A stretch of DNA of 64,000 bases from Minisyncoccota bacterium. GTDB lineage: Bacteria; Patescibacteriota; Minisyncoccia; Phycocordibacterales; Phycocordibacteraceae. Below the pieces are notes generated by a model, which was given only the letters and a program-made list of their open reading frames with translations, made no database searches and was not told the origin of the DNA. Both the position numbers and the translations under genes were made by a program. The DNA is taken from assembly GCA_018062445.1 (NCBI GenBank), contig JAGOSG010000001.1, forward strand, positions 122,426 to 186,425, in the 5' to 3' direction. Of the stretch, positions 1 through 64,000 are shown in pieces; the first letter of the stretch is position 1, and each line of letters starts with the position of its first letter.

Positions 1-826
1 ACACAATGCCAACCGGCCCCGTAATATTTGAGATATCCGCAGACAATGTAAACGCCTGACCAATAAGTGTCCCTAGCCCAATTATGATTCCCTTTGTTTG
101 AGTAATGGTATCGGTAACTCCTGCAACAAAAGCTTTCTCAATAGGTAGCGAGAGCGTCCCTACAAGTGCAGGAGCAATACCAATGACTAATCGTTCAGGG
201 TTTTTAGAATCAAGACCTTTAAGGGGTGTAATGGTGAAATCTTGCTGAACATTGTTTCGAAGAACGCCAACTGTAATGGGGCCCTCTGCACCCTCTATGG
301 CAGCAAGAACATCTTCAGGTTTCTCTATTTTTGTTTCAACACTATTTGAGGAGATGGAAACAATCTCATCCCCTGCTTTGATGCCCGCATTGAATGCGGG
401 GCTACTGGCAAGTACCTGTACTGCTCGTACATGCGGATCCTGTATATACTTTGCATTCTCTGTATCTCCAACGAGCGCAGGGATACCTACCATGAGTGCA
501 CTGGTAGAAAGAATTAAACCTAAGACAAGATTAGAAAATGGCCCCGCAAAAAGTGTTGCGGCTTGGAGAATTTTTGGACGCTTCGCAAATGCTCGAGGAT
601 CATCTAAACCAGCATCGTCTTCACCAACAATCTTTACGAAACCACCAAACGGCAGTGCATTAATTGTGTATTCCGTTTCTCCAATTTTCTTTCCCCACAA
701 TTTTGGAGGAAAGCCAAGACCAAATTCTGGCACTTTCATACCAGAAAGCTTTGCCACAATTAAGTGTCCAAATTCATGCCCCACAATGAGGGCAACGAGC
801 ATGATGATGAAAATGAGTATGGACAT
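1..826 (-). CDS. rseP: RIP metalloprotease RseP (site-2 protease), N-terminal part; runs off the window start
   Basis: Reverse-strand translation from ATG at 826 reads MSILIFIIMLVALIVGHEFGHLIVAKLSGMKVPEFGLGFPPKLWGKK... with the HEFGH zinc motif and a PDZ-like middle. Absent from the ORF track because it is truncated at the edge. The + ORF 252..854 is its antisense shadow. Confidence 0.75.
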   Translation of the reverse strand, partial: MSILIFIIMLVALIVGHEFGHLIVAKLSGMKVPEFGLGFPPKLWGKKIGETEYTINALPFGGFVKIVGEDDAGLDDPRAFAKRPKILQAATLFAGPFSNLVLGLILSTSALMVGIPALVGDTENAKYIQDPHVRAVQVLASSPAFNAGIKAGDEIVSISSNSVETKIEKPEDVLAAIEGAEGPITVGVLRNNVQQDFTITPLKGLDSKNPERLVIGIAPALVGTLSLPIEKAFVAGVTDTITQTKGIIIGLGTLIGQAFTLSADISNITGPVGIV

Positions 827-832
827 AAATGA

Positions 833-908
833 GCTGTCAGCTTTCAGGTTCTAGCTTTCAGCTTGTAATTCTAACCTAGAACCTAGCACCTAGCACCTAA
901 AACCTCTA
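833..908. repeat. dispersed short-repeat family, copy R1 (CAGCTTTCAGGTTCTAGCTTTCAGC...CCTAGAACCTAGCACCTAGCACCTAAAACC)
   Basis: Seen directly; tandem units of GCTGAAAGCTG (here as complement) and CCTAG(A/C)ACC. Confidence 0.65.
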
Positions 909-912
909 AGAA

Positions 913-1467
913 CTATGAAGCCAAATCAGCTTCCTTCTTCTCGGTAGCAACTTCGAGTTTCCCATTTACTTCGTCAACGACTTTCTGAACTTCTGCTTTA
1001 AGACGCTTCACCTCATCCTCACTTGATTCATCCTTCTCGATATCGGAAATTGCTTTTGTTCTGAGGGCTCGAAGTTGAATGCGTGCTTCTTCAAGTTTTC
1101 CTCGCACTAACTTAATCAACTGATGTCTGCGCTCTTCGGTAAGCATCGGAAATGATACGCGAATCCCCTTGTCGTCAGAACCTACTGAAACACCTAAATC
1201 TTCTAGTGTTATAGCCTTTTCGATAGCTTTCACTTGCTCTCTATCCCACGGACTTACATATAAGGTGCGCGCATCTTCAATGGTGATATTTGCAACCTGA
1301 TTCAACTTCATGCGAGAGCCATACACTTCAATAAAAACACCGTCCAAGAGTGCTGGTGTTGCCCGTCCCGTACGGAGACTTGATACTTCGGTGAGTAGCC
1401 AATCCACTTTCTCGAGCGCAAGTTTTTTAAATGTGTTCAGATCGTACATATAGAGCAATTGTACCAA
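913..1467 (-). CDS. frr: ribosome recycling factor
   Basis: 184-aa product with the RRF signature (..VSSLRTGRATPALLDGVFIEVYGS.. and a C-terminal KR-rich helix). True start may be MYDLN at about 1449. Confidence 0.85.
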   Translation of the reverse strand: MVQLLYMYDLNTFKKLALEKVDWLLTEVSSLRTGRATPALLDGVFIEVYGSRMKLNQVANITIEDARTLYVSPWDREQVKAIEKAITLEDLGVSVGSDDKGIRVSFPMLTEERRHQLIKLVRGKLEEARIQLRALRTKAISDIEKDESSEDEVKRLKAEVQKVVDEVNGKLEVATEKKEADLAS

Positions 1468-1504
1468 ACTTCCTGAGAGCGCACAGTGTTAGAATATAGA
1501 TAGT

Positions 1505-2650
1505 ATGACAACAGTGAATCACAAGGGGCTTCGCACATGGATTGAAATAGACCGCCGTGCCATAAGGCACAACTACAAACTCTTCCGCTCTCTCATACCC
1601 AAAACCACTAAATTACTCTCGGTTGTAAAATCAAATGCCTACGGACATTCACATATCGATTTCTCAAAAGAAGTGGAAGAGCTCGGCGTTGATTACATTG
1701 CAGTGGATTCTATCGTTGAAGGATTATCGCTCAGAAAAAATGGCATACAATGTCCCATTCTTGTATTGGGTCACACGCTCCATGTGCGCATCAAAGATGC
1801 AGCGGTTCACGATATACGAGTCGCAGTTTCAAGCATCACGCAATTACACCAGCTTCAAAAAGAAACATTTAAACGGCCACTTAAAATTCATATAAAAGTA
1901 GATACGGGGCTACATCGTCAGGGATTTACTCTTGATGATCTTACAGAAGTTCGTAAATTTCTGGAGTGGAATAAAAAAACAAAACGCGTCGTCGTTGAAG
2001 GTCTCTTTACGCACTTTGCACAAGGGAAAGACCCTCTGCATCCTCTGTACACCAAAAAACAACTTGGGGAATTTGATACATGGGTGAAAGAATTTCATAT
2101 GCTTGGAGTACATCCAATTCTTCATACTGCTGCAACGGGCCCCACGCTCGTATTTCCTGAATCACATTTTGATATGGTGAGAATTGGCATTGGTCTCTAT
2201 GGCATCTGGCCAGATGAAAAGACAAAAAAATATCTTGAAAAGAAATACACACTCAAACCAATCCTATCTTGGAAAGCAGTCGTCTCTGAAGTAAAAAAAC
2301 TTCCAAAAGGAAGTAAGATTGGCTATGACTCAACGGAAACCTTGAAACGAGCGAGTACCGTTGCTGTATGCCCTATTGGCTACTGGCATGGATTTTCTCG
2401 TGCACTCTCATCGCATGGGTTCGTACTTATAAACGGAAAGCGTGCAAAAGTCTTGGGACGAGTATCTATGGATATGATTTCTGTTGATGTAACTGGAATT
2501 AAAAATGTAAAAGTTGGAAGCATTGCAACCATTATCGGTAAAGATGGCAAAGATGAACTGAAAGCGGAAGACGTTGCAGATTCAATGAACGCATCCACAT
2601 ACGAACTTCTAACCCGCATCAATCCACTCATCAAACGACTCTATATTTAG
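1505..2650 (+). CDS. alr: alanine racemase
   Basis: VVKSNAYGHS PLP-lysine motif, 381 aa, typical two-domain length. Confidence 0.85.
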   Translation: MTTVNHKGLRTWIEIDRRAIRHNYKLFRSLIPKTTKLLSVVKSNAYGHSHIDFSKEVEELGVDYIAVDSIVEGLSLRKNGIQCPILVLGHTLHVRIKDAAVHDIRVAVSSITQLHQLQKETFKRPLKIHIKVDTGLHRQGFTLDDLTEVRKFLEWNKKTKRVVVEGLFTHFAQGKDPLHPLYTKKQLGEFDTWVKEFHMLGVHPILHTAATGPTLVFPESHFDMVRIGIGLYGIWPDEKTKKYLEKKYTLKPILSWKAVVSEVKKLPKGSKIGYDSTETLKRASTVAVCPIGYWHGFSRALSSHGFVLINGKRAKVLGRVSMDMISVDVTGIKNVKVGSIATIIGKDGKDELKAEDVADSMNASTYELLTRINPLIKRLYI

Positions 2651-2690
2651 AAGTCAGGTTTCTGGTTCCAGCTTTCAGCTTTTGTGCAAA
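2651..2690. repeat. dispersed short-repeat family, copy R2 (AGTCAGGTTTCTGGTTCCAGCTTTCAGCTTTTG)
   Basis: Seen directly, after the alr stop. Confidence 0.6.
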
Positions 2691-2714
2691 CTCCGGAGGT
2701 TACGCAAAGTGATG

Positions 2715-3083
2715 TCATTCAGGATAGACTCCATATCGTCTATCATGCTCTGCACCCGGTCGTAAATACATACCGCTGTCGTAAGGCTCTTCGAACAAAC
2801 CCTCCATAATCCGACCATTCGACCCTATATTTTTGACCCATCCTAGGACAGCTCCAATCAACGCCCCTGTTCCTGCTCCTGGCAGACTACCAACAAGCCA
2901 CCCTAATCCGGCTCCTGCGGCCGCTCCGATTGACGCATCACGTAGAACATCTGAAGCGACTATCGCATGAGATACATCTCTAGCTTCACTGAATATACGC
3001 TCGTGGTCTGCTGTAATTCTTGCTCCCCACGCCTGACGTGCTGGCCACAATCTCTCGTTGCGCTCCCACAATGTTTCGCTCAT
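2715..3083 (-). CDS. hypothetical small protein with glycine-zipper segment (GAAAGAGLGWLVGSLPGAGTGALIGAVLGWV)
   Basis: ORF only; GxxxG-rich hydrophobic stretch. No recognisable family. Confidence 0.4.
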   Translation of the reverse strand: MSETLWERNERLWPARQAWGARITADHERIFSEARDVSHAIVASDVLRDASIGAAAGAGLGWLVGSLPGAGTGALIGAVLGWVKNIGSNGRIMEGLFEEPYDSGMYLRPGAEHDRRYGVYPE

Positions 3084-3225
3084 ACATTTTTGAGATTAAC
3101 TAAGTTAGTAATTTCGACCTCACATATAGTACTTGTCAAGGTATAAAAAAGTTACTGCATCCGTCCAAACTAAAATGTGCCACACTCAGGTGTAGCACAT
3201 TTGGAGAAGTTTGCAGTTTGGTAAC

Positions 3226-3272
3226 TAGAAGCTGAAAGCTGAAAGCTGGAACCTGAAAGCTTAAATTCTTAA
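3226..3272. repeat. dispersed short-repeat family, copy R3 (AGAAGCTGAAAGCTGAAAGCTGGAACCTGAAAGCTTAAATTC)
   Basis: Seen directly, downstream of holB. Confidence 0.65.
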
Positions 3273-3958
3273 ATGCGGGTGCGAGGGAGAGTGACGGCGA
3301 GATGCCCGAGAACGGCTTTGACGGAGGAGCCTTGCTGGCGCATGTATCCTTGTGCATCAAGTAAATCACGGAGTGCTTGCGGTGAAGCTCCTTTTGTATG
3401 CACTTGCTCTAGCAATTCTTTTGCGAAGGCTCTGCCTGGTGCACGATCTTGGGTCTTTGTTATGTAGCTAGTTATTTTCTCCACCATTTTTAAACGCTCC
3501 TCGAAAGTTGCAGATAAAAATTCCCTTGCCTCTTTCTTTGCGTCCTCATCATCAGAAAGCATGTGCGCATCAGACACTGACACCGCAACGGCTCTAGATT
3601 GAAGTGTCGGCAACACATGCCCGAGTGCATCAATTGAAAAAAAGAAAATTGTGTTGCCTGTAGCCTCTTCAACAACCTTGAGAAGCGCATTTTGAGCCTC
3701 GGTCGTTGCACGACTAAATGTAACAATTAAATATTTCCAATCTTTAAGTGGCTTCAGGGAAGCGTAGGAAGAAATTTCACGAGCGTTATCAACGGAAAGC
3801 TCTGTGAAAGAAAGCACGAGCACATCAGGGTTTCCCGCAGTCTTCACCCCTCTAGTTTCCAGCATCGCCAAAACTTCAGAAGCTCCTTTGCCGGCGTTTC
3901 CTACAACAAGGTAGGCATGATGCATTTCTTTCGTATGAGCGAGTTCGGATACTTTCAT
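3269..3958 (-). CDS. holB: DNA polymerase III delta-prime subunit-like clamp-loader protein
   Basis: HAYLVVG...LLKVVEEATGNTIFFF...LPTLQSR matches the HolB/DnaX-family box pattern (ALLKtLEEPp..t.Fil...LpTI.SR). Confidence 0.65.
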   Translation of the reverse strand: MKVSELAHTKEMHHAYLVVGNAGKGASEVLAMLETRGVKTAGNPDVLVLSFTELSVDNAREISSYASLKPLKDWKYLIVTFSRATTEAQNALLKVVEEATGNTIFFFSIDALGHVLPTLQSRAVAVSVSDAHMLSDDEDAKKEAREFLSATFEERLKMVEKITSYITKTQDRAPGRAFAKELLEQVHTKGASPQALRDLLDAQGYMRQQGSSVKAVLGHLAVTLPRTRI

Positions 3959-3980
3959 GTGTGAATACTAGCATTTACAC

Positions 3981-4997
3981 TTATCTACGCTTCGTAGTCA
4001 TTGTTTTCTTGTAGGTCTCCAAATGGTCGAGTGCAATACCAGTCCCCTTTGCAACACAGAACGCTGCCTCTTCTGCAAGCACTGCGCTCACGCCAGTACG
4101 GCGAAATACCAATTCTGGTAAGTGACGAAGTTGTGATGTGCCACCAGTCATAATAATTCCTTTGTCGATGATGTCGGCGGCGAGCTCTGGTGGAGTTTCT
4201 TGAAGTACTGTTCGTATTGCCTTTATCATCTCTCTAAGCTCTCGAGAGATTGCTCGCACAATTTCATTGGTAGAAACAGTTGCGGTTCGCGGGAGTCCCG
4301 ACAATAAGTCGCGCCCCTTAATTGCCATAGAGAGCTCTTCTTCAACAGGCACTGCGGAACCAATGCCAATTTTAATATCTTCAGCCGTCTTATCGCCAAT
4401 AGCGAGATTGTAGGTTTTCTTTATGTAGTCTGCGATTGCCTGATCAATACGATTGCCTGCACATTTCACTGAAGTTGAGGCAACGATGCCCCCCAAGGAA
4501 ATAACTGCAACGTCAATAGTGCCTCCACCAACATCGGCAATCATGTGCCCTCGGGGTTCATGAATAGGAATACCTGCACCAATGGCTGCAAGAATTGGCT
4601 CCTTAATAACATACGCATTTCGAGCACCCGCTTTAAGTCCTGCCTCAACGACAGCCCGTCTCTCTGTTGAAGTAACTCCTGCAGGAACAGAAACAATGAC
4701 ATCAGGTTTAAAAAGATTCCATGCGCCTAACGATTTTTTAATGTAGTAGCGGAGCATTGCTTCCGTAACACGATAATCGGCAATGACGCCGTCTTTCATG
4801 GGTCTGTAGGCAATGATTGAATCAGGAGTTCTACCAACCATCTCTTTTGCTTCAGAGCCGATTGCCAAAATTTTACGATCGTGGACTGACACGGCAACAA
4901 CGGATGGTTCGTTCAAAACAACACCATATCCTGGCACATACACCAATGTGGTTGTGGTGCCGAGATCAATTCCGAGCCTTGGAGAAAAGAATGACAT
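3981..4997 (-). CDS. mreB: rod shape-determining protein MreB
   Basis: MSFFSPRLGIDLGTTTTLVYV... actin-fold ATPase motifs. Start trimmed to the ATG at 4997; the track ORF extends to 5120 with non-homologous leader residues. Confidence 0.85.
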   Translation of the reverse strand: MSFFSPRLGIDLGTTTTLVYVPGYGVVLNEPSVVAVSVHDRKILAIGSEAKEMVGRTPDSIIAYRPMKDGVIADYRVTEAMLRYYIKKSLGAWNLFKPDVIVSVPAGVTSTERRAVVEAGLKAGARNAYVIKEPILAAIGAGIPIHEPRGHMIADVGGGTIDVAVISLGGIVASTSVKCAGNRIDQAIADYIKKTYNLAIGDKTAEDIKIGIGSAVPVEEELSMAIKGRDLLSGLPRTATVSTNEIVRAISRELREMIKAIRTVLQETPPELAADIIDKGIIMTGGTSQLRHLPELVFRRTGVSAVLAEEAAFCVAKGTGIALDHLETYKKTMTTKRR

Positions 4998-5102
4998 GGC
5001 GAATAATTGTAGCAGATGAGGCGTACAAATGAGCACTTGACAAATACATCGATTGGAGTACAGTATTTGTTCAATCGCGCTTAGTGGAATAAACAAAAAA
5101 AT

Positions 5103-5378
5103 ATGGCTTTTGATGGACACATAGAAGTAGCAGTAGCAGAAACAAACTCGCTTTCAGCCATGTGGGACGATTTGCATTTGTGGGGAACACACCCTGACGC
5201 TGATGCGCAACCTCGATACAGCTACGAACCGAAAGGATGGAGTCCACAATATGAACCTGATGCCGAACACCCTGAAGCTACACCGTCAAAGAAAAGCGGT
5301 TGGGGTGAAGCTTTCATCGGTCTACTTTTAGGATGGATGGTGAAGCGAGCTCAGAAAAAAAACAAGAAACATACATAA
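5103..5378 (+). CDS. hypothetical small protein, C-terminal hydrophobic helix
   Basis: ORF only. Overlaps the next ORF 5333..5575 in another frame, so one of the two may be spurious. Confidence 0.3.
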   Translation: MAFDGHIEVAVAETNSLSAMWDDLHLWGTHPDADAQPRYSYEPKGWSPQYEPDAEHPEATPSKKSGWGEAFIGLLLGWMVKRAQKKNKKHT

Positions 5379-5586
5379 AACTTATGCGTTTTTTTAGAAA
5401 AGAAAAACCCGTACCTCCTGTACCTGGCAACCACGAACTGAATGTTGATTTAAAAACAGGTCTTTGGGATGGCAAAACACCGGCAGCAAGTAGACCTCCA
5501 CGAATGTTTATCGATGGTGTAGATGAACATGTACAACCGTGGCCCACTGAGCCAAAATTTGAGGAACATCTCTAAAATTTTAACTA

Positions 5587-6033
5587 TTGTCAGGATACAA
5601 GAATGAAAACATGAGTGAATCAGCAGAAGCATTTTTTGAAGAAAGAGGTCCACGTTTTAGTGGACCTCTTTTCGAACGTCAGTTAGAAATTCCAACACTG
5701 AAAATGCTCACAGGTACGAGAAGTCAACCGGCAGGCACTCACCTGTCGCGACTTCCCCACCAAGAACCGTCGGTCACCTTTGTTAGCAGAGGAATGAAAG
5801 AACCTAAAGCAAGAAACATCTTTGAGAGTACTGGACATGGGTTAATGAGAATAATAGCTCTACCAGTTGGTGCCACATTGTTTACTCTAGGAATGCTCGT
5901 TGATTCTGGACTTGCAATCGGCTTTGCTGGTGGCGGACACCTCACAGGTCCAATTGCTGCACTAGCTACCGTTGCAACAGCAACATGGATAGCGGGAGCA
6001 AAGTTGTGGGAGTTTGGAATTGGGAAAAAATAA
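5587..6033 (+). CDS. hypothetical protein with C-terminal glycine-zipper membrane segment
   Basis: ORF only; GLAIGFAGGGHLTGPIAALATVATATWIAGA. Confidence 0.35.
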   Translation: MSGYKNENMSESAEAFFEERGPRFSGPLFERQLEIPTLKMLTGTRSQPAGTHLSRLPHQEPSVTFVSRGMKEPKARNIFESTGHGLMRIIALPVGATLFTLGMLVDSGLAIGFAGGGHLTGPIAALATVATATWIAGAKLWEFGIGKK

Positions 6034-6043
6034 AGAGAGTTAA

Positions 6044-7318
6044 TTACGATCTCGTAATTTTTAACCCAACGCCTGCAAGGCGTTTTTCAATAGCTTCGTA
6101 TCCCCTGTCCATCAAGTGAGCATTACCAACATGCGATGTGCCGTCAGCAATAGCAGCGGCAAGGATGTATGCCAAACCAGCGCGAATATCAGGCCCATCA
6201 ATATCGCGTGCTTTGAGTGGAGTTTTCCCTTTCACTGTGGCGCGATGTGGATTCACCACGGCAATTTTTGCACCCATACTCACAAGCTCGGTTGTGTAGT
6301 TTAAGCGACCATTAAAAATAGTTTCTACCACAGTACTCTCTCCTTCAGCCTGAGTAAGAGCCACCATCATAGGAGCTTGAGCATCTGTTGGAAAACCTGG
6401 GTATTCGTGCGTGCGTAACTTTACCGAATTGAGAGTTTGAGGTGCTCGGATAGTAATTGAATCTTTTCCTACAGTAAGCATGGCACCCATCATGTGAAGA
6501 ATTTCAAGCACTGCATCTAAATGTTCTGGAATAACACCAGTGACAGTAAGCTCTTCGCCTGCAATTGCACCGAGAGCAAGAAAAGTTGCTGCTTCAATGC
6601 GGTCAGGCACTATGGCAAATGCCGATGTTGGTTGAGTAAGAGTTGAGGGATGAATAATAATGGTTGGAGTACCTGCTCCTTCAATATTTGCACCACATGA
6701 TTTTAAAAATTCAGCGAGAGCAACAATCTCTGGCTCCATCGCACAATTTTTTAAAGTAACCGGAGCTTTTGCCAAAGGTGCTGCCATCATGAATGTCTCT
6801 GTTGCGGTTACTGAAACAATCCTGAAAAATATTTCCCCGCCAGAAATACCGTTTGGTGCTGAGAGCGTGTACGAATCTCCACTTTCCAAATAACTAGCAC
6901 CGAGCTTTTGAAAGCCAGAAATAAAAATATCAATAGGCCTCTCCCCAATCACATCACCCCCAGGATGAGGGAATGTGACGCTTCCTAGGCGTGCGAGCAA
7001 GGGCCCAATGAGCACAATCGAAGCACGCATTGATTTTGCGAGTACGGGATCCAAAACACTTCCCGACAAGCCCTTTGCGCTTACTGTAAGCTCACTACCT
7101 TTGTGAGTAACAAACGCACCCAAGCCCTCAAGTATCCGGCCGAGTGAAGTAACATCTGCAATGTTTGGAACATTGGTAAACTTTGACTCCCCTTCAATGA
7201 GAATAGCTGCCGCCATCACCTTTAGAACATTATTTTTTGCACCATACACAGGAATAGAGCCCTTGAGGGTTTTCTTTCCTGCTAGGCCTTCGATGGTGAA
7301 CACATTTTTTGATGTCAT
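6044..7318 (-). CDS. murA: UDP-N-acetylglucosamine 1-carboxyvinyltransferase
   Basis: 424 aa, colinear with MurA/EPSP-synthase fold (MTSKNVFTIEGLAGKKTLKGSIPVYGAKNNVLKVMAAAIL...). Confidence 0.9.
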   Translation of the reverse strand: MTSKNVFTIEGLAGKKTLKGSIPVYGAKNNVLKVMAAAILIEGESKFTNVPNIADVTSLGRILEGLGAFVTHKGSELTVSAKGLSGSVLDPVLAKSMRASIVLIGPLLARLGSVTFPHPGGDVIGERPIDIFISGFQKLGASYLESGDSYTLSAPNGISGGEIFFRIVSVTATETFMMAAPLAKAPVTLKNCAMEPEIVALAEFLKSCGANIEGAGTPTIIIHPSTLTQPTSAFAIVPDRIEAATFLALGAIAGEELTVTGVIPEHLDAVLEILHMMGAMLTVGKDSITIRAPQTLNSVKLRTHEYPGFPTDAQAPMMVALTQAEGESTVVETIFNGRLNYTTELVSMGAKIAVVNPHRATVKGKTPLKARDIDGPDIRAGLAYILAAAIADGTSHVGNAHLMDRGYEAIEKRLAGVGLKITRS

Positions 7319-7339
7319 TGGCTCTATTGTACACGAATG

Positions 7340-7422
7340 CCTCAGGTTCTAGGGACTAGGTTTTAGGTTATAGCTTTTCTGACCAAAAGCTGGAAGCTGA
7401 CAGCTGAAACCTGTAAGCTAAT
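7340..7422. repeat. dispersed short-repeat family, copy R4 (CCTCAGGTTCTAGGGACTAGGTTTTAGGTTATAGC...AAGCTGGAAGCTGACAGCTGAAACCTGTAAGC)
   Basis: Seen directly, between divergent murA and priA. Confidence 0.65.
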
Positions 7423-7425
7423 ACT

Positions 7426-9357
7426 ATGTTCATCGTCCGTGTCATGCCCATAGCACGAGGGGTTTTTCGGGATCACCTAACATTCTTTTCTCGTGACGCT
7501 ATACCTGCAGGCATGATAGTAACTGTCTCCGTTCGTAATAGATCACTCCCTGCACTTGTTATTGAGAGTCGAGACGCGCGTGAAGAAAAACTCGATCTTC
7601 GTAGTGCTGATTTTTCATTAAAGAAAATCTCACCAAAAACAAAACCGAAACGCATTGTCACGAGTGCATTTGTTGCGGCGGTGAAAGATGCGGCGCTCTG
7701 GCATGGGGTACATGAGAGCGTTATGTTTGCAACGCTTACATCACAAGTAATTTTGACCGCTTCCAATAAACTCGAAGCCGTTCTTGAGCCAACAGCCGAG
7801 CTTAATCTCGAAACCGAGCCTGTCGTGCGCGCAGATCTTTTGGTCTTGCAAGCTGAAAAAGAAGAACGTGTTCGAACTTATAGAAATCTTGCTCGAGAAT
7901 CATTTGCTCGCGGTGAATCGGTCATGATTATAGTACCTACGGTTATTGAGGCAGAACAGATGGAAGAAAATTTGAAGCGTGGAATTGAAGACCATGTACT
8001 TCTACTTACCAGTGAAGTAAGTAAGAAAAAAATAATTGAAGCGTGGAATCGATGCAGTACCGACACAAAACCAGTGCTCATCATTGGAACTGCCTTCGCA
8101 CTTTCTGCACCACGCGTGAACATTGGCACAATAGTTGTTGAACGTGAAAGTGCGCGTGGATACCGAGGATTTTCCAGGCCTCATGTAGATGTACGCAGAT
8201 GCGCGGAATCCCTCTGCAGAAGAATGGGTGCGAGACTCATACTTGCAGATTTTCCGCTACGCATAGAAACACGCTATCGAGTAGATGCACATGAAATGGA
8301 CGAGCTAGCGAGGTCCCAAGTAAGACCAAGCGGAACTGCCGAGATATCAATTGTCGACACGAGAAAAAAAGAAATACCATTAGAGCAAACATCGAAAAAA
8401 GTTAGACGGGTCTTTACTGCACTCACTGAGGAAACAAAAGAAAAGATACATCGCGAAATACTTCGCGGTGGTCGTGCAATTGTTTTTGCAGCACGGCGTG
8501 GTATTGCCCCTCTCACTGTATGCAATGATTGTGGCACTCCAGTAACTGACCCTCACACTGGCGTACCAATGGTTCTCCATAAAACTGCCGATGGTAATCA
8601 ATTCATGTCACACCGAAGCGGTGCGACATTACCATCAGAAACACCTTGTAAAACATGCAAAGGGTGGAATTTGGTGACCTTAGGTATTGGAGTTGAGCGA
8701 GTGGCAGATGAGTTAGCGAAAGCATTCCCTGATTCCCCACTTATCACATTTACAAAAGATAGTGCGCCCACACATCGCGCAGCAAAAAAACTCTCGGAAG
8801 AATTTTTCTCTACCGCAGGGACAATACTCGTTGGTACTGAGCGAATGCTTCCATATCTAAAAAAGCCAGTAGAAATTGTGGCCGTGGCTTCGCTTGACAG
8901 CATGCTCTCTATTACCGCATGGCGCGCACACGAACACACTCTTTCTATTCTGTTCTATCTTCAAGAACATGCCGAGTTAGAGTTTATTGTAGAAACACGA
9001 AAACCAGACAGTGAAGTAATGAAAACTTTTGCCTCTGGAAATCCTGCGGATTTTTACCGTGGAGACATTAGGGAACGCGAACAATATGGATATCCTCCGT
9101 TCACTACCTTTATAGGGCTTCTATGGAAAGGAACAAAAGTAAGTGTAGAAAAAACTAGTCTTGCTATAACAGAAATATTTTCCGACATTGACTTAGTTGG
9201 ACCCCTTCCTCCTATAGCAGTTGGGAAAAGTGAGTGGAGTGCCCGCGCAGTCATACGTATACCACGGCGCGAATGGCCAAATATCACGCTCACCGAGCGT
9301 ATCCGCGCATTACCTCCTAATATAGAGATAACCGTAGATCCTGATGAGATAGTCTGA
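7426..9357 (+). CDS. priA: primosomal protein N-prime (PriA)-like replication restart protein
   Basis: 643 aa; cysteine cluster CNDCGTPV...CKTCKG typical of the PriA zinc-binding insert; N-terminal 3-prime-DNA-binding-like region. Helicase motifs look degenerate. Confidence 0.6.
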   Translation: MFIVRVMPIARGVFRDHLTFFSRDAIPAGMIVTVSVRNRSLPALVIESRDAREEKLDLRSADFSLKKISPKTKPKRIVTSAFVAAVKDAALWHGVHESVMFATLTSQVILTASNKLEAVLEPTAELNLETEPVVRADLLVLQAEKEERVRTYRNLARESFARGESVMIIVPTVIEAEQMEENLKRGIEDHVLLLTSEVSKKKIIEAWNRCSTDTKPVLIIGTAFALSAPRVNIGTIVVERESARGYRGFSRPHVDVRRCAESLCRRMGARLILADFPLRIETRYRVDAHEMDELARSQVRPSGTAEISIVDTRKKEIPLEQTSKKVRRVFTALTEETKEKIHREILRGGRAIVFAARRGIAPLTVCNDCGTPVTDPHTGVPMVLHKTADGNQFMSHRSGATLPSETPCKTCKGWNLVTLGIGVERVADELAKAFPDSPLITFTKDSAPTHRAAKKLSEEFFSTAGTILVGTERMLPYLKKPVEIVAVASLDSMLSITAWRAHEHTLSILFYLQEHAELEFIVETRKPDSEVMKTFASGNPADFYRGDIREREQYGYPPFTTFIGLLWKGTKVSVEKTSLAITEIFSDIDLVGPLPPIAVGKSEWSARAVIRIPRREWPNITLTERIRALPPNIEITVDPDEIV

Positions 9358-9447
9358 GGAAGCTGCCAGCTGTCAGGTTTCAGCTGTTAGCTTTTTGGAC
9401 TTTGAATTTTAAGCTGGAAGCTATAAGCTAGAAGCTGAAAGCTAATA
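9358..9447. repeat. dispersed short-repeat family, copy R5 (GGAAGCTGCCAGCTGTCAGGTTTCAGCTGTTAGC...AAGCTGGAAGCTATAAGCTAGAAGCTGAAAGC)
   Basis: Seen directly, between priA and def. Confidence 0.65.
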
Positions 9448-9450
9448 TAT

Positions 9451-9996
9451 ATGATTGACCCGATAGTTATCAAAGGAGCAAAAATCCTTAAACAAAAAAT
9501 GAAAGAGGTTCCAAAAAGTCTTTTTGGAACAGCGGAACTCCGAGATATTTTGCACCGCATGTCTCGCTCGCTTCGAAGTACTTCACATGGCGTTGCAATA
9601 GCTGCAAATCAAATAGGTATTCCCTATCGTATATTCGTCGTACGAGGATTTGTTCTTGAAAGCAAAGACAGAAACGATATCGCCCTCAAACCAGATGATG
9701 ACGCCGACTATGCATTCATTAATCCTAAAATAGTAAAAATTTCGAGGAAAAAAGAACTCCTTGATGAGGCATGTCTTTCAGTACCAGGGTTTCATGGCAC
9801 CATAAAGCGCTCTCTTCAAGCAACGGTGCGTGCATATGATATTGAGGGTATTCGCTTTGAACGAGGTGGCAGTGGGCTACTTGCGCAAATATTCCAGCAT
9901 GAGACAGATCATCTTGAAGGAATCCTCTATGTAGATAAAGCAGTGGAGGTGCTAAAAGCAAAAGAAGAAAGCGAGCTAGAAAAAGAAGAAAAATAG
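9451..9996 (+). CDS. def: peptide deformylase
   Basis: GVAIAANQIG, EACLSVPG and QHETDHLEG motifs. Confidence 0.85.
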   Translation: MIDPIVIKGAKILKQKMKEVPKSLFGTAELRDILHRMSRSLRSTSHGVAIAANQIGIPYRIFVVRGFVLESKDRNDIALKPDDDADYAFINPKIVKISRKKELLDEACLSVPGFHGTIKRSLQATVRAYDIEGIRFERGGSGLLAQIFQHETDHLEGILYVDKAVEVLKAKEESELEKEEK

Positions 9997-10023
9997 AAAC
10001 ACCGCATCAATACAATTAATTGC

Positions 10024-10887
10024 ATGGCACAGAAAAGTAAATTACGAATAGTATTTTTTGGAACTCCCTCTTTTTCAACATTTGTACTTAATGAACTTGA
10101 GAGTGCTGGAATACTCCCTGCACTCATTGTGACTGTTCCAGATAAACCAGCCGATAGAGGACTCCTTATGAAAGCGTCCCCAGTAAAAGTGTGGGGCGAA
10201 GAAAGAAGCATTGATGTGCTTCAACCTGAACGTTTAGATTTTTCAGATCCTGCCGCGGACATTATTTTAAACAGTGAGTGGGACATATTTATTGTTGCGG
10301 GATATGGAAAACTCCTTCCATCTGCACTTCTCGCGATTCCAAAGTATGGAACCTTAAACGTGCATCCATCACTATTGCCAAAGTTTCGTGGCCCGTCCCC
10401 TATTGAAAGCCAAATACTGACTGACGCAAAGGAAATAGGTGTGTCCATTATTCTTCTTGATGAAGAAACCGACCACGGCCCAATACTTGCACAAGCTTCT
10501 ATTACCCCAGAACCATGGCCGTTTAGGAGAAACATGGTTGAAGATTTGCTGTGGCACGAAGGTGGAAAGCTTCTTGCGGAATCTATTCCACTCGTTGTCG
10601 ACGGTTCACTCAAGGCAGAGGCACAAAACCATACAGAAGCTACCTTCACTCCTAAACTAAAAAAAGAAGATGGACTCATTGACCTCACTGGTGATGCCTA
10701 CCAAAACTACCTTAAGTTCTGCGCATACGAAGGTTGGCCAGGCACATATTTTTTTGTGACACGCAATGGAAAAGAAGCACGGATAAAAATTATAGATGCA
10801 AAATATGAAGCTGGTGCATTCACACCCACTCGCATCATCCCTGAAGGAAAAAAAGAAATGGACTACGCAGACTTTCTACGTTCATAA
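10024..10887 (+). CDS. fmt: methionyl-tRNA formyltransferase
   Basis: IVFFGTPSFS...LNVHPSLLPKFRGPSPIESQIL formyltransferase core. Adjacent to def, the classical def-fmt pair. Confidence 0.85.
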   Translation: MAQKSKLRIVFFGTPSFSTFVLNELESAGILPALIVTVPDKPADRGLLMKASPVKVWGEERSIDVLQPERLDFSDPAADIILNSEWDIFIVAGYGKLLPSALLAIPKYGTLNVHPSLLPKFRGPSPIESQILTDAKEIGVSIILLDEETDHGPILAQASITPEPWPFRRNMVEDLLWHEGGKLLAESIPLVVDGSLKAEAQNHTEATFTPKLKKEDGLIDLTGDAYQNYLKFCAYEGWPGTYFFVTRNGKEARIKIIDAKYEAGAFTPTRIIPEGKKEMDYADFLRS

Positions 10888-10922
10888 TTTCAGCTACCTT
10901 TCATGTTCTGAAACTAAAACCC

Positions 10923-10964
10923 CTGTATAGTATAATTTAACGACCGTTAAATTATACTATACAG
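10923..10964. repeat. 42-bp hairpin palindrome CTGTATAGTATAATTTAACG-AC-CGTTAAATTATACTATACAG (copy 1 of 3); likely bidirectional terminator between convergent fmt and minus-strand small ORFs
   Basis: Perfect 20-bp arms with a 2-nt centre; followed by ACTTTTTT on the + strand. Confidence 0.6.
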
Positions 10965-11130
10965 ACTTTTTTCGATGTTTACCGCCTTGAGGATGATAGG
11001 AGCTTCCTTGGCGTCGTACCAATGCTATGAAAAGCGTGGCTATTTTGTCTGCAACTTCTGGTTCAAGGCTTGGATCAAATGGATTGAGCGTAGTTGGACT
11101 GAGTACTTCCTCTTTCTTTCCCTCTCCCAT
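10957..11130 (-). CDS. hypothetical small protein (about 57 aa, MGEGKKEEVLSPTTLNPFDPSLEPEVADKIATLF...), not in ORF track
   Basis: Hand translation of the reverse strand; stop codon lies inside the palindrome. Coordinates approximate. Confidence 0.3.
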   Translation of the reverse strand: MGEGKKEEVLSPTTLNPFDPSLEPEVADKIATLFIALVRRQGSSYHPQGGKHRKKSV

Positions 11131-11144
11131 ATTTTTGTTATATA

Positions 11145-11312
11145 AAAATCAAACTACTTGTCTGTGATCAAGATTTCAAATTCTGTTGCACTCACCTCAT
11201 GTATTCGTGCTTTTTGACCTGGATGGAGGTGTAATCTTTTTTTAATTTCTACAGCCTTGTCGGCCGTATCAGTCGTGATGTAGTGCCATTCTGTACTTGC
11301 GGGATTTCCTTC
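11145..11312 (-). CDS. hypothetical small protein (about 55 aa, MSNEGNPASTEWHYITTDTADKAVEIKKRLHLHPGQKARIHEV...), not in ORF track
   Basis: Hand translation of the reverse strand. Coordinates approximate. Confidence 0.3.
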
Positions 11313-11399
11313 GTTAGACATATTTTGTAGTGTTAGCCTTTAATAAAATATTATACCTTGACTAAGATGAGTGTCAAACAGTCAGTTTTAATATATATC

Positions 11400-12725
11400 T
11401 TAGCTAAGATATTCTCTAGTGAGATTTCGAATACCATTTTCTGTCACCAACACATCATCCTCTATGCGCACTCCACCGTAAGGCGCGAGGCGGTCAATAA
11501 GCTCCCAGTTGAAGTGTTTTGCAGTATCACCGCTTCTATGTGGACGAAGCAACATTTCAATGAAATACACACCTGGCTCTATGGTAAACACCTGCCCTAC
11601 TTCCACAACTCCCTTCGTTCGCAAATTTTTCGTATCTGGCGTATCTTTTGAATCTCTCTTTACTCCCCCAACATCATGCACTTGGAGTCCGAGCATATGT
11701 CCTACACCATGCGGAAAAAAGACTTTAGTTAGCCCGAGTTCGGAAGCTTCTTTCCCGTCAATTTTAAAAATACCGAACGAAAAAAGTAAGTCTCCAATTT
11801 TGAGGTGTGTTTCTTTTTGTAAGTCAGCAAAAGAAAGTCCTGGTTTTACGAGACCGCAAAGTTCCTGTTGTATTTTTTCAACTCCAGCAAGAAGTTCAAC
11901 AAAAAGAGGGTCGGCATCGGGTGCCACATATGTGCGCGTTATGTCTGATGCATAACCCAGATATCTTGCACCTGCATCCAGTAAAAGCGACTTGCCACTT
12001 TTTGGTTCTTTTCGTTTTCCTTGGTAGTGGAGAATTGAACCTTTTTCATTAAGAGCCACAATAGTTTCATAGGGCAACTCATACTCCACACCTCCCACTG
12101 CTTTCATATACGCCTGATGAATTTCAAGCTCTGATGCACCACCAAGAAATACCTCATGAGCACTCTTGTGTCCCTCCGACGCAATCCTATTCGCCTCGCT
12201 AATACAAGCAATCTCATATGGGGTTTTATAGCTCCTCTCCGTATCCAAGCGAGCAATAAGTTCGTCTGGGTTTATCGCTTTTTCATCAACCCCGTGCGCC
12301 TTCGCTTCAGCTGGATTATCCCCCATATACAGAAAACTTTTTATGTTCGATTTCGTAAGTCGAACATTTAGTTCTTTCCATGCGGAGTCAGGAGAAAATA
12401 CTTCAATGAACTCGAAATCGGAAAGCCAAAAAGGACTCCCAAGAGAAGCTTGCTCATGCCAATAATCATCAGGCTTAACACGAACCAAAAGAGGTTTAGT
12501 CCCTTTTTGAATTAAAAGAAAACTACCTGCTTCATTTAAAGGTGCGAAGTGTGCAAAATGCGGGTACGCACGAAACGGCGCATCTTGGTCATCGGCATAG
12601 TATCGAAGCGGAGTGCCGGAATAAATAATAAGCGCATCAAATCCTGAAACAGAAAGAATATCTAACACCTTTTGTTTTTGCTCAGTAATGTGAGCAGAAT
12701 AGAGAGAAAGAATCTCGTCTTTCAT
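11400..12725 (-). CDS. pepP: Xaa-Pro aminopeptidase (M24B family)
   Basis: HGVGHMLGLQVHDVGG metal-binding signature plus a creatinase-like N-domain; 441 aa. Confidence 0.8.
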   Translation of the reverse strand: MKDEILSLYSAHITEQKQKVLDILSVSGFDALIIYSGTPLRYYADDQDAPFRAYPHFAHFAPLNEAGSFLLIQKGTKPLLVRVKPDDYWHEQASLGSPFWLSDFEFIEVFSPDSAWKELNVRLTKSNIKSFLYMGDNPAEAKAHGVDEKAINPDELIARLDTERSYKTPYEIACISEANRIASEGHKSAHEVFLGGASELEIHQAYMKAVGGVEYELPYETIVALNEKGSILHYQGKRKEPKSGKSLLLDAGARYLGYASDITRTYVAPDADPLFVELLAGVEKIQQELCGLVKPGLSFADLQKETHLKIGDLLFSFGIFKIDGKEASELGLTKVFFPHGVGHMLGLQVHDVGGVKRDSKDTPDTKNLRTKGVVEVGQVFTIEPGVYFIEMLLRPHRSGDTAKHFNWELIDRLAPYGGVRIEDDVLVTENGIRNLTREYLS

Positions 12726-13093
12726 GAACCTCCAAACCCTCGGAAAAAATCTTTTATTTTTGTAGCACCACGGCGCATGAGCGTGCGCTTACGTCCGAAA
12801 GTTTTTCGGATTTCCCTTCGTGCTTCTTCAACTGCTACTTCAACTGCGTGATGGAGTGTTTCTTCTATCGCTTCCGCACGCACAAAACCACCAGCAAACT
12901 GCAAATTGATTTCAGCACGAAATACATCACCGGTTTTTTGTCCGCGCGTAGTTGTGGCAAGTTCTATATCCGCCATCGTGCTCGTATCTTTAGAATCGAG
13001 AAGATGTTCAATTTTACGCACCTTTTCCGCGACAAACTCACGGAGCTCTTCCGTTAAAACTACTGAACCGGTGGCTTTGAGATTTATGTGCAT
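12722..13093 (-). CDS. hpf: ribosome hibernation-promoting factor / RaiA family
   Basis: 123 aa; HINLKATGSVVLTEELREFVAEKVRKIEHLL... beta-alpha-beta pattern of the YfiA/HPF family. Confidence 0.75.
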   Translation of the reverse strand: MHINLKATGSVVLTEELREFVAEKVRKIEHLLDSKDTSTMADIELATTTRGQKTGDVFRAEINLQFAGGFVRAEAIEETLHHAVEVAVEEARREIRKTFGRKRTLMRRGATKIKDFFRGFGGS

Positions 13094-13102
13094 ACTTCCA
13101 AG

Positions 13103-13348
13103 TTATCTCTTATAAACTAATATCATCTTACTACGGGACTCAGAACCTTTTGTTATCATCACATTTTTCCTTGGCACACTAAAATGCTCTGCGATGAGCT
13201 GACAAACTTTCACATTTGCCCTGTTGGCTTCGGGTGGTTCCTTTACGCTAATTTCAAGCACTCCTTTCTTTCCTTCAGTAATACCGTCACGTTTTGCATT
13301 TGACGTAACACGTACACGAATCACCGTGGGTTCAATAGGACTTCTCAT
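13103..13348 (-). CDS. DUF167 (YggU-like) family protein
   Basis: 81 aa; IRVRVTSNAKRDGI...GVLEISVKEPPEANRANVKVCQLIAEHFSV fits the YggU pattern. Confidence 0.55.
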   Translation of the reverse strand: MRSPIEPTVIRVRVTSNAKRDGITEGKKGVLEISVKEPPEANRANVKVCQLIAEHFSVPRKNVMITKGSESRSKMILVYKR

Positions 13349-13405
13349 AACAATTAGCGCTGATTTTCAACATAGAGCCTTAACTCCATTGTAGCTCTTC
13401 ACTGC

Positions 13406-13437
13406 TAAAAATCGAGTAGTTGCCTACTCGATTTTTA
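13406..13437. terminator. intrinsic terminator hairpin AAAAATCGAGTAG-ttgc-CTACTCGATTTTT
   Basis: Perfect 9-bp stem flanked by an A-run and a T-run. Confidence 0.55.
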
Positions 13438-13458
13438 GATGAAGCACCTTGTGATGTA

Positions 13459-14217
13459 TTACTTCCAGAAATTGAAATGGAAGCGATCCTTGAAAGACTG
13501 TATTCTTTCTTTGAATATTTTTCGACCATTTGTATCCTCTCGAACTATCACAACCTTTGTAGCAGTGAGAACCTTTGTAGTGCTGTCGTAGGTACCTGAA
13601 ACCTTCGCTTGATCAGCCACTTTGATATTTGCGAAAGCAAAAGCAACATCGCCGTTAGTAATTACAGAATTTGTTGCAAGCTTTACAGTAATAAGACCTT
13701 CAACACCCTTGCTATCCAGTACGAATTTCATATTCGCTGTGTCAATACTTTGCACGCTACCGTTAAATGCTCGGGTATTTTCTGCCTGTACAGAACGCGA
13801 CCAATCTTTAACAGACTTAGCGTCTACGGTTAGTCCTGAGGTTCCTGTATTGAGGACTCCTCTGAAACTCACGTAGTCACCAGGGGAAATCGTTGAGAGT
13901 GACGACGATCCATCAGCACGATGCGTAAAGACAGTACTTGCATTTGTACGAACAGTCCACGAGAGTACTGTTGCACCAAACGCAGTCTCTGCACTAATCA
14001 CTGAACCAGATACAGCAGTGACTTTTGCCCCGCGAACAAGCACCGAATTATTATCTTCGATACGAATTTCAAGAGTTGAGCCAACCGCGTGTGGACCTGA
14101 CTTCTTATTACCTTCATTCCCATTTGCCGAAGCAAGAAAAGGGCTAATAAATAAGGAACCGAGCACGAGTAGTGCCACTGGCACTACGAGGGCGAAACGT
14201 TTAGAGATAGTGTACAT
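13459..14217 (-). CDS. hypothetical secreted protein (N-terminal signal peptide)
   Basis: MYTISKRFALVVPVALLVLGSLFISPFLASANG signal-like N-terminus; beta-rich repeats. Confidence 0.45.
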   Translation of the reverse strand: MYTISKRFALVVPVALLVLGSLFISPFLASANGNEGNKKSGPHAVGSTLEIRIEDNNSVLVRGAKVTAVSGSVISAETAFGATVLSWTVRTNASTVFTHRADGSSSLSTISPGDYVSFRGVLNTGTSGLTVDAKSVKDWSRSVQAENTRAFNGSVQSIDTANMKFVLDSKGVEGLITVKLATNSVITNGDVAFAFANIKVADQAKVSGTYDSTTKVLTATKVVIVREDTNGRKIFKERIQSFKDRFHFNFWK

Positions 14218-14335
14218 ATTTTTATGTGTGCACGCATACTGCGTGTCTTTTAGAATTAACGGCCTGTCATTCAGACCTACATACTAAGACGCTCGACCAC
14301 ACAGTCTCTTACTAGAACCCATCTAAAAACCGCCT

Positions 14336-15205
14336 TTAATTGACAGTACCAATCTCTACACTAAGACTCTCTGTTGCTTTTCGTGAAGCTTGCGCAAAAT
14401 CAGCTCCGCTCGATGCAAAGATAATACTTCTTGATGCACTAATCATCATTCCAAAACCCTTGCTGTCTTTTCCCGCCATGACTGTCTTTTGAATATCTCC
14501 ACCTTGCGCCCCAACTCCCGGAATCAAAATGGGCATGTCGCCAATAACGGATCGCACCTCGGCAAGCTCTTCAGGATAGGTTGCACCAACCACTACACTA
14601 CAGTTTTCATTTGCATTCCATGAGCTTGCGATATTTCTTGCTACCACCCTGTAGAGTGGCTCTCCAGAATCAGTAACTTTTAAATTTTGAAATTCTTCTC
14701 CTCCCGAATTTGAAGTTTTCACCAAAACAATAACCCCCTTATCTTTACGATCAAGAAATGGTTGAACTGCTTCTTTTCCTAGATATGGATGGATAGTAAT
14801 AGCATCTGCCCCAAGCTCATCAAAAACGGCCTTTACATAGTAAAGGTTGGTATTACCAATATCAGCTCGCTTTGCATCTAAGATAATTGGAATTTCTGCA
14901 TACGCATCCTTGATGTGTGCCACTGTTCGCGCAAGGGCTCGTGCTCCGGCTTCTCCATGTGCTTCATAAAATGCCACATTTGGCTTATACGCGCACACAA
15001 GATCAGCGGTGGCATCTATAATTTCTCTATTGAAGGTAAAAAGAACCTCTTCAATTGATGAATTTTCTGCCTTGAGAATATCGGGGATTTGTGAAAAATC
15101 GGGATCGAGGCCAACACAGATCATGCCAACCTGCGACCAGCGATTGTGTATTTTTTCTATAAAAGTGGCTTCTTTCATAAGTCTTTTGTAAAAAAGAAGG
15201 TTCAT
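14336..15205 (-). CDS. pyrF: orotidine 5-prime-phosphate decarboxylase (type 2)
   Basis: ICVGLDP ... DAKRADIGNT substrate-binding motifs; 289-aa long-form OMPdecase. Confidence 0.75.
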   Translation of the reverse strand: MNLLFYKRLMKEATFIEKIHNRWSQVGMICVGLDPDFSQIPDILKAENSSIEEVLFTFNREIIDATADLVCAYKPNVAFYEAHGEAGARALARTVAHIKDAYAEIPIILDAKRADIGNTNLYYVKAVFDELGADAITIHPYLGKEAVQPFLDRKDKGVIVLVKTSNSGGEEFQNLKVTDSGEPLYRVVARNIASSWNANENCSVVVGATYPEELAEVRSVIGDMPILIPGVGAQGGDIQKTVMAGKDSKGFGMMISASRSIIFASSGADFAQASRKATESLSVEIGTVN

Positions 15206-15243
15206 TATACGAGTAAGACCGTATACCTTGCGCCCATGATACT

Positions 15244-15444
15244 ATGAATGAGTATAATTATTTAATAAATAAGCACCACACTATGGAGCCAGTTATAGGA
15301 TATTGCGTTAAGTGTAAAGAGAAGCGTGAAATGAAGGACGCTGAGGAGGTCGCTATGGGTAAAACCGGAGACCGCCGTGCCATGAAAGGTACCTGCACCG
15401 TATGTAGTACGGGTATGTACAAGATTCTCGGCAAGGCAAAATAG
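15244..15444 (+). CDS. small zinc-ribbon protein (CxxC...CxxC; DUF5679-like)
   Basis: GYCVKCKEKREMKDAEEVAMGKTGDRRAMKGTCTVCSTGMYKILGKAK. Probable true start is the ATG at 15284. Confidence 0.5.
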   Translation: MNEYNYLINKHHTMEPVIGYCVKCKEKREMKDAEEVAMGKTGDRRAMKGTCTVCSTGMYKILGKAK

Positions 15445-15454
15445 TTTTTAACTC

Positions 15455-15490
15455 AAAAAACACCCGCACCTACAGTGCGGGTGTTTTTTG
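15455..15490. terminator. bidirectional intrinsic terminator AAAAAACACCCGCAC...GTGCGGGTGTTTTTTG
   Basis: GC-rich 9-bp stem with an A-run upstream and a T-run downstream. Confidence 0.65.
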
Positions 15491-16360
15491 TTTATGCTGA
15501 CTCAATAACAACACACCTAAAAACATAGGTACGAATGCAAAAACTTGCCATACGGTTGGGACTGCATTCAAAAGTACATAGGCAAAGATTAACGTAACGA
15601 GAGGCGAAAGACTTGCTAGGGCGTTTGCCTTCGTAACACTAATACGGTGTATACCTTCTATCCAAAGAATTTTGCTAAATCCAAAAAGAAAAATACCGTT
15701 AATCAAAAGAACCCATAAGATTCCGCCATCAAAATTAATACTGAGAGGATTTGTGCCGAAGGCATACGCAAGGCAAAAAACTGCGACAGTTGTAACAACA
15801 CTACGAACAAACATAATGCTTTCACTAGATACTTCCCTCCTTGCCCTTCTTTGTAATAAATTACCAAAGGGTGCAATCAAGGATGCTCCAAGAATAAGAA
15901 GATCCCCTATTTGGAATGCGTGTATATTAGGATAGAGAATTACTCCTGCGGCAAAAATCATTAACACAGCTCCAATAAGATGGACTGGTGGGATATGTTC
16001 TTTTCTAAATAAATGAAAAAAACAGTAACTAAAAAATAATTCCGACAGTGCAATAATGCTTGCGTTCCCTGCGCTCGTATACTGCAAACCAAAAAAGAAA
16101 AGTATGTAGTAAAGGAAACCTAAAACAAATGCGGTAAGAAGTACATCTTTCATTGCGCGAGGATTCCATACATCTGACCACTTTCCACGCACAGTAAGTA
16201 GAACGCCAAACACAACAGATGCCAGAAGAGTACTCCAACCCAAAGACACTAGCGGTGTGAGTGAGGTGAAAGAAAGAATGGTAATAACAGGGAAAGCTCC
16301 CCATAAAACCGCTTCAGAAAGAATGCATAAATCGCCAACGCGTTGAGATCCAAGTTTCAT
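15470..16360 (-). CDS. EamA/DMT-family transporter
   Basis: 296 aa, about 10 predicted TM helices in two EamA-like halves. Confidence 0.7.
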   Translation of the reverse strand: MKLGSQRVGDLCILSEAVLWGAFPVITILSFTSLTPLVSLGWSTLLASVVFGVLLTVRGKWSDVWNPRAMKDVLLTAFVLGFLYYILFFFGLQYTSAGNASIIALSELFFSYCFFHLFRKEHIPPVHLIGAVLMIFAAGVILYPNIHAFQIGDLLILGASLIAPFGNLLQRRARREVSSESIMFVRSVVTTVAVFCLAYAFGTNPLSINFDGGILWVLLINGIFLFGFSKILWIEGIHRISVTKANALASLSPLVTLIFAYVLLNAVPTVWQVFAFVPMFLGVLLLSQHKQKTPAL

Positions 16361-16410
16361 AATCTCACTAGTATATATGGATACAGAAAGAAAATGATAG
16401 GATTAAAAAC

Positions 16411-17124
16411 ATGGAAATAATCAGGAACCTAAACGAGGAGGTATTGAAACAGAAAGCTGGTGCGTACTTCTCTTCCCTACTCATGAAAATGGAGAGCGAG
16501 CCTGCTTTGATTCTTTTTTCGAGTGGCTCTGCCCTTGGAATCCTTATGCATGTCACCGCACCTGAAAACACATCCAACCTTACACTTGGTGTTTTAGATG
16601 AGCGATTTACGAAAGATCCAAAAGAAAATAATTTTGCAACTCTGAAGGAAACAAACTTCTTTAAAAACGCAGTAACAAGAGGCGCGCGTGCCATTGATAC
16701 AAGTATGCGATTTGAAAGAGTCGAGACACTAGCAACCACTATGGAGCAGGCGTGGAGGAAATGGATTGAGGAAAATCCAACAGGACATATACTCGCAACA
16801 TTCGGCATGGGTGTAGATGCCCATACTGCGGGCATTATGCCGTATTCGGAAGATACGGGAATGTTTGAGATACTTTTTGAAGACGAAAGGAGGGCTGTTG
16901 TTGGGTACGATGCTCGTGGAAAAAATCCCATACCACTTCGAGCAACCGTCACACTCCCCTTTCTACGCAAACACATTACGGGAGGAGCGGGCTATATAAC
17001 TGGAGTGAATAAAAAACCAGCCCTTGAACGCACACTAGCCCAGAGTGGGACATACGCGGAAACACCCGCAAGAGTGTTCAGTGATATACCCGCATTCGCT
17101 CTCTTTACAGACATCATGCTCTAA
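16411..17124 (+). CDS. 6-phosphogluconolactonase / glucosamine-6-P isomerase family protein
   Basis: GMGVDAHTAGIMPYS resembles the GxGxDGHTAS(L/I)FP motif of Pgl/NagB. Minus-strand ORF 16368..16976 is its shadow. Confidence 0.5.
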   Translation: MEIIRNLNEEVLKQKAGAYFSSLLMKMESEPALILFSSGSALGILMHVTAPENTSNLTLGVLDERFTKDPKENNFATLKETNFFKNAVTRGARAIDTSMRFERVETLATTMEQAWRKWIEENPTGHILATFGMGVDAHTAGIMPYSEDTGMFEILFEDERRAVVGYDARGKNPIPLRATVTLPFLRKHITGGAGYITGVNKKPALERTLAQSGTYAETPARVFSDIPAFALFTDIML

Positions 17125-17532
17125 AAAATAAGCGTGATATCATTATTTTCATAAAGTGACATATGTGGCTACTTTATTAAAATAATCTATACACCATGGA
17201 TTTCGTACAGTTATTTCAACAGTTTTTTTCTCTCATTGTGCAAATAGTTCAATTTTTTATAAACCTCATCCTGTTCATTCTTTCACTTCTCACGCCTATC
17301 GTGAATGCCATACTTGCCGCATTCCAATAACACAAAACTATGTTTGACCTCTTCGGCATAAGAAAGCGGATGGCTCGCGAACAAGAGCTCTACCTTGAAG
17401 AGCTAGCAACTGTAGAAAATAGCACTACACAAGTGAATGAAAAGACGGACACCCAGTGGTCTACGGTAAATCAGCTCGACGGACTAAAATAGATTTTAGA
17501 AAAAAACTTTTTAAAAAATCTCCTGACGGAGT

Positions 17533-17907
17533 TTATATTTTGTGTATTCGTGATTCAAGAATCTGCACATCAATACTGTATGGCTTTCTAAATGTAATTA
17601 GGTGATATAAAAAATAAGGCACCATGTCTAAAAAGAAGTGAGGAACAGCCATAACAAAAAATTTATTAAGGTTCCCAAAATCATAGTGAACCTCAACTAA
17701 GGAACCTGATTTTATTGCGTGAATGTGTCTAAATGTCCCTGGTGTTCTATAGTTTGTTTTTCTATTGAGTGCGTGAAAAACCTTCACAAAATGTACTTCG
17801 TATTCATCAAAAACTGTAGAATCCACAATCAGTAGCTCTCGATGAAAAATGCGAGATGCCCCTATAGACTTTGTCTTTAACTCTCGATATACATCGGTGG
17901 CATTCAT
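17533..17907 (-). CDS. hypothetical protein
   Basis: ORF only. Confidence 0.35.
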   Translation of the reverse strand: MNATDVYRELKTKSIGASRIFHRELLIVDSTVFDEYEVHFVKVFHALNRKTNYRTPGTFRHIHAIKSGSLVEVHYDFGNLNKFFVMAVPHFFLDMVPYFLYHLITFRKPYSIDVQILESRIHKI

Positions 17908-17975
17908 AGCGGTAGTGTCGATTCTATCACGAATACCAATACTCTAATTCCCCACCCTCTAGTGTAGAGATGCAG

Positions 17976-19124
17976 TTACTGAGATTTATAAGAAGCAACG
18001 ACCAAATTGATTACACTAGTCGGTATGGTCTCTCTCCCTTCAAACCAGCCCCGAGCACGTTGAACGTCTTCCTTTGAAAGGGTTTTTTGAAGCTCATCAA
18101 AGAAGTTACTGGCTTTCCCTGCATGAATATCAGTAAGAATTTTTTCTACACTAGTACCAGCGCGTGACTCCTGCAGCATGCCATCAACCGCAAGCATCGA
18201 AAGTGGGGCGAGCACGTAATGTCCATACTGATAATCGAGGTTCGGAGAACCCGGCGCAACAATCACACTTTGCCTAATTTTCTCAAAGGCTTTTTGATTA
18301 TTAAAAGGCGCTTCTTTTATAAGTGAAAAGTTTTGAGTTCTAAGCGCCGTATGAACACCATAGAGATACACAATACGTCCTGATCGCTCTGCAGAAGTAG
18401 TAAATGCTGTTTCTGCCCAAGTAGCCTCAACCTCCTGCCAATCTTCTTCTGTAAAGGGCGACTGTAACTTTTGATAAGGTAGTGCGCCATTCTGATGCCT
18501 GTTGTAAAGGTGCATTACTGCGTGAATGAAGAGTTCCTCTCCGCGAAGACTATCTGATGTGCGCACGAAAGCACTAACTCTTGCGCTTGGGTCTGGATAC
18601 ACATGTGTAGCATCTTCGTCTGCATTTCCAGCAAGGCCTGCAGTAATAAGAACCACATGCGGAACCCGTTGTTCTTTAGGAATATCATTAAACAATTTCC
18701 CTGTGCGATTGAATGCATTTTCAATAATGGCAACATACCGTTGTATCGAATTTTCTGTTGTGGTTACGGGATATAAAATATCTACCCTATATATGCTGTG
18801 TTTCGGCTGAATACTCTGTAGTGTGAATGCATCGGAGCGAATAAGAACGCCCGTCAAGTTTGTCTCAAATTTCGCCCATCCAACGCCAGTCTCTATGGCA
18901 CCAACAGCTTCCCAACCTTGTGGCACACACACAGGTCGGTTTTTGTGGTCAAAACTTTTGAGTATGTCGCCAGACCAGATGCGATACCCTTGTGAGCCTG
19001 CAATAGGTTTCAGATAATCAGGAACTTTGTAACATTCCCCTCTAAGAATAGGTATGAAATAAACAGTTACTGCCAATAATGCCGAGAGAGCAAGCACGCC
19101 GATGGCTATCAATACTTTCTTCAT
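17976..19124 (-). CDS. hypothetical secreted/membrane-anchored protein
   Basis: MKKVLIAIGVLALSALLAVTVYFIP N-terminal anchor; 382 aa; no family recognised. Confidence 0.45.
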   Translation of the reverse strand: MKKVLIAIGVLALSALLAVTVYFIPILRGECYKVPDYLKPIAGSQGYRIWSGDILKSFDHKNRPVCVPQGWEAVGAIETGVGWAKFETNLTGVLIRSDAFTLQSIQPKHSIYRVDILYPVTTTENSIQRYVAIIENAFNRTGKLFNDIPKEQRVPHVVLITAGLAGNADEDATHVYPDPSARVSAFVRTSDSLRGEELFIHAVMHLYNRHQNGALPYQKLQSPFTEEDWQEVEATWAETAFTTSAERSGRIVYLYGVHTALRTQNFSLIKEAPFNNQKAFEKIRQSVIVAPGSPNLDYQYGHYVLAPLSMLAVDGMLQESRAGTSVEKILTDIHAGKASNFFDELQKTLSKEDVQRARGWFEGRETIPTSVINLVVASYKSQ

Positions 19125-19131
19125 ACAAAAA

Positions 19132-19236
19132 GTATACCCCGTGAGATATGAAATTTATACTTTGGTCAAAATTATTTTCTTCTGCGAGGATCCAGCACAC
19201 ATCGTACGTAGTGCCTTGCTATCTCATGGGGTATAC
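19132..19236. repeat. about 105-bp element with 16-bp terminal inverted repeats GTATACCCCGTGAGAT / ATCTCATGGGGTATAC (copy 1), directly upstream of the start codon of 17976..19124
   Basis: Seen directly; same arms as 36974..37079, interior unrelated. Confidence 0.6.
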
Positions 19237-19243
19237 CTCGTGA

Positions 19244-19259
19244 GGTACAGGTCTGTACC
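19244..19259. repeat. 16-bp palindrome GGTACAG-GT-CTGTACC
   Basis: Seen directly, adjacent to the element above. Confidence 0.5.
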
Positions 19260-19284
19260 ATTACCCCCGAAAGGATAGAAAAAT

Positions 19285-19330
19285 AGCTGTATAGTATAAA
19301 GTAACGACCGTTACTTTATACTATACAGCT
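19285..19330. repeat. 46-bp hairpin palindrome AGCTGTATAGTATAAAGTAACG-AC-CGTTACTTTATACTATACAGCT (copy 2 of 3)
   Basis: Perfect arms; arm-internal differences from copy 1 are compensatory. Confidence 0.6.
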
Positions 19331-19383
19331 CTAAATACTCATGATACAGGAGGTGCCTCTTACTCTTTTGCTTGTTTCTCTAT

Positions 19384-19905
19384 TTAAGCCTCACCCTGGG
19401 CTAACATGGTGAGTGTACGGGTGCGGTCGTGGTCAAGCTCAACTAAAAGAATCTGTTGCCACACTCCCCTAATCACCTGCCCCCGCTCAATAATAAGCGT
19501 TAGGTAGCTTGGGATGATTAACCCTTGGGCATGGGCATGCCCATTAACGCACTCTTGGCTCACCCCATTCTCGTCAGGTACACACAGATGCGTGTGGCGC
19601 TTCCCTTCAGGATTATTTACATCACGAATATCATTGTGGCCATACGTTTCAGCAGGATGTGCAAAGCGGTCAAGAACTCTTTGCAAATCGGGTATATACC
19701 CAAGGGTTGAGGATGGCCCAATTAAATTTGGTTCGTCCTCATTCACCCATAAACCACAAGTCGTATGGTGTGTCTGAAGTGCAAGTGTGCCTGTCTCTAC
19801 TCCTGAATCTGCAACAAATAAATCAACTTCGGGAGTAATGTTAATAAATTCCAAACGATGCTTCGTTTGATAGGTTAGAGTTTTCGTGACAGCTTTATAG
19901 GACAT
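19384..19905 (-). CDS. yjbQ: YjbQ-family (UPF0047) secondary thiamine-phosphate synthase-like protein
   Basis: ITPEV...TGTLALQTHHTTCGLWVNEDEPNL matches the YjbQ signature. Confidence 0.7.
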   Translation of the reverse strand: MSYKAVTKTLTYQTKHRLEFINITPEVDLFVADSGVETGTLALQTHHTTCGLWVNEDEPNLIGPSSTLGYIPDLQRVLDRFAHPAETYGHNDIRDVNNPEGKRHTHLCVPDENGVSQECVNGHAHAQGLIIPSYLTLIIERGQVIRGVWQQILLVELDHDRTRTLTMLAQGEA

Positions 19906-19967
19906 ATGTATTACACACTAAACCACACCAAATCTCTTTTGGTTTCAATTCATTAAGGAATTTAAGA

Positions 19968-20228
19968 ATGTATAATTCATCTATGCACTGGCAAGATATT
20001 GTTCTCTCGGTTGGTCAATACATATTTGTCATTGCCTTACTCCCTTCCGTGTTGGGAAAAGATAAACCTGCTCTTTCTTCGAGCCTGCTCACGGGCACCG
20101 TGCTTGGAGTTTTTACTGCTGTTTACGCAACCCTCGGTCTATGGAGTTCTACAATTGCCTCAACCTTAGTTACGGCAACATGGTTTTTACTCGCATGGCA
20201 ACAGTACAGAAAAAAAATGAAGAAATAA
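19968..20228 (+). CDS. hypothetical small membrane protein (2 TM)
   Basis: ORF only; hydrophobic. Confidence 0.35.
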   Translation: MYNSSMHWQDIVLSVGQYIFVIALLPSVLGKDKPALSSSLLTGTVLGVFTAVYATLGLWSSTIASTLVTATWFLLAWQQYRKKMKK

Positions 20229-20264
20229 GTTATTACTCCACTCAGCGCACAGTGATTTAAGCAT

Positions 20265-20828
20265 CTATTTCATTAATCCTTCCAGTACTCCTTCAGGAGT
20301 CACTTTTAGAAAAAGCGTTACGCCAACTGATGGCCGTGCAGTCATAGGTTCGCCCTCCTTCCGCTCAGCAAAATTTACATAAAGCTCTTTTGAATCAGCG
20401 TGTATTTCTGTAGTTTGTGGTGCAATCCTGTCTCCTACCAAAAACGCATTCGTGGTTTTGTACCCGTCAGCAGTTTTGAGTGCGACAACGACATAGTAAA
20501 AGAGTCCACTACCTCCAGTGTCTTGTGTGATAAGAAAAGCAACATCATCCATACCATCCCCATTCAAATCACCCTTCGATTCGTTTCCAAAATAGCGTGT
20601 TGTCACCTTTGAAGCAGAACCTGGCACTATAGACACCTCTGAAATGCCCTGTACCAAAACAACTTCATTTCCTTCAATCGTAAAGTGAGTATTTTTCCCA
20701 TCAAAGACAGTAAGATCTTGTGCGGGCACTGTAGACACTACTTCATTACTGCTTCTTGTAAAAAAGAAAACAGCTACGATTGCTACAGCAATAACGACAA
20801 TAAAACTGATGAGTGTTTTTTTATTCAT
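20265..20828 (-). CDS. hypothetical secreted protein
   Basis: N-terminal signal/anchor MNKKTLISFIVVIAVAIVAVFFF; beta-rich. Confidence 0.45.
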   Translation of the reverse strand: MNKKTLISFIVVIAVAIVAVFFFTRSSNEVVSTVPAQDLTVFDGKNTHFTIEGNEVVLVQGISEVSIVPGSASKVTTRYFGNESKGDLNGDGMDDVAFLITQDTGGSGLFYYVVVALKTADGYKTTNAFLVGDRIAPQTTEIHADSKELYVNFAERKEGEPMTARPSVGVTLFLKVTPEGVLEGLMK

Positions 20829-20832
20829 ATAT

Positions 20833-21162
20833 TTACATTATGACCCATTTTCTGGTTACAGAGTCATACTCCGCTATATTCTCCGCCCATCCTCCATCAT
20901 CTACAACCATAATACTAGTCACTAGTGAATCGCTTCCATTCGGAAATGTGCCTTTTCTCTGGTAAATATACTCAGCAATGTCCTTTTCTACTTTCCGAGT
21001 CCCTCTAACCTCTAGGAGATATATTCCATCTTTGTCACGTAATTCTTTTAATATTGTAGGATTTTCGCAATAGGTACTAAGTTTTGAAAGTACTTGCTCT
21101 CGAGTAAGTATACCTTCGAAACCTCTTTCAGTAGCATTATCTTGTGGACCTTCAGTAACCAT
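20833..21162 (-). CDS. hypothetical protein
   Basis: ORF only; 4-nt gap to the previous gene suggests an operon. Confidence 0.4.
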   Translation of the reverse strand: MVTEGPQDNATERGFEGILTREQVLSKLSTYCENPTILKELRDKDGIYLLEVRGTRKVEKDIAEYIYQRKGTFPNGSDSLVTSIMVVDDGGWAENIAEYDSVTRKWVIM

Positions 21163-21171
21163 ATAGAAAAA

Positions 21172-21573
21172 TTAAGAAAGTACTTGGGTGCAAAACGCAC
21201 AACGACGCGCACTTGCAGGTATCTTCGAGAGACACTCTGGGCATTTTTTTGTTGCAGGATCAGCTGGTGTGTCTTTTAGCGCATGCGCGCTGAGTACATT
21301 CATCGGCTTAACCACAAAGAAAAATACTGAACCAGCCACAAGAATGAATGATATAAGAGTATTGATAAAATGGCCGTATTTAAACTGACTACCGTTCAAG
21401 GTAAACACTAATCCGCCAAAATCAGGAACTTTTGCAATTGCAGCTATAAAGGGAGTAAGTAGGTCAGCCACTAAAGCAGTCACGATACTTCCAAAGGCTG
21501 CTCCCACCACGACACCGACTGCCAAATCGACAACATTGCCTCGCAGTAAAAACGCCTTGAATTCATTAAACAT
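21172..21573 (-). CDS. mscL: large-conductance mechanosensitive channel with C-terminal CxxC-x9-CxxC zinc-ribbon tail
   Basis: MFNEFKAFLLRGNVVDLAVGVVVGAAFGSIVTALVADLLTP is near-identical to the MscL TM1 consensus; tail KKCPECLSKIPASARRCAFCTQ. Confidence 0.85.
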   Translation of the reverse strand: MFNEFKAFLLRGNVVDLAVGVVVGAAFGSIVTALVADLLTPFIAAIAKVPDFGGLVFTLNGSQFKYGHFINTLISFILVAGSVFFFVVKPMNVLSAHALKDTPADPATKKCPECLSKIPASARRCAFCTQVLS

Positions 21574-21832
21574 AGAAATTTTGAATAAATAAAACAGATA
21601 CTCGCTGATAATAACAGATTTTTAAGTGCTTTTGTTGCTCAAAGCCCGCGCTCTATGTAAGAGTCTTTTTGAAGACACGGGGAATGCTTGTAATAGTTAT
21701 CGGACATGTACGGCTATGGGAGTACAGTCTTAAAAAAACAATATTATTAGCCATAAAATTGCCACGAGCCATGCAACGCAAATAGCCAGTTAATCAAAAA
21801 CCGGACTCCGAGTTAATAAAGCGTTACAGAAT

Positions 21833-22423
21833 ATGACTGAAACAAAGAAAAAAACAAATAGATCAAAAGAGTCTCAAGAACTCGCCCTGCACTACATGAA
21901 AACACTCGTTGAGGTGGCTCGTGAGTCATTCTTAATTCTTGACTCAAACCTTCGAGTCGTTTCGGCAAATCCAACTTTTTATGAAAACTTTCAAGTCTCT
22001 CCTGAACAAACAGAGAATGTGCTTCTCTATGAACTCGGTAATGGTCAATGGAACATTCCCATCTTAAAGAGTTTGTTAGAAGAAATTCTACCAATGAAAA
22101 AAGTAGTTAAAGACTACGAAGTAAAACACTTATTCCAAAAAATCGGAGAAAAAACAATATTGCTTAATGCTAGGCAAATAGACATTGATACGGCGCACAT
22201 GATTGTCTTGGCAATGGAAGACATTACTGTGAGAAAAGAGCTGGAGCAAAAACTAGCCGAATACACTTCAGAGCTTGAATTAAAGGTGGCAGAGCGCACA
22301 AGAGAGATTGCGGATAGAGTGAGAGACTTGGAATCCTTGAACCAAGTCATGGTTGGGAGAGAATTGAAAATGATAGAATTGAAAAAGGAACTCACTGAAC
22401 TTAGGCTCTCAGCAATAGGATAG
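21833..22423 (+). CDS. PAS-domain protein with C-terminal coiled coil (no kinase domain)
   Basis: PAS-like core followed by a heptad-rich tail; immediately upstream of the histidine kinase. Confidence 0.55.
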   Translation: MTETKKKTNRSKESQELALHYMKTLVEVARESFLILDSNLRVVSANPTFYENFQVSPEQTENVLLYELGNGQWNIPILKSLLEEILPMKKVVKDYEVKHLFQKIGEKTILLNARQIDIDTAHMIVLAMEDITVRKELEQKLAEYTSELELKVAERTREIADRVRDLESLNQVMVGRELKMIELKKELTELRLSAIG

Positions 22424-22433
22424 CTCGAGCTCT

Positions 22434-23678
22434 ATGACAGTAGTCACATCAGACATTCTTATGGATAAAGAATTACTGCACAAAAAAGAACTTGCGAACT
22501 CCCAAGCTGCTCTTCTTAATGTTTTAGACGATCAAAAAAAAGATTCTGAAAAAATACTCAAAAAGAAAGCCGTAGACGAGGCGATACTTGCAAGTATTGG
22601 TGATGGGCTTGTAGTCGTGGATAAGGAAGGAAAGATAACCTATGTGAATCAATCATTTGAAAAAATGCTTGGCTGGTCGTCTAAAGAAGTCTTGGGTAAA
22701 CGCATTGTTGCGGTAGTACCGCGTGAAGATGAAAAAGGAGAAGAGGTTCCCTTTAATGAAAGAATCTTGAACAAGGTACTCCGTGGAGAGGTAGTGGTTA
22801 CCGACCTTACTAACCCTTTCTATTATATTCGGAAAGACAAGACTCGTTTCCCTTCAAGTAGCATCGTTACTTCGATTGTACTTGACGGCGAAATCATTGG
22901 GGTCGTCGAGACATTTCGAGATATCACAAAAGAAAAAGAGATAGATAAGGCAAAAACTGAGTTCGTCTCTCTTGCTTCTCATCAACTTCGTACTCCCCTT
23001 TCTACCATCAATTGGTATACAGAGATGCTTTTAACAGGAGATGTAGGCAAACTAAATGCGGAGCAAGAAAAATACCTCAACGAAGTGTATCGCGGTAATC
23101 AACGCATGGTTGGGCTGGTGAACGCACTCTTGAGTGTCTCTCGCATGGACCTCGGAACCTTCATTTTCGAACCTGAACCAACCGACATTCCCCTACTCGT
23201 TCGAAGTGTGCTCGATGAACAAATGCCTCATATTATCCAAAAAGGTATCACCGTTTTCCCAACATTTGGAACCAACATCCCGCTCATACAGGTTGATCCA
23301 AAACTACTTAGAATGGTAGTGCAAAACCTACTCTCAAATGCTATTAAATACACCCCGGAAAAAGGGAAAATAGACCTCTCACTCACGCTTACAGATGAAA
23401 AAAAATGTCTACTATTCACGATTTCTGATACGGGATACGGCATACCAAAAAACCAACAACACAAAATTTTTCAAAAACTTTTTCGAGCTGACAATGTACG
23501 CGAAAAAGATACCGAAGGCACTGGACTTGGACTCTACATTGCAAAAGCAATCATTGATAACTCTGGAGGGAAGATCTGGTTTGAGTCGCCTGTCTCAAAC
23601 TATATCGAAGGAGAGGAAAATGTAGGCACCACGTTTTATGTCGAGTTGCCATGTAAATTATTAGAAAAGAGTAAATAA
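22434..23678 (+). CDS. PAS-sensor histidine kinase
   Basis: HisKA box FVSLASHQLRTPLSTI; HATPase_c N/G boxes LLSNAIKYT ... DTGYGIP ... GTGLGLYIAKAII. Confidence 0.8.
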   Translation: MTVVTSDILMDKELLHKKELANSQAALLNVLDDQKKDSEKILKKKAVDEAILASIGDGLVVVDKEGKITYVNQSFEKMLGWSSKEVLGKRIVAVVPREDEKGEEVPFNERILNKVLRGEVVVTDLTNPFYYIRKDKTRFPSSSIVTSIVLDGEIIGVVETFRDITKEKEIDKAKTEFVSLASHQLRTPLSTINWYTEMLLTGDVGKLNAEQEKYLNEVYRGNQRMVGLVNALLSVSRMDLGTFIFEPEPTDIPLLVRSVLDEQMPHIIQKGITVFPTFGTNIPLIQVDPKLLRMVVQNLLSNAIKYTPEKGKIDLSLTLTDEKKCLLFTISDTGYGIPKNQQHKIFQKLFRADNVREKDTEGTGLGLYIAKAIIDNSGGKIWFESPVSNYIEGEENVGTTFYVELPCKLLEKSK

Positions 23679-23688
23679 CATCTTCATT

Positions 23689-24156
23689 ATGAATCGCACA
23701 TCAAAAAAAAGCAGAACAATACTAGTGTTAGAGGACGAGCAATCCCTACTCGGCGTTATTAAAGCTAAGCTTGAAAAAGAAGGCATCCGCGTTCTTACAT
23801 CTCGCAGTGTAGAGAAGGCTTTTAGTACTGATCTCAAAAAAAGCAAATCAGGAGGTGTAACCTTGAATAGTGTTAAAACGGCACTCAAACATGTGGAGGA
23901 CTTGGAGCAGGTTGATGCTATTTGGCTCGACCACAATCTTGTAGGCGAAGAAAATGGACTTGATTTCGTGACAAAATTTAAAAGAAATGGGGGGCACTGG
24001 AGTAAGATCCCGATCTTTGTTGTATCAAATACCGCAGATCCCGATTTAGTTAAAACCTACATACGACTTGGAATAAATAAATACTATGTGAAAGCAGAAA
24101 ATCGCCTCGATACCATTGTTGCAGACATACACTCCTCTCTCGCTCATAGTACGTAA
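23689..24156 (+). CDS. stand-alone response-regulator receiver domain protein (atypical)
   Basis: ILVLEDEQSLLG ... IWLDHNL receiver-like pattern; no output domain. Confidence 0.5.
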   Translation: MNRTSKKSRTILVLEDEQSLLGVIKAKLEKEGIRVLTSRSVEKAFSTDLKKSKSGGVTLNSVKTALKHVEDLEQVDAIWLDHNLVGEENGLDFVTKFKRNGGHWSKIPIFVVSNTADPDLVKTYIRLGINKYYVKAENRLDTIVADIHSSLAHST

Positions 24157-24159
24157 GTA

Positions 24160-24561
24160 ATGAAACCAGAAACTAAAAAGAACACGATTCTCATTGTTGA
24201 GGATGAGATTTCACTCCGCAATGCACTCCGTGACAAATTCACACGGGAAGGTTTTATTGTATTTGATGCCAAAGACGGCGAAGTAGGGCTCGCCACCGCC
24301 CTTCGTGAACAACCTCAATTGATTCTTCTTGACCTCATGATGCCGAAGATGGACGGCATGACCATGCTTCATAAGCTACGCCCTGAAAATGAATGGAGCA
24401 AAAGTGTACCGGTTATACTTCTTACAAACTTTGGTGCTGATGACAAAGCAACAATGAAAGAAATAGAGGAAGACACATCGGCTTACTATTTGGTAAAATC
24501 AAATTGGTCTATGGACCAAATGGTAGAAAAAGCTAGAGAAACAATCGCTTTAACCATATAA
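24160..24561 (+). CDS. CheY-like single-domain response regulator
   Basis: ILIVEDEISLRN ... LILLDLMMPKMDGMTML with canonical receiver Asp and Lys positions; 133 aa, no output domain. Confidence 0.75.
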   Translation: MKPETKKNTILIVEDEISLRNALRDKFTREGFIVFDAKDGEVGLATALREQPQLILLDLMMPKMDGMTMLHKLRPENEWSKSVPVILLTNFGADDKATMKEIEEDTSAYYLVKSNWSMDQMVEKARETIALTI

Positions 24562-24580
24562 ATAGAGACTCACGCATGAT

Positions 24581-25039
24581 ATGCACCTAACCCCAGAACC
24601 TACAGAGCGAGGGTCCAAAAATCCTCTCCTCTACTATCTTGTTGCGGTGCCACTAACTTTGCTTATGGTAATTCCTGTTGTCATCGCAGACATCTTTTTT
24701 GAAATATACCACCAAATAGCCTTCCCTATATACGGGATACCTCGTGTAAAGCGATCTCGCTACATCCGCATTACCGATAGAGAAAAACTTCCGTATCTTT
24801 CATGGTTTGAAAAATTAAACTGCGCCTACTGCGGATATGTGAATGGGTGGTTGCATTATGCGTCAACCATTGCAGGAAGAACCGAGAGTCATTTTTGCGC
24901 AATAGCCCATCTGGAAACGCGTGGCTATATTCCATCGGAACACGAAAAATCTTTTATGAAATATGGTGATGATTCTGCACTTAAGAAGCGTTACTCCTCA
25001 CACAATTTGAAGTACGAAGATACAGGGTCTAATTCATAA
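24581..25039 (+). CDS. hypothetical membrane protein with CAYCGYVNGW Cys motif
   Basis: ORF only; one N-terminal TM. Confidence 0.4.
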   Translation: MHLTPEPTERGSKNPLLYYLVAVPLTLLMVIPVVIADIFFEIYHQIAFPIYGIPRVKRSRYIRITDREKLPYLSWFEKLNCAYCGYVNGWLHYASTIAGRTESHFCAIAHLETRGYIPSEHEKSFMKYGDDSALKKRYSSHNLKYEDTGSNS

Positions 25040-25765
25040 CCTTGGTTCGCGATATTCTCTTGCTTGAATTTCAACAAGCGTACCGGAAGGCACTGAGTCA
25101 AAAAGCTCTACAACGTCTTTATTCCTCATTCGAATACATCCGTGTGAGACAGGACTCCCAATAAGACCCTCCTCCTGTGTTCCATGTATGTAGATATAGC
25201 GAGCGTGCGAATCAACGCCTTCTCCTTTATTTATGTTTGGCTCTTCACCTTGAAGCCACATAATGCGCGTGGTTACTACATCTTCAGAGGTGTCGATGGG
25301 ATTTTTTATGATATCAATCACACGATCAGTCTGCTCGCGTGCAACAAACACCGCCCCTTCAGGTGCTCCATCCCCTATCTTTTCTTTTATCCTATGAGTT
25401 CCCCACGGCGTTCTCTCGCTTCCTTTTTGTGTACCGACACCATTTTTACTTGTTGACACTGGATATATTTTTATAATCTTGTTGTTTTGTACAACATAGA
25501 GTTCCTGTTTTTCTGGATTCACAACAATGGCATTCTGCTCGGGTTGGAGTCCAAATTGTGATGTTAATTTCTGAACGCTCTCGGTAATATCTTTTAATGC
25601 CTCCTCCTTTCGAGCATCTTCGTTTGCTGTACGCACTACTTTCTCACCAACAACTCCCACAACAACAGCTCCAGCTGTCGCTAGACCCCAACCAAGAAAC
25701 CTTCTTCTGTTAACTCCTTTCTTATCAAGAGACTCTTCACTTGGTGTAAAAGAATTTTTATCCAT
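25034..25765 (-). CDS. L,D-transpeptidase (YkuD domain) with Tat-like signal
   Basis: HGTQEEGLIGSPVSHGCIRMRNKDV catalytic His/Cys motif; RRRFLGWGLATAGA twin-arginine-like signal. Start trimmed to MDKNSF to avoid overlapping pyk. Confidence 0.7.
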   Translation of the reverse strand: MDKNSFTPSEESLDKKGVNRRRFLGWGLATAGAVVVGVVGEKVVRTANEDARKEEALKDITESVQKLTSQFGLQPEQNAIVVNPEKQELYVVQNNKIIKIYPVSTSKNGVGTQKGSERTPWGTHRIKEKIGDGAPEGAVFVAREQTDRVIDIIKNPIDTSEDVVTTRIMWLQGEEPNINKGEGVDSHARYIYIHGTQEEGLIGSPVSHGCIRMRNKDVVELFDSVPSGTLVEIQAREYREPRL

Positions 25766-25772
25766 ACGACTA

Positions 25773-27191
25773 CTACACAACTTGAATACTGCAGGTATTA
25801 GTACTCCCCGTAGTCCCGAATGGGAGACCAGCAACAAGTATAAAGGTATCTCCTTTCTTGGCACACTTTTGTTCAATAAGGATACGCTTTGCTAATACAA
25901 CAGCTTCTTCAAATTGTGTAACTCTACTCCTATCAAAAATAGGAATAATGCCAAACGAAACACTGAGCTGGTGAGCCACTGTGTTATGTGGAGTAAGCGC
26001 AATAATAGGCAGATGTGGTTTGTGCCTTGAGAGCATGCGGGCCGTACTTCCTGTTTCAGTGAGTGCAACAATCGCTTTTGCACCAAGGAGATGCGCGTCA
26101 TACGTTGCAGAGAGCGTAGTGACATCAGTTGTCGTCACTTCATTCATAGGACGGCGTTTCTCCATCGTTTCTCTATAGAAATCACTTGTCTCTGCGCGCA
26201 TTGCAATACTTGCCATGGTACGGACAACGAGCGCAGGATCATCACCTACAGCAGACTCTTGTGAGAGCATCACGGCATCTGTTCCATCAAAGACAGCATT
26301 CGCAACATCGGCAACTTCAGCGCGTGTTGGCACAGGACTTTCAGTCATTGAGTCAAGCATCTGTGTTGCAGTGATAACTGGTTTACCAAGCTTCCTGCAC
26401 ATACGAATCATTCTCTTTTGGAGAAGCGGTACATCCTCTTTGGGAACTTCTACTGCCAAATCACCGCGAGCAATCATAATGCCGTCTGTCACTGCAACAA
26501 TTTCATCTAAATTGTCTATAGCGGATTGCGTTTCAATCTTTGCAATAATGAGAGCATTGCTTTTAGCTTTAATGAGAATCTTACGAAGATCAGTAATGTC
26601 TTTTGCGGTCTGCACAAAAGAAAGTGCCACCATGTCGACATTCTTCGTGAGCCCAAATGCGAGATCGCTTTTGTCTTTTGCGGTCATGGCACCAATAGGA
26701 AGCATTGCTCCTGGAACATTCACGCCTCGGCGACTTCGAATATGACCACCTGCAACTACCTTTGTGTGAATATCTGTTCCCTCAACCTTCACCACCTTGA
26801 GTATGTACTTACCATCCTCAAGCATGATGTTCATGCCAGCCTGAACGCAAGAAGGTAGAGACGAGAGGCTTACTGAAACAATTTCTTTATCCCCCACTAC
26901 TTTCCGAGTAGTGATGGTAAATGCATCACCTGCTTTAAGCTCAACTGCGCCTTCAGAAAAATCACCGATGCGAATCTTAGGACCACAAAGATCTTGAAGG
27001 ATGGCGATGGGCTGACCCGTTACAATAGCAGCACTCCGTGCATTATCTATCCGCTCTCCATGTTCAGCATGGTCGCCGTGTGAAAAGTTAATGCGAGCAA
27101 CATTCATGCCCGCATTAATCATTGCCTCAATAACCTTTGGGTTGGTGCTCGCAGGCCCGAGTGTTGCAACTATTTTTGTTTGTTTGATCAT
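25773..27191 (-). CDS. pyk: pyruvate kinase
   Basis: MIKQTKIVATLGPASTNPKVIEAMINAGMNVARINFSHG canonical N-terminus; 472 aa. Confidence 0.9.
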   Translation of the reverse strand: MIKQTKIVATLGPASTNPKVIEAMINAGMNVARINFSHGDHAEHGERIDNARSAAIVTGQPIAILQDLCGPKIRIGDFSEGAVELKAGDAFTITTRKVVGDKEIVSVSLSSLPSCVQAGMNIMLEDGKYILKVVKVEGTDIHTKVVAGGHIRSRRGVNVPGAMLPIGAMTAKDKSDLAFGLTKNVDMVALSFVQTAKDITDLRKILIKAKSNALIIAKIETQSAIDNLDEIVAVTDGIMIARGDLAVEVPKEDVPLLQKRMIRMCRKLGKPVITATQMLDSMTESPVPTRAEVADVANAVFDGTDAVMLSQESAVGDDPALVVRTMASIAMRAETSDFYRETMEKRRPMNEVTTTDVTTLSATYDAHLLGAKAIVALTETGSTARMLSRHKPHLPIIALTPHNTVAHQLSVSFGIIPIFDRSRVTQFEEAVVLAKRILIEQKCAKKGDTFILVAGLPFGTTGSTNTCSIQVV

Positions 27192-27261
27192 GATTTCTGT
27201 CTGTTAATATAAAACAAAATAGTCTCTTTGTCCATTGAGTGGCAACCTCGGCAAATAAAAA

Positions 27262-27693
27262 TCAAGGACGTCGCTTCCCTTTCGCAAGCATCTGGCAGGC
27301 TTTCATAATTTGAAGCCCGCGCGCTTCTGATTCTGTAGCTTTCTCTACCCAACTTACAAAATCTCTCCGCTCATTTGGTGTAAGGCTACCCCAAGTAGCC
27401 TTTGCCTTAGGACTTGCTCCCAGAGCTTTGTAGAGATTCATTGGCACGAGCGCATAACAGCAAGGGCGCCTTTTTCCAGAGAGGAGCCTTGAGGGAATAC
27501 TCAGGGCTCGACGTTTGCGCGTCTCAACTTGTTTTGCCGACTCTACCCAACTAATAAAATCTCTTCGTGCGATTGGCGTAAGGCTATCCCACAACATCTG
27601 CACTTTCGAACTCGTCCTGATAACTTTTACAATGTCCGTTGGTGTCTTAGGCTCTAGTTCTCTTCTACCTGACTTAGCACTTACTTTGTTCAT
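27262..27693 (-). CDS. YdeI/OmpD-associated (DUF1801-like) family protein, internally duplicated
   Basis: Two tandem copies of W..LTP..RRDF(I/V)SWVE.A....R.RR. Confidence 0.5.
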   Translation of the reverse strand: MNKVSAKSGRRELEPKTPTDIVKVIRTSSKVQMLWDSLTPIARRDFISWVESAKQVETRKRRALSIPSRLLSGKRRPCCYALVPMNLYKALGASPKAKATWGSLTPNERRDFVSWVEKATESEARGLQIMKACQMLAKGKRRP

Positions 27694-27723
27694 ACTTTTA
27701 TTCTACCTTAAGCAGTCAGAACA

Positions 27724-27768
27724 AAAGAAAATGAAAACCCGCCAGAATGGCGGGTTTTCATTTTCTTT
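27724..27768. terminator. bidirectional intrinsic terminator GAAAACCCGCC-agaat-GGCGGGTTTTC
   Basis: 11-bp GC-rich stem flanked by A- and T-runs. Confidence 0.65.
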
Positions 27769-27814
27769 TATACATAGGATCAACTACCACCCCTTCCCAG
27801 AAAGCTTCCTCTAC

Positions 27815-28381
27815 TTATTCGTTAACGTAAGCTACTGCAGCAGATTGGAAGTATGTCGGTCCACTACCCCCTAAGTGGTTGACGAATGAGTGCGCCTTAT
27901 CTTTGAGTAACCCGTACGTTCCTTTAATTCCTCCCAAGACGACACCCTGCACAGCTGCAGCTACAAAAGCACCTGCAATGACTGGCGTCATAAACTGCGC
28001 CCCAACTCTTCCCCATGGACTTTGCCATTCAGAAATCAGCGTCACCAGACCACCGACATACATCTTCTTTGCCTTTTCCATTTCCGACATCATAGTTGCA
28101 CCAACACGAACTAAACCATGAACTGGTGTTAATCCAAGATCGACAGTCGCACCAATAACGCGCGCGGTTCCGTCTGAAGCTTCACGCACCCCAAAGGATG
28201 TCTGTTGAACATTATTTGCTCCATTGGTTTCTTGCGGCCTCCACATTAAGTCACGAGCCTCTCCAGCTCCGGAAAAGCGCTCTAACGGCAATGTAATACT
28301 TTCAGCTCGTCCGAAGCGGTTCTCTCTTCGTCCCCCATAAACTTCTCCATTAATGCTATGAAATCCCTCTAGTACAGACAT
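27815..28381 (-). CDS. hypothetical protein with glycine-zipper hydrophobic segment
   Basis: ORF only. Confidence 0.4.
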   Translation of the reverse strand: MSVLEGFHSINGEVYGGRRENRFGRAESITLPLERFSGAGEARDLMWRPQETNGANNVQQTSFGVREASDGTARVIGATVDLGLTPVHGLVRVGATMMSEMEKAKKMYVGGLVTLISEWQSPWGRVGAQFMTPVIAGAFVAAAVQGVVLGGIKGTYGLLKDKAHSFVNHLGGSGPTYFQSAAVAYVNE

Positions 28382-28808
28382 AATGATCGTGCGGTAATCG
28401 CTTATATTAATTAGTGTGAATTATAATTTTCACGGTTTTTTGTTAAGGAGGTACTATACTCTCAACGTGTAGCCTGTCAAATGCAAGCTGTGCATGCGCC
28501 GTCACTTATAGAAACCTTTCCCGAATTCACATCTAGGAAAACAAAAGTACCCCTTAAGTTAAGGCGCTCCGACCTTTTCTTTTTTAAGAAAAACTTATCG
28601 CAAAGGACACAGGCCAGCTTCACACATGACACACTTCGGAGAGTGTCTGCACAAACATGCACAAGTATCCACTGCCTCCACATTTTTTAGCACTCCTTCC
28701 ATAGATTGCATTGTTCCATGATTGAACGGAAATGTCAATAGGTGTATTTCGCTTCACCTAGAGACCGTATTAGTAACACAAGTGATGAAGTACATCCTTG
28801 CTGATATA

Positions 28809-30449
28809 TCAGGAAAAATGTAAGTTCGGCCATTCGTCTTCGAGTTTTGAAACAAGAAAGTCGCCGGATACACGCTCCGGGAAAATGACATAGTCAGCAC
28901 CGGCATCTCGAAGTACTTGCTCCTGATCGGCTTCGTCGGTACGCACCACGATTTGCGCCTTCACATTACTTATCCGGCAGGCATCAAGAAGTGCGAGGTT
29001 GTCTCTTGTCCCACCTGCTGTTGAAATAATGAGATGGGCCGTATTGAGCTGCAGGTTCGCCAGTATTTCAGAGTCACTCACATCGCCATAGAGCGCATGG
29101 TAGCCTTGCGCACGCAAGCGTCGCACCGCCGTAGGATTATAGTCAAGAACGAGCACTTCTATCTTCGCCTTTTTCAAATACTCTATGACTACGGTGCCCA
29201 CCCTGTCAGCGCCAACAACGACAACATGTCCAGACAGCGGTGGAAGAATCGCATCGGGCAATACATCAACCGCTTCTTTTCTCTGGAATCGTGCGACGAA
29301 GGGTTTCATGAATGTGTAGATAGACTCAGAATGATTCATAAGTGTTGACGAGAAGATTATAGAAAGCACAGCAGAGCCGGCAATAATTGCAAGTGCGGAC
29401 TCCGAGGCGAAACCATGTTCGACGGCCAACAGGACAACAATCAGAGAGAACTCGGATACCTGCGTCATGTTTAGAGACGTCTGGAAAAGAGTGTGTTTGC
29501 GGAATTTGAAGAAACTTAAACCAACCAGATATGCAAATGGTTTCATAAAAAGAGCGAGCGCGGTGAATCCGAAGATTATCGGCAGAGAATTTGTGATGCC
29601 CGCAAGGTCAACTTGGGAGCCGATATATATGAAGAATAATGCAACAAAGAAATCTCTGATTGGTTTTACTTTAGCCTGAATCTGAATCTGATACGGGGAA
29701 GAAGCGAGCGCAACACCTGCCAAAAATGCACCGATGACAACCGAAAAGCCAGCCAAAACCGCAACAGAGGTAAAGATAAAGCACCATGTAATAGCGGCGA
29801 GGAACAATAACTCGACAGACTTCGCCATCTTATTAAACAGGAACGGCAGTACGAAACGAGATATGAGGAACGCTGCACTAATCAAAGCTATTGCCTTAAC
29901 CGTAAATATAAGGAGGGGCATAAGAATTGCAGTGCTCCACCCGAAAGAAATAAGATTTCTAGTTATAGCAACCATCACGATAATGGCCACGAGGTCTTCA
30001 ACAAGGAGAATGCCGATGGAAAGTTTCCCATATAAAGACGCTGTATCGCGTCTTTCAGAAAGCATCTTAGCGATAACAATCGTCGAAGCGAACGCGAGCG
30101 AGATGCCTAAGATTGCCGCCTCAGTTCCAGAGAAACCAAAAAACGTTGCCAACGTAAAACCGGCGACAGAAGAGACTACAATTTGGAAAAGCGTCGCTAC
30201 GATAATAGGGCGCCCTAGAGAGCGAATCTCACTCAAATTGAGCTCCATCCCAATCAAAAACAACACGAACGCTATACCTATTTCAGGAAGGGTGTGTAAG
30301 ACAACTGAATCAGAAAGATTATATGCAGAAAGCGCCACTCCAGCTAAGAGATACGCCATAACCAAAGGAAGTCGGAATCGCATTGCTGTGTATCCAATAA
30401 CACAAGCCACCGAAAGCATAATGGCAAGCTCCAAAAAAACGCTGTTCAT
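28809..30449 (-). CDS. monovalent cation:proton antiporter (CPA2, Kef-type) with C-terminal RCK/TrkA-N domain
   Basis: About 12 TM helices plus VVVVGADRVGTVVIEYLKK...LVLDYNP Rossmann RCK domain. Confidence 0.8.
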   Translation of the reverse strand: MNSVFLELAIMLSVACVIGYTAMRFRLPLVMAYLLAGVALSAYNLSDSVVLHTLPEIGIAFVLFLIGMELNLSEIRSLGRPIIVATLFQIVVSSVAGFTLATFFGFSGTEAAILGISLAFASTIVIAKMLSERRDTASLYGKLSIGILLVEDLVAIIVMVAITRNLISFGWSTAILMPLLIFTVKAIALISAAFLISRFVLPFLFNKMAKSVELLFLAAITWCFIFTSVAVLAGFSVVIGAFLAGVALASSPYQIQIQAKVKPIRDFFVALFFIYIGSQVDLAGITNSLPIIFGFTALALFMKPFAYLVGLSFFKFRKHTLFQTSLNMTQVSEFSLIVVLLAVEHGFASESALAIIAGSAVLSIIFSSTLMNHSESIYTFMKPFVARFQRKEAVDVLPDAILPPLSGHVVVVGADRVGTVVIEYLKKAKIEVLVLDYNPTAVRRLRAQGYHALYGDVSDSEILANLQLNTAHLIISTAGGTRDNLALLDACRISNVKAQIVVRTDEADQEQVLRDAGADYVIFPERVSGDFLVSKLEDEWPNLHFS

Positions 30450-30542
30450 AGAAAGAATTATACCCTGAACAAAGCTCTATTAATACCTAGAGATATAAAA
30501 AGGAGTTTAGATTAACTCATTCGTCATTGGAGCGAACGTGGG

Positions 30543-30668
30543 CTACTTTCTTTTCTTTTTGCTTGCTTTTGTGGCAAGCATCACTTTCTTTGCCGCAAGG
30601 CGTTTTGCAGTTTTATGAGGACTTTTGTGTTTCTTGAGTGAACTTACGCCGTGGCTGTTATTTCCCAT
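30543..30668 (-). CDS. hypothetical small basic protein (41 aa, MGNNSHGVSSLKKHKSPHKTAKRLAAKKVMLATKASKKKRK), not in ORF track
   Basis: Hand translation; ribosomal-protein-like composition, no family recognised. Confidence 0.3.
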   Translation of the reverse strand: MGNNSHGVSSLKKHKSPHKTAKRLAAKKVMLATKASKKKRK

Positions 30669-30865
30669 ATGTATTTTATTAGTGAGTATACCCCATTGTA
30701 CTACCTGCGGAGCGTTCGAGCGAAATGAATCCCGATCTTGTATCGGGATTCATTTCCGAGGATGCGAACGCAGGCAACCTTAGTTACCTGCGGAGCATCC
30801 GAACAAAACAAGGCGGGGCTCCACTTACTGGATGAGGTTAAAGCCTGTTGGCAAAGCAGTTCCTT

Positions 30866-31372
30866 TTATGAGTGCCTACTATGTAAAATCTTTTCCGAAT
30901 AAGCAAGCATTATCGAAGAGAAAAGGAATACGACATGAATGATAACTTGCCACATCACATTATTGAGATTTTGATTTTCGATGTTTATAAAAATTTGCAA
31001 CAAGTGGATTCCTGATATGCCAACCAGCGCACCTGCTAATTTAACTTTAAGCGTTCCCGCATCTACCTTTGACAACCACTCAGGCTTGTCTTTGTGAGTG
31101 TCAATTTCAAGTCGACTTACAAAGGTTGAGTAACCACCGATGATAACCATAATAAGAAGGTTGGCTACCATAGTGAAGTCAATAAGGGTAAGTATGCCGA
31201 GCATTAATACTGACTCAGATATATGTCCTATCTCAATAAATAAGTGAAGGAGTTCGGTGAAAAATTTGTATGAATACAGGACACCGCCCAAAACCAACCC
31301 AACATAGAGTGGTGCTTGTAGCCAACGGCTTGCGAATATAAGCTTTTCCAAGATTATCTCTGCTTTTTTCAT
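30866..31372 (-). CDS. yqhA: UPF0114 (YqhA) family membrane protein
   Basis: ILEKLIFASRWLQAPLYVGLVLGG matches the YqhA N-terminal consensus. Confidence 0.65.
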   Translation of the reverse strand: MKKAEIILEKLIFASRWLQAPLYVGLVLGGVLYSYKFFTELLHLFIEIGHISESVLMLGILTLIDFTMVANLLIMVIIGGYSTFVSRLEIDTHKDKPEWLSKVDAGTLKVKLAGALVGISGIHLLQIFINIENQNLNNVMWQVIIHVVFLFSSIMLAYSEKILHSRHS

Positions 31373-31483
31373 ATCAATAAGAGTATAGCCTATATTGGAA
31401 AAATATTGTCAGTCACGATTTCGGGCTTTGCTCCGCTTGCAAGCCGTGTTAGTTGCACACGGCTTCCCCGCTGTCGCCTCGAG

Positions 31484-31524
31484 AAAAATGAAAAACCCGC
31501 CAACAAGGCGGGATTCATTTTCTC
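31484..31524. terminator. bidirectional intrinsic terminator AATGAAAAACCCGCC-aacaa-GGCGGGATTCATTTT
   Basis: Stem-loop flanked by an A-run and a T-run. Confidence 0.6.
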
Positions 31525-31526
31525 TC

Positions 31527-31632
31527 TCGGCTCCGCGGGTAGGACTCGCCTCTCGCACTGCTGTGCTCGAAACCTACGGTCGCTCTTCGCTCCCTGCGGC
31601 CCGCGGTTCGAGTCCGTACACACGCGGAATGC
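31527..31632 (-). ncRNA. degenerate tRNA-like element (tRNA-Asn paralog remnant); starts with a 20-nt direct repeat of the tRNA-Asn 3-prime end
   Basis: GGCTCCGCGGGTAGGACTCG (31527-31546) vs TGCTCCGCGGGTAGGACTCG at the tRNA 3-prime end (19/20). Reverse strand shows GTAGG..CCTAC T-stem, CCGCGGA acceptor strand and a 5-prime TCCGCG, but the T-loop region is expanded to about 29 nt and no anticodon arm folds. Confidence 0.3.
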
Positions 31633-31640
31633 ATAAGTCT

Positions 31641-31670
31641 AAAAAAGCCCCCATGCATGGGGGTATTTTT
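31641..31670. terminator. bidirectional terminator AAAAAAGCCCCCATGCATGGGGGTATTTTT
   Basis: GC stem flanked by A- and T-runs, just 3-prime of tRNA-Asn. Confidence 0.6.
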
Positions 31671-31676
31671 ATACTT

Positions 31677-31750
31677 TGCTCCGCGGGTAGGACTCGAACC
31701 TACAACCAACTCCTTAACAGGGAGCTGCTCTACCATTGAGCTACCGCGGA
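31677..31750 (-). tRNA. tRNA-Asn (anticodon GUU)
   Basis: Reverse strand TCCGCGG-TA-GCTC-AATGGT-AGAGC-A-GCTCC-CTGTTAA-GGAGT-TGGTT-GTAGG-TTCGAGT-CCTAC-CCGCGGA-G gives a full cloverleaf; CCA not encoded. Confidence 0.7.
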
Positions 31751-32019
31751 ATAATATTGTGTCGTCTTACGACAACACTTATTCTGCGGAGCTCAAGAAT
31801 TGAGCTACTTCCGGAGGAGCCGAGGGTCATGGAAAGTTTACTTTCATATGACCGAGACGACGACTGGAAGAAAGCCTAGCTTCTAGGCTTACCGCGGAAT
31901 ACATTCCTAAAAAAAGAACATACACCCGCAGTCAAACAGTGACCGCGGAATGTCTCACTATTCTACCCAAAATAGGCATTTACGCCAGAGCCAGCCCGTG
32001 CGCCTGCCTCCCTTCCCTC

Positions 32020-32544
32020 TCAATCTTTTGCCAACTGCCTTTGCAATTCATCTTCTATTGCATCGCTCTCGAGTGTCTTAAGCATTTCCTGTAGCTCTGT
32101 GTCTTTGGAGATATCAATACCACTCTTTTCAAGAAGAAGTGTCTGTAGGTAAATCAGCTTTGTAATTTCACTTTCAGCGTATGTGTTGATATAGAGTTCC
32201 ACCTCTTCTCGAAGTTCGGCAATTTTAGTTTCGCGATTTTGGGATATAAGAACGACAATGGCAAGGAAAATCGCTTCGAGTGACACTACCATAGTAAGAA
32301 GACCGAAAGGAAAAGGATCACGCACGGGAATATGTGGAAATACGCCAGAATTCCATGTAATCCAAAACAAAAAGAAAATTCCATTGAGCCCAAGGAAAAA
32401 AACAGTGCCGAACGATTCGGTTAACCAATCCGCGATCTTATCGGCTAGATTTCTTTTAGCATTTGCCCGTGCCTTAAAACTTTGAATCGCAGTTCGCCTA
32501 CGCGACACTCTTTCATGATGAGATGAATGTTTTAGATTGCTCAC
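32020..32544 (-). CDS. DUF1003 family membrane protein
   Basis: VVSLEAIFLAIVVLISQNRE matches the DUF1003 core (SLEAIFLSTFVLISQNR). Confidence 0.6.
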   Translation of the reverse strand: MSNLKHSSHHERVSRRRTAIQSFKARANAKRNLADKIADWLTESFGTVFFLGLNGIFFLFWITWNSGVFPHIPVRDPFPFGLLTMVVSLEAIFLAIVVLISQNRETKIAELREEVELYINTYAESEITKLIYLQTLLLEKSGIDISKDTELQEMLKTLESDAIEDELQRQLAKD

Positions 32545-32556
32545 GAATGATTTGTA

Positions 32557-32838
32557 TTACCGATGAAGCCAATTCCAGATTTTTGCGAAGATAAATCCAA
32601 CTACCGCACCCATCACAAAAGTCATGAGCACCAAGGAGAGCGAAGCGACGAGATTAAAGGTGTCTACAAGATACACTGCACGGATCATGTGTAGCCAGAA
32701 AATAAAATCAAGTACTGCTTGTGCTACCCCGAGTGCTACCAGTGCTGACCAAAGAACATGAACGCCCCCAAAGAAGACGCCGAGAGCAAGTGCTGTTTTT
32801 TTAGGATTAAGCTGTGTCATAAAGATAGATATATACAA
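32557..32838 (-). CDS. hypothetical small membrane protein (3 TM)
   Basis: ORF only. Confidence 0.4.
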   Translation of the reverse strand: MYISIFMTQLNPKKTALALGVFFGGVHVLWSALVALGVAQAVLDFIFWLHMIRAVYLVDTFNLVASLSLVLMTFVMGAVVGFIFAKIWNWLHR

Positions 32839-32865
32839 TCTTATAAAGCTCTTTTAATTATACTC

Positions 32866-33879
32866 CTATTCTCCCGTGTACTGCCCGAGAGTTGCGAGTG
32901 AGTTCATATGAGCACGCTTAATAAATACCTCCTGTGCAGAAGCCACATTCTCAGCTTTTCCAGCCCAGAGTTTCAACGCACTTGCCTGAAGTGCCCGACC
33001 ATAGGAGAACGAAAGCTTCCAAGGAAAGCTCCCTAGCTTATTCATGGCATCAAGATTTGCTGTTGCCTCTATCTCACTCTGACCTCCGGAGAGAAATACC
33101 ACACCAGGGAGATTTAATGGAAGTATCTGCTTAAATAATTCAGTGGTTGCTTTAGCAACTTCTTCGGGTGTTGCCACAACACCACCCTCCTTTCCAGGGA
33201 CGATCATGTTTGGTTTCAGAATCATTCCTTCAATCGCTACACCTGCATTATTCAATTCCTCAAAAACGGCTTTGAGTGTGCGTTCCGTAACTGCTCGACA
33301 CACCTCTTGTGTGTTTGACCAATCCATCAATACTTCAGGCTCAACGATAGGAACTATTCCTACTTCCTGACACAGGAGTGCGTACGAGGCGAGTTGTTTT
33401 GCATTCTCTCGAATCGCACTATCTGTTGGTATACCCTCTCCGATAGTGATAACACCCCGCCATTTTGCAAAGCGTGCTCCGAGCGCTACATATTCAGGAA
33501 GTCTTGCCTTCAATCCCTCCAAGCCTTTTGTTACTGTTTCAGCGCTATCACCAATCTTCTCTACTCCTTCGTCAACCTTAATACCCGCAATCACACCACT
33601 GTCGTTCAATACTTTCACTAAAGTACGCCCGTCTGAAGCATTTTGCCGAATAGTTTCATCAAATAAAATGACACCAGAAATATACTTGCCTATATCTGGT
33701 GCAGTAAATAACATCTCACGATATGCTCGGCGATTATCTTCGGTTACTGGAATACCGAGTTTCTCAAACTTCTTATTAATATTTCCAAAACTCTCGTCCG
33801 CTGCGAGAATCCCTTTACTGGGAGCAACCATAGCAAGTGCTGTTTCTTTTAATTTTGCTCGTGTTTCGTCTGTAAGCAT
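32866..33879 (-). CDS. fba: fructose-bisphosphate aldolase, class I
   Basis: GILAADESFGNINKKFEKLGIPVTEDNRRAYREMLFTAP aligns with the class I (Schiff-base) aldolase N-terminus. Confidence 0.8.
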   Translation of the reverse strand: MLTDETRAKLKETALAMVAPSKGILAADESFGNINKKFEKLGIPVTEDNRRAYREMLFTAPDIGKYISGVILFDETIRQNASDGRTLVKVLNDSGVIAGIKVDEGVEKIGDSAETVTKGLEGLKARLPEYVALGARFAKWRGVITIGEGIPTDSAIRENAKQLASYALLCQEVGIVPIVEPEVLMDWSNTQEVCRAVTERTLKAVFEELNNAGVAIEGMILKPNMIVPGKEGGVVATPEEVAKATTELFKQILPLNLPGVVFLSGGQSEIEATANLDAMNKLGSFPWKLSFSYGRALQASALKLWAGKAENVASAQEVFIKRAHMNSLATLGQYTGE

Positions 33880-33897
33880 ATGTTAAAAAGTTACTTT

Positions 33898-34860
33898 TTA
33901 TGATGAATAAAAATCTCCTCGTGGGTCACGCCTATGGTGCGTTGTCATGTAACGCACCGTGCCTGACTTTCCACGAATGACTAATGAGTGCGTAACCGCT
34001 TTACTCTTCGTGAAGCGAACGCCATCCAAAAGCGGACCATCAATGACACCTGTTGCAGTAAAGGTGAAATCATCACTCTTCACTAAATCGTTAGTGCTAT
34101 AAATTTTCTTTTCATTCAAACCTGCTTTTTTAACTAAATTTCTCTGATGTTCATCTTTTGATTTAAATCTACATAACAATTCTCCGCCAAGTGCTTTAAC
34201 GGCGGCGGCGGCAAGTACTGACTCAGCAGAAGCGCCAATACCCATAAGAATGTCGATTCCGGAATCAAACATTGATGGCGCAATGGCACCCGCAACATCA
34301 CCATCAGTAATAAGACGAACCCTGGCACCAGATGCACGAATTTCTTTTATAAGTTGCGTATGCCTCTCCCTATCAAGAACAACGACAGTAATATCACCTA
34401 CCTTTTTACCAAGTGCTTTTGCAACTTTTTTAATATTCACCGATACACTGGCGTCAAGACGAATTACTTTTCGAGCTTTTGGTCCTACCGCAATCTTCTC
34501 CATATAGGTGTCAGGCGCTCCAAGCAATGTGCCTTTGGGGCCAGCCACAATAACAGAGAGTGCGTTGTATCTTCCGTATGCCACGCTATCGGTGCATTCA
34601 AGCGGATCAACTGCAATATCCAAGACTGGCTTCCCTCCTTTACCTAGTTTCTCACCTGTATACAGCTCTGGGGCTTCGTCTTTACTTCCCTCTCCAATAA
34701 CAACACGCCCAGTAAAATTAATTTCATTAAATGCAGTGCGCATCGCGTCCACGGCGGCGCCGTCAGCTTTGAGTTTGTCACCTTTACCAATCCAATGTCC
34801 TGAAGCAACAGCAGCAGCTTCAGTTACTCGCACGAATTCAAGAGCTAAGTTTCTGTCCAT
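33898..34860 (-). CDS. glpX: fructose-1,6-bisphosphatase class II (GlpX)
   Basis: MDRNLALEFVRVTEAAAVASGHWIGKGDKLKADGAAVDAMR GlpX N-terminus; 320 aa. Adjacent to fba (gluconeogenic pair). Confidence 0.85.
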   Translation of the reverse strand: MDRNLALEFVRVTEAAAVASGHWIGKGDKLKADGAAVDAMRTAFNEINFTGRVVIGEGSKDEAPELYTGEKLGKGGKPVLDIAVDPLECTDSVAYGRYNALSVIVAGPKGTLLGAPDTYMEKIAVGPKARKVIRLDASVSVNIKKVAKALGKKVGDITVVVLDRERHTQLIKEIRASGARVRLITDGDVAGAIAPSMFDSGIDILMGIGASAESVLAAAAVKALGGELLCRFKSKDEHQRNLVKKAGLNEKKIYSTNDLVKSDDFTFTATGVIDGPLLDGVRFTKSKAVTHSLVIRGKSGTVRYMTTHHRRDPRGDFYSS

Positions 34861-34866
34861 AATAAA

Positions 34867-34903
34867 TCAGCTTTCAGGTTATAGGTTCCAGGTTCCAGCT
34901 TTT
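34867..34903. repeat. dispersed short-repeat family, copy R6 (CAGCTTTCAGGTTATAGGTTCCAGGTTCCAGCTTTT)
   Basis: Seen directly, upstream of glpX. Confidence 0.6.
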
Positions 34904-34951
34904 AAATAAATATGAAAAAGGGACACGGGAATCATACCACTCACCTCACAG

Positions 34952-36202
34952 TTAAGTAACAACGAGGCGCTTCGGCAAAACAAATAAAACTGCCCATGCA
35001 AACAGCGCCAGAACCATACCTACAACAAAGGGCATCTGAAGGCCAAAAAAGCCAGCACCAACGCCTGCAACCACAGGAGCCACTCCTTGTGCCAGAGCTT
35101 GAAGTGAGCCGTTAATTCCCATTGCTGCACCTTGCTTTTCACCTGACACTCCCTTACTTATAAGAGCTGCGAGATTTGCAACAGAAAGCCCATTACCTAC
35201 AGCAAGCAATGGTAATACTACATATAAGAGCGACGCAGAGGGTACAAACCCATACGCAAAAATAGCTGCTCCAACCAAAATAAGCGATACGCGGAGAATT
35301 GCTCGCTCATTATATTGTTTTGTAACAATACGGAGCACGACTACTTGCGTGAATATAATCCATGCTCCAGTAATACCAAAAAATATACCGACTGCGCTCG
35401 CAGTAAATCCAAAACGACTTACTAGCAATATTCCAATGAATGCCGTAAAGAATCCAAAACCAAGCTGAAGCAAAAATGATGAAAGATACACGGGACGCGC
35501 ATCTACATCTCTAAACGCAGTTTGAATGTTCCGAACACCTTTAAGAAAATGGAAATCATGAGAACCATCTCCCTTTCTTGTTTCAGGAAAGAATAGAGAA
35601 ATAAACATCAAATTCACAACACCAAGCGCACCCGCAAGCCAAAAAGGCGCAGAAGCAAACCCTGTGAGATGTAAAATCCAACCTCCAAGAATAGGACCAA
35701 TGATAAACCCGAGACCAAATGCTGCACCAACGAGCCCAAAGTTCTTTGCTCTGTCCTTCGGTTCGGTTACATCAGCAATAGCGGCTTGGGCTATTGAAAA
35801 ATTAGCGGCAGCAAGCCCTGCGACTGCACGAGACAAGAAAAGAAGTGGCAATGAACCAATGACAATGGCGAAGCCAAACATAAGTTGAGCAACGGCGAGT
35901 ACACCAACACCAAATGTGAGTAAGCGCTTCCGCCCATACGCATCAGAAAATTCTCCGAGGATCGGCGCTGCTATGAACTGCATGAGTCCAAAAATGCCAG
36001 TGAGCAAACCTGCAATGAGGTACTGCGCGCTCGTGCCAAATCCATGAAGAAGAAACGAGGGTGACGAAGGATCAGTCAGAATGATAGGAATAATAGGAAA
36101 TATCATCCCGATGCCGATCATGTCGAGAAGTAATGTAACGAAAAGTATAGGTAGAACTCGCCTTGTTTTTACAACTGACATCAAAAGAGTATAGCAAATC
36201 AC
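34952..36202 (-). CDS. MFS transporter
   Basis: 12-TM, 416 aa; GR(K/R)-type loop motif. Confidence 0.75.
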   Translation of the reverse strand: MICYTLLMSVVKTRRVLPILFVTLLLDMIGIGMIFPIIPIILTDPSSPSFLLHGFGTSAQYLIAGLLTGIFGLMQFIAAPILGEFSDAYGRKRLLTFGVGVLAVAQLMFGFAIVIGSLPLLFLSRAVAGLAAANFSIAQAAIADVTEPKDRAKNFGLVGAAFGLGFIIGPILGGWILHLTGFASAPFWLAGALGVVNLMFISLFFPETRKGDGSHDFHFLKGVRNIQTAFRDVDARPVYLSSFLLQLGFGFFTAFIGILLVSRFGFTASAVGIFFGITGAWIIFTQVVVLRIVTKQYNERAILRVSLILVGAAIFAYGFVPSASLLYVVLPLLAVGNGLSVANLAALISKGVSGEKQGAAMGINGSLQALAQGVAPVVAGVGAGFFGLQMPFVVGMVLALFAWAVLFVLPKRLVVT

Positions 36203-36220
36203 CCTTTATACTGGAGAAGT

Positions 36221-36847
36221 ATGTTTGACCTTACAAAGCAGGAACTCGCCACCTTAAAAAAACTCTCAACTCCAATTAAGATTCAGGATTTTTTAGATAC
36301 CCTTCCTATCAACTACGAAAAGAAAGGAGAAACACATATGTCGCCACGAAGGGTACTTCGTGAGAAAAAAGCACACTGCATTGAAGGAGCGCTCTTAGCA
36401 GCTACGGCACTGTGGATCAATGGTGAAGAACCCCTCCTTATGGACCTTACTGCAGCGCCCGAAGATGATGACCATATTGTTGCTCTCTATAAAAAAAATG
36501 GCTACTGGGGTGCAATTTCAAAAACAAATCATGCAACGCTCCGTTTTAGAGACCCTATATACAAAACACTTCGTGAACTCGCACTCTCCTACTTTCACGA
36601 ATGGTTTCTCGATGAGAACGGACTCAAGATGCTCCGAAGTTATTCAAAACCACTTAATTTGAAACGACTCGGCACCGCTTGGGTTACCGCAGAGGAAGAT
36701 TTGTGGTACCTCGATGAACATTTAGATACCTTGCCACATTTTTCACTTCTACCAAGGGAAAATAAAAAACACATCCGCCCTGCAGACAAAATGGAGAGGA
36801 CTGCTGGCAACCTTCGTGAGTGGAATAAGAAAAATAAAAGAACATAG
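36221..36847 (+). CDS. transglutaminase-like cysteine peptidase superfamily protein
   Basis: AHCIEGALLAATALWINGEEP (Cys motif) and DHIVALYKKNGYWGAIS (His motif) resemble the transglutaminase-core Cys-His pair. Confidence 0.45.
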   Translation: MFDLTKQELATLKKLSTPIKIQDFLDTLPINYEKKGETHMSPRRVLREKKAHCIEGALLAATALWINGEEPLLMDLTAAPEDDDHIVALYKKNGYWGAISKTNHATLRFRDPIYKTLRELALSYFHEWFLDENGLKMLRSYSKPLNLKRLGTAWVTAEEDLWYLDEHLDTLPHFSLLPRENKKHIRPADKMERTAGNLREWNKKNKRT

Positions 36848-36892
36848 AAAACACACCGAACAACACCATGGCCTATTCTTCAATTATGATTT

Positions 36893-36927
36893 ATATATCC
36901 CTAATTCGTGCGAATTAGGGATATATA
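36893..36927. repeat. 16-bp-stem inverted repeat TATATATCCCTAATTCG-tg-CGAATTAGGGATATATA (possible weak terminator)
   Basis: Seen directly; no T-run follows, so terminator function is uncertain. Confidence 0.35.
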
Positions 36928-36973
36928 AAAATGCAGAGATGTGGATACATATAGGATTGGTTTTTTGTTGCAT

Positions 36974-37079
36974 GTATACCCCGTGAGATGGTAGATCAGA
37001 GAATACGCACTAGCGAAAATTTTGATGTGATAAAAATTCTATCCTTTTCCACACGAACATAGTATCTCATGGGGTATAC
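36974..37079. repeat. about 105-bp element with 16-bp terminal inverted repeats GTATACCCCGTGAGAT / ATCTCATGGGGTATAC (copy 2), ending 9 nt before the ATG of 37089..37394
   Basis: Seen directly; arms identical to copy 1, interior unrelated. Confidence 0.6.
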
Positions 37080-37088
37080 TACCCGCTC

Positions 37089-37394
37089 ATGAGCGAACTA
37101 CAATTTCCTGACATACAGCCCAATATTCTCGTACTTGATGACTCACAAGATACTGCAGAACAACTGAAGCAATTTGTTTTTCATGTTGAAAATGGTGATT
37201 ACTTTGCAATGCTTGCAACACTCTTAGGATTCGTTGAAGAAACAGCAAGTAAACTTGAGGAAAAAGATGAAGCGATGAAAATTGCCGAGATGCAGATTGC
37301 TCGTCTCCGCAAAAACTTGCAGTACCTTCACGAAAACTACAACATCACACCAAAGAAGAAACCTGTTATAGCTGAACCAACGCTCGACCTCTAA
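37089..37394 (+). CDS. hypothetical acidic coiled-coil protein
   Basis: ORF only; convergent with lexA. Confidence 0.4.
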   Translation: MSELQFPDIQPNILVLDDSQDTAEQLKQFVFHVENGDYFAMLATLLGFVEETASKLEEKDEAMKIAEMQIARLRKNLQYLHENYNITPKKKPVIAEPTLDL

Positions 37395-37402
37395 GAACGT
37401 GT

Positions 37403-37969
37403 CTAATATTTTCTAATCACGCCACGCACAATTGCGGCGATAGTGAGTTCGTCTTCAGGATAAATTGGCTTGTAGGCAGTATTTGCTGGCTCCAAATATG
37501 GCTTACCCTTTTTCATTCGGAAATATTTCATCGTCCATCCACCATCAACTTCAGCAATGACTATCTCCCCTTCTTTTGCGACAGTTGCTCGCTCTGCAAT
37601 AACCATGTCGCCCTCCACAATGCCCGCATCTTTCATAGAGTCGCCTTTCACTCGCAACAGATACGTCTGTTCACGATCGCGAATAAGATAGTCATCTAAT
37701 GAAATACTATCAAGTACCTCCTCTTCAGCAGTTGCAGGCATGCCAGCTTCTACAAGACCTAAGATTTTTATTTCTCCCAAGACTGTTGTGGGAATAAGAC
37801 GCCCTCGGCGGTCTTTCTTTAACTGTCCTCGGCGCACTAAACGCTCAACCAATTTGAATACAGAATCCTTGGAACGCAGACCTGTGATATCCATTATTTC
37901 GGCATACGAAGGCATGCGCCAACGAGACCTATAAAATTGGAGAATCTCTCTCAAATATGAAGTATCCAT
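37403..37969 (-). CDS. lexA: LexA repressor (S24 peptidase)
   Basis: N-terminal winged helix plus VKGDSMKDAGIVEGDMVIAE Ser-Lys dyad region; 188 aa. Confidence 0.85.
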   Translation of the reverse strand: MDTSYLREILQFYRSRWRMPSYAEIMDITGLRSKDSVFKLVERLVRRGQLKKDRRGRLIPTTVLGEIKILGLVEAGMPATAEEEVLDSISLDDYLIRDREQTYLLRVKGDSMKDAGIVEGDMVIAERATVAKEGEIVIAEVDGGWTMKYFRMKKGKPYLEPANTAYKPIYPEDELTIAAIVRGVIRKY

Positions 37970-37983
37970 TTACACAGTATAAG

Positions 37984-37997
37984 CGAACGAACGTTCG
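37984..37997. promoter_or_regulatory. Cheo-type SOS box CGAACGAACGTTCG (CGAAC-N4-GTTCG) 15 nt upstream of the lexA start
   Basis: Matches the CGAACRNRYGTTCG LexA operator consensus; position fits autoregulation. Confidence 0.6.
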
Positions 37998-38034
37998 CCG
38001 TGCAAGGAAGTTATACACTCCTCACCTAACGACT

Positions 38035-39120
38035 TTAATTAAAGACCTTAGAAACAAGCTTCTTGAGCTGGGTGCGCAAATTAACTACAGGAGCATTTGC
38101 ACCTACATAACGCTCAACATTGCCCGCAAACATATCAGCTGAATGTTCCCACGAAAACGTAAGTGCTTTTTCACGACACTTCTCTCGCGAGAGTGTTAAA
38201 CATTTTTTAGCAGCCTCAGTGAGATCATCGCTCAAAAATCCATCGATTCCATTTTCAATAACATCCTTTGGTCCCATAACATTGTGTGCGGCAACTGGAA
38301 GACCACATGCAAGTGCCTCAAGTACCACTAAACCAAATGTTTCAGTACGCGAAGGAAAAACGAAAACATCAGACGCTGAGAGAATGTCGATAAGCTCCTG
38401 CCCTCGCTTGTAACCAAGAAATACATTTTTCTTACCATACCTTCGTTCCAATTTTTTTCGCTCTGGCCCATCCCCTATCACCAGTTTTGTACCAGGAAGT
38501 TCCATGCTCAAAAATTCCTCAACACTTTTCTCTTTTGCAATTCTTCCAAAATATACAAACACCGGGTGAGGAAATTTTACCTCTGCTCTCTTTTCTTCAT
38601 TTGGCTTGAAAACAGTAGTATCAATACCTGGTGGCCATAGAACAACATTCTTAAAATTATGCGCCTCGAGCTCGGCCTTTAAAGTATCATTACTTGCCAT
38701 AACCGCCTCAGCGCTACTATGAAACCAAGACATGTACACTCGAGAAAAAACGGCAAGCAGTGTCCCCCCAAATATGTAATGAGGAAGGTATCGGGGAAAA
38801 TTGGTGTGATATGAGGTAGTGAATGCAATACCTCTCCCCTTTAGCAATGATCGAGCTGAAAGCCCCAGTGTCCACTCAGTTGCAATATGCACATAGTCTG
38901 GCTGAACTGAATCAAATATCTTTTTCATTTTCCTATCAGGAAAAAATGTCATAGAGATTTCTGGGTACAGCGGAAATGGGAACGCAATAAAAAGTCCTGG
39001 ATGCACAACAGTAACTTCGAAATCACGCTCTTTAAGATATGGAATAGTTCGCTCAAAGAGCGTTACCACTCCATTCACCTGCGGCGCCCAAGCGTCAGTG
39101 ACTATAATGAGTTTCTTCAT
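38035..39120 (-). CDS. glycosyltransferase family 4 protein
   Basis: GT-B fold; C-terminal half shows the GT4 E-x7-E-like region (FPSRTETFGLVVLEALACGLPV). Confidence 0.75.
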   Translation of the reverse strand: MKKLIIVTDAWAPQVNGVVTLFERTIPYLKERDFEVTVVHPGLFIAFPFPLYPEISMTFFPDRKMKKIFDSVQPDYVHIATEWTLGLSARSLLKGRGIAFTTSYHTNFPRYLPHYIFGGTLLAVFSRVYMSWFHSSAEAVMASNDTLKAELEAHNFKNVVLWPPGIDTTVFKPNEEKRAEVKFPHPVFVYFGRIAKEKSVEEFLSMELPGTKLVIGDGPERKKLERRYGKKNVFLGYKRGQELIDILSASDVFVFPSRTETFGLVVLEALACGLPVAAHNVMGPKDVIENGIDGFLSDDLTEAAKKCLTLSREKCREKALTFSWEHSADMFAGNVERYVGANAPVVNLRTQLKKLVSKVFN

Positions 39121-39245
39121 GCAGTAGAAATTATTTCAGGAAAAATACCGCCAACGGGTTTACTTATTCAATGATACCTTGAATTCTCTTAGAAAAAAAT
39201 GATTAATCTTTCATTCCCAAACTCACCTATGTTACACTTTGATTA

Positions 39246-40649
39246 ATGTCTGACTTAGGAGAAAAGTGTGGCGTTTTTGGAGTTTATGGGAAAGGAATGG
39301 AGGCTGCGCGTCTCACCTTCTTCGGACTCTACGCCTTACAGCATCGAGGTCAAGAAAGCTCTGGGATTGCCACATCAAACGGAGAAACTATTTTCTGTCA
39401 TAAAAAAATGGGCCTCGTCGCTCAAGCGTTTGCCGAAAAAGACATTCAACGCCTCGTAGGTCACATTGCTGTTGGACATAACCGCTACTCAACTTCAAAA
39501 TCTTCACAGCTCAAACACTCGCAACCTACACATATAGAAGATGTTGGCCTCACCTTAGTACATAACGGCAACATTCCTTCAACTACTCTTCTTGAGAATT
39601 TCCTTGCTTCAAAAAATATTGCCTACAAAACACTTTCTGACTCTGAAATGATTGCAGAGGCCATTGCGGTCCATATGCGCGAAGGTTCTACTCTAGAAGA
39701 CGCTGTCCCAAAAACATTTCCCCTCCTTACAGGGGCATTTTCTATTCTATTAATGGATAAACATAACCTCGTCGCCATCAGAGATAATTACGGTATTCGT
39801 CCACTCTCTATAGGTACCTTAAATGGTGGGTTTGTTTTTTCATCGGAAACATGCGCATTCCATCCCATTGGAGCCGAGGAACTCCGTGATGTACGCCCTG
39901 GAGAAATGATTATAGTAAATGAGAGCGGTATGCGTTCTGTTCAAATTGCGATGGGCATTCAAAAGCTTGATATATTCGAATTCGTGTATTTTGCACGGCC
40001 AGACTCAGTACTTCTTGGCAAGTCAGTCTATGGTGTTCGTAAAAACTTTGGTATTGAACTTGCGAAAGAGTTTCCATTAGACGCTGATGTGATTATTCCA
40101 GTTCCAGAAACAGCAATGCCTGTTGCGATAGGCTACTCTCAAGCATTGGGGATTCCGCTTGAAACAGGGCTCATAAAAAATCGCTATATACACCGCACAT
40201 TCATTCAACCAGAACAACATATTCGTGAGCAGGGCGTAAAAATAAAACTCACCCCACTACCAGAGGTCATCAAAGGGAAGAAGGTTGTGGTCATAGATGA
40301 CTCAATAGTTCGCGGGACAACTTCTAGGCAAATTGTGCAAATGCTTTTCGAAGCAGGAGCGAAAGAAGTAAACTTCCTCGTCAGCTCACCTCCTGTACGA
40401 TTTCCTGATTTTTACGGTATTGATACACCAACCCAAAAAGAGCTCATTGGCGCACAAAAAACACCTGAAGAAATACGAGAATACCTTGGTGCAACACGAT
40501 TACACTTTCTTTCATATGACGGCTTGATTCGTGCAACAGGTCTACATCCCGATATGTTTTGCACTTCATGCTTCACTGGCGAATATCCAATAGATATTAA
40601 AGAGCGCGTCACTGAAATTCATTCACTTCCTACTGCGAAACTTTTTTGA
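39246..40649 (+). CDS. purF: amidophosphoribosyltransferase
   Basis: N-terminal Cys nucleophile (KCGVFGVYG), Ntn glutaminase domain and PRTase motif VVVIDDSIVRGTTSRQIV; 467 aa. Confidence 0.85.
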   Translation: MSDLGEKCGVFGVYGKGMEAARLTFFGLYALQHRGQESSGIATSNGETIFCHKKMGLVAQAFAEKDIQRLVGHIAVGHNRYSTSKSSQLKHSQPTHIEDVGLTLVHNGNIPSTTLLENFLASKNIAYKTLSDSEMIAEAIAVHMREGSTLEDAVPKTFPLLTGAFSILLMDKHNLVAIRDNYGIRPLSIGTLNGGFVFSSETCAFHPIGAEELRDVRPGEMIIVNESGMRSVQIAMGIQKLDIFEFVYFARPDSVLLGKSVYGVRKNFGIELAKEFPLDADVIIPVPETAMPVAIGYSQALGIPLETGLIKNRYIHRTFIQPEQHIREQGVKIKLTPLPEVIKGKKVVVIDDSIVRGTTSRQIVQMLFEAGAKEVNFLVSSPPVRFPDFYGIDTPTQKELIGAQKTPEEIREYLGATRLHFLSYDGLIRATGLHPDMFCTSCFTGEYPIDIKERVTEIHSLPTAKLF

Positions 40650-40691
40650 GTAGATTTGAGACGCAGAATTTACGACCCAAAAGATAAAAAC

Positions 40692-40739
40692 GCCATATCT
40701 TATAGGCATATTCGCACGAATATGCCTATAAGATATGGC
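40692..40739. terminator. 23-bp-stem perfect hairpin GCCATATCTTATAGGCATATTCG-cac-CGAATATGCCTATAAGATATGGC between convergent purF and the methyltransferase
   Basis: Seen directly; A-rich upstream, T-containing downstream. Confidence 0.55.
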
Positions 40740-40768
40740 AACGTTTACTATCGTTTCTAATAAAAAAA

Positions 40769-41674
40769 TCAATTAGACCACCTCGCAAAAATTCCTGCAG
40801 GCAATAGACGTCCACTACTCGACTCTTCAATAGTTAATTCTCCTAGCTCCACACCTCCGCCATTTTTTTCAATAATTGATTCTAGGTTGTGTGCAAACGC
40901 AAGCGATGAATACCCCGCAGCGTATCCGCTCACCAGTATGAATATAGGCTTGTCTGACAGAAGTGCTTTACAGAGTTTCATAAGCGTTAGAAAGTTCTCC
41001 TCGATTTTCCACAACTCATCTTTTGGTCCATGGCCAAAAGCAGGAGGATCCATAATAATCGCGTCGTAAGTATTCTTTCGCTTTGCTTCCCTCTCCACAA
41101 ACTTCATTACATCCTCCGTAACCCAACGAATTGGTTTTTCATTCAAACCAGAAAGTTTTGCATTCGCCTTTGCCCATTCAATCGCTGTTTTTGATGCATC
41201 AACATGTGTAACTTGCGCACCAGCTTTTGCGGCAGCGAGCGTTGCCCCACCTGTGTATGCGAAGAGGTTTAATACTTTAGGTGCCTGGTTCCAGCTGTCA
41301 GCTGTCAGCTTCTGCTGAATCCATTGCCAATTAGGAACCTGCTCTGGGAAAAGACCAGTATGCTTGAAAGAAGTAGGGCGAATAATAAAATTCAACTCAC
41401 CAAGTTCAATGTGCCATTCTTTTGGGAAATCCTTTCCGGTATGCCAATCACCTCCCTTTGTTTTGCGTTCGTACCACGCATCTGCTCGCTTCCACTCCTC
41501 ATCTCCTAGATGCTTCTCCCACAGTGCCTGCGGATCAGGCCGAGCCAGCACTATGTTCCCGTACCTTTCGAGCTTCTCTTCCCGACCAGAGTCAAGAAGT
41601 TCATAATCTTTAGAAGGCTTTGTCGTCAATATGCTGTGTAACATTTCCTCCATGCTACCCCATGAATGCACCAA
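40769..41674 (-). CDS. class I SAM-dependent rRNA methyltransferase (RlmI/YccW-like)
   Basis: VLNLFAYTGGATLAAAKAGA motif I, IIMDPPAF motif IV. Contains the in-frame dispersed repeat at 41283..41315. Confidence 0.7.
   Translation of the reverse strand: MVHSWGSMEEMLHSILTTKPSKDYELLDSGREEKLERYGNIVLARPDPQALWEKHLGDEEWKRADAWYERKTKGGDWHTGKDFPKEWHIELGELNFIIRPTSFKHTGLFPEQVPNWQWIQQKLTADSWNQAPKVLNLFAYTGGATLAAAKAGAQVTHVDASKTAIEWAKANAKLSGLNEKPIRWVTEDVMKFVEREAKRKNTYDAIIMDPPAFGHGPKDELWKIEENFLTLMKLCKALLSDKPIFILVSGYAAGYSSLAFAHNLESIIEKNGGGVELGELTIEESSSGRLLPAGIFARWSN
41283..41315. repeat. dispersed short-repeat family, copy R7, in-frame inside the RlmI-like CDS (encodes ..QQKLTADSWNQAP..)
   Basis: CTGGTTCCAGCTGTCAGCTGTCAGCTTCTGCTG; the ORF stays open through it. 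Confidence 0.6.
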
Positions 41675-41751
41675 TTGGTAGACATCTGGAAATAATTAAA
41701 TGAAAAAACATATGAACGGGATGTTTTGTCTCCTCATAAGTACATGACATT

Positions 41752-41793
41752 CTGTATAGTTTAATTTAACGTTCGTTAACTTAAACTATACAG
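41752..41793. repeat. 42-bp hairpin palindrome CTGTATAGTTTAATTTAACG-TT-CGTTAACTTAAACTATACAG (copy 3 of 3), in a divergent promoter region
   Basis: One arm mismatch; same outer CTGTATAG...CTATACAG ends as copies 1-2. Confidence 0.55.
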
Positions 41794-41825
41794 TCCGGAG
41801 AGAACAAAATAGCTATGTTACAGTA

Positions 41826-42602
41826 ATGAAAATCACCAATATGGACGAACCAGCGCTTACTATCAATAATCTCACAAAAACCTACGCGAGCGGAACGGTA
41901 GCACTCAGCGGTGTTTCTCTCACTATTCCCACGGGCGATTTCTTTGCACTTTTGGGTCCAAACGGGGCAGGTAAAACAACCATCATTGGTATTGTCACAG
42001 GGCTCGTAAACAAGACGAGTGGTGATATTAAGGTCTTTGGCGACGATGTAACCACAAACCCTGAGAAAGCAAAAACCCACATCGGACTTGTGGGGCAGGA
42101 AGTAAATTTCAATCCATTTGAAAAACCGTTCGACATTATAGTGAATCAAGCTGGCTATTACGGTATTCCCCGCTCTATTGCTATTCCACGAGCTGAAAAG
42201 CTATTAAAAGACCTTGGACTCCATGAGAAAAAAGACCAGCGTGCCATGGCGCTCTCTGGCGGAATGAAGAGACGTCTCATGATTGCACGAGCTCTTGTGC
42301 ATGAACCAAAGTTTTTGATTCTCGATGAACCAACAGCAGGCGTTGACGTTGAACTTCGCCGTAGCATGTGGGAGTACTTAAAAGGTCTAACCGCAAAAGG
42401 AGTAACTATTCTTTTAACAACACACTACCTTGAAGAAGCAGAGCAACTTTGCAAACATGTTGCCATAATAAACAAAGGCTCCATTGTTGCCTCAGGAACT
42501 ATGTCTGAAATTCTTGCTATGCATGACGACAATGACCCTAAAGATGGTGCGTACCGCGCAGGAAAACTCGAAGAAGTATTCATTAAACTCACGCAAAATT
42601 AA
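41826..42602 (+). CDS. ABC transporter ATP-binding protein
   Basis: Walker A LLGPNGAGKTT, signature LSGGMKRRL, Walker B ILDEPT. Confidence 0.85.
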   Translation: MKITNMDEPALTINNLTKTYASGTVALSGVSLTIPTGDFFALLGPNGAGKTTIIGIVTGLVNKTSGDIKVFGDDVTTNPEKAKTHIGLVGQEVNFNPFEKPFDIIVNQAGYYGIPRSIAIPRAEKLLKDLGLHEKKDQRAMALSGGMKRRLMIARALVHEPKFLILDEPTAGVDVELRRSMWEYLKGLTAKGVTILLTTHYLEEAEQLCKHVAIINKGSIVASGTMSEILAMHDDNDPKDGAYRAGKLEEVFIKLTQN

Positions 42603-42603
42603 C

Positions 42604-43380
42604 ATGCCACTCAAAAGCACCTGGACATCCTTTTACACGATCCTCCGTAAAGATGTCGTACGAATCTTTCGAATATGGCCACAAACATTTCTTCCATCTA
42701 TCGTTACTTCGGTCCTTTACTTTTTAGTATTCGGCACCATTATTGGATCCCAGCTTGGAGATTTTAACGGCGTTTCATATATACACTTCATTATCCCAGG
42801 GCTTGTTCTGCTTGCCGTGGTAACAAACGCATTCACTAATACTGCATCAACATTCTTTCAAGCAAAGTTCTTCTCACGAAATATCGATGAAATTCTCGTC
42901 TCTCCAACTCCACCATGGGTCATCATTGGTGGATTTGTTGCTGGAGGAATGGTGCGTGGCATTTTAGTGGGACTCCTCGTTCTTACTGTGTCAGTATTCT
43001 TCGCGCTTCCTCCTCTCATGCATCCTTTTGTAATCTTACTCTTCCTCATCCTCTCTAGCATGATCTTTGCTTTAGCAGGGCTAGTGAACGGCATCTACGC
43101 AAAAAGCTTTGATGGCATTACCATAATCCCCACTTTCGTCCTCACGCCACTCATTTACTTAGGTGGTGTTTTCTACTCAGTTGCGTCATTACCTGCAATT
43201 TTTAAAGGCTTCACACTCGTCAATCCAATTTTCTATCTCGTTAATGGTTTCCGTTATGGGTTCTTAGGATTTTCCGATGTGTCTCTGTCGCTTTCAATTA
43301 GTGTCCTCCTTCTACTTGCTACTATCCTCATTGCAATCAATTGGTATCTCCTCCGAACAGGCCTTGGACTGAAACAGTAA
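42604..43380 (+). CDS. ABC-2 type transporter permease
   Basis: 6 TM; start set at MPLKSTW immediately after the ATPase stop. Confidence 0.7.
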   Translation: MPLKSTWTSFYTILRKDVVRIFRIWPQTFLPSIVTSVLYFLVFGTIIGSQLGDFNGVSYIHFIIPGLVLLAVVTNAFTNTASTFFQAKFFSRNIDEILVSPTPPWVIIGGFVAGGMVRGILVGLLVLTVSVFFALPPLMHPFVILLFLILSSMIFALAGLVNGIYAKSFDGITIIPTFVLTPLIYLGGVFYSVASLPAIFKGFTLVNPIFYLVNGFRYGFLGFSDVSLSLSISVLLLLATILIAINWYLLRTGLGLKQ

Positions 43381-43411
43381 GCGGCGCCCTTGATACACCA
43401 CCAACAACTAC

Positions 43412-43816
43412 ATGCATTGGAAGTCTTTCTATCGTCTTATCCGCTATGTTGTAGTTGGTGTTTCAACATTCCTCATCGACCTCGTTATTCTCTTTGCGCT
43501 CACCAAATTTTTTAGCGTTCCATACACCTACGCTGTCGCCATAGGATTTATTATTGGTATCAGCCTTAACTACGCAATCTCACGATCGTGGGTATTTCGC
43601 GGAACCGAGAGACATATCCATCACGGATATGTCTATTTTTTAGGTGGAGGACTAGTAAGTCTGACTGCAATACTCACATTAGTTGCTGTCTTTGTAGAGC
43701 GCTTTGGTATACCACTCATCTTCGCCCGTATAGTAGTTTCAGGAATTGTGGGATGTGGTAATTACCTCTTTAACCTCTATCTCAATTTCAAAGTAGTAGG
43801 AAAACATATACACTAG
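43412..43816 (+). CDS. GtrA-family membrane protein
   Basis: RYVVVGVSTFLIDLVILFALTKFF N-terminal motif; 4 TM, 134 aa. Confidence 0.7.
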   Translation: MHWKSFYRLIRYVVVGVSTFLIDLVILFALTKFFSVPYTYAVAIGFIIGISLNYAISRSWVFRGTERHIHHGYVYFLGGGLVSLTAILTLVAVFVERFGIPLIFARIVVSGIVGCGNYLFNLYLNFKVVGKHIH

Positions 43817-43828
43817 ACACACAACCTT

Positions 43829-44425
43829 ATGCTCCCAGACCTTTCATCCCTCATACAAACCTTCGGCTACATTGGCATCGTGGCAGTAGTATTCGCAGAA
43901 TCCGGACTTTTCTTTGGATTCTTTTTACCTGGCGACAGTCTTCTCTTCACAGCAGGATTTCTGGCATCGCAAGGATTTCTCAACATTTTTATTCTTATTG
44001 CACTTACCACAACAGCGGCTATTGCTGGCGACTCAGTGGGATACTGGTTCGGGAAAAAAGTGGGACCTTTTATATTTTCACGACCTGATTCATTTTGGTT
44101 CAGCCATAAGCGTGTTGAAGATGCCAGCGCATTCTTTGCTAAACATGGTCCAAAAAGTCTGGTGCTCGCACGGTTCATACCAGCAGTACGTACCTTCACG
44201 CCAATTCTTGCAGGAGTGGGTCAAATGAATTACCGCACTTTTCTTACCTACAATGTTATTGGTGGTGTGCTTTGGGGTACGGGCCTTCCTATTCTTGGGT
44301 ACTTCCTGGGGCGCCTCGTTCCCCACCCCGACCGCTACATTATCCCCATTGTTCTTATTATTGTCGTCGTTTCAATGCTTCCCATACTTCGAGAGGTTTT
44401 TCGCAAGAAAAAAAGCATTTCTTAA
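43829..44425 (+). CDS. DedA/VTT-domain membrane protein
   Basis: GYIGIVAVVFAESGLFFGFFLPGDSLLFTAGFLAS matches the DedA core. Confidence 0.75.
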   Translation: MLPDLSSLIQTFGYIGIVAVVFAESGLFFGFFLPGDSLLFTAGFLASQGFLNIFILIALTTTAAIAGDSVGYWFGKKVGPFIFSRPDSFWFSHKRVEDASAFFAKHGPKSLVLARFIPAVRTFTPILAGVGQMNYRTFLTYNVIGGVLWGTGLPILGYFLGRLVPHPDRYIIPIVLIIVVVSMLPILREVFRKKKSIS

Positions 44426-44597
44426 GTTACCCACAAGGGACTTCTCTGCATTGCTTTTATGTGACTTTCGTGTCATCATAGTGGTAAGGGTACGATTGTC
44501 TTCAACTCTCCATGGAAGCGCTCACGGAAGGCGCTTAAAAGGTTAGGCTAAGCATCAAGCTCTTGCATTAATTAGGTTAGTATAGAAAAAAAATATT

Positions 44598-44921
44598 GTG
44601 GCTAAGAAATTATATTTCGGTGGCTTGTCTTACGACACCACTGATGACAGTTTAAAAGCAGCTTGTGACCAATTTGGCGCCGTAACATCTGCAAAGGTGA
44701 TCATGGACCGCGAAACAGGTCGCTCACGAGGTTTCGGTTTCGTCGAAATGTCTTCGGACGATGAGGCGATGGCAGTTATCTCAGGGCTTGATGGTAAAGA
44801 TGTTGATGGACGCACCGTTCGCGTTTCTGAGGCTCGTCCTCAGGAAGAGGGTGGTGGCAACCGTGGCGGTGGAAACCGTGGCGGAGGTTTTGGTGGCGGA
44901 GACCGCCGAAACAGCTGGTAA
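44598..44921 (+). CDS. RRM-domain RNA-binding protein with glycine/arginine-rich tail (GTG start)
   Basis: RNP-2 LYFGGL and RNP-1 RGFGFVEM; C-terminal GGNRGGG repeats. Confidence 0.75.
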   Translation: MAKKLYFGGLSYDTTDDSLKAACDQFGAVTSAKVIMDRETGRSRGFGFVEMSSDDEAMAVISGLDGKDVDGRTVRVSEARPQEEGGGNRGGGNRGGGFGGGDRRNSW

Positions 44922-44941
44922 TTGAAGTAATTCATTACACT

Positions 44942-44981
44942 CAAAAAAGACCTGAGCATTCCGAGCTCAGGTCTTTTTTAT
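44942..44981. terminator. intrinsic terminator AAAAAAGACCTGAGC-attccga-GCTCAGGTCTTTTTTATTG
   Basis: 9-bp stem plus a 6-T run. Confidence 0.7.
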
Positions 44982-45052
44982 TGTCCTTTTGATACAAGAG
45001 TATCTTCTCTCCCCTACTCCGATTAATCGGAGTAGTTGTTCCAAGTATGGAG

Positions 45053-45643
45053 CTAGTCGCCTTCAAATTTTTCCGCACCAGAACACCCTGGGAAGCCAAG
45101 GTTCTTTCCAGAATAAAATTCATTCACGAAATACGGTATATTCACATCAGCAACAAGGGTGCAAACATCAGCATTAGAAATACCAAGCTTTTCTATAAGA
45201 TTCTTAGTTGCACTTCTTCGCACTTCACCTATAGGCTCTTTAAGAATCACCACAATAAAAAATGTACCTTCGGGAGAATAAAAAATTTCATAGGTGGATT
45301 CAGCGCTAGTAGTCGCGACTTCTGAATTAGGAAACCACGATAAAAAAGAACTCGGTGGTGTGGTAGAGGCAACGCCAATATCTTTCGTAAAATCTCGAAC
45401 GAATATAGACCCATCATTACTGCTCGCTATTTCAAGAGTGTTTTGAGATGGCTTCCTTGTATTCCCTACAACTGGTGTGTTGCTACCCACTTGAGAATTA
45501 GTACCAGGAAGAGTGTTGATAGGTGAAGTGCCATTTGGTCGAGGGGTCGGCACTTGTGCAAGAAAATACAAAGTTCCCGTAAACCCTATGAGAGCGAGAG
45601 TTGCTACAGCGAGAACTAAGGTGAGTATGTTTTGTCGGTTCAT
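45053..45643 (-). CDS. hypothetical secreted protein with Thr/Pro-rich linker
   Basis: N-terminal anchor MNRQNILTLVLAVATLALIGF; low-complexity linker; C-terminal globular region. Confidence 0.45.
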   Translation of the reverse strand: MNRQNILTLVLAVATLALIGFTGTLYFLAQVPTPRPNGTSPINTLPGTNSQVGSNTPVVGNTRKPSQNTLEIASSNDGSIFVRDFTKDIGVASTTPPSSFLSWFPNSEVATTSAESTYEIFYSPEGTFFIVVILKEPIGEVRRSATKNLIEKLGISNADVCTLVADVNIPYFVNEFYSGKNLGFPGCSGAEKFEGD

Positions 45644-45657
45644 GTTTTTATTAAAAA

Positions 45658-46644
45658 TTAGAATATGCAGAGATGGCCTCGGACTGCTTCTATATCCCAG
45701 TGAGGCCCACCCCCAGACACCCCTGGACGCGGTCTCTCACGGGCATACTTATTTCCACAACTATCTCTATATACTTGTGCTTCCTGCGAACCCCATCGGA
45801 CCCATTGCCCACCATAGAGAGGAGTGAAAATATTTGGATTATTACTCTGAATGCAAGCATTAAGAGTTGGGTTAAGGCGAACATCCGCTTTGAAGCCGGA
45901 ACCATGAGCACCGCCACGGTTTCCATCGCTACCAATTGCTGCAGAAGTCACAGTAAATTGAGTTCCGCACAATCTGTGAAGTTGGATCAACTGATCGACA
46001 GTTTGCATGCGTATACCTGCAAGTGAGGCACCAGATGTACAGGGGACAGCGCCTCCACATACGCCCCCCTGTTCTAATGTGCGTATCGCTGCAGCACTGG
46101 TTCGGTACACACCTCCTACTGATGCCGTTGGAGAAGGTTGTCCCGGTCCTCCTCGTGTACCACCCGTCACTCGTGGACGAGGTGCTTGTGCACCAGGTGC
46201 ATCAGGAAACGCGCCAGACACAGGAGCAGAAATACAATCAATGTGAGTCCAGATGGTAATACTTTTCCCCGTCAACACCGAAAAAGTAATATTAACCAGA
46301 AGCCATGCGGTAAGCACAATACATAAGCCGACAAACACATTAATAAACACGCCGTGCGCTTTCTTTACTTGATCTGGCTTGCTTGCTGCGGTTACATACA
46401 GAATACCTGCATAAGCAAACATGAGGGTTGCAACAATAACAGAGAAGGCAACAGCGAAGTTAATGACATTGTTTGCAAGTTCGGAAAGATCACACGCCCT
46501 ACACTCTGCTCCCTCACATTGAGGAACTAATCCCCCACCGCTCCCACTTAAGAGTGCTGAAGGGTCTTGCTGAACTGCAGCAAATGCCACGAGTGGCATG
46601 AAAAATACTATCGGAAGAAGAAGTATCAGTATCTTTCTCATCAC
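45658..46644 (-). CDS. membrane protein with VirB2/TrbC-like N-terminal topology (signal peptide plus two TM helices) fused to a Gly/Pro-rich linker and a Cys-containing C-terminal domain
   Basis: Signal peptide, then NNVINFAVAFSVIVATLMFAYAGILYV / loop / VFINVFVGLCIVLTAWLLVNITFSVL; topology resemblance only. Confidence 0.4.
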   Translation of the reverse strand: MMRKILILLLPIVFFMPLVAFAAVQQDPSALLSGSGGGLVPQCEGAECRACDLSELANNVINFAVAFSVIVATLMFAYAGILYVTAASKPDQVKKAHGVFINVFVGLCIVLTAWLLVNITFSVLTGKSITIWTHIDCISAPVSGAFPDAPGAQAPRPRVTGGTRGGPGQPSPTASVGGVYRTSAAAIRTLEQGGVCGGAVPCTSGASLAGIRMQTVDQLIQLHRLCGTQFTVTSAAIGSDGNRGGAHGSGFKADVRLNPTLNACIQSNNPNIFTPLYGGQWVRWGSQEAQVYRDSCGNKYARERPRPGVSGGGPHWDIEAVRGHLCIF

Positions 46645-46768
46645 ACAATGAGTATACCCTTGAAAAAATCTCCTCGACCTCTATATATGGTTGTGTACGA
46701 GACCTCTCCACACCTCGAAGAACCACATATTGACTTTCCTCAGAGGAAGCACATGATTCAGTGAAGTA

Positions 46769-47284
46769 GTGCATGATTATTGGTTTTCTAAAAAGAAATT
46801 GAAACATATGGATCGAGATCCAAAACCATCTTTTACAAAAAAAGCCAAGGGAGTAGGACTCGCGTTCTTAGGAGCTCTTTCGCTTGGTGGCTTTGCGGGT
46901 GATGCGGGGGCGCAGACGCAAGGGCGTCCTCTAAGCCCAGCAGAGCGATCTACACGTGAATATCAGCGCTTCAGTGCGAATAACCAAGCGGCAGCTAGAC
47001 GATCACAAGAGGCAATAAGTAGGATGGCTAGGAGACAAGCAGTTTATTGCGAGCAACTTAGACAGCAAGTAGAAAGGGATGGTTATACTGCGACCCAAAG
47101 AAGAGTAGGCGGTTCGTCATTCGCTTCGTGCAATATACGGCAATAGATCGCAAAAGAAGCAGAGAGCCCAGCAAATAGAGCATGCAGAGAAGTTGAATTT
47201 GCGAAACTAAAGAAAGAGGAGGACGAACTTTTTAGGTACTGTGAGAGCGTGAACTTCGCAGGTGAGAGATGCCGTGGTTTATAG
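46769..47284 (+). pseudogene. small secreted Cys-containing protein, paralog of 47303..47728, interrupted by an in-frame TAG at 47144..47146
   Basis: After the TAG the same frame continues IAKEAESPANRACREVEFAKLKKEEDELFRYCESVNFAGERCRGL, which aligns with the paralog C-terminus AAESPADRARRQAQDAKRQKEEDELIRYCVSVNYVGERCSGM. Confidence 0.5.
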
Positions 47285-47302
47285 AACTTACAATAAACTA
47301 AA

Positions 47303-47728
47303 ATGGGATCAAGATACGAAGGCCGGCATGATACTCAAAAGAAACCTCGGGGTGCAGCATTGCTCGCAGCTATTACCCTCGGCTTTGCAGGTGATGCGGG
47401 GGCGCAAGATGCACCACGAAGATCTTGGGAATATGGAGATATGAGTCCTACAGATGCAGCATACTGCCGAAGAGCGGCAGAAACGGAAACTAGAGTGGCA
47501 AGAGAAGGTAGGCATCCCAATATGGGTAACTTGTGTAGTTTTTATGATTTACCTGCGGATTTACGTTCAAGAGATGAGGCGTTGTATGCCAGAGAAGCTG
47601 CAGCAGAGAGCCCAGCAGATAGAGCCCGAAGACAAGCTCAAGATGCGAAAAGGCAGAAAGAAGAGGATGAACTTATTAGGTACTGCGTAAGCGTGAACTA
47701 TGTAGGCGAGAGGTGCAGTGGTATGTAA
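47303..47728 (+). CDS. small secreted Cys-containing protein (paralog family; signal ..LGFAGDAGAQ)
   Basis: Shares signal-peptide and C-terminal EDEL(I/F)RYC.SVN..GERC motifs with the upstream gene. Confidence 0.5.
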   Translation: MGSRYEGRHDTQKKPRGAALLAAITLGFAGDAGAQDAPRRSWEYGDMSPTDAAYCRRAAETETRVAREGRHPNMGNLCSFYDLPADLRSRDEALYAREAAAESPADRARRQAQDAKRQKEEDELIRYCVSVNYVGERCSGM

Positions 47729-47858
47729 AACTTTAATTACTTACTGCTTCTAAGCTCCCTAGATTTTCTAAAGGTGATTTGATATATCATATCGCTCTAA
47801 CCTAGTGGGTTACAGAATATTCTGCACTCAATGAATACTCACAATCCTTGCTTGCTGT

Positions 47859-49208
47859 TTATTTAAGAGGGGGTTTCGTGGCGGTCTTCCGAATTGCGTT
47901 AATCAAGCTGGCGGAGTCAAAATAGTTAGATAGCTTGTTTTCCCATCCAACTTTCGATGTATCTACATCTGGGTCAACTCCCCTACCTTCAACGGGCTGA
48001 TTATCTTCCCGAAGTGTAATAGAGTTCACGAGAAGCAATGAGTAGCTAGTAGTAGGGTCTATGACAGTCTTCAACGGATACGTATTTTCAACAGTACCCC
48101 ACCCTCGCGTTGTGCCACCCACCACATGGGCGCGGTTAAATTTCTTGAATGTTGCCGCAGTTAATTCTGCAGTGGACTGTGTCATTGCATCGGTAATAAT
48201 AGCGATTTCAGTGTAGCGTTCTACAAGTGGAAATTTTTCTTGAGTTGTTCGCTCCACCTGATAGTCTCCCTGATGAAATAAATCAAAAGTATATTGATTG
48301 GCTCCAACAAAAAGACCAAAGAAAGCAGGCAAAAAATCTAGTGACCCCCCAATATTTCCCCGTAAGTCCAAAACCATACTACTGAGACCCGGTGTTGTTG
48401 ATGCCGCATCAACCGCGAGCGCAAATTCACGAAGAGTTGTTGGGGATATTTTATTAATATGAAGGTACAGCGTAGAGCCGAGCGTATGAGGAAACACAGT
48501 AGGTTCTATACCTGCAGAGTCATACAATGCCTTTGAATTATTATTAGTGAGAACTGACTGTGCGTAGGTTGCCACTGCAAGCGCTGCCTTATCTTCCGTT
48601 GAAGTTGCATTGGCAAAAATCGCCGCCTTCTTCTTATATGCCACCGCCACCTCTTCAGAAGAAGCTCCTTTCTCCAGCCCAAGATTTTGATATAAATCTT
48701 TTGATGTATCAATGTTGCTTACATTTTCTCTAAGTGCCACCTCCTCTTTTTTTGAAAGAATCCCATCGCGACCTGAGGGAGGAAGGTTATAGAGAACAAC
48801 GGCACCGATATTCAGCGCTATTTGTCGTTTATTTTCAGTGGAAGTTGCACTTCTGAAGGCACCTTCAAGCATTTTTGCGGTGCCCACCCTATCAGGAGTA
48901 ACTAATACTGTTGTTGTGGCTGTAACTTTCTCGACGGAAAGTCGAAACAATTCTGGCAACTTTAAATCCGCAGGCTTCATCCAATAATTAGTAGTTATGG
49001 AGTCGTATACCTCCATATCAAAACGAACATACACATCTGCTTCTTCTGGTGTTTGGTACTGTATTGCTGACTCAAACGACTTCGCATGCGTCCACACATA
49101 TGCGCCACTGGAGGAAAGTGCAATAACTATTCCCACCAACATGAGAACCAACTGATGTCGGAGAATAAATAATCTCACTGTATGTAGTTCTGGAATATTA
49201 AAGCCCAT
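47859..49208 (-). CDS. S41-family peptidase (C-terminal processing protease-like), membrane anchored
   Basis: IITDAMTQSTAELTAATFKKFNRAHVVGGTTRGWG matches the S41 Ser/Lys catalytic region; N-terminal TM. Confidence 0.6.
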   Translation of the reverse strand: MGFNIPELHTVRLFILRHQLVLMLVGIVIALSSSGAYVWTHAKSFESAIQYQTPEEADVYVRFDMEVYDSITTNYWMKPADLKLPELFRLSVEKVTATTTVLVTPDRVGTAKMLEGAFRSATSTENKRQIALNIGAVVLYNLPPSGRDGILSKKEEVALRENVSNIDTSKDLYQNLGLEKGASSEEVAVAYKKKAAIFANATSTEDKAALAVATYAQSVLTNNNSKALYDSAGIEPTVFPHTLGSTLYLHINKISPTTLREFALAVDAASTTPGLSSMVLDLRGNIGGSLDFLPAFFGLFVGANQYTFDLFHQGDYQVERTTQEKFPLVERYTEIAIITDAMTQSTAELTAATFKKFNRAHVVGGTTRGWGTVENTYPLKTVIDPTTSYSLLLVNSITLREDNQPVEGRGVDPDVDTSKVGWENKLSNYFDSASLINAIRKTATKPPLK

Positions 49209-49232
49209 CTGTGAGATACTACCATGTGAATC

Positions 49233-50009
49233 ATGGATTATTCTTCAAATAGAGCAGTGGAAAAAGAATTTCTTCTCCAAGAAAAATATAACGGCGTAAA
49301 AAATTCAGAATATGAAACTGATGTACTCAGAATCGAGAACGGTGAACCGCTCGCCTATGTGATTGGCTTCGTTCCATTTTTAGATTGCAAGATATTTTTA
49401 GACTCACACCCATTGATTCCTCGTCCAGAAACTGAATATTGGGTAGAGAAAGTTATTGAAAAGCTGAAAGCTGAAAGCTGGCACCTGAAAGCTATCCAAA
49501 AACCGCTTCGGGTTTTGGATTTGTTTGCCGGATCGGGATGCATTGGTGTTGCAGTTTTGAAACATGCTCCAGACACAATGATGGATTTTGGGGAATTAGA
49601 AGAAAGCCACCTTCCTACTATCCAAAAAAATGTGCGCGAAAACGGAATCGATGAAACACGCACGCACATACTACGCACCGATGTTTGGGATGGCATCACT
49701 AATTCATATGACATTGTGTGCGCAAATCCACCATACCTATCAGAAAGTCGCCTTAACTTAATTGAATCCTCAGTCCTCGCCTATGAGCCTAAAAAAGCAC
49801 TGTTTGCTGACGAGAATGGCTTTGCGCTCATACGAAGATTAATTGTTGGAGCAGGGACCCACCTAAACCCTAAAGGACTTATGTATATCGAACATGAACC
49901 TGAACATGCAGAAATGATCCAAAAATGCGCCAAAGAACATGACTTTGGCGCGGAAACCAAACAAGATCAGTATGGTGTGTTGCGATATAGCGTCTTGAGG
50001 AGAGGTTAG
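49233..50009 (+). CDS. prmC: release factor glutamine N5-methyltransferase
   Basis: VLDLFAGSGCIG motif I and VCANPPYL (NPPY) motif IV. Contains the in-frame dispersed repeat at 49458..49496. Confidence 0.8.
   Translation: MDYSSNRAVEKEFLLQEKYNGVKNSEYETDVLRIENGEPLAYVIGFVPFLDCKIFLDSHPLIPRPETEYWVEKVIEKLKAESWHLKAIQKPLRVLDLFAGSGCIGVAVLKHAPDTMMDFGELEESHLPTIQKNVRENGIDETRTHILRTDVWDGITNSYDIVCANPPYLSESRLNLIESSVLAYEPKKALFADENGFALIRRLIVGAGTHLNPKGLMYIEHEPEHAEMIQKCAKEHDFGAETKQDQYGVLRYSVLRRG
49458..49496. repeat. dispersed short-repeat family, copy R8, in-frame inside prmC (encodes ..EKLKAESWHLKAIQ..)
   Basis: GAAAAGCTGAAAGCTGAAAGCTGGCACCTGAAAGCTATC; the ORF stays open through it. Confidence 0.65.
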
Positions 50010-50100
50010 CCACTAGGGTGTAGCCATTAGGGCGGTCAGATAATCAGAATCTTTCCCTAAGCCCTAGTGGCTATTGGCTCGCCCCTAGTGGCTAGCTCAT
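50009..50100. repeat. CCCTAGTGGCTA-type repeat cluster (GCCACTAGGG / TAGCCATTAGGGC inverted against CCCTAGTGGCTA x2)
   Basis: Seen directly, immediately after the prmC stop; a different unit from the GCTGAAAGCTG family. Confidence 0.5.
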
Positions 50101-50333
50101 GGCATAATAGTTCTATGCCTCCAGTAACTACACTGCCTACAGATGTTGGGATGATATTTTGGTTTTTCTTTGCAATTGCTCTGGTAGTAACCGCGTACTT
50201 TGTTTTTACAGAACTCTTCCACTGGCTCCGCTTTGGGTATATGTATCCTCTGGTATGGATTGCCATACCGGTATACCTGATAGGCATTGTTATCCTCATC
50301 GGTGGCATGCTCACAGGTATTGGAGCTCTATAA
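50067..50333 (+). CDS. hypothetical small membrane protein (2 TM)
   Basis: ORF only; hydrophobic. Confidence 0.35.
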   Translation: MAIGSPLVASSWHNSSMPPVTTLPTDVGMIFWFFFAIALVVTAYFVFTELFHWLRFGYMYPLVWIAIPVYLIGIVILIGGMLTGIGAL

Positions 50334-50336
50334 CAT

Positions 50337-50903
50337 ATGTCATACAACCCCTTTGAACTCAAAGATTTTAGAGATGGCGAGCGTGTAGTCGCGTTAGTCC
50401 GTCATCATTGGTTTGTATTATTCCGTGAAGTTTTCTGGCTCGGCATTCTATTTATTGCCCCATTCTTTTTAATACCAATAGCATTTGGAATTTCTGCGCA
50501 AGGAGGAGGGCTTCCATCCGTACCACCTGGCGTAGTAATCTTTTTTGCTTCTCTTTGGACACTCATGATTTGGCATCTCTTATTTGCACGTTGGACAGAT
50601 TATTACTACGATATTTGGATAATCACCAACTGGCGCATTATTGATATAGATCAAATCGGATTTTTCAATCGCAATGTTGCGACACTCCTAACACTTGATC
50701 ATATTCAAGATATAGAAACGCATGTTGATGGTATTGTGGGCACCATACTCAATTTCGGAAGTATCAAAGTGCAGACAGCCGCAGCAAAAGCGGAATTTCT
50801 CATGAGTGAGATCCCAAACCCTGTCAGTATAGAGAAAATTATTCGAGAGGCGCAAGAAGAAAAAATTCGTGTATTCGGTGCAGCACCTACGACGCATGGG
50901 TAA
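50337..50903 (+). CDS. bacterial PH-domain (bPH_2 / YdbS-YdbT-like) membrane protein
   Basis: Two N-terminal TM helices, then DIWIITNWRIIDIDQIGFFNRNVATLLTLDHIQDIE beta-rich PH-like region. Confidence 0.55.
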   Translation: MSYNPFELKDFRDGERVVALVRHHWFVLFREVFWLGILFIAPFFLIPIAFGISAQGGGLPSVPPGVVIFFASLWTLMIWHLLFARWTDYYYDIWIITNWRIIDIDQIGFFNRNVATLLTLDHIQDIETHVDGIVGTILNFGSIKVQTAAAKAEFLMSEIPNPVSIEKIIREAQEEKIRVFGAAPTTHG

Positions 50904-50909
50904 ACTAAA

Positions 50910-52127
50910 ATGACGATTGATCCTTACAAAGGCGTTCGGGATTTTTATCCCGAAGACGAACGAATACAAAAACACATTTTTGGTGCCATGCGCCGTGCAT
51001 CAGAGTCTTTTGGCTATGAAGAGTACAATGCCTCTATTTTGGAGTCGACAGAGCTCTATATGGCAAAAACGAGCGAGGAAATAGTAAATGAACAAACATA
51101 CACATTTACTGATCGTGGCGATCGCTCAGTTACACTGCGCCCCGAAATGACGCCAACCGTTGCGCGTATGGTGGCGAGCCGTAAACGAGAACTTGGCTTC
51201 CCTCTTCGTTGGTACTCCATTCAAAATTTCTTCCGCTACGAGCGACCACAGCGAGGACGCTTGCGTGAGTTTTGGCAGTTAAATGCCGACCTATTTGGTG
51301 TCACAGGAATAGACGCAGATGTGGAAATCATCGCTCTTGCCTATCGCGTCATGATGGAACTCGGTGCATCCGACACTGACTTCATAATAAAAATTGGGAG
51401 CAGATCAGCATTGAACGCCGAACTTGCTCGTCGTGACATCCCTGCAATAAACCACAAAAAAATCGCTGCGCTCATGGACAGGAAAGGAAAAATTCCGCAT
51501 GAGGAATACGAGGATGAGATGAGCGCTCTTGCTGGTGGTTCATTTGATATTCATGAGAGTGAAGATATTGCAGAAACTCGGAGGCGTTTGACAATACTCG
51601 GCATCACCAATACTGAGTTCAATCCTGAAATTGTGCGTGGTTTTCAGTATTACACTGGCATCGTTTTCGAAGTATTCGATACTAATCCTGAAAACAAACG
51701 TTCTATGTTTGGCGGTGGTAGATATGACAACCTTGTAGGCCAGTACGGCTCTGAAGAAGTACCTGCTGTTGGATTTGCTATGGGCGATGTCATTGCAAGA
51801 GATTTCTTAGAAACACACAACCTTATGCCTGCCCTCACTCCCGCAACGCATCTCTATCTTGCACCTCAAAGTGAAAGTGAATCTGAAAATGTTGCGAGTG
51901 TTGCAGATACTCTACGGAAGAGCGGGGTAAATGTTGCCGTTGGCATAAAGCATGAAAAAATAGGTGACCATATAAAAACAGCACTGAAGCTTGCTATACC
52001 CTACTTTGCAGTCTACGGAGAGAAAGAAAAAGAATCTGGCACGCTCACCATCAAAACCCTCGCCACCAGCTCTGAAAAAACACTCCCCCTCCAAGATGTT
52101 GCTGTTTCCCTAAACGCTAAACACTAA
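50910..52127 (+). CDS. hisS: histidine--tRNA ligase
   Basis: GVRDFYPEDERIQKHIFGAMRRASESFGYEEYNASILE motif 1 region; class II core plus C-terminal anticodon-binding domain; 405 aa. Confidence 0.85.
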   Translation: MTIDPYKGVRDFYPEDERIQKHIFGAMRRASESFGYEEYNASILESTELYMAKTSEEIVNEQTYTFTDRGDRSVTLRPEMTPTVARMVASRKRELGFPLRWYSIQNFFRYERPQRGRLREFWQLNADLFGVTGIDADVEIIALAYRVMMELGASDTDFIIKIGSRSALNAELARRDIPAINHKKIAALMDRKGKIPHEEYEDEMSALAGGSFDIHESEDIAETRRRLTILGITNTEFNPEIVRGFQYYTGIVFEVFDTNPENKRSMFGGGRYDNLVGQYGSEEVPAVGFAMGDVIARDFLETHNLMPALTPATHLYLAPQSESESENVASVADTLRKSGVNVAVGIKHEKIGDHIKTALKLAIPYFAVYGEKEKESGTLTIKTLATSSEKTLPLQDVAVSLNAKH

Positions 52128-52146
52128 ACGCTATCCCCTGTTCGCT

Positions 52147-52719
52147 ATGCGCCGAATCACCCTCGACATTGAAACCACAAATGCCGCCATCGGTGGCGCA
52201 TTCGACCCATCAACCATGAACCTCACCGTTGCTTGTATTCATGACACAGAAACGGATTTATTTACTTCCTACGAAGTAGAAGAATTGCCAAAACTCTGGC
52301 CTATTCTAGAGCGAGCGGACTTGCTTATCGGCTATAACTCAGACCATTTTGATATTCCTATTCTCAATAGATATTACGCGGGAGATCTTACAAAAATTAG
52401 AAGTTTGGACCTGCTGGCGGAAATAAAGAATGTACTCGGAAGACGCATCAAACTTGATTCAGTCGCTTCGGGAACCTTGGGTAAAAAGAAAAGCGGTAAC
52501 GGACTTGATGCCATAAAGTGGTGGAACGAAGGCAAGAAAGAAAAAGTAATTAAATACTGTATTGATGATGTCCGTATCACAAAAGATATTTACGAATACG
52601 CTCTCAAAAACGGGAAAGTAACGTATTCGGATTTCGGAAAGAAAAAAGACATCACGCTCGACACTAGTTCTTGGGAATCAAAAAAAGCATCGTCAATCAC
52701 TCACACACTACCTTTCTAA
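52147..52719 (+). CDS. DEDD-family 3-prime-5-prime exonuclease-like protein
   Basis: Exo I-like LDIETT and Exo II-like YNSDHFDIPIL motifs; 190 aa. Confidence 0.55.
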   Translation: MRRITLDIETTNAAIGGAFDPSTMNLTVACIHDTETDLFTSYEVEELPKLWPILERADLLIGYNSDHFDIPILNRYYAGDLTKIRSLDLLAEIKNVLGRRIKLDSVASGTLGKKKSGNGLDAIKWWNEGKKEKVIKYCIDDVRITKDIYEYALKNGKVTYSDFGKKKDITLDTSSWESKKASSITHTLPF

Positions 52720-52720
52720 C

Positions 52721-52755
52721 AAATAAAATCACTGCTGTGGCAGTGATTTTATTTG
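52721..52755. terminator. bidirectional terminator AAAATCACTGC-tgtg-GCAGTGATTTTATTTG
   Basis: 11-bp stem flanked by A- and T-runs, between convergent genes. Confidence 0.65.
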
Positions 52756-53861
52756 TTACCGCGTAGAGCTTCAAGACCCTTGTAAACACTCGCGGCCTGC
52801 GTATCTGTGGGAACGTGAACATCCGAAAGATTCTGTCCTGCAAAAAGAAACATTCCGCCTGCAATCGCAAGAAGAACAAGTCCCCCGCCAACCATTTCGA
52901 GATATTGGATACGAACCTGAATAAAAACCGCGAGGAATAAAAGAATGGCTATGATTGTCATGAGCGCGCCGATGATATACCACAGTGTGTACGTTGGTGA
53001 TGTAACGGCAACAGCCATAAACATTATTGCGCGGGAAGCAAAGCTCGGAGGCGTGACATAAGAAGGTGTTTCACCGGTCGACACACTCTCTACCTCAGAT
53101 GCAGTGACTACATTTGGCGTACTTGACGATGCGGGAGTCTCCGAAACTGTCTCGGCGCCGAGAATGCTAGAAGGTGTAGCAGGTGCATTCAACCCAAGAG
53201 TGTTTATTGGAACAGATGTCGCAAGTTCGTTTGCGGGTACATCACCAGAAGAAGGCGGTGAATTGGCAACGAGAGGCTTCACTTTTTCATCGAGAGGTCG
53301 AGAGAAGAACTGCACTACAAATGTCGCTTCTTTCCCTTGGTACATGCCCTGTGCCACCGCAATTCCAACTCGGGAGAATTGGGCTTTCATAATGTTTGCA
53401 CGGTGCGTTGGCGATTTCATCCATGCATCTTCAACGTCTTTTGAGTCAGTAAAGTCAACCGCAAGATTTTCTCCTGCATATGTGTAGTTATAGCCGAGAG
53501 CATCAAGCCAGTACCACGGTGTCTTGCCATCTGGTGTAACGTGCGAGAAATATCCCTTCGATGCCATATCGTTTGCTTTATTCTGCGCTGCTTGTGTAAG
53601 AACAGGATCCTCAGTGAGTGTAGGAATACCATTTTGAACACGATCGTTATTTGCAAGCGCCGTCAAAACTCCTGGTAATACCGCTGCGAGGAAATTCGTC
53701 CGTAAGAAAACAATCTTCGTCTGCACGAAATATCCTCCCCACAGCAGAATAACAATCGCTAAAATAGCAACAATTGATTTCTTACTAAAACATCCTGGCC
53801 GATAGGAATTCTCGGCACACGGAATGAAGAAGACTTTCAAACCATGGAGGAATCTATTCAT
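52749..53861 (-). CDS. CAP/SCP/PR-1 domain protein, membrane anchored, with Ser/Thr/Pro-rich region and C-terminal TM
   Basis: GYFSHVTPDGKTPWYWLDALGYNYTYAGENLAVDF...WMKSPTHRANIM CAP-domain signature. Confidence 0.7.
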   Translation of the reverse strand: MNRFLHGLKVFFIPCAENSYRPGCFSKKSIVAILAIVILLWGGYFVQTKIVFLRTNFLAAVLPGVLTALANNDRVQNGIPTLTEDPVLTQAAQNKANDMASKGYFSHVTPDGKTPWYWLDALGYNYTYAGENLAVDFTDSKDVEDAWMKSPTHRANIMKAQFSRVGIAVAQGMYQGKEATFVVQFFSRPLDEKVKPLVANSPPSSGDVPANELATSVPINTLGLNAPATPSSILGAETVSETPASSSTPNVVTASEVESVSTGETPSYVTPPSFASRAIMFMAVAVTSPTYTLWYIIGALMTIIAILLFLAVFIQVRIQYLEMVGGGLVLLAIAGGMFLFAGQNLSDVHVPTDTQAASVYKGLEALRGNK

Positions 53862-53952
53862 TGCTGAAGATTATACAATTAAAACAGAGGTAGGGCAAGT
53901 ATTGCCCTACCTCTGTTTACTAATCCTGTGGAAAAACCACAGACTCTATGTA

Positions 53953-56900
53953 TTAGTGCGCCGTACCACGCAAAATAGCGTTGACGTTCGCAATGGTTAC
54001 TGTGTCTACGTCAAACGATTGGAGGAGTGAGATAATCGATTGTATCTGCCCGTCCGTGAGCGTCTGCACGCCACTACCAGCTGTTTTAGGGGCCATTCCC
54101 TTATTGAGCTCTCTGCGAGTAAGAGAGCCGACATAGCCACTCTGTGGCGTGATGCCGTGACTAGCTTGGTATTTCTTTACCGCGGACTGCGTCAGAGATC
54201 CGAAGTATCCTGTCGGTGCGTTGACAACAAGGAACCCTTCCGCGATAAGAATTTTCTGAAGCTCCGTCACATCATCGCCCTTCGAGCCAAGGGTAAGATT
54301 CTGCGTGAAATTATACGCTTCGGCACCTAAGACCTGTCCTCCTGTAGTACCTCCGACAGCGCCACCAGTACTTGGAACTGCACCACCATTATTCGCCAAA
54401 GCTACTAATGGACCTCCTCCACCACCCCCTCCTCCTCCCGAAGAGGTTGATATCGCAGTCTGCGTGTAGGTAATGAAAGCCGTGAAGTGTTTCGTCCAAA
54501 TGACCAAATCGCTACCGACATCTATCTTACAATCACCACCCGCAACGAGTGCATCGCCTACTGTCTGGCTATCAGCACTACACACAGTAGTTATTTTCGT
54601 AAAGGCACCAGAACGCGACCAACCAGCGAGCTTACCAGCCTGACCAACAAAAACGAGTCGAACTCCCTTGTCGAAGGTCAGTGCCTTATTAACTGCACCA
54701 ACCTCTATTGCCACCTCTGATACACTCGTACCAGAATCTGGGGTGATGGTATATGCCATGGTAGCGGTTGGCGAAAGCAAGACTCCGTCCCATGTGTCGG
54801 GACCTGTAACAACAACACCAGCTGGAATGTTCACATTCACCGTGCCAACACTCGTCGTTGTCGTTGCTACGGTAGTCGCTGAAATGGTTGTCGAAGCCTG
54901 ACCTCCTGATGTGGTAGTCGTGTAGCGCAGTGTTGTCATCGCTGCATCTTTCCACCATGGAGAGAAGGAAATATCACCCAAAAGGTTATCTGTCGTTGGA
55001 CCATTTTCACTTCCCCAATAGTTGCTGGTTGCATTAAACGAACCAGTCATGTCAGATCGTATTTTCAATATAATCTTGTCCGTCGCCATGTTTGTGAACA
55101 CATTGTCGTTCATATTAAGTGTACTCCCGGTGAAATTAGGCTGACCAGCCCACGTTGTTGCGCCGACAGCAGAGTAGTATGAAGTATCCCAACTCTTATT
55201 CCCATCAAATGTATTGTCGGTAATGTTGACTGTCCAATTGCTTAGGAAGCTATCGAAGGTCACACCTGAATTTTCGAATTTATTATTCGTTACTGTTGCT
55301 GTGCGAGTAGCCGTGGCTCCATTGTTGTTAAAGTAGACACCAGAACCATACTTACTGATGTCATTATGAAGGCTACCATCAGGGTCCGTGTAGTCTGCTG
55401 CTGTAGGAAGTATGCTCAAAGGAATGGGCATGAAGCGATTGTATTGAGCGATGAAATTGTTGCCGAGTACTTCAATACCCTTATTCGGAGAGAGTTTGTT
55501 CATAATACCAAGACCCTGAATCGTCACATTATCTGAGAAGACAGTGATCAGGTTCTGAGTCGCCCAAGCCCCGTTTGCGGTCTCCTGCGTACTGTAGATG
55601 TTAGCAACTGTATCTACTGCGTTCGTAATAGGCTGCCCGCTTGCGTTCAAGCCTTGCAAGGTAATGTTATTTTTCGTGATTGCTAAATACCAACCAGTTT
55701 GTCCAGAAACGGATGTTGCATCATCTTTAATCAGATTGTAATCACCTGGTAGGATATTGACCGTACCACCCTCAACGATGCGCGCTATTCCCTCTGCTAT
55801 TGTTTTCTTTGGACTACGCGCAGTTCCGTCACCACTCGTGGAAACACTCCCGTCAATATAGACGATGGAGAGTACTGCAGGGGAACTTCTTTGATCCTCA
55901 ATAAATGCATTATTATTAGCGGCACTCATCGACAGAATGTTTGCATAAGCAGTAGTGGGAGCCATGGAGAGTATGGCGATGTCGTAAACGTTGGCTTGTG
56001 CGCCGAAGCCCCATGTATTGCCCGTCATCGTTATATCACCTCCCTCAAGCACCCAACCCTTCGTGCCATAGACGAAGTTGTTAGAAATGGTCCCCGTGGT
56101 AGGGCCCGTCAGATAGCCAGGTTGGCGCAAAGCATAAATAGTGTTTCCATCAATTTGGATGCCTGTAAGACCTCCAGTAAACACCATGGCGCGACTAACA
56201 TCGCCGTCGCCGATAACAAATTGTCCATGTATTGAGCTATTTTTTATCGATGTGTTACTGGCGCCGATATAGAGAAGATTTTGTAAGCCAGTTTTGTCGG
56301 TTTTTACAAGCTCAATATTCTGCAAAGTAAAACCACTAGCAAGAATCTTAAAGAAGTTTTCACCAACAGTGATATCACCTTGGATAAAAGTAGAACCAAC
56401 TCCTGCACCGGTGATGGTGAGATCAGTTTTAGTGATGTCTATCTTGCTGGTGAGTGTATAAGTACCTGTCGCTACAGTAATCGTGCCACCCGACGGAACC
56501 GCATCAACAGCAGCTTGAATGGTCGCAAACGGATGGGTCACAGAACCGTCATTTGAATCGTTACCACCTGGTGCGACATAGACACTTGAGAGAACAACAT
56601 GAACGATGTCGCCCGTACTACCGCTCGCAGCATTTACCCATGTGCCGTTTGCCCCTCCATCGTATGTCCAGCTCCAGTCACCTTCAGGTGCCGTAGAGTA
56701 ATCATAGGAACCTCCAGGAAAGTAGTTTTGGACCCAGAGAGAAGTCATTGAGCAAGAAATAGAATTGCAATCTTGTGCTGGGGCCGTGCCCGTTGTTCCC
56801 CAGACTCCTGCATCCCCGAAAGTACCAGTCAACACCCCGCGTGTGCCACCAGTCATAGTGCCAGTAACTATTTCAGGCAATGCTATGCCACTTTGTGGGC

Positions 56901-57225
56901 TTTTGCCGTTCGCACCACCGAATGTCGTGAATGTGCCGACATCGTCCGCCTGTGCACAATAAATGCCACTCTCCTCCCATATCTGGATATGCCTCGTGAA
57001 ATTGTCGAGAGCCCAATCACCAAAAAAACCTGAGTCCGGGTCGTTAGCAATTTGCTGAGTCACGTCTACGAGAAGTGACGCACCGACACCGCTAGTACAA
57101 GATGTCGCCGCATGCGCAACCGGTATGGAAACAAAAAACACTCCGGCAAAAAGCATGAGTAGTCCAATTACGGCAACCGAAACAAAGTTCTTTCTAATAA
57201 GATGAGTGGAAAGTGAAGAATACAT
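53953..57225 (-). CDS. giant (1090 aa) secreted cell-surface protein: right-handed beta-helix repeats, Gly-rich linker, C-terminal peptidoglycan-binding domain
   Basis: N-terminal signal/anchor; many NNTI/GTNN pectate-lyase-like beta-helix turns; GGGGGGGGG linker; C-terminus LTLGSKGDDVTELQKILIAEGFL...YFGSLTQSAVKKYQASHGI resembles PG_binding_1. Confidence 0.7.
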   Translation of the reverse strand: MYSSLSTHLIRKNFVSVAVIGLLMLFAGVFFVSIPVAHAATSCTSGVGASLLVDVTQQIANDPDSGFFGDWALDNFTRHIQIWEESGIYCAQADDVGTFTTFGGANGKSPQSGIALPEIVTGTMTGGTRGVLTGTFGDAGVWGTTGTAPAQDCNSISCSMTSLWVQNYFPGGSYDYSTAPEGDWSWTYDGGANGTWVNAASGSTGDIVHVVLSSVYVAPGGNDSNDGSVTHPFATIQAAVDAVPSGGTITVATGTYTLTSKIDITKTDLTITGAGVGSTFIQGDITVGENFFKILASGFTLQNIELVKTDKTGLQNLLYIGASNTSIKNSSIHGQFVIGDGDVSRAMVFTGGLTGIQIDGNTIYALRQPGYLTGPTTGTISNNFVYGTKGWVLEGGDITMTGNTWGFGAQANVYDIAILSMAPTTAYANILSMSAANNNAFIEDQRSSPAVLSIVYIDGSVSTSGDGTARSPKKTIAEGIARIVEGGTVNILPGDYNLIKDDATSVSGQTGWYLAITKNNITLQGLNASGQPITNAVDTVANIYSTQETANGAWATQNLITVFSDNVTIQGLGIMNKLSPNKGIEVLGNNFIAQYNRFMPIPLSILPTAADYTDPDGSLHNDISKYGSGVYFNNNGATATRTATVTNNKFENSGVTFDSFLSNWTVNITDNTFDGNKSWDTSYYSAVGATTWAGQPNFTGSTLNMNDNVFTNMATDKIILKIRSDMTGSFNATSNYWGSENGPTTDNLLGDISFSPWWKDAAMTTLRYTTTTSGGQASTTISATTVATTTTSVGTVNVNIPAGVVVTGPDTWDGVLLSPTATMAYTITPDSGTSVSEVAIEVGAVNKALTFDKGVRLVFVGQAGKLAGWSRSGAFTKITTVCSADSQTVGDALVAGGDCKIDVGSDLVIWTKHFTAFITYTQTAISTSSGGGGGGGGGPLVALANNGGAVPSTGGAVGGTTGGQVLGAEAYNFTQNLTLGSKGDDVTELQKILIAEGFLVVNAPTGYFGSLTQSAVKKYQASHGITPQSGYVGSLTRRELNKGMAPKTAGSGVQTLTDGQIQSIISLLQSFDVDTVTIANVNAILRGTAH

Positions 57226-57573
57226 ATAAATAAAACGATACTAAGTCTTAATAAATAGTCAGCAATAAGGGGATAGAATAACCCTATTTGGAGTATGGGC
57301 GTGTATTCTCCGTGGGTCAAGGAAGAATAAGCCATTTGAGAAAATGCTTTCTGAGCCCTACCACCTAGAAAAGATAGCCTCACGGCCGAATGTCCTTTAG
57401 ACCAGAAAAACCGAACAAATCAAGCTTCAGGAAGCGCAAGGGACAGGTATTCCGCCTGAAGGACCATCAAGGTCCTTTAAATATACAAAAACAATACAAA
57501 ACAAAAATGTATCTTGTGTCAAGATGTCATTTGACACAAATTGAGGAAAAAAACGATATACAATTAGATTCTA

Positions 57574-58410
57574 ATGAAACAAATTCTGTTTGCGATTCTT
57601 CTCCTTGTTATGTGCGGATGCGTCGCCGAAACAGCATTCGCAGAAAATTCTATTCCAGCGGGTTTTTCTCCAAGCTCTCTTTGGCTTTCAAAAGCATCAG
57701 TGACCGCAGGTGACACAGTTCACATCTTAACGACAGTTTATAACAGCACATCTAAAAAAGTCGCGGGAGATGTAATATTTTTGGTGGATGATGTAGATGT
57801 GGGTACCGCGCACTTTGAACTTCCTGCTGGAGTAGCAGAGGTGGTCTCCGTGGAGTGGAGAGCGAAAACAGGAAACCATGTATTCAGAGCACGCATCGAA
57901 AATGGAACTGACGCAAACTTAAAACAAACGGTATCATTGTCGAGCACCGAAACTGGGGGAATAACATTCACTGTTGTTGCGGCGCCCCCACCACCTGTAG
58001 CCATTCAAGCCTTTAATAGCGCCACAAAAGCAATAACTGACGCCGCATCAAGTAGCGCCCCCGTTATTTCTTCAGTCCTCGGAGCAGTCTTCAATGAGAC
58101 GGAAAATCTAAGAAAGGGGGCTGTTGCATCGCTTGAAAACGCTCTAGAAAATGAAGAAACTCCATCACAAGAAGCCGAACAAAAAAACTTAGTCCTAGGA
58201 GCCGAAACATATCGTGCACCAAATAATGCAAATACTCTAACTGCGTCAATAAGCACAGCGCCAACCTCATCAGGATTTATGCGCGTTCTTCAAACCATTC
58301 TTCTCTTTTTAGTGAGTTATCAATGGGTTTTCTATCCACTCTTGATTTTGCTTCTCCTCGCAATTTTATATGTCATAGGGAAAGGACTATCCAGAAAAAA
58401 ACACACCTAA
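57574..58410 (+). CDS. hypothetical secreted protein with C-terminal membrane anchor
   Basis: Signal peptide MKQILFAILLLVMCGCVAETAFA; C-terminal TM plus KKH. Confidence 0.45.
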   Translation: MKQILFAILLLVMCGCVAETAFAENSIPAGFSPSSLWLSKASVTAGDTVHILTTVYNSTSKKVAGDVIFLVDDVDVGTAHFELPAGVAEVVSVEWRAKTGNHVFRARIENGTDANLKQTVSLSSTETGGITFTVVAAPPPPVAIQAFNSATKAITDAASSSAPVISSVLGAVFNETENLRKGAVASLENALENEETPSQEAEQKNLVLGAETYRAPNNANTLTASISTAPTSSGFMRVLQTILLFLVSYQWVFYPLLILLLLAILYVIGKGLSRKKHT

Positions 58411-58481
58411 AAATACTAGCTTCTAGGCGACGCTTCCGTCGGATCCGAAGGGATCATAGAGGTTCTAGGTGTTCGCTTTAA

Positions 58482-58522
58482 TTTCTGAAAGCTAGAAGCT
58501 AGCCCCTAGCACCTAAAACCTT
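58482..58522. repeat. dispersed short-repeat family, copy R10 (TCTGAAAGCTAGAAGCTAGCCCCTAGCACCTAAAACC)
   Basis: Seen directly, between convergent genes. Confidence 0.6.
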
Positions 58523-58523
58523 C

Positions 58524-59348
58524 CTAAATCGGTGCAAGAAACATCAATATCGTAACTGCAACGAGTACTCGGTACACTGCAAACACATACAGCGGATGCG
58601 TTCTGAGGAATTTCAAAAGTATATGAATAGCGGCAAGACCACTCAAAAACGCAACAAGACTTCCAATGACGAGCGGAGCACCGATAGCATCAAACCCACC
58701 CACTCCGGCAAGCTCCAATAATTTTCTAGAACCCGCACCAAGAATAATAGGCACCGAAAGAAGAAAACCGAATCGTGCAGATGCCTCGCGAGATAATCCA
58801 AGAAACAAACCACCTGAAATAGTCATACCTGAACGACTCATGCCAGGGACAAGAGCCAGTGCTTGAAAAAGACCGATGAGTATTGCTTTCCAAAAACCCA
58901 CCGCCTCCATACCTGTCTGTGCTCCGTAGCGCTTTGAAACATATTCAGCCAAAAGAAAAACTACCGACCCTACGATGAGCGCGTACGCAACAAGGTGTGT
59001 GTTTCGAAACACCGTGTCCATGGTGCTTTCCAAAAAAAGCCCAAAAAATACTGCGGGCACCGTTCCCACAATAAGCGCTAACAAAAGTCGTCCATCCTCC
59101 ACTCTGACAGGTTTTCCTATCACCTTCTTAACTGCGGTATGTGCCAACGTAAGTAAATCTTTGGAAAAATACACAACGACTGCCAGAATAGTACCCAACT
59201 GCAAGACCGAATCAACAGCGAGACTATTTACTCCCGTAGCACCAAGGAGTTCGCGAGCGATTATAAGATGCCCTGAGGAAGAAATAGGGAGAAACTCAGT
59301 TATGCCTTCAACGAGGCCTAAAATACTAAAAATCACCCAGTCGTACAT
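58524..59348 (-). CDS. uppP: undecaprenyl-diphosphatase
   Basis: GLVEGITEFLPISSSGHLII signature; 8 TM, 274 aa. Confidence 0.85.
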   Translation of the reverse strand: MYDWVIFSILGLVEGITEFLPISSSGHLIIARELLGATGVNSLAVDSVLQLGTILAVVVYFSKDLLTLAHTAVKKVIGKPVRVEDGRLLLALIVGTVPAVFFGLFLESTMDTVFRNTHLVAYALIVGSVVFLLAEYVSKRYGAQTGMEAVGFWKAILIGLFQALALVPGMSRSGMTISGGLFLGLSREASARFGFLLSVPIILGAGSRKLLELAGVGGFDAIGAPLVIGSLVAFLSGLAAIHILLKFLRTHPLYVFAVYRVLVAVTILMFLAPI

Positions 59349-59396
59349 GATATTCTGTATGATATCCTATAATTTAATACTAACTAGAGAACCTCT

Positions 59397-60092
59397 ATGG
59401 AACAAAAACAAAATCTTTCTATCCCCATTGCTATCGTACTTGCTGGAGCCTTAATTGGTGGCGCACTCTTTTTTATTGGTCGCACTGACGCACCAACCAC
59501 AAACACGAATACAAACACACCCTCCGTTGCACAAAAAGATATTCCAGGCGTAACTTCCGCAGATCACATCATTGGTAGCATCGATGCACCAATAGTTATT
59601 GTTGAATACACCGACCTTGAGTGTCCATTTTGTAAACAGTTTGACGGCACCATGAAGCAAGTGGTCAAAGCATATGGCGGTAAGGTTGCATGGGTCGTCC
59701 GCAACTTCCCTCTTCAACAGCTCCACCCTAATGCACCAAAAATTGCTCTCGGAGCGGAGTGTGCGGCGGCGCTTGGTGGCAATGAAACATACTTCAAATT
59801 CCTTGATTCTGTATTCACTCAAGCACCAATCAATACTTTCTTCGATATTACAAAACTTACTGCAACTGCAGAGGGAGTTGGAGTTGATGCGAAGAAATTT
59901 AATGCCTGTGTTATCGCTGGAACCTATCAAGACAAAATAAGCAAAGAATTCAATGATGCCGTTGCTGCGGGAGGTCAAGGAACTCCCTTCTCGGTAGCCA
60001 TTACAAAGAATGGGAAGCAATACCCTATTCCTGGCTCTCAACCATTGGAACAACTCAAAACAATCATTGATGGAATCTTAGCGGGAAAGTAA
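59397..60092 (+). CDS. DsbA-family thiol:disulfide oxidoreductase
   Basis: N-terminal anchor, thioredoxin CPFC active site (YTDLECPFCKQF). Confidence 0.75.
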   Translation: MEQKQNLSIPIAIVLAGALIGGALFFIGRTDAPTTNTNTNTPSVAQKDIPGVTSADHIIGSIDAPIVIVEYTDLECPFCKQFDGTMKQVVKAYGGKVAWVVRNFPLQQLHPNAPKIALGAECAAALGGNETYFKFLDSVFTQAPINTFFDITKLTATAEGVGVDAKKFNACVIAGTYQDKISKEFNDAVAAGGQGTPFSVAITKNGKQYPIPGSQPLEQLKTIIDGILAGK

Positions 60093-60099
60093 AAAGATA

Positions 60100-60137
60100 G
60101 CTGTCAGGTTCCAGGTGTCAGCTTTCAGCTTTGAATT
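60100..60137. repeat. dispersed short-repeat family, copy R11 (AGCTGTCAGGTTCCAGGTGTCAGCTTTCAGCTTTG)
   Basis: Seen directly, directly followed by a canonical terminator. Confidence 0.6.
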
Positions 60138-60172
60138 AAAAAAGAACGACCCAAAGGGTCGTTCTTTTTTAA
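60138..60172. terminator. intrinsic terminator AAAAAAGAACGACCC-aaa-GGGTCGTTCTTTTTT
   Basis: 9-bp stem plus a 6-T run, immediately after a dispersed-repeat copy. Confidence 0.7.
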
Positions 60173-60993
60173 AGCCCTAGGCGGTAGATGTCGAAAGAGT
60201 TTTCGCCTTCGAACATGTCGGAAGGGTTTGGAAGATACATACGCTCCCTTAGTATTTCAGCACTCGCATCATTGATAAGTCGATGAAATACTTCGAAGTC
60301 TTCTTCGCATTCCTTAAAATCCAATACGTAGCGACGCATTTGCGATGAGCCGTCAGCATTCTTTCTTTTTTTACACTCGTACACAATAAAACGCCGAACT
60401 GGTCTGCCAAAAAGAGCCCCGACGGTGTAGTAGTTAAACATTGCCTGCAATACAAACAAGGGTTTAGTGACACCGCTCTTACTAAACGAGTCAACAAACT
60501 TATGATCCACAATGTCGACCGCTCCTTTTTCAACTCGAGACTCAACCACGAGATCAGAAATCGCTTTCACTGGGAGCGGTAGTCCTGGAACTTCCGCCAT
60601 ACCCATGACTTCAATTCCTAAAACCTTATGTTTAGGAGGTCTCTCAAGGTAGAAAGAGATTGCCTGCAAGTAGTCCTTTTCCATCGACAGCCTCTTCTCC
60701 TTTTGTGCTCGTTTACTTTTAGCTTTACCAAATTGCACTTCAAAATCTGCAATGTTTCGAAGATACTCAAGCCCCAATGCAACAGACGCCTCTTTAGAAA
60801 GCCCGCTATAAAAATGCTGAAGCGCTATATGCCCAGAGCGTCCAATGATGCCAGCAGGCGTTGATGGAGTATCTCGCACATTTTCAACATAGCGCTTGTA
60901 CCACGCTAAAGGGTTCCTCAAAAACGATATCAAAGACGAGTGACTCCAGTGCTTGATTGGATATGCAGGTTTCTTACTCGAAGTCTTTTTCAC
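60169..60993 (-). CDS. hypothetical protein, possible PD-(D/E)xK (Cas4/RecB-like) nuclease fold
   Basis: Weak motif resemblance only: N-terminal SHSSLISFL..W..Y, ISDLVVE (motif II-like D), DIVDHK (motif III-like D-x-K), C-terminal Y..Y. Confidence 0.35.
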   Translation of the reverse strand: MKKTSSKKPAYPIKHWSHSSLISFLRNPLAWYKRYVENVRDTPSTPAGIIGRSGHIALQHFYSGLSKEASVALGLEYLRNIADFEVQFGKAKSKRAQKEKRLSMEKDYLQAISFYLERPPKHKVLGIEVMGMAEVPGLPLPVKAISDLVVESRVEKGAVDIVDHKFVDSFSKSGVTKPLFVLQAMFNYYTVGALFGRPVRRFIVYECKKRKNADGSSQMRRYVLDFKECEEDFEVFHRLINDASAEILRERMYLPNPSDMFEGENSFDIYRLGL

Positions 60994-61031
60994 TCACTCA
61001 TTATACCTGGAGTACTTTTATCAGTATTTTT

Positions 61032-61247
61032 CTACCTCCCCATCAGACGGTCTCCGACACCCGCCACTAACATGAAAACGGTTGCTCCAGTAGCTAGAAT
61101 AGTTACGATGAAAAGTGGGATGGTGCACCCAACAGCGAACAACACCTTATTACGATACTTACCACCTACACGTTCCGAAGCGATGGTAGAAATTCCAGAA
61201 ACGAGAGGCTGGCGACCATCCGATCCTCCTTCAATAAGGCGAGACAT
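61032..61247 (-). CDS. hypothetical small membrane protein
   Basis: ORF only; overlaps an opposite-strand ORF of similar size, so it is uncertain which strand, if either, is real. Confidence 0.25.
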   Translation of the reverse strand: MSRLIEGGSDGRQPLVSGISTIASERVGGKYRNKVLFAVGCTIPLFIVTILATGATVFMLVAGVGDRLMGR

Positions 61248-61294
61248 AATATAAAATCACTAATAGATTCTAGAAAATACAGTTACTAGAGAAT

Positions 61295-62584
61295 TTAATA
61301 GCTTCTCAGCTTCTTTGCTTTGCCGTGGGTGCGGATTTTTTCGAGTGCTTTTGCCTCAATCTGACGAATACGCTCACGGGTCACACCGAACTCCTGCCCC
61401 ACTTCTTCAAGTGTGTGATAAATACCATCCTCTAAACCGTGGCGCATTGCAAGAATCTTTCTCTCTTTTGGTGTGAGGTCGCCTAAGATTTCATGGAGCT
61501 GTTCAACAAGAATACGATGTGCTGTTTCTTGGTCAGGTGTTGGTAGAGAATGATCTGCCACGAAGTCACCGCGAGCAGAGGCATCGTCATCGTCTGATGA
61601 GCTGATAGGTGCTTCCAAAGAAAGTGTTTCTTGGTTGATTTGCTCAATCTGATATACCTTCTCCACATCCACACCCATTTCTGCAGAAATTTCTTCAGGC
61701 ATTGGATCACGACCCAAGTCTTGCTCGAGTCGTCGAACTATCTGCTTGTACTTAGCAATCGTTTCCACCATGTGTACAGGAATACGGATAGTGCGTGATT
61801 GATCAGCGAGAGCGCGAGTGATAGCTTGCCTGATCCACCATGTTGCGTAGGTTGAAAACTTAAATCCCTTTTCGTAGTCGAATTTATCAACCGCTTTGAA
61901 GAGGCCAAGATTCCCTTCTTGAATGAGGTCGAGGAGCGATAAGTCAGATGAGCGAGATGCATACTTCTTTGCAATAGAAACCACGAGACGCAAGTTTGCA
62001 CGAGCAAGAAGATTTTTTGCTTCTTCATCACCTTCGGTAATTCTCTTTGCAAGAGCTCGCTCTTCAGGACCCGTGAGCAGTGGATACTGACCAATTTCAC
62101 GGAGGTACATTTGTATAGAGTCATGTGCTGAGCCCTCACCGCGATAGCCTCCACGCATCACTACTTCATCAGGAACTTCCTCAAGCATTCCACCTGATTC
62201 CAAGACATCAATACCTGATGTTGAAAGACGCTCGTAGAGTTCTTCAAGGAAGAAAACATTCTCTTCAATGGTGGGAAATTCTTTTAAAATTTCGTTGTAG
62301 GTCACGTACCCTCGCTCCTTACCTTTTGCAACAAGACGCACAGCCTTTGACTCCAAAAGTACCAAACTCTTCTTTGAGACTGCTTTTGCAGGCTTTGGTG
62401 CCTTCACTTTTACAACCTTCTTTTGAGCAGGTTTTGCCTTACGAGAAGCCACCTTCTTAGAAGACTTTGGCTTTTGTTTTGGCTTTGAAGTGGACTTGGA
62501 AGCCTTACGTAAAGGCGCCTTCTTACGGGCGACTGATTTTGCTGGCTTCTTTGCCTTCTTTGTTATTGTTTTTTTCTTTGCCAT
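61295..62584 (-). CDS. rpoD: RNA polymerase sigma-70 factor RpoD with about 100-aa lysine/alanine/proline-rich basic N-terminal extension
   Basis: Regions 1.2-4.2 conserved ([11 protein letters not shown]..., region 4 helix-turn-helix); N-terminus [30 protein letters not shown]... Confidence 0.9.
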
Positions 62585-62608
62585 ATCAAATATTAGTAGA
62601 CTTTATCC

Positions 62609-64000
62609 TTAGTGGAGCCTGAGCGCAAGCGCATTTAACTCCTTCATAAGTGCTTCTGTTTGAACTCCATCATGTGCAGTTTCTGCCACTCGGAGCAGTG
62701 CCACAACTTCACGATACCGTTCATGACGTGATTCCTTCAATAACGCTTCATATACTTCCTTGACTGCCTCCCTGCGGATAGCTTCATCATCGTGACTCTC
62801 AAGAAAAAAGTCCGCCTCGAACAATGCTGCACTTGTGTCAGTAGATTGGCCCAGCAATTCTTCTGTTCGCTCTTCACCAAGAGCTCCTTTAAGAGCACTG
62901 AGAGCTATATCAGCGGACTCTTTGTCTTTCTTTTCTGTGAATAGAAGAAAGAGTCCATATACAAGACGCTCGAGCACATCACTCCGTGACAAGAAAGGCT
63001 CTCTGGAAGCGTTGGAGGTTAGCAGTTTAGAGTTAGCAGAAACGCTCTGGTCTTTTGGTGCAACTTGTCCACCGTCTACTTTCTTCAATTCTGCAATCAC
63101 TGCATCTTCTCCAACCTGCAATACTTCTGCAACTCGCTTTATAAAATGTGCCTGATCTATTTTATGTGGAATCATCGCGACATAGGGCAGTACCGTACGT
63201 GATACCTCTAGACGAAATGTGCGTGGGTCATACTTAGCGTCTGCGATGTGTGCAAGATAAAAATCAACAACATGGAGCGCACTCTTTACTGCACCCCTAA
63301 ACACATCTTTATTTTCAAGCAGAATGTCAGCTGGGTCTCTCTCGGGAGGAAGTTTAACAATCTTCACATTCATACCTGCCTGAAGTGCAATACTTGCAGC
63401 GCGACCTGCAGCTGAGATGCCAGCTCTATCGCCGTCATATGCTATGAGGAGGTTCTGCGTGTAGCGCTTAATAATTTCTACATGAGGAAGCGTGAAAGCG
63501 GTGCCTGAGGTTGCAATGGCGTTATGGTAGCCCGCCTGATGCGCCATAAGGAGGTCTAGTTGTCCTTCAACAAGAAGTGCTGCGCCAAGCTCACGAATGC
63601 CTTCACGAGCCTTATCAAGCCCATAGAGAGCGCGTGACTTATCAAACACAGGTGTCTCTGGCGAGTTCAAATACTTCGCTTGCGGATGCTTTTCATCATC
63701 CTCAAAAATACGACCAGAAAATCCGATCACCCTCCCTGAAATATCTTTAATGGGAAACATAATACGACCACGGAAACGGTCATACGATCGGGAGTTAGCG
63801 GTCGGCAGTTCGCTGTTCGCAGCTTTTTCTGCTATCTGCACACTGCCATCTGCCTTCTCCTGTTGCTTAACTAGTCCCGCACGCTCAAGAAGGGCATCAT
63901 CAAATTTCTTACCAAGCAAAAAATCACGAAGTTCGTGCCATGCATTTGGTGCGTACCCCAAAGACCACAAAGAGATAGTCTCTTCGGTCAAACCACGCGT
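62609..64000 (-). CDS. dnaG: DNA primase (5-prime end lies beyond the window)
   Basis: TOPRIM region (LLVEGQLDLLMAHQAGYHNAIATSGTAFT; IAYDGDRAG) and RNA-polymerase domain. Frame stays open to the window edge (..TRGLTEETISLW); the zinc-finger domain must lie upstream. Classical rpoD-dnaG arrangement. Confidence 0.8.
   Translation of the reverse strand, partial: TRGLTEETISLWSLGYAPNAWHELRDFLLGKKFDDALLERAGLVKQQEKADGSVQIAEKAANSELPTANSRSYDRFRGRIMFPIKDISGRVIGFSGRIFEDDEKHPQAKYLNSPETPVFDKSRALYGLDKAREGIRELGAALLVEGQLDLLMAHQAGYHNAIATSGTAFTLPHVEIIKRYTQNLLIAYDGDRAGISAAGRAASIALQAGMNVKIVKLPPERDPADILLENKDVFRGAVKSALHVVDFYLAHIADAKYDPRTFRLEVSRTVLPYVAMIPHKIDQAHFIKRVAEVLQVGEDAVIAELKKVDGGQVAPKDQSVSANSKLLTSNASREPFLSRSDVLERLVYGLFLLFTEKKDKESADIALSALKGALGEERTEELLGQSTDTSAALFEADFFLESHDDEAIRREAVKEVYEALLKESRHERYREVVALLRVAETAHDGVQTEALMKELNALALRLH

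Follow-up and report, generated by a model that had tools for sequence, protein, structure and literature searches.

A tRNA-Asn gene with a repeated 3' end: a probable integration hot spot in Paceibacteria whose relatives carry defence cargo

Why should the 3' end of a tRNA gene recur, letter for letter, a short distance beyond the gene to which it belongs? The window analysed here, a stretch of 64 kb, contains a single tRNA according to both ARAGORN and Rfam, the tRNA-Asn(GTT) gene at 31678-31750 on the minus strand, which is intact and intron-less and scores 73.3 bits against RF00005; gene and strand are those given by the sequence-only reading, an earlier inspection of the same DNA. The last 19 nt of this gene, from the T-loop to nt 74 (copy X1, 31678-31696, minus strand), have an exact direct copy downstream (X2, 31530-31548, minus strand), as found in repeat-family and 18-mer searches. 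The repeat reads CGAGTCCTACCCGCGGAGC on the minus strand, and its two copies lie 148 nt apart, start to start. With up to 3 mismatches allowed, the tRNA 3'-end 18-mer has 2 matches in the window, compared with 0.02 expected, and the 19-nt repeat, being exact, is far beyond chance. The repetition that had been noted at 31527-31546 is thus real, and only its coordinates, which were 2-3 nt off, have to be corrected.

Searches for a second complete tRNA, including covariance models, returned none. Outside 31679-31750 there was no second tRNA, no tmRNA and no other Rfam family (ARAGORN; Rfam at E up to 10), and these searches also rule out a second tRNA, a tmRNA or an intron-containing tRNA within the element U4 described below. 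The window is 100% identical to NCBI contig JAGONU010000027 and to several Logan contigs. Breaks in short-read contigs between 31444 and 31733 were at first considered as a sign of strain polymorphism; k-mer sharing of identical tRNA and repeat units among genomes explains them better.

Our data suggest that the locus is probably an unoccupied site-specific integration hot spot at tRNA-Asn in a group of Paceibacteria (Patescibacteria), with defence cargo in relatives. The segment between X1 and X2 consists of a terminator, T1, and the rest of a hairpin element of ~105 nt, U4. The scan for terminators, which found seven terminator-like sites where 1.1 were expected, places T1 directly 3' of tRNA-Asn as a bidirectional intrinsic-terminator hairpin (31635-31676, stem 31647-31664, both strands). 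U4 (31527-31631, read on the minus strand) begins with X' (31605-31631, minus strand), which emerged from the repeat search and repeats the tRNA 3' end imperfectly in inverted orientation. This 5' arm, TCCGCGtGTgtAcGGACTCGAACC, with ATTCCGCGTG located at 31622-31631, contains the 11-mer GGACTCGAACC, the reverse complement of the T-loop box GGTTCGAGTCC (11/11 complementary). Next on the minus strand come a spacer of ~30 nt, then the sequence GTAGGTTtCGAG, then an 18-nt insert with a hairpin, and finally GAGTCCTACCCGCGGAGC. The interior of the element (31549-31604, minus strand) carries the purine-rich motifs GGAGCGAAGAGCGACC and GCGAGAGGCGAG and a partial T-arm 5' strand, GTAGGTTTCGAG; the hairpin at 31555-31566 on the minus strand has a stem of 4 bp (GCAC-AGCA-GTGC). 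This layout matches the earlier description of a ~105-nt element with an expanded T-loop and no anticodon arm. A further palindrome of ~100 nt (102 nt, 78%) spans 31605-31700 and has T1 at its centre.

Further from the tRNA lies T2, a second bidirectional terminator hairpin found in the same scan (31490-31529, stem 31496-31512, both strands), so that both of the bidirectional terminators previously proposed are present as hairpins, at 31496-31512 and 31647-31664. Beyond T2 the repeat search identified a third, degenerate unit that resembles a tRNA 3' end. This unit, Mcore (31430-31477, minus strand), is ~48 nt long and consists of GCGACAGCGGGGAAGC, a hairpin with a 7-nt loop, and GCTTGCAAGCGGAGC; its terminus, GCGGAGC-A, is that of the tRNA, and every unit at the locus terminates in GCGGAGC. 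A gene for a UPF0114-family membrane protein (30866-31372, minus strand; Pfam PF03350) sits amid the tRNA-end-like units: beyond it there are two inverted 12-mers, TACCTGCGGAGC, that also resemble the tRNA 3' end (30702-30713 and 30785-30796, plus strand), with a third bidirectional terminator hairpin between them. In all, the window contains 4 matches to the 12-mer, every one of them within 30702-31689, while 0.07 would be expected by chance.

To see what the repeats delimit, one has to turn to relatives. A scan with the 18-mer, using one genome per species, yielded 120 tRNA-Asn loci. The closest relative, Parcubacteria Greene0714_7 (L070), shares 96.8% identity with the window across 3.2 kb of flank and has an extra 3.98 kb between perfect 59-nt direct repeats composed of X2 and T2 (657-715 and 4640-4698). 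This island, which 26-nt repeats bound as well, encodes a 334-aa protein without known function, a C5 cytosine methylase and an EcoRII-type endonuclease. The 59-mer occurs just once in the window (31490-31548), which therefore represents the island-free state. The number of Mcore units differs between the two loci, with extra units in L070; more than one event therefore separates them, and the island boundaries do not reflect one clean insertion.

Other relatives have other genes at this site, which lies between tRNA-Asn and a Na+/H+ exchanger gene. In L074 the order is tRNA, two Mcore units, IetA with IetS, and another Mcore, and the flanking repeats of 112 nt are 98% identical. L095 has tRNA, T1, U4 and two Mcore units ahead of a gene for a 1479-aa protein, with one Mcore after it. 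In L143, whose island encodes a PLD-SNF2 helicase and an Eco57I-type methylase, the sequence continues beyond the island with a degenerate tRNA end, T1, U4, a T2-like terminator, two Mcore units and UPF0114. The presence of different cargo at the same position in relatives speaks for a variable hot spot, with cargo that is largely devoted to anti-phage defence. Mcore copies stand head-to-tail, 1-4 per relative, and never outside this hot spot in the relatives compared. The UPF0114 gene is present in L070 and L143 and missing from L074, where DUF1428 is found, and from L095. Since only some relatives have it, this gene is possibly a captured cassette itself.

The segment between X1 and X2 can be examined in the same way. 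In L074 the tRNA is joined to CGAGGCAGAAAAT, a terminator and Mcore, whereas in the window and L070 it is X2 that is joined to CGAGAGAGAAAAT, a terminator and Mcore. Likewise, the tRNA of L145 is followed directly by ATTTTAGGAAAATACATCGCCC, whereas in L143 the homologous flank, ATCTAAGGAAAATACATCGCCC, comes after X2. Relatives that do not have T1 and U4 join the tRNA straight to the flank that otherwise follows X2, and T1 plus U4 is therefore a discrete insert of 148 bp, supported by two independent comparisons of empty and occupied sites (L074 against the window and L070; L145 against L143). T2 is flank of the native type, standing directly after the tRNA where relatives have no insert. These two comparisons, and the position of the L070 island between its 59-nt repeats, bear out the idea that integration left the duplicated tRNA 3' end as its footprint. 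Comparison with related genomes had been proposed as a way to find an element between the repeats, and cargo is indeed present in relatives.

Layouts similar to U4, with a terminator, an inverted T-loop copy, a variable interior, a purine-rich motif and a copy of the 3' end, occur in L142, L093 (Saccharibacteria) and L079; L118 has the 3' part only. In L065, where an island carries cargo, the core at its right end has the same purine-rich motif, as GAGGCGAGAGGCGAGGGCGAG, ahead of it, for which reason the 3' half of U4 looks like the island-proximal arm of an attR. Similar purine-rich motifs 5' of the core are also seen in L093, L142 and L118. The pattern of the U4 3' arm had no matches in viral contigs, and the sole match in phage and plasmid collections was the tRNA itself. 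Among JGI metagenome contigs, a pattern of tRNA end, N50-75 and inverted T-loop had one match only, L142, so that the exact U4 architecture is rare in that collection; L079, L093 and L118 have degenerate versions of it.

The following model for the locus would accommodate these observations. The 19-nt repeat, which extends from the T-loop to one base past the discriminator, would be the att core. An incoming element would carry its own copy of the tRNA 3' end together with a terminator, leaving the tRNA functional, and would displace the earlier 3' end downstream. X2 would then represent the att core after displacement and mark the insert's right-hand boundary. Repeated insertions would give rise to a row of units, each with a ...GCGGAGC terminus. 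The window would accordingly comprise a cargo-less mini-insert of 148 bp (T1 and U4, delimited by X1 and X2) together with T2 and a single older unit, Mcore, and the inverted degenerate copies beyond the UPF0114 gene may be further remnants. If the mini-insert were excised, the tRNA would be joined directly to CGAGAGAGAAAAT, and the circle junction of the excised element would read ...GCGAGAGG, core, AAAGTATAAAAA. We infer that the crossover takes place within the 19-nt core and that the insertions were made by a recombinase acting in trans.

No such recombinase is encoded nearby as far as our searches reached. A single E. coli XerD sequence, a probe that could miss very divergent recombinases, was used with phmmer and matched none of the window's 127 ORFs of at least 100 aa and no ORF of the Patescibacteria loci. 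Pfam searches of the scanned island proteins of L070 and L074 did not reveal a recombinase either. Judging by these searches, the hot spot is apparently integrase-less. A direct repeat of the 3' end, an empty site in relatives and an integrase at the end of the element are the marks of a tRNA-targeting island, and we found the first two but not the third. In other phyla, the 18-mer recurs 0.2-2.8 kb downstream at about 8 of about 115 tRNA-Asn loci, with small cargo and no second tRNA; at two loci an ORF resembling a tyrosine integrase lies no more than a few hundred nt from the tRNA.

How does the locus compare with systems that are already understood? The 3' ends of tRNAs, those of asn tRNAs included, are classical integrase targets (Williams 2002, cited as ref. 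26 in PMC10121019). P4-type elements and the Yersinia high-pathogenicity island have tyrosine-integrase att sites at tRNA genes (asn tRNA). As in such islands, the insert is delimited by a repeated 3' portion of the tRNA in direct orientation (in this case the part from the T-loop onwards), the tRNA stays intact since the insert brings a new 3' end and a terminator, and relatives vary in the presence of cargo at exactly this point. Unlike them, the locus has no integrase in the islands or the 64-kb window, the insert in this genome has just 148 bp, and the core is accompanied by an inverted T-loop copy and by highly conserved structured units. Tandem accretion of integrase-less, cis-mobilisable elements is known from the CIME/ICESt1 type of Streptococcus thermophilus. 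Here, too, att-flanked elements do not have recombination genes, and several att copies are lined up, separated by successive elements: L070 has three copies, and L143 reads tRNA, island, degenerate X, mini-insert, X2. The differences are that no partner ICE or integrase was seen, that the units measure tens to hundreds of bp and contain nothing but terminators, and that the host is a Patescibacterium with a reduced genome.

Among 41 defence hot spots of E. coli, 18 are in tRNA loci, and many occupied ones do not have a recognisable mobile element (PMC10121019). The locus resembles these hot spots in its fixed position next to a tRNA and in the variety of systems found there (EcoRII restriction-modification, IetAS, the helicase/methylase island), and the many occupied E. 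coli hot spots without recognisable mobility genes are a further parallel. It differs from them in that its boundaries are an array of structured repeats resembling tRNA ends and in that the lineage belongs to the uncultivated bacteria of the candidate phyla radiation (CPR). Integration linked to tRNA genes is familiar; what is unusual here is the combination of no integrase found, conserved structured units and a constant inverted T-loop copy.

The last two of these features are not explained by integration alone. The inverted 11-mer GGACTCGAACC stands after a terminator in L070, L095, L142, L143, L093 and L079, and it is perfectly kept in at least seven lineages, all with different terminators, that is in every U4-like copy seen; a simple integration model does not predict this. 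Nor does the integration account by itself explain how strongly U4 and Mcore are conserved. Compared with L143, the window is 100% identical in T1, 97% in U4 and 98% in Mcore, but 46% in T2 and 78-87% in the flanking genes; the genes around U4 and Mcore are thus less conserved than these two units. Compared with L070, identity is ~97% in the flanking genes, 92% in U4, 79% in T2 and 50% in T1 (Mcore is not aligned); T1 is 50-61% identical in L070 and L095, where a different hairpin occupies its place. The interior of U4 is 95-96% identical in L143 and L070, with 96% for L070. Such a patchwork, with high identity in U4, T1 and Mcore and low identity in T2, is not the neutral decay expected of scars, and it looks as if sites were conserved while the pieces in between are exchangeable. 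Coding was considered as the cause of U4 conservation and rejected: the plus-strand ORFs at 31395-31739 cross terminators and the tRNA antisense, and differences between the window and L070 are non-synonymous.

Mcore offers a second line of evidence against decay. Across 12 copies, its hairpin shows covariation (3 pairs and 8 cells with double changes) that none of 500 shuffles equalled, and 97% of cells are paired, compared with 19-61% when the partners are slid. The notion that the locus is an inert scar, one of the two possibilities raised in the sequence-only reading, finds no support in view of these compensatory changes and of the high identity of U4 and Mcore to L143.

Could the conserved units themselves be the recombination sites? 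U4 (X'...X2) and the Mcore hairpins might be functional folded sites, as single-stranded DNA or cruciforms, of a cassette-capture platform. The tRNA-Asn 3' end would be the primary site, the recombinase would be encoded elsewhere, and cassettes (a terminator, with or without a gene) would be inserted after ...GCGGAGC. We regard this as unlikely, although the idea has precedents. Integron attC sites and the attP of CTX phage are recombined as folded single-stranded DNA. Like them, the locus has imperfect palindromes of 60-140 nt at cassette bounds, with structure more conserved than sequence, a short conserved core at the junction, and inverted target copies that can fold into a duplex site. 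In addition to the Mcore hairpin, whose structure is kept though its sequence varies, and to U4 as an imperfect palindrome of ~105 nt, the second palindrome of ~100 nt formed by X1, T1 and X' is present in the window, L070 and L095. Conserved units alternate with what would be swapped cassettes (T1, T2, cargo), the GCGGAGC end is common to all units, and the islands have no integrase inside. Against this stands, to begin with, that the searches described above found no tyrosine recombinase, be it IntI or an identified Xer partner, and that the units end in GCGGAGC, not in GTTRRRY or dif, leaving covarying hairpins as the only feature shared with integron arrays. Moreover, the fold of whole U4 is not clearly more stable than shuffled sequences (z = -1.7 and -1.9), and covariation in U4 amounts to one compensatory change, from GCAC/GTGC to GCAT/ATGC in its hairpin. 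The long flanking repeats of L070 and L074 (59-125 nt) are equally expected from double-stranded att homology or homologous recombination, and the architecture was found once in JGI metagenome contigs. A further difference from attC and attP is that the locus gives no sign of single-strand recombination. Similarly doubtful is the wider proposal of an integrase-less, tRNA-anchored cassette platform of some Patescibacteria, in which a recombinase from elsewhere in the genome or from a helper element would recognise folded DNA at U4 and Mcore, defence genes would be assembled and exchanged in an integron-like manner, and the upstream element U2, described below, would represent a new class of tRNA-like RNA linked to this gene.

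It is quite improbable that U4 and Mcore are instead minihelix RNAs that resemble tRNA, with an acceptor-like stem and a T-arm-like hairpin. Such RNAs would be transcribed with or after tRNA-Asn and cut by RNase P or Z, and they might act as transcript-end signals of cassettes. The units do end like the tRNA (...GCGGAGC-A), each with its own terminator after it, the Mcore hairpin covaries, conservation exceeds that of the coding flanks, and a C-to-U change in the U4 of L070 retains a G.U pair on the tRNA-sense strand. However, the canonical terminator T1 lies only ~10 nt ahead of U4, with no promoter-like site in between, and Rfam searches at E up to 10 assign the units neither to tRNA or tmRNA nor to any other family. 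The length of the U4 interior varies from ~56 to ~125 nt across lineages. In Mcore the acceptor-like stem is weak and the strand signal is ambiguous, since two A.C cells on the tRNA-sense strand are G.T on the opposite strand.

Upstream of the tRNA, a neighbouring unit, U2, behaves in an RNA-like way on the tRNA-sense strand and thereby lends the minihelix reading some support. The 5'-end motif ATTCCGCGGT occurs exactly at 31743-31752, 31891-31900 and 31942-31951, and nowhere else in the 64 kb; all of these copies had been noted before, the third with coordinates 1 nt off, and the hairpins that were said to follow the upstream copies exist. The upstream copies do not represent integration footprints: one supplies the 5' strand of a hairpin, U1, and the other that of an element, U2, with covariation across two classes of Patescibacteria. 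U1 (31925-31951, minus strand) is a terminator-like hairpin, TCCGCGGTCACTGTTTGACTGCGGG, with a T-rich tail, detected by the terminator scan, and opens with the third ATTCCGCGGT, 70 nt past a DUF1003 gene. In its counterpart in L070, ATTCTGTGG...CCACAGAAT, the stem is preserved via changes on both strands. Homologues of the DUF1003 protein that are 80% identical (L008-L010) have no tRNA nearby and gave no synteny information.

U2 (31778-31902, minus strand) is a conserved, cloverleaf-like structured element of ~125 nt. Its closing stem, ATTCCGCGG/CCGCAGAAT, has the middle ATTCCGCGGT as 5' strand and copies the 5' strand of the tRNA acceptor; the acceptor-like stem is followed by 'TA' and three hairpins, including AGCTCAATTCTTGAGCT at 31791-31808. 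Upstream of tRNA-Asn, U2 is conserved in three Paceibacteria and three Saccharibacteria loci, which score 84-134 bits with a U2 covariance model. Of the cells in its 36 pairs, 90% are paired, compared with 30-46% when slid, and 8 of the 36 pairs show double changes, a covariation score matched by none of 500 shuffles, a preliminary result given that it comes from six sequences. G.U pairs are kept on the tRNA-sense strand, with U.G in 5 of the 6 sequences at one pair. Among 53 loci, the model found no copies beyond the six sequences from which it was built; a 27-bit match in L074 (1768-1880) turned out to be the region of a small basic ORF. U2 matches no Rfam family at E up to 10, and the 11 matches of its hairpin 16-mer in viral contigs are all unrelated coding sequence. 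On this preliminary evidence, U2 may be considered a candidate structured RNA rather than an integration footprint.

It is very unlikely that U4, Mcore and U2 are leftover copies of the tRNA-Asn gene from a decaying tandem duplication: U2 does begin with the first 11-12 nt of the tRNA and has one hairpin that resembles a D-arm, and U4 retains T-stem and acceptor sequences, but none of the three gives a scoring cloverleaf with the tRNA model or has an anticodon arm, repetition is limited to the 3' 19-27 nt on the downstream side and to the 5' 10-12 nt on the upstream side, the units show conservation and covariation rather than decay, and the presence/absence polymorphism is delimited by repeats. 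The other possibility raised in the sequence-only reading, a tRNA pseudogene array, is likewise not supported, as the repeats cover the last 19-27 nt of the tRNA and never a cloverleaf.

An unoccupied integration hot spot at tRNA-Asn, our preferred reading, would be of interest beyond this genome. Islands linked to tRNA genes are textbook knowledge; the acquisition and exchange of defence genes in CPR bacteria with reduced genomes are poorly known. The locus offers a defined hot spot for comparison between genomes, with four different cargos at one position, and it yields, in U2, a candidate tRNA-like RNA. Given the conserved structured boundaries, and the fact that no integrase is visible, population metagenomes can serve to test how the cargo is turned over. 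The literature that we searched on tRNA-Asn group I introns or on islands of Patescibacteria contained nothing specific. As a side observation, the tRNA-Asn gene of these lineages is a target of both a group I intron and islands at once.

The tRNA-Asn(GTT) gene of the window is intron-less, and in many relatives tRNA-Asn is interrupted by a group I intron of about 220 nt, inserted between the anticodon nucleotides U35 and U36. Such introns are found in the closest relative, L070 (272-492), in the related loci L074 (about 6717-6930), L095 (about 7663-7876) and L145 (264-503), and further in L035, L055, L060, L079, L097, L107, L117 and L130. The calls are based on Rfam RF00028 in three loci (64-68 bits), and were inferred from gene length in the remaining ones. 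ARAGORN fails to detect tRNA-Asn genes that are split in this way.

Upstream of the tRNA gene lies U2 (31778-31902, minus strand), a cloverleaf-like element of about 125 nt that has the first 11-12 nt of tRNA-Asn in common with the gene. It is kept, with covariation, 5' of tRNA-Asn in Paceibacteria and Saccharibacteria, and its sequences form two types, each of which is found in both groups. U2 has no match in Rfam and is a candidate for a new RNA. An HNH endonuclease-like ORF is located upstream of U2 in L074.

Exons excluded, the window and L070 share only about 69% identity in the segment that runs from the terminator-like hairpin U1 through U2 and the tRNA gene to the terminator hairpin T1 (window 31632-31951, L070 1-580), whereas the flanks on both sides are about 97% identical. 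Together with the similarity of the L070 U2 to Saccharibacteria copies, this suggests that the entire segment was replaced, possibly by co-conversion during intron homing.

Every short-read contig that four samples gave for this organism, and also its contig in the NCBI MAG, has a breakpoint within 31444-31733 (ends of L001-L007). The breaks are likely caused by the tRNA and repeat units that genomes have in common, and the locus is therefore systematically missing from MAGs.

Upstream of the Na+/H+ exchanger gene, a strongly basic ORF of 41 aa (30543-30668, minus strand; MGNNSHGVSSLKKHKSPHKTAKRLAAKKVMLATKASKKKRK) is 94% identical in DNA between the window and L145, although the neighbouring genes of L145 are about 73% identical. 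The ORF probably represents a small protein gene that is conserved. The palindrome GGTTCGAACC, or close variants, recurs downstream of tRNA-Asn in other Patescibacteria (L026, L067, L043), with copies situated in an apparently conserved gene adjoining tRNA-Asn. At the right end of the helicase/methylase island of L143, 720 nt of GC-rich, non-coding DNA (7925-8645), for which Rfam gave no match, fold much better than shuffled sequences (z = -7.5) and contain a perfect 24-bp inverted repeat with copies about 300 nt apart.

Follow-up and report, generated by a model that had tools for sequence, protein, structure and literature searches.

The four genes at positions 45053 to 47728 of the window (the whole 64-kb stretch of DNA that was analyzed) constitute a recurrent cassette of Paceibacteria (CPR/Patescibacteria, tiny bacteria of a symbiotic type), in which one or more small secreted proteins accompany a pilin-head fusion and a transmembrane (TM)-anchored partner of about 196 aa. 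In our estimate there is about an even chance (a probability of roughly 0.5) that this is a vertically inherited surface cassette carrying a pilin-tethered peptidoglycan hydrolase. The partner gene (45053 to 45643, 196 aa) and the fusion gene (45658 to 46644, 328 aa) lie on the minus strand, and the genes for small secreted protein 1 (46769 to 47146, 125 aa) and small secreted protein 2 (47303 to 47728, 141 aa) lie on the plus strand. No description of pilin-head fusions was found in the literature searched.

The N-terminal pilin module

The fusion protein consists of a signal peptide (residues 1 to 23), a pilin module (residues 24 to 137, positions 46234 to 46575), a Gly/Pro linker (residues 138 to 180, positions 46105 to 46233), and a head domain (residues 181 to 328, positions 45661 to 46104), all on the minus strand and delineated by the ORF call, a PF18895 match, hydropathy, AF2 models, and a motif census. 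Hydrophobic segments are found by hydropathy at residues 1 to 27, about 56 to 88, and about 93 to 126; the module has two TM helices joined by a short, basic loop (SKPDQVKKAHG), with both ends outside the cell. In the full-length AF2 model (pLDDT 75), residues 46 to 125 form a helical hairpin whose helices, 46 to 88 and 90 to 125, are modeled with pLDDT values of 80 to 88. The Pfam profile PF18895 (T4SS_pilin) matches with 41.3 bits, above its gathering cut-off of 26.6 (E = 1.6e-10), residues 53 to 118 aligning over profile positions 5 to 69 of 71, whereas PF04956 (TrbC/VirB2) yields no match to this protein at an E value of ≤1. Among 144 representatives of the head family, PF18895 is present in 90 and PF04956 in 14, and a 118-aa pilin in L026 matches PF04956 with 32.3 bits (cut-off, 27.9). 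Judged by these profiles and by its layout, the N terminus is a VirB2/TrbC-type T4SS pilin module. The original prediction of a protein with VirB2/TrbC topology, fused through a Gly/Pro-rich linker to a Cys-containing extracytoplasmic domain, is thus borne out, with 9 Gly and 8 Pro among the 43 linker residues and 6 Cys in the C-terminal domain. Four additional extracytoplasmic Cys residues are located outside that domain, at positions 43, 48, 51, and 137.

This module shares with the T4SS pilins of Patescibacteria (PF18895; “Ca. Southlakia epibionticum” and TM7x arrays) its HMM membership, signal peptide, two helices, short basic loop, and phylum, and, like them, it belongs to a group whose members are often situated away from virB4 and occur as multiple divergent paralogues per genome (PMC12102498, PMC10633639). 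However, canonical pilins have about 100 to 130 aa and no extra domain, whereas the fusion protein adds a 190-aa linker and globular head; at 328 aa it exceeds the size of small single-domain pilins (mature form, roughly 70 to 130 aa), residues 138 to 328 being linker and extra globular domain. Unlike pilin arrays and T4SS loci, moreover, the fusion gene lies in a housekeeping context together with a dedicated partner gene, and it is the only pilin-domain ORF in the window. None of the 40 larger ORFs scanned within the 64 kb encodes a VirB4- or VirD4-like protein, as had been noticed originally, nor other T4SS machinery (VirB6, VirB3/PrgI). In Patescibacteria, VirB4 is found in 2,417 of 3,035 assemblies, VirB2-like pilins often lie far from virB4 (about 40% of pilin-bearing genomes), and most genomes with VirB2 are without a recognizable VirB1 (PMC12102498); in the single species tested genetically, epibiotic growth requires both the pilin array and the T4SS (PMC10633639). 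Any connection of the present cassette with a T4SS is one that we infer.

The hairpin is 95 to 98% identical in close relatives, against 54 to 79% for the heads, a degree of conservation that exceeds the expectation for a passive anchor. This bears on the explanation that the fusion protein is a housekeeping membrane-tethered autolysin, in which the hairpin would be a mere anchor with no T4SS or pilus involved and the paralogous heads would be the cell's own wall-remodeling set for growth and division. Such an enzyme would fit the core-genome context of a deeply conserved and syntenic locus, the lack of T4SS genes nearby, and the presence of several paralogous cassettes per genome with complementary hydrolase types. 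However, conservation so far above that of the heads and linker, amounting to about 90% DNA identity between paralogous cassettes, would be unusual if the hairpin were only a passive anchor, the module significantly matches a pilin family that forms essential arrays in T4SS loci (PMC10633639, PMC12102498), and a conserved, head-independent partner suggests a specific complex. We regard the autolysin as an unlikely explanation, although one worth keeping in sight.

The C-terminal head domain

Modeled alone, the head is predicted with a pLDDT of 88.6 and a pTM of 0.86. A motif census of 170 domains of the head family gave the consensus ...TGGTExGH..SHxNGYKVD...E..HWD, in which the H and D of the first motif are present in 167 and 170 domains and the E and H of the second in 165 and 158. 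The two motifs of the family (SxHxxGxKxD and ExxHWD) parallel the SxHxxGx[AK]xD and [DE]xxH[FW] motifs of M15 peptidases, and at the motif level only, the head analyzed here displays the M15-type metal triad pattern, H247-x6-D254 plus H315. ExxH is the family consensus (165/170), but in the window protein 11 inserted residues separate E303 from H315. In TGGTExGH, the E and the H, conserved in 147/170 and 161/170 domains, are replaced by Ile and Asp in this protein and deleted in its closest relatives. These missing residues, together with the insertion, are the reason why this head may be catalytically altered or inactive, as far as its sequence can tell.

The resemblance to LAS/M15 peptidases (VanX, VanY, CwlK/PF13539, phage L-Ala-D-Glu endolysins, and the Hedgehog N-domain) extends beyond the motif residues, which are predicted on β-strands: a helix-strand “TSG” element precedes the motif, and Foldseek finds weak matches of this kind. 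In BFVD the best match is a Hedgehog-annotated protein (E = 3.8e-3, probability 0.99, TM score 0.35 to 0.38), followed within the top nine by five M15, peptidase, or cell wall hydrolase entries, all at low TM scores (0.27 to 0.38) and none at an E value of ≤1e-3. Against the PDB, Foldseek gives no significant match for either the full model or the isolated head (E > 0.3, the best being 0.35 for the head; TM score < 0.31). Unlike LAS/M15 enzymes, the head has about 50 extra β-hairpin residues between the motifs and six conserved Cys, its motif carries K in place of A, and an additional conserved E...H pair of the family is absent from the window protein.

Sequence comparison leaves the head unannotated, with no match in Pfam, NCBIfam, PHROGs, PDB phmmer, or PDB profile searches and none to the Pfam M15 families PF13539, PF02557, and PF08291; among its relatives, VanY matches 1 of 21 (E = 0.044) and M15_4 matches 1 of 144 (E = 0.004). 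Assignment to M15 by profile-profile comparison was considered and rejected: hhalign of a shallow head alignment (A3) against M15_4 heads was suggestive (E = 1.6e-4, probability 50%), but deep profiles of the head family and bona fide M15_4/CwlK erased the link (probability 1.9%, E = 0.026), as did the deep alignments A7 and A4 (probability 8%), and the head is therefore not filed as M15. The motifs and weak fold matches resemble those of Hedgehog/M15 zinc peptidases, a membership that the profile tests leave unconfirmed. We think that the head acts on peptidoglycan as a metal-dependent peptidase of the Hedgehog/DD-peptidase (LAS, M15-like) type; H247, D254, and H315 would form its metal triad.

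The substitutions in TGGTExGH, as well as a sister subclade that has lost H315 and W316 (“LDL” instead), would also suit a head that is no enzyme at all, namely a subclade that has lost its catalytic residues and binds a cell wall ligand, which comes near to the “orphan pilin-like adhesin” of the original prediction. Against this, H247, K252, D254, E303, H315, W316, and D317 are kept in the window protein and its orthologues down to about 60% identity, which argues for a maintained site. An enzyme head is the likelier of the two because, in paralogous cassettes, its place on the same pilin module is taken by bona fide M15_4 peptidase or by lysozyme-like domains; we judge a binding head improbable, and the occurrence of these other heads supports the wall-enzyme reading.

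The head family is large, comprising no fewer than 2,497 clusters at the 50% identity level, and occurs in Patescibacteria, Streptomyces, and basidiomycete fungi. Among 144 representatives, fusions to PG_binding_1 (5), PG_binding_3 (4), WXG100, and eCIS_core are found. Unannotated, secreted, and also carried on T7SS- and eCIS-type toxin scaffolds, this family may represent a new class of enzymes that act on the wall.

The partner and the small secreted proteins

A gap of 14 nt separates the partner gene from the fusion gene upstream of it, and the two are probably cotranscribed. The partner protein is anchored by an N-terminal TM segment (residues about 3 to 31), which a Thr/Pro/Ser/Asn linker connects to a conserved C-terminal domain containing two Cys (C161 and C187). 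No Pfam match was obtained for it, and PDB searches were empty; its family comprises 38 clusters, every named source of which is Patescibacteria. The partner follows the fusion in 17/17 complete cassettes (L001 to L018), whatever the head type, and homologues with 38 to 62% identity are encoded directly downstream of pilin fusions with three different head types, pointing to a partner that goes with the pilin module irrespective of the head, as predicted from these sequences. The recurrence of the same gene set at several loci and in several genomes shows that the adjoining secreted or membrane-anchored proteins belong with the fusion, in agreement with the module of the original prediction.

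The two small ORFs were rightly recognized as secreted paralogues, although the relationship is weak (44% identity over 59 aa, E = 5e-9); both have signal-peptide-like N termini. Small secreted protein 1, called as an ORF and transcribed divergently from the fusion gene, counts 125 aa from a GTG codon, but its likely start is the ATG at 46808 (MDRDPKPS...), the L010 homologue beginning with MDRDPK. Its signal peptide ends in AGDAGAQ, and the Arg/Ala/Gln-rich mature part, with two Cys, is similar to the small proteins encoded in cassettes L012 (129 aa) and L015 (115 aa). Small secreted protein 2 combines a signal peptide with a mature part of the “RRSWEYGDMSP...” type containing four Cys, and its orthologues are encoded upstream of HWD-head cassettes (L002/L008, L009, L010, and L011). 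Between the two genes, on the plus strand, 132 nt are left over from the 3′ end of a small-secreted-protein gene (47158 to 47289). This remnant continues the frame of the 125-aa ORF beyond its TAG stop, and its translation ends in EEDELFRYCESVNFAGERCRGL and a stop codon. It forms a direct repeat with 47602 to 47733 (79% identity), matches the end of the 138-aa gene of L008 at 94% identity, and is probably a recombination scar.

Exchange of heads among paralogous cassettes

Across paralogous cassettes, at least three annotated types of head, and others besides, are found on the pilin module, the alternatives to the present head including PF13539 M15_4 (CwlK-like) and PF18896/lysozyme-like domains. 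Heads are swapped at the linker: the pilin module shares 90.8% DNA identity over 500 bp with that of a paralogous M15_4 cassette, and the identity stops in the linker.

A constant N-terminal module followed by unrelated, recombining C-terminal domains is characteristic of polymorphic toxins (LXG/WXG100, Rhs, CDI, and eCIS cargo), with which the cassettes also share small variable neighbors, recombination scars, and a head family common to WXG100 and eCIS_core proteins. The fusion could accordingly be read as a toxin-like effector, in which the pilin module would be a T4SS delivery or trafficking domain, the heads antibacterial toxins against the walls of hosts or competitors, and the small proteins or the partner the immunity factors. 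The sharp recombination boundary, the occurrence of the same head family on WXG100 (T7SS) and eCIS_core N termini elsewhere, and the polymorphic, mosaic small secreted genes with the scar at 47158 to 47289 all favor such an effector. However, no downstream immunity gene co-varies with the head, the directly downstream partner being homologous in HWD, M15_4, and lysozyme-like cassettes; the small proteins were rejected as head-specific immunity factors since their co-variation with head type is inconsistent, given that in L015 a different small protein accompanies an HWD head and that the small protein of L012 is of the type associated with M15_4. The cassettes, in contrast to polymorphic toxins, are syntenic core-genome elements, and their N-terminal module is an integral membrane pilin instead of a soluble trafficking domain, so that delivery would require the extraction of two TM helices from the membrane. 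Altogether, a toxin-like effector is quite unlikely. A phage holin-endolysin origin, in which endolysin-like heads sit on a two-TM segment, was likewise discarded: no phage genes lie in the vicinity, by its score the module is a pilin, and the cassettes belong to the syntenic core genome.

Inheritance and base composition

The cassette is chromosomal and vertically inherited. Its whole neighborhood is colinear in a relative of 87% identity, and fusions with only 32 to 39% identity are all found in one conserved ClpB...miaA-AhpC-ParB-TopA neighborhood; the sharing of this core-genome neighborhood by such distant fusions indicates that the vertical inheritance is old. The alternative that the block is a horizontally acquired genomic island, as the original prediction had suggested, starts from its raised GC content, and that excess is real: positions 45600 to 47700 have a GC content of 0.473 against a window mean of 0.437 (z = 1.95, within the top 2% of equal-sized windows), positions 46000 to 46260 reach 0.552 (z = 3.1), and the stretch encoding the Gly/Pro linker is the GC-richest. 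However, the rise is modest, does not include the 196-aa partner gene (0.418), and is confined to codon positions 1 and 2, because Gly, Ala, Pro, and Arg abound in the encoded proteins: together they make up 0.34 to 0.42 of the residues of the fusion and of the two small ORFs, where the mean is 0.26. None of the four genes has a GC3 above the window mean (z of −0.4 to −1.6). The tetranucleotide z of the block is only 1.5, and the 53- to 57-kb region exceeds it in both GC content and tetranucleotide distance, so that the block is not the most deviant part of the window. No tRNA, integrase, or flanking repeats were found at the block. Because GC3 is not raised, the locus and its flanks are syntenic, and distant orthologues occupy a core-genome neighborhood, horizontal acquisition is unsupported, and an island is very hard to credit. 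The case illustrates that amino acid composition alone can produce a local GC rise.

Proposed mechanism

In the surface cassette that we favor, the fusion protein would be exported by Sec, after which the pilin module would either anchor the head in the membrane or, if engaged by a T4SS, display it on a pilus. A flexible Gly/Pro linker would bear the extracytoplasmic, disulfide-stabilized head, which would cut peptidoglycan at the membrane or pilus, and recombination in the linker would exchange the heads (M15_4, lysozyme-like). The target could be the cell's own wall, in a VirB1-like role for the passage of a pilus or channel, or the wall of the host cell to which epibionts attach; both the enzymatic activity and the substrate of the head are what we infer. 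The role proposed here, local peptidoglycan cleavage alongside a T4SS, would be shared with VirB1-type hydrolases (VirB1, PrgK, and TraG of pIP501), but these possess SLT or CHAP domains without sequence relationship to the head, whereas the hydrolase-like domain here is fused to a pilin and encoded outside a T4SS operon. The incorporation into a pilus of a pilin with a 190-aa extension is conjectural, and the core-genome context is equally compatible with a plain housekeeping autolysin.

A bolder version, which we consider rather doubtful, is that the T4SS-type pilus or membrane platform of Patescibacteria would include, among its subunits, pilins whose interchangeable peptidoglycan-degrading heads, diversified by linker recombination, drill through the wall of the host bacterium, with the partner assisting assembly and the fusions supplying the VirB1 function that the phylum lacks. 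More generally, swappable heads of the wall-hydrolase type on a pilin module, each with its conserved partner, would offer a concrete, testable link from this pilin family to the breaching of the cell's own or the host's wall.

Gene starts and intergenic features

The fusion ORF counts 328 aa if the GTG at 46644 is the start, but the next codon, the ATG at 46641, is the likely one; homologues with an MKKK... N terminus favor the long form of the protein. Promoters for the fusion gene and small gene 1 are presumed, from the divergent arrangement only, to lie in the intergenic region (46645 to 46768), where a single σ70-like match occurs on the plus strand (46730 to 46757), a number not above chance. 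An inverted repeat between 44855 to 44899 and 45896 to 45932 was dismissed as a coincidence of composition, both arms encoding GNRGG-type Gly/Arg runs on opposite strands. Between the partner gene and the converging RRM gene, a bidirectional terminator-like hairpin (44943 to 44979) has a 15-pair stem preceded by an A-run and followed by a T-run, and it is conserved in L008.

Architecture of the pilin fusion and its cassette

The cassette consists of four genes identified by ORF calling: the fusion gene (45658 to 46644, minus strand; 328 amino acids [aa]), the partner gene, which begins 14 nt past it (45053 to 45643, minus strand; 196 aa), and two small genes for secreted proteins on the plus strand (46769 to 47146, 125 aa; 47303 to 47728, 141 aa). 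A bidirectional, terminator-like hairpin (44943 to 44979) ends the fusion-partner transcription unit. The source organism is a member of the Patescibacteria (CPR), and identical proteins in public records of a "Candidatus Pacebacteria bacterium" MAG are all annotated as hypothetical (the partner under locus tag KBC74_00990). The public version of the fusion has 313 aa and begins at M16, within the signal peptide (window positions 46596 to 46644). Homologues with MKKK...-type N termini and the sequence around 46641 to 46644 support a longer start (GTG at 46644 or ATG at 46641), with which a normal signal peptide would be regained.

The fusion is a Sec-exported membrane module of the pilin family that carries a folded, Cys-rich extracytoplasmic head on a flexible tether. 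Its hydropathy profile has three hydrophobic segments (1 to 27, 56 to 88, and 93 to 126), of which the first is a signal peptide with cleavage after AFA and the other two are joined by the loop SKPDQVKKAHG. Pfam PF18895 (T4SS_pilin) matches residues 53 to 118 with 41.3 bits (cutoff, 26.6), and the AF2 model shows a helical hairpin at 46 to 125 (pLDDT, 80 to 88), so the VirB2/TrbC-like topology proposed in the original prediction is borne out by profile search and structure model, and the N terminus is classified by sequence as a T4SS-type pilin module. According to the positive-inside rule, the N-terminal Cys segment (C43, C48, and C51) and everything beyond TM2 (C137 onward) would be extracellular; C51 and C137 are nearly invariant. 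The TrbC/VirB2 family PF04956 does not match the window fusion; it matches 14 of 144 relatives and the classical 118-aa pilin of a Nomurabacteria array. No VirB4- or VirD4-like protein was found among the 40 larger ORFs of the window that were scanned, in agreement with the original prediction, and the window yielded no second pilin. In more distant Patescibacteria (loci L024, L025, L026 [9089 to 11466], and L027), pilin arrays are composed of one long protein (393 to 568 aa) with two or three short classical pilins behind it; the pilin module is C-terminal in the long protein of L026, the one checked, and no VirB4 occurs within 10 kb of that array.

The partner protein is anchored by a TM segment, and its C-terminal domain, set off by a Thr/Pro linker, is highly conserved; the protein matches nothing in Pfam or the PDB. 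It is independent of the head: homologues with 38 to 62% identity lie directly behind pilin fusions of three head types, namely, the head of the window fusion (HWD head), a lysozyme-like one (P0019), and an "LDL" variant of the HWD head that has lost H315/W316 (P0010). All 17 complete cassettes from related genomes have the partner after the fusion, including those with M15_4 heads (L014 and L016) and a tandem pair (L017, 636 to 4501) in which a pilin-lysozyme-like fusion plus partner precedes a pilin-HWD-head fusion plus partner. Distant fusions (L028) have no partner. The partner family comprises 38 clusters, and all source names given are Patescibacteria. Most cassettes are adjoined by small secreted proteins, which have common signal-peptide regions and several unrelated mature types.

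A widespread head domain with peptidase-like motifs

Residues 138 to 180 of the fusion form a low-confidence Gly/Pro linker in the AF2 model, and residues 181 to 328 or thereabouts fold confidently when modeled alone (pLDDT, 88.6; pTM, 0.86). Sequence and profile searches of this head against Pfam, NCBIfam, PHROGs, and the PDB gave no match. Against 1.84 billion representatives, its profile retrieved 2,497 clusters (50% identity) at an E value of ≤1e-3 and 1,461 at ≤1e-10. The best 144 family members carry PF18895 (90 members), TrbC (14), PG_binding_1 (5), PG_binding_3 (4), Peptidase_S8 (2), WXG100 (1), and eCIS_core (1), and a local HMM places a pilin module in 119 of 170 head-bearing proteins. 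Among the members without a pilin are exported hypothetical proteins from outside the CPR (P0122, P0160, and P0174), in which the head forms a small secreted protein; they come from Streptomyces misionensis and from the basidiomycetes Coprinopsis cinerea (CC1G_05638) and Ceratobasidium. The occurrence of heads in Streptomyces and basidiomycetes and on WXG100 and eCIS_core N termini suggests an effector domain that is shared widely and may be antibacterial.

The head consensus reads CTSLxG...(helix)...C.C...TGGTExGH..G..SHxNGYKVD.R ... GNxYAxExxHWDI, in which, among 170 head domains, the successive key residues are conserved in 147 (E), 161 (H), 167 (H), 157 (K), 170 (D), 165 (E), 158 (H), 146 (W), and 156 (D) cases. 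The window head retains H247, K252, D254, E303, H315, W316, and D317; the E and H of TGGTExGH are replaced by Ile and Asp (and deleted in the closest relatives), and an 11-residue insertion separates E303 from H315. The motif pattern, H-x6-D within SxHxxGx[AK]xD and [DE]xxH[FW], matches the hallmark motifs of VanX-, VanY-, and CwlK-type M15 enzymes, and the residues lie on adjacent predicted strands (252 to 256 and 315 to 319). Profile-profile comparison (hhalign) of 21 heads with the M15_4 heads of paralogous fusions aligned the helix, the "TSG" strand, and the H..G.xD segment (E = 1.6e-4; probability, 50%). The top BFVD Foldseek match is a Hedgehog-annotated Microviridae protein (E = 3.8e-3; probability, 0.99), followed by several entries named "Peptidase M15/M15A," "peptidase," and "cell wall hydrolase," with TM scores of only 0.27 to 0.38. 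Foldseek against the PDB found no match, and the hhalign signal fades with depth, to 8% probability with deeper alignments and to 1.9% (E = 0.026) when 170 heads are compared with 117 bona fide M15_4/CwlK sequences; we therefore do not assign the head to M15. Motifs, weak fold hits, and context nevertheless make a LAS-like metallopeptidase the likeliest mechanism, at odds that we put slightly above even.

Vertical inheritance and base composition

The GC-richer block of the original prediction is real but modest. The GC content of 45600 to 47700 is 0.473 versus a window mean of 0.437 (z = 1.95; top 2% of equal-sized windows), that of 46000 to 46260 is 0.552 (z = 3.1), and the maximum falls on the Gly/Pro-rich linker of the fusion. 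The tetranucleotide z of the block is only 1.5, and 53 to 57 kb is more deviant by both measures. The excess is restricted to codon positions 1 and 2, Gly, Ala, Pro, and Arg make up 34 to 42% of the cassette proteins other than the partner (24%; mean, 26%), and none of the four genes has a GC3 above the mean of 64 window ORFs (z = –0.4 to –1.6). The rise is thus an effect of amino acid composition and no signature of foreign DNA. Amino acid composition likewise accounts for the local GC content (0.528) of a neighboring gene (44598 to 44921), whose product is an RNA-binding RRM protein with a tail rich in RGG/GNRGG; this tail and the fusion-gene segment that encodes GNRGG produce a chance "inverted repeat" (44855 to 44899 versus 45896 to 45932).

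The horizontal acquisition suggested earlier was discarded on the strength of this unraised GC3 together with the genomic context. No integrase or flanking repeats were found, and the only tRNA of the window lies 14 kb away. The flanks are housekeeping genes (HisRS, PurF-like amidotransferase, ABC transporter, GtrA, DedA/VTT protein, RRM RNA-binding protein, S41 peptidase, and methyltransferases). A neighborhood of about 20 kb is wholly colinear in Parcubacteria bacterium Greene0714_7 (fusion protein identity, 87%), with 88.7% DNA identity over 1.9 kb across the cassette. More divergent fusions (P0046 and P0033, 32 to 39% identical; P0006, 62%) share one conserved neighborhood (ClpB ... miaA-AhpC-ParB-RelA-TopA-DprA-SerRS), which indicates that the fusion gene family is old and vertically inherited within the lineage. 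Two other large ORFs of the window (7426 to 9357, 643 aa; 17976 to 19124, 382 aa) have no Pfam match at an E value of ≤1e-3.

Exchange of heads at the linker

Heads are exchanged as modules. The pilin-module DNA (46159 to 46658) is 90.8% identical over 500 bp to a paralogous M15_4 cassette of Greene0714_7, and the identity breaks off abruptly within the linker, near codon 162. Close relatives share 95 to 98% protein identity in the hairpin and 54 to 79% in the heads. These patterns show that heads are swapped by recombination in the GC-rich Gly/Pro linker, with the pilin module staying nearly constant. The cassette at the orthologous miaA-AhpC locus has an HWD head in L004 and L028 and an M15_4 head in L014 and L016, suggesting replacement in situ. 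The reading frame of the 125-aa ORF continues past its TAG stop (47144 to 47289) for 44 further codons, ending in EEDELFRYCESVNFAGERCRGL and a stop, and includes in frame a 132-nt repeat (47158 to 47289); the encoded tail is the C-terminal tail of the 141-aa paralogue and of a relative's 138-aa gene (94% DNA identity). The repeat resembles a scar left by recombination or a mosaic gene that was truncated.

Possible function

The head probably cuts peptidoglycan, since paralogues hold CwlK-type peptidase and lysozyme-like domains in the same slot and other members of its family are joined to peptidoglycan-binding domains. Strong conservation of the pilin module argues that it would dock to common machinery (the T4SS or the partner) instead of serving as a passive anchor. 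In F-type pilins, the C terminus is exposed at the pilus surface, so that incorporation of a headed pilin at low stoichiometry is sterically conceivable. The enzyme might act on the wall of its own cell, in the manner of VirB1 or an autolysin, or on that of the host, and both are attractive in light of the literature: epibiotic growth requires the T4SS and pilin arrays (PMC10633639), and VirB2-like pilins are widespread, often far from virB4, with VirB1 missing from most genomes that have VirB2 (PMC12102498). PF18895 pilins in Patescibacteria are already known; in the searchable literature, whose coverage is incomplete, no account was found of the head family, of pilin-hydrolase fusions and their partner gene, or of the swapping of heads.

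The window also encodes a DsbA/thioredoxin-like protein (59397 to 60092), which is relevant because the head, partner, and small proteins bear conserved Cys pairs that would need extracytoplasmic disulfide formation. Further wall- or surface-associated proteins are encoded by a 1090-aa ORF (53953 to 57225), which has PG_binding_1 at its C terminus and lies where the window deviates most in composition (GC up to 0.51; tetranucleotide z, 3.3), and by an adjoining gene for a secreted CAP-domain protein (52749 to 53861).

Follow-up and report, generated by a model that had tools for sequence, protein, structure and literature searches.

Programmed stop-codon readthrough, of which the A1 coat extension of phage Q-beta is an example, is a close described parallel to the locus considered here, in which the stop of a small gene, gene A, is followed in frame by an open, homologous and coding-like extension. 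Pyrrolysine decoding offers a further parallel, in that here, in a single genome, an in-frame UAG sits within what looks like an unbroken ORF. Unlike in programmed readthrough, the gene A stop is mostly TAA, the extension decays in relatives and no stimulatory structure is predicted. Pyrrolysine decoding is set apart by the UAA found in six of seven orthologues, by the frequent use of UAG as a terminator and by the lack of a tRNA-Pyl within the 64,000-nucleotide stretch of DNA that was analysed (the window); nor are CPR bacteria, to which this organism belongs, known to have a Pyl system.

The silent pilS cassettes and pilE of Neisseria exemplify the gene remnants and mosaic genes to which recombination or gene conversion among tandem paralogs gives rise. 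At the present locus, too, a conserved leader and a conserved 3' module bracket variable cassettes that occur in differing combinations and positions, and an untranslated homologous piece adjoins expressed genes. However, we found no evidence of a dedicated or programmed switching mechanism, identified no G4 or recombinase element and saw no large silent archive (the window holds two family copies), and the untranslated piece is the conserved part rather than a variable donor. The orphans of CdiA-CT and Rhs toxin loci consist of a variable toxic tip together with an immunity gene. Our case shares with them a 3' gene fragment that lacks a start, is homologous to the terminal part of the adjacent gene and was left by recombination or could serve it, but it is the conserved module that makes up the fragment here, the proteins have lengths of about 100 aa, and scans with Pfam, NCBIfam and PADLOC detected no toxin, bacteriocin or immunity domain and no defence profile. 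Patescibacteria are known to possess VirB2-like pilins in variable arrays (PMC12102498), on which a literature search gave general context only. These pilins belong to the same phylum-level group as our genome, they too are tandem, highly variable small Sec-dependent genes, and a PF18895 gene lies directly upstream of gene A in divergent orientation. In contrast to such pilins, gene A and its neighbour gene B have no PF18895/TrbC match or predicted transmembrane hairpin and encode soluble-looking helical Cys proteins.

Our analysis indicates that the TAG of gene A is likely a genuine stop that ends a short, probably secreted protein, and that the 45 codons following it are an untranslated leftover of recombination between adjacent paralogs. 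We take the tail for a commonplace scar of recombination, in a family of secreted proteins that evolves fast. The case carries a caution: an in-frame stop followed by a conserved, homologous domain in the same frame mimics recoding, and this locus should not be counted as a candidate for readthrough or code deviation in CPR bacteria. It also offers a modest but specific view of the ways in which episymbiotic CPR bacteria vary their secreted or surface proteins, here a Paceibacteria family of secreted Cys proteins that evolves by shuffling leader, body and tail modules.

The tandem genes and their modules

A reading of the sequence alone had proposed that genes A and B are paralogs with a common leader and C-terminal motif, and that the homology of gene A continues in frame past its stop; all of this was confirmed. 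The read-through product of gene A aligns with B by BLASTP at E = 1e-21, and computational alignment upheld the homology of the C-terminal segment, the 45-residue post-stop peptide reaching a Smith-Waterman score of 143 against mature B that was attained by 0 of 3000 shuffles (z = 25). The leader ending G(F)AGDAGAQ is present in both genes, and the window contains precisely two copies each of the leader-end block GGTGATGCGGGGGCGCAG and of the block GAGAGCCCAGCAGATAGAGC, where chance would give 0.01-0.03. Translating 46769-47284 in a single frame yields ...SCNIRQ*IAKEAESPANRACREVEFAKLKKEEDELFRYCESVNFAGERCRGL*, in which the TAG is followed, as had been noted, by 45 sense codons (47147-47281) and by a terminal TAG that ends at 47284. 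In the alignment, the stop falls opposite a Tyr codon (TAT) in B, from which a single transversion separates it. The coordinates of these and neighbouring features are collected in Table 1.

Table 1. Features of the locus, numbered from the first nucleotide of the window.
Feature	Position	Strand	Remarks
VirB2-like T4SS_pilin domain with ~200-aa C-terminal domain	45658..46644	-	PF18895, E = 1.6e-10; divergently transcribed neighbour
Promoter-like site TTGACT-16-CATGAT	46730..46757	+	Inside conserved upstream block; putative function
Gene A	46808-47146	+	ATG 46808, TAG 47144-47146
Gene A leader (MDRDPKPSFTKKAKGVGLAFLGALSLGGFAGDAGAQ)	46808..46915	+	Putative Sec signal peptide, 'MDRDPK' type
Gene A mature body ('A cassette')	46916..47143	+	76 codons, 2 Cys
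Gene A stop TAG	47144..47146	+	Stop at the same codon in 7/7 A-type loci
C-module relic travelling with the A cassette	47147..47257	+	Very likely untranslated
Relic end, terminal TAG (47282-47284) and 18-nt spacer	47258..47302	+	Candidate 3' end of the ancestral position-1 gene
Gene B, intact full-length paralog	47303..47728	+	141 aa, MGSRY-type leader, 4 Cys
S41 peptidase gene	47859..49208	-	PF03572, E = 1.3e-19; conserved right-hand boundary of the variable locus

The ATG at 46808 is likely the start of gene A in preference to the GTG at 46769, because orthologues open with MDRDPK... at that point. With its charged n-region, hydrophobic core and AGA-Q site, the leader is a putative signal peptide; AlphaFold gives it a pLDDT below 50, and elsewhere the same MDRDPK leader is fused to bodies of C-type (P0012), D-type (P0013) and B-type (P0002). 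For mature A, AlphaFold predicts a confident helical fold by itself (pLDDT 77-95, from a shallow alignment). The product would be a 112-aa precursor, with translation ending at the TAG, that is processed to a helical mature protein of ~76 aa with one Cys pair. The body ends in ...SCNIRQ, includes the tryptic peptide EYQRFSANNQAAAR and is 95-99.6% identical in nucleotide sequence over six aligned loci (the window, L001, L004, L005, L006 and L010), with 14 of 240 columns variable; L014, which was read separately, has the same A body as the other A-type loci.

Gene B encodes a protein 100% identical to P0001, the hypothetical protein KBC74_01000 of a 'Candidatus Pacebacteria bacterium' MAG, and its AlphaFold model has a three-helix mature domain (pLDDT 84-93). 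The identity places the window in a CPR/Patescibacteria genome (Paceibacterota). Its translated sequence includes the C-module DEL.R[YH]C.SVN..G[ED]RC.G. with a second Cys pair, in the form ESPADRARRQAQDAKRQKEEDELIRYCVSVNYVGERCSGM. In gene A this module is found only beyond the stop, and we therefore group A with the module-less A/D body type. A MAFFT alignment had hinted that the C-terminal half of A might be its own diverged C-module, by placing it against that of B, but a shuffle test gave no support (z = 1.6, 216/3000) and the idea was dropped.

Upstream of gene A lies a block of ~90 nt (within window 46700-46807) that contains the promoter-like site as well as GATTATTGGTTTTCTAAAAAGAAA and is conserved at all loci. 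The promoter consensus has a single match there, a count not above chance. The block is duplicated before the second gene in L007 (700-797), L010 (about 830-920) and L014 (about 785-870, read on the minus strand); in loci that do not have the duplicate, the second gene follows after just an 18-nt spacer (AACTTACAATAAACTAAA).

A stop common to all A-type loci and a decaying tail

Searches for orthologues in protein collections, for which A, B and a relative of D-type served as queries, returned a handful of proteins, and the contigs of the encoding loci were fetched (L001-L006 and L010). A scan of metagenome DNA with the pattern CGCTTCGTGCAATATACGGCAANNNATC, in which any codon is allowed at the stop site, added L014. 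The A-type proteins P0007-P0011 (111-115 aa) all terminate at ...SCNIRQ, and a stop occupies the site in seven of seven distinct A-type loci, namely the window and six more from other assemblies. It is TAA in six of them (L001-3, L004, L005, L006, L010 and L014) and TAG in the window only. The sense codon that a comparison of orthologues might have revealed at this site was found in none of the seven loci, in neither of two protein searches of 5.8 billion clusters and nowhere in the metagenome DNA scan. These seven copies are not independent: with a synonymous divergence of just 0.02-0.08, the shared stop reflects identity by descent.

Beyond the stop, the picture changes abruptly. In the six-locus alignment, the proportion of variable columns rises sevenfold, from 14/240 in the body to 55/135 in the post-stop segment (Fisher p = 1.8e-16), and bins of 30 nt hold 1-3 variable sites upstream of the stop against 13-17 downstream. 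L010 and the window differ at 4 of 228 sites in the body and at 12 of 62 in the relic (p = 3e-6). By codon position, the variable post-stop sites divide 14/18/23, with a modest tilt to the third position. The relic reads IAKEAESPANRACREVEF...ERCRGL and includes EVEFAK and YCESVNFAGER. In functional modules (~10, from B-type and C-type proteins, P0015 and P0016), the residues D-E-L, R, C, S-V-N, G, R-C and G never vary, and at such positions the relics of four of the seven loci are damaged. The segment is open with its motif intact in the window, L014 and L006. In L004 it is open with an R>T change within the invariant R-Y-C motif, and in L001-3 it is open with a 21-nt deletion that removes SVNFAGE from between the two Cys. 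L005 and L010 have a common second in-frame stop (KKEV[Y/D]*NFRY), to which L005 adds a Cys>Ser change. The proximal part of the relic, ANRACREVEFAKL as compared with ADRARRQAQDAKL in functional modules, has seven nucleotide changes, all of them nonsynonymous and several radical (D>N, R>C, Q>E, A>V, Q>E, D>F). One change adds a Cys, so that a read-through product would have five, an odd number that leaves one unpaired. An independent start for the segment was also considered and rejected, since the frame contains neither ATG nor TTG and its sole GTG comes late, as the Val codon of ESVNF. The relic probably has no function of its own.

The sequence-only reading had left three explanations for the stop: sequencing error, a fresh nonsense mutation that made a pseudogene, or programmed readthrough. 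That the TAG arose as a sequencing or assembly error, or as a fresh mutation specific to the strain of this MAG, draws some credit from the window being the sole copy with TAG instead of TAA. Both triplets are stops, though, and the JGI, ENA and Logan assemblies, six besides ours and from different samples, have a stop at the same codon in three positional contexts. Because this holds for every A-type locus, we consider error and strain-specific mutation excluded for practical purposes, with a negligible chance of being right. Readthrough would have a fraction of ribosomes decode the TAG or TAA to yield a 157-aa isoform with the Cys-pair C-module. It accords with the open frame and perfect motif in the window, L014 and L006, and the base after the stop is A, a context that is not the strongest terminator. 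The post-stop segments also show pN/pS values of 0.2-0.8 between loci, which, being below 1, could on their own suggest coding constraint. This is the main loose end of our account. Since the relic diverges (by up to 0.3) more than the A body does at synonymous sites, part of its variation must stem from recombination with diverged functional modules, and our tentative explanation for the values below 1 is that such exchange took place repeatedly, with modules whose divergence had been shaped by selection. Against readthrough, TAA is the least leaky stop, the downstream ORF is not kept open under purifying selection in orthologues, as the second stop, the motif deletion of L001 and the invariant-site change of L004 attest, and the extended product would carry its unpaired fifth Cys. 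Nor is there a conserved leaky stop or context, or a 3' stimulatory structure: the sequence around the stop (47120-47300) folds no better than shuffles (z = 0.29), the hyper-conserved A body has no RNA structure either (z = +1.7), and an Rfam scan of the window returned nothing besides tRNA. TAA in six of seven loci, the conservation cliff at the stop and the folding result together lead us to disfavour conserved programmed readthrough strongly, as a very improbable account.

Decoding or reassignment of UAG fares no better, since UAG at this site is confined to the window and is far from rare as a terminator. The 62 long ORFs in the window end in TAA (37), TAG (17) and TGA (8), so that the earlier statement that the other window genes use the standard code holds and TAG is a normal terminator in this genome. 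The sole tRNA within the 64-kb window is tRNA-Asn.

The short A protein and the age of its cassette

A genuine stop at this position raises the question of whether the short protein works, and gene A is, in our judgement, probably functional, its truncated product being likely to act as a secreted protein. The main competing account has gene A dead throughout, as a pseudogene that once encoded a full-length protein, was inactivated by a nonsense mutation, works neither in its 112-codon part nor in its tail, and persists and spreads only by hitch-hiking with recombination at the locus. The stop is indeed one transversion from the Tyr codon of gene B, and the locus is prone to decay, as illustrated by a B-type gene in L013 that has been truncated by deletion. 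The body, moreover, has no clear synonymous excess: its 14 variable sites, read by eye from the alignment, comprise about 8 nonsynonymous and 6 synonymous changes, and with pairwise pN/pS of 0-1.5 the substitutions are too few to demonstrate purifying selection. On the other hand, the body varies seven times less than the relic adjoining it, also in the comparison of L010 with the window, and its ORF is intact in all seven loci, including L006 despite an in-frame 12-nt insertion. At the L001-3 locus the A gene is the sole family gene, and across loci the cassette stands behind two leaders and at three positions. Absence of the C-module is itself natural in this family, being seen in the D-type P0013, the E-type P0014, P0020 and the L012 gene, and P0017, and the Cys pair of A is conserved with the D-type. 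We therefore regard a dead gene as unlikely. Of the earlier suggestion of a pseudogene, what survives is that the 3' tail is dead; the 112-codon gene in front of it looks like an intact short member of the family.

The relationship of A to the D-type bears on how the stop came about. The two bodies give no alignment by BLASTP, but their Smith-Waterman score of 63 was reached by 0 of 2000 shuffles (z = 5.6), both Cys are conserved in the multiple alignment, and both proteins end one or two residues past C-N-I. With moderate confidence, we take the A and D bodies to be homologous. Their ancestor may have had its native end here, or a Tyr(TAT) codon may have changed to a stop, and the sequences are compatible with both.

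The A body shows pS of 0.02-0.08, with pN/pS of 0-1.5 resting on too few sites to interpret, as compared with pS of 0.20-0.40 and pN/pS of about 0.2 for the B body between lineages, and pS of 0.26-0.42 and pN/pS of about 0.1 for the S41 peptidase, the gene used as our yardstick of divergence (86-92% nucleotide identity among four loci). From the low pS of the A body it follows that all A copies derive from a recent ancestor that already had the stop, and 'ancient' would be the wrong word for it. The cassette seems to have passed, not long ago, between lineages of species rank, with flanking genes that are about 87% identical.

Mosaic structure, family and neighbours

Between RRM or pilin genes on one side and the S41 peptidase gene on the other, the locus holds one or two family genes in varying order, and leaders and bodies occur in several combinations. 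A bodies stand behind MDRDPK leaders in the window, L010 and L014 and behind MGSRY leaders in L001, L004, L005 and L006; B bodies are found with MGSRY, MDRDPK and MGMFDK leaders, and C bodies with MDRDPK and MGSRY. The sequence downstream of the gene A stop is likewise a composite. Over its first 111 nt, the window relic has no differences from that of L014, and it differs from L004 at one of the first 62 nt. The stretch that runs from about 47258 up to gene B matches instead the intact gene at position 1 in L005, over that gene's 3' end and its spacer, except for TAG in place of TAA. Position 1 is the first place of the two-gene array in relatives, and the match takes in the spacer together with the final 27 nt of the relic. 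The spacer with the start of the next gene has 0/26 differences from both L005 and L004. The relics of A genes at position 2 differ from the window at 5-6 sites in the stretch beginning at 47258 and at 16/26 in the flank. We read a point near 47258 as a recombination junction; a first placement of the breakpoint, ~62 nt after the stop, was abandoned when site-by-site comparison put it at ~111 nt.

Since the relic is identical to that of L014 for 111 nt and then matches the 3' end of the L005 position-1 gene, gene A of the window can be read as a three-part chimera, in which a promoter and leader from position 1 precede the A body, its stop and 111 nt of relic, and a 3' end from position 1 follows. 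In all likelihood, tandem genes of this family swap the body cassettes at their centre by homologous recombination, for which the leader and the 3' module supply the conserved sequence, and in this genome an A cassette made up of body, stop and those 111 nt took the place of the position-1 body, with its 3' crossover near 47258. The 45 post-stop codons would then be the vestige of the C-terminal module that B- and C-type paralogs carry, and the tail would have stayed in frame because crossovers inside aligned coding sequence keep the reading register. One may go further and suppose that the leader and 3' module, the relic included, are selected as 'handles' for exchanging body cassettes within and between Paceibacteria genomes. 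The sequences show the recombination and the spread; that these are selected for variation, with the relic kept to that end, is a further supposition that we think improbable. If it were true, the locus would be a cassette-variation system for small secreted proteins beside a VirB2-like pilin-fusion gene in an episymbiotic CPR lineage, and one sweep of this kind would be the recent passage of the A cassette across species.

The family itself is tiny and restricted to one lineage, a narrow group of Paceibacteria, and its members are probably secreted by the Sec pathway. A HMMER search of 1.84 billion cluster representatives found 11 at E < 1e-3, and among 185,579 species genomes the family was present at three loci in two MAGs. 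Neither A nor B has a match above threshold in Pfam, NCBIfam or PADLOC; a hit of PF00866 to B (23.1 bits against a cut-off of 27) was taken as spurious, and the B model had no match at E < 1 in the PDB by Foldseek. The bacteriocin, effector or immunity roles that the sequence-only reading had thought plausible are candidates still. In P0018 and P0019, the RYC.SVN..GERC tail is replaced by another short Cys-pair tail ([YL]CR[TL]HP[ND][EN]C), and the C-terminal disulfide module thus exists in at least two versions.

Family genes lie divergent beside a PF18895 pilin fusion in the window, L005, L011, L012 and L013, and L001-3 is without the pilin pair. As a conjecture, a role for the family at the cell surface or in interaction with a host is plausible. 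The ~200-aa C-terminal domain of the pilin fusion matches no Pfam family. A 196-aa protein (45053-45643, minus strand) adjoins the fusion, and this pair is divergent from the small secreted genes. At the other boundary of the locus, residues 171-230 of the S41 peptidase, upstream of the peptidase domain, form a DnaJ-like stretch that falls below threshold (21.6 bits against a cut-off of 27.8). A further sign of a locus prone to rearrangement comes from the Parcubacteria MAG Greene0714_7 (L013, 2971-3821), in which the deletion in the truncated B-type gene took away its final ~10 codons along with the spacer, so that it continues, out of frame, into the family gene that follows and forms an ORF of 210 aa. 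A paralogous module is found on another contig of the MAG FW305_bin.14 (L012, 1352-2945), where a 325-aa pilin fusion and a 250-aa protein accompany an E-type secreted gene.
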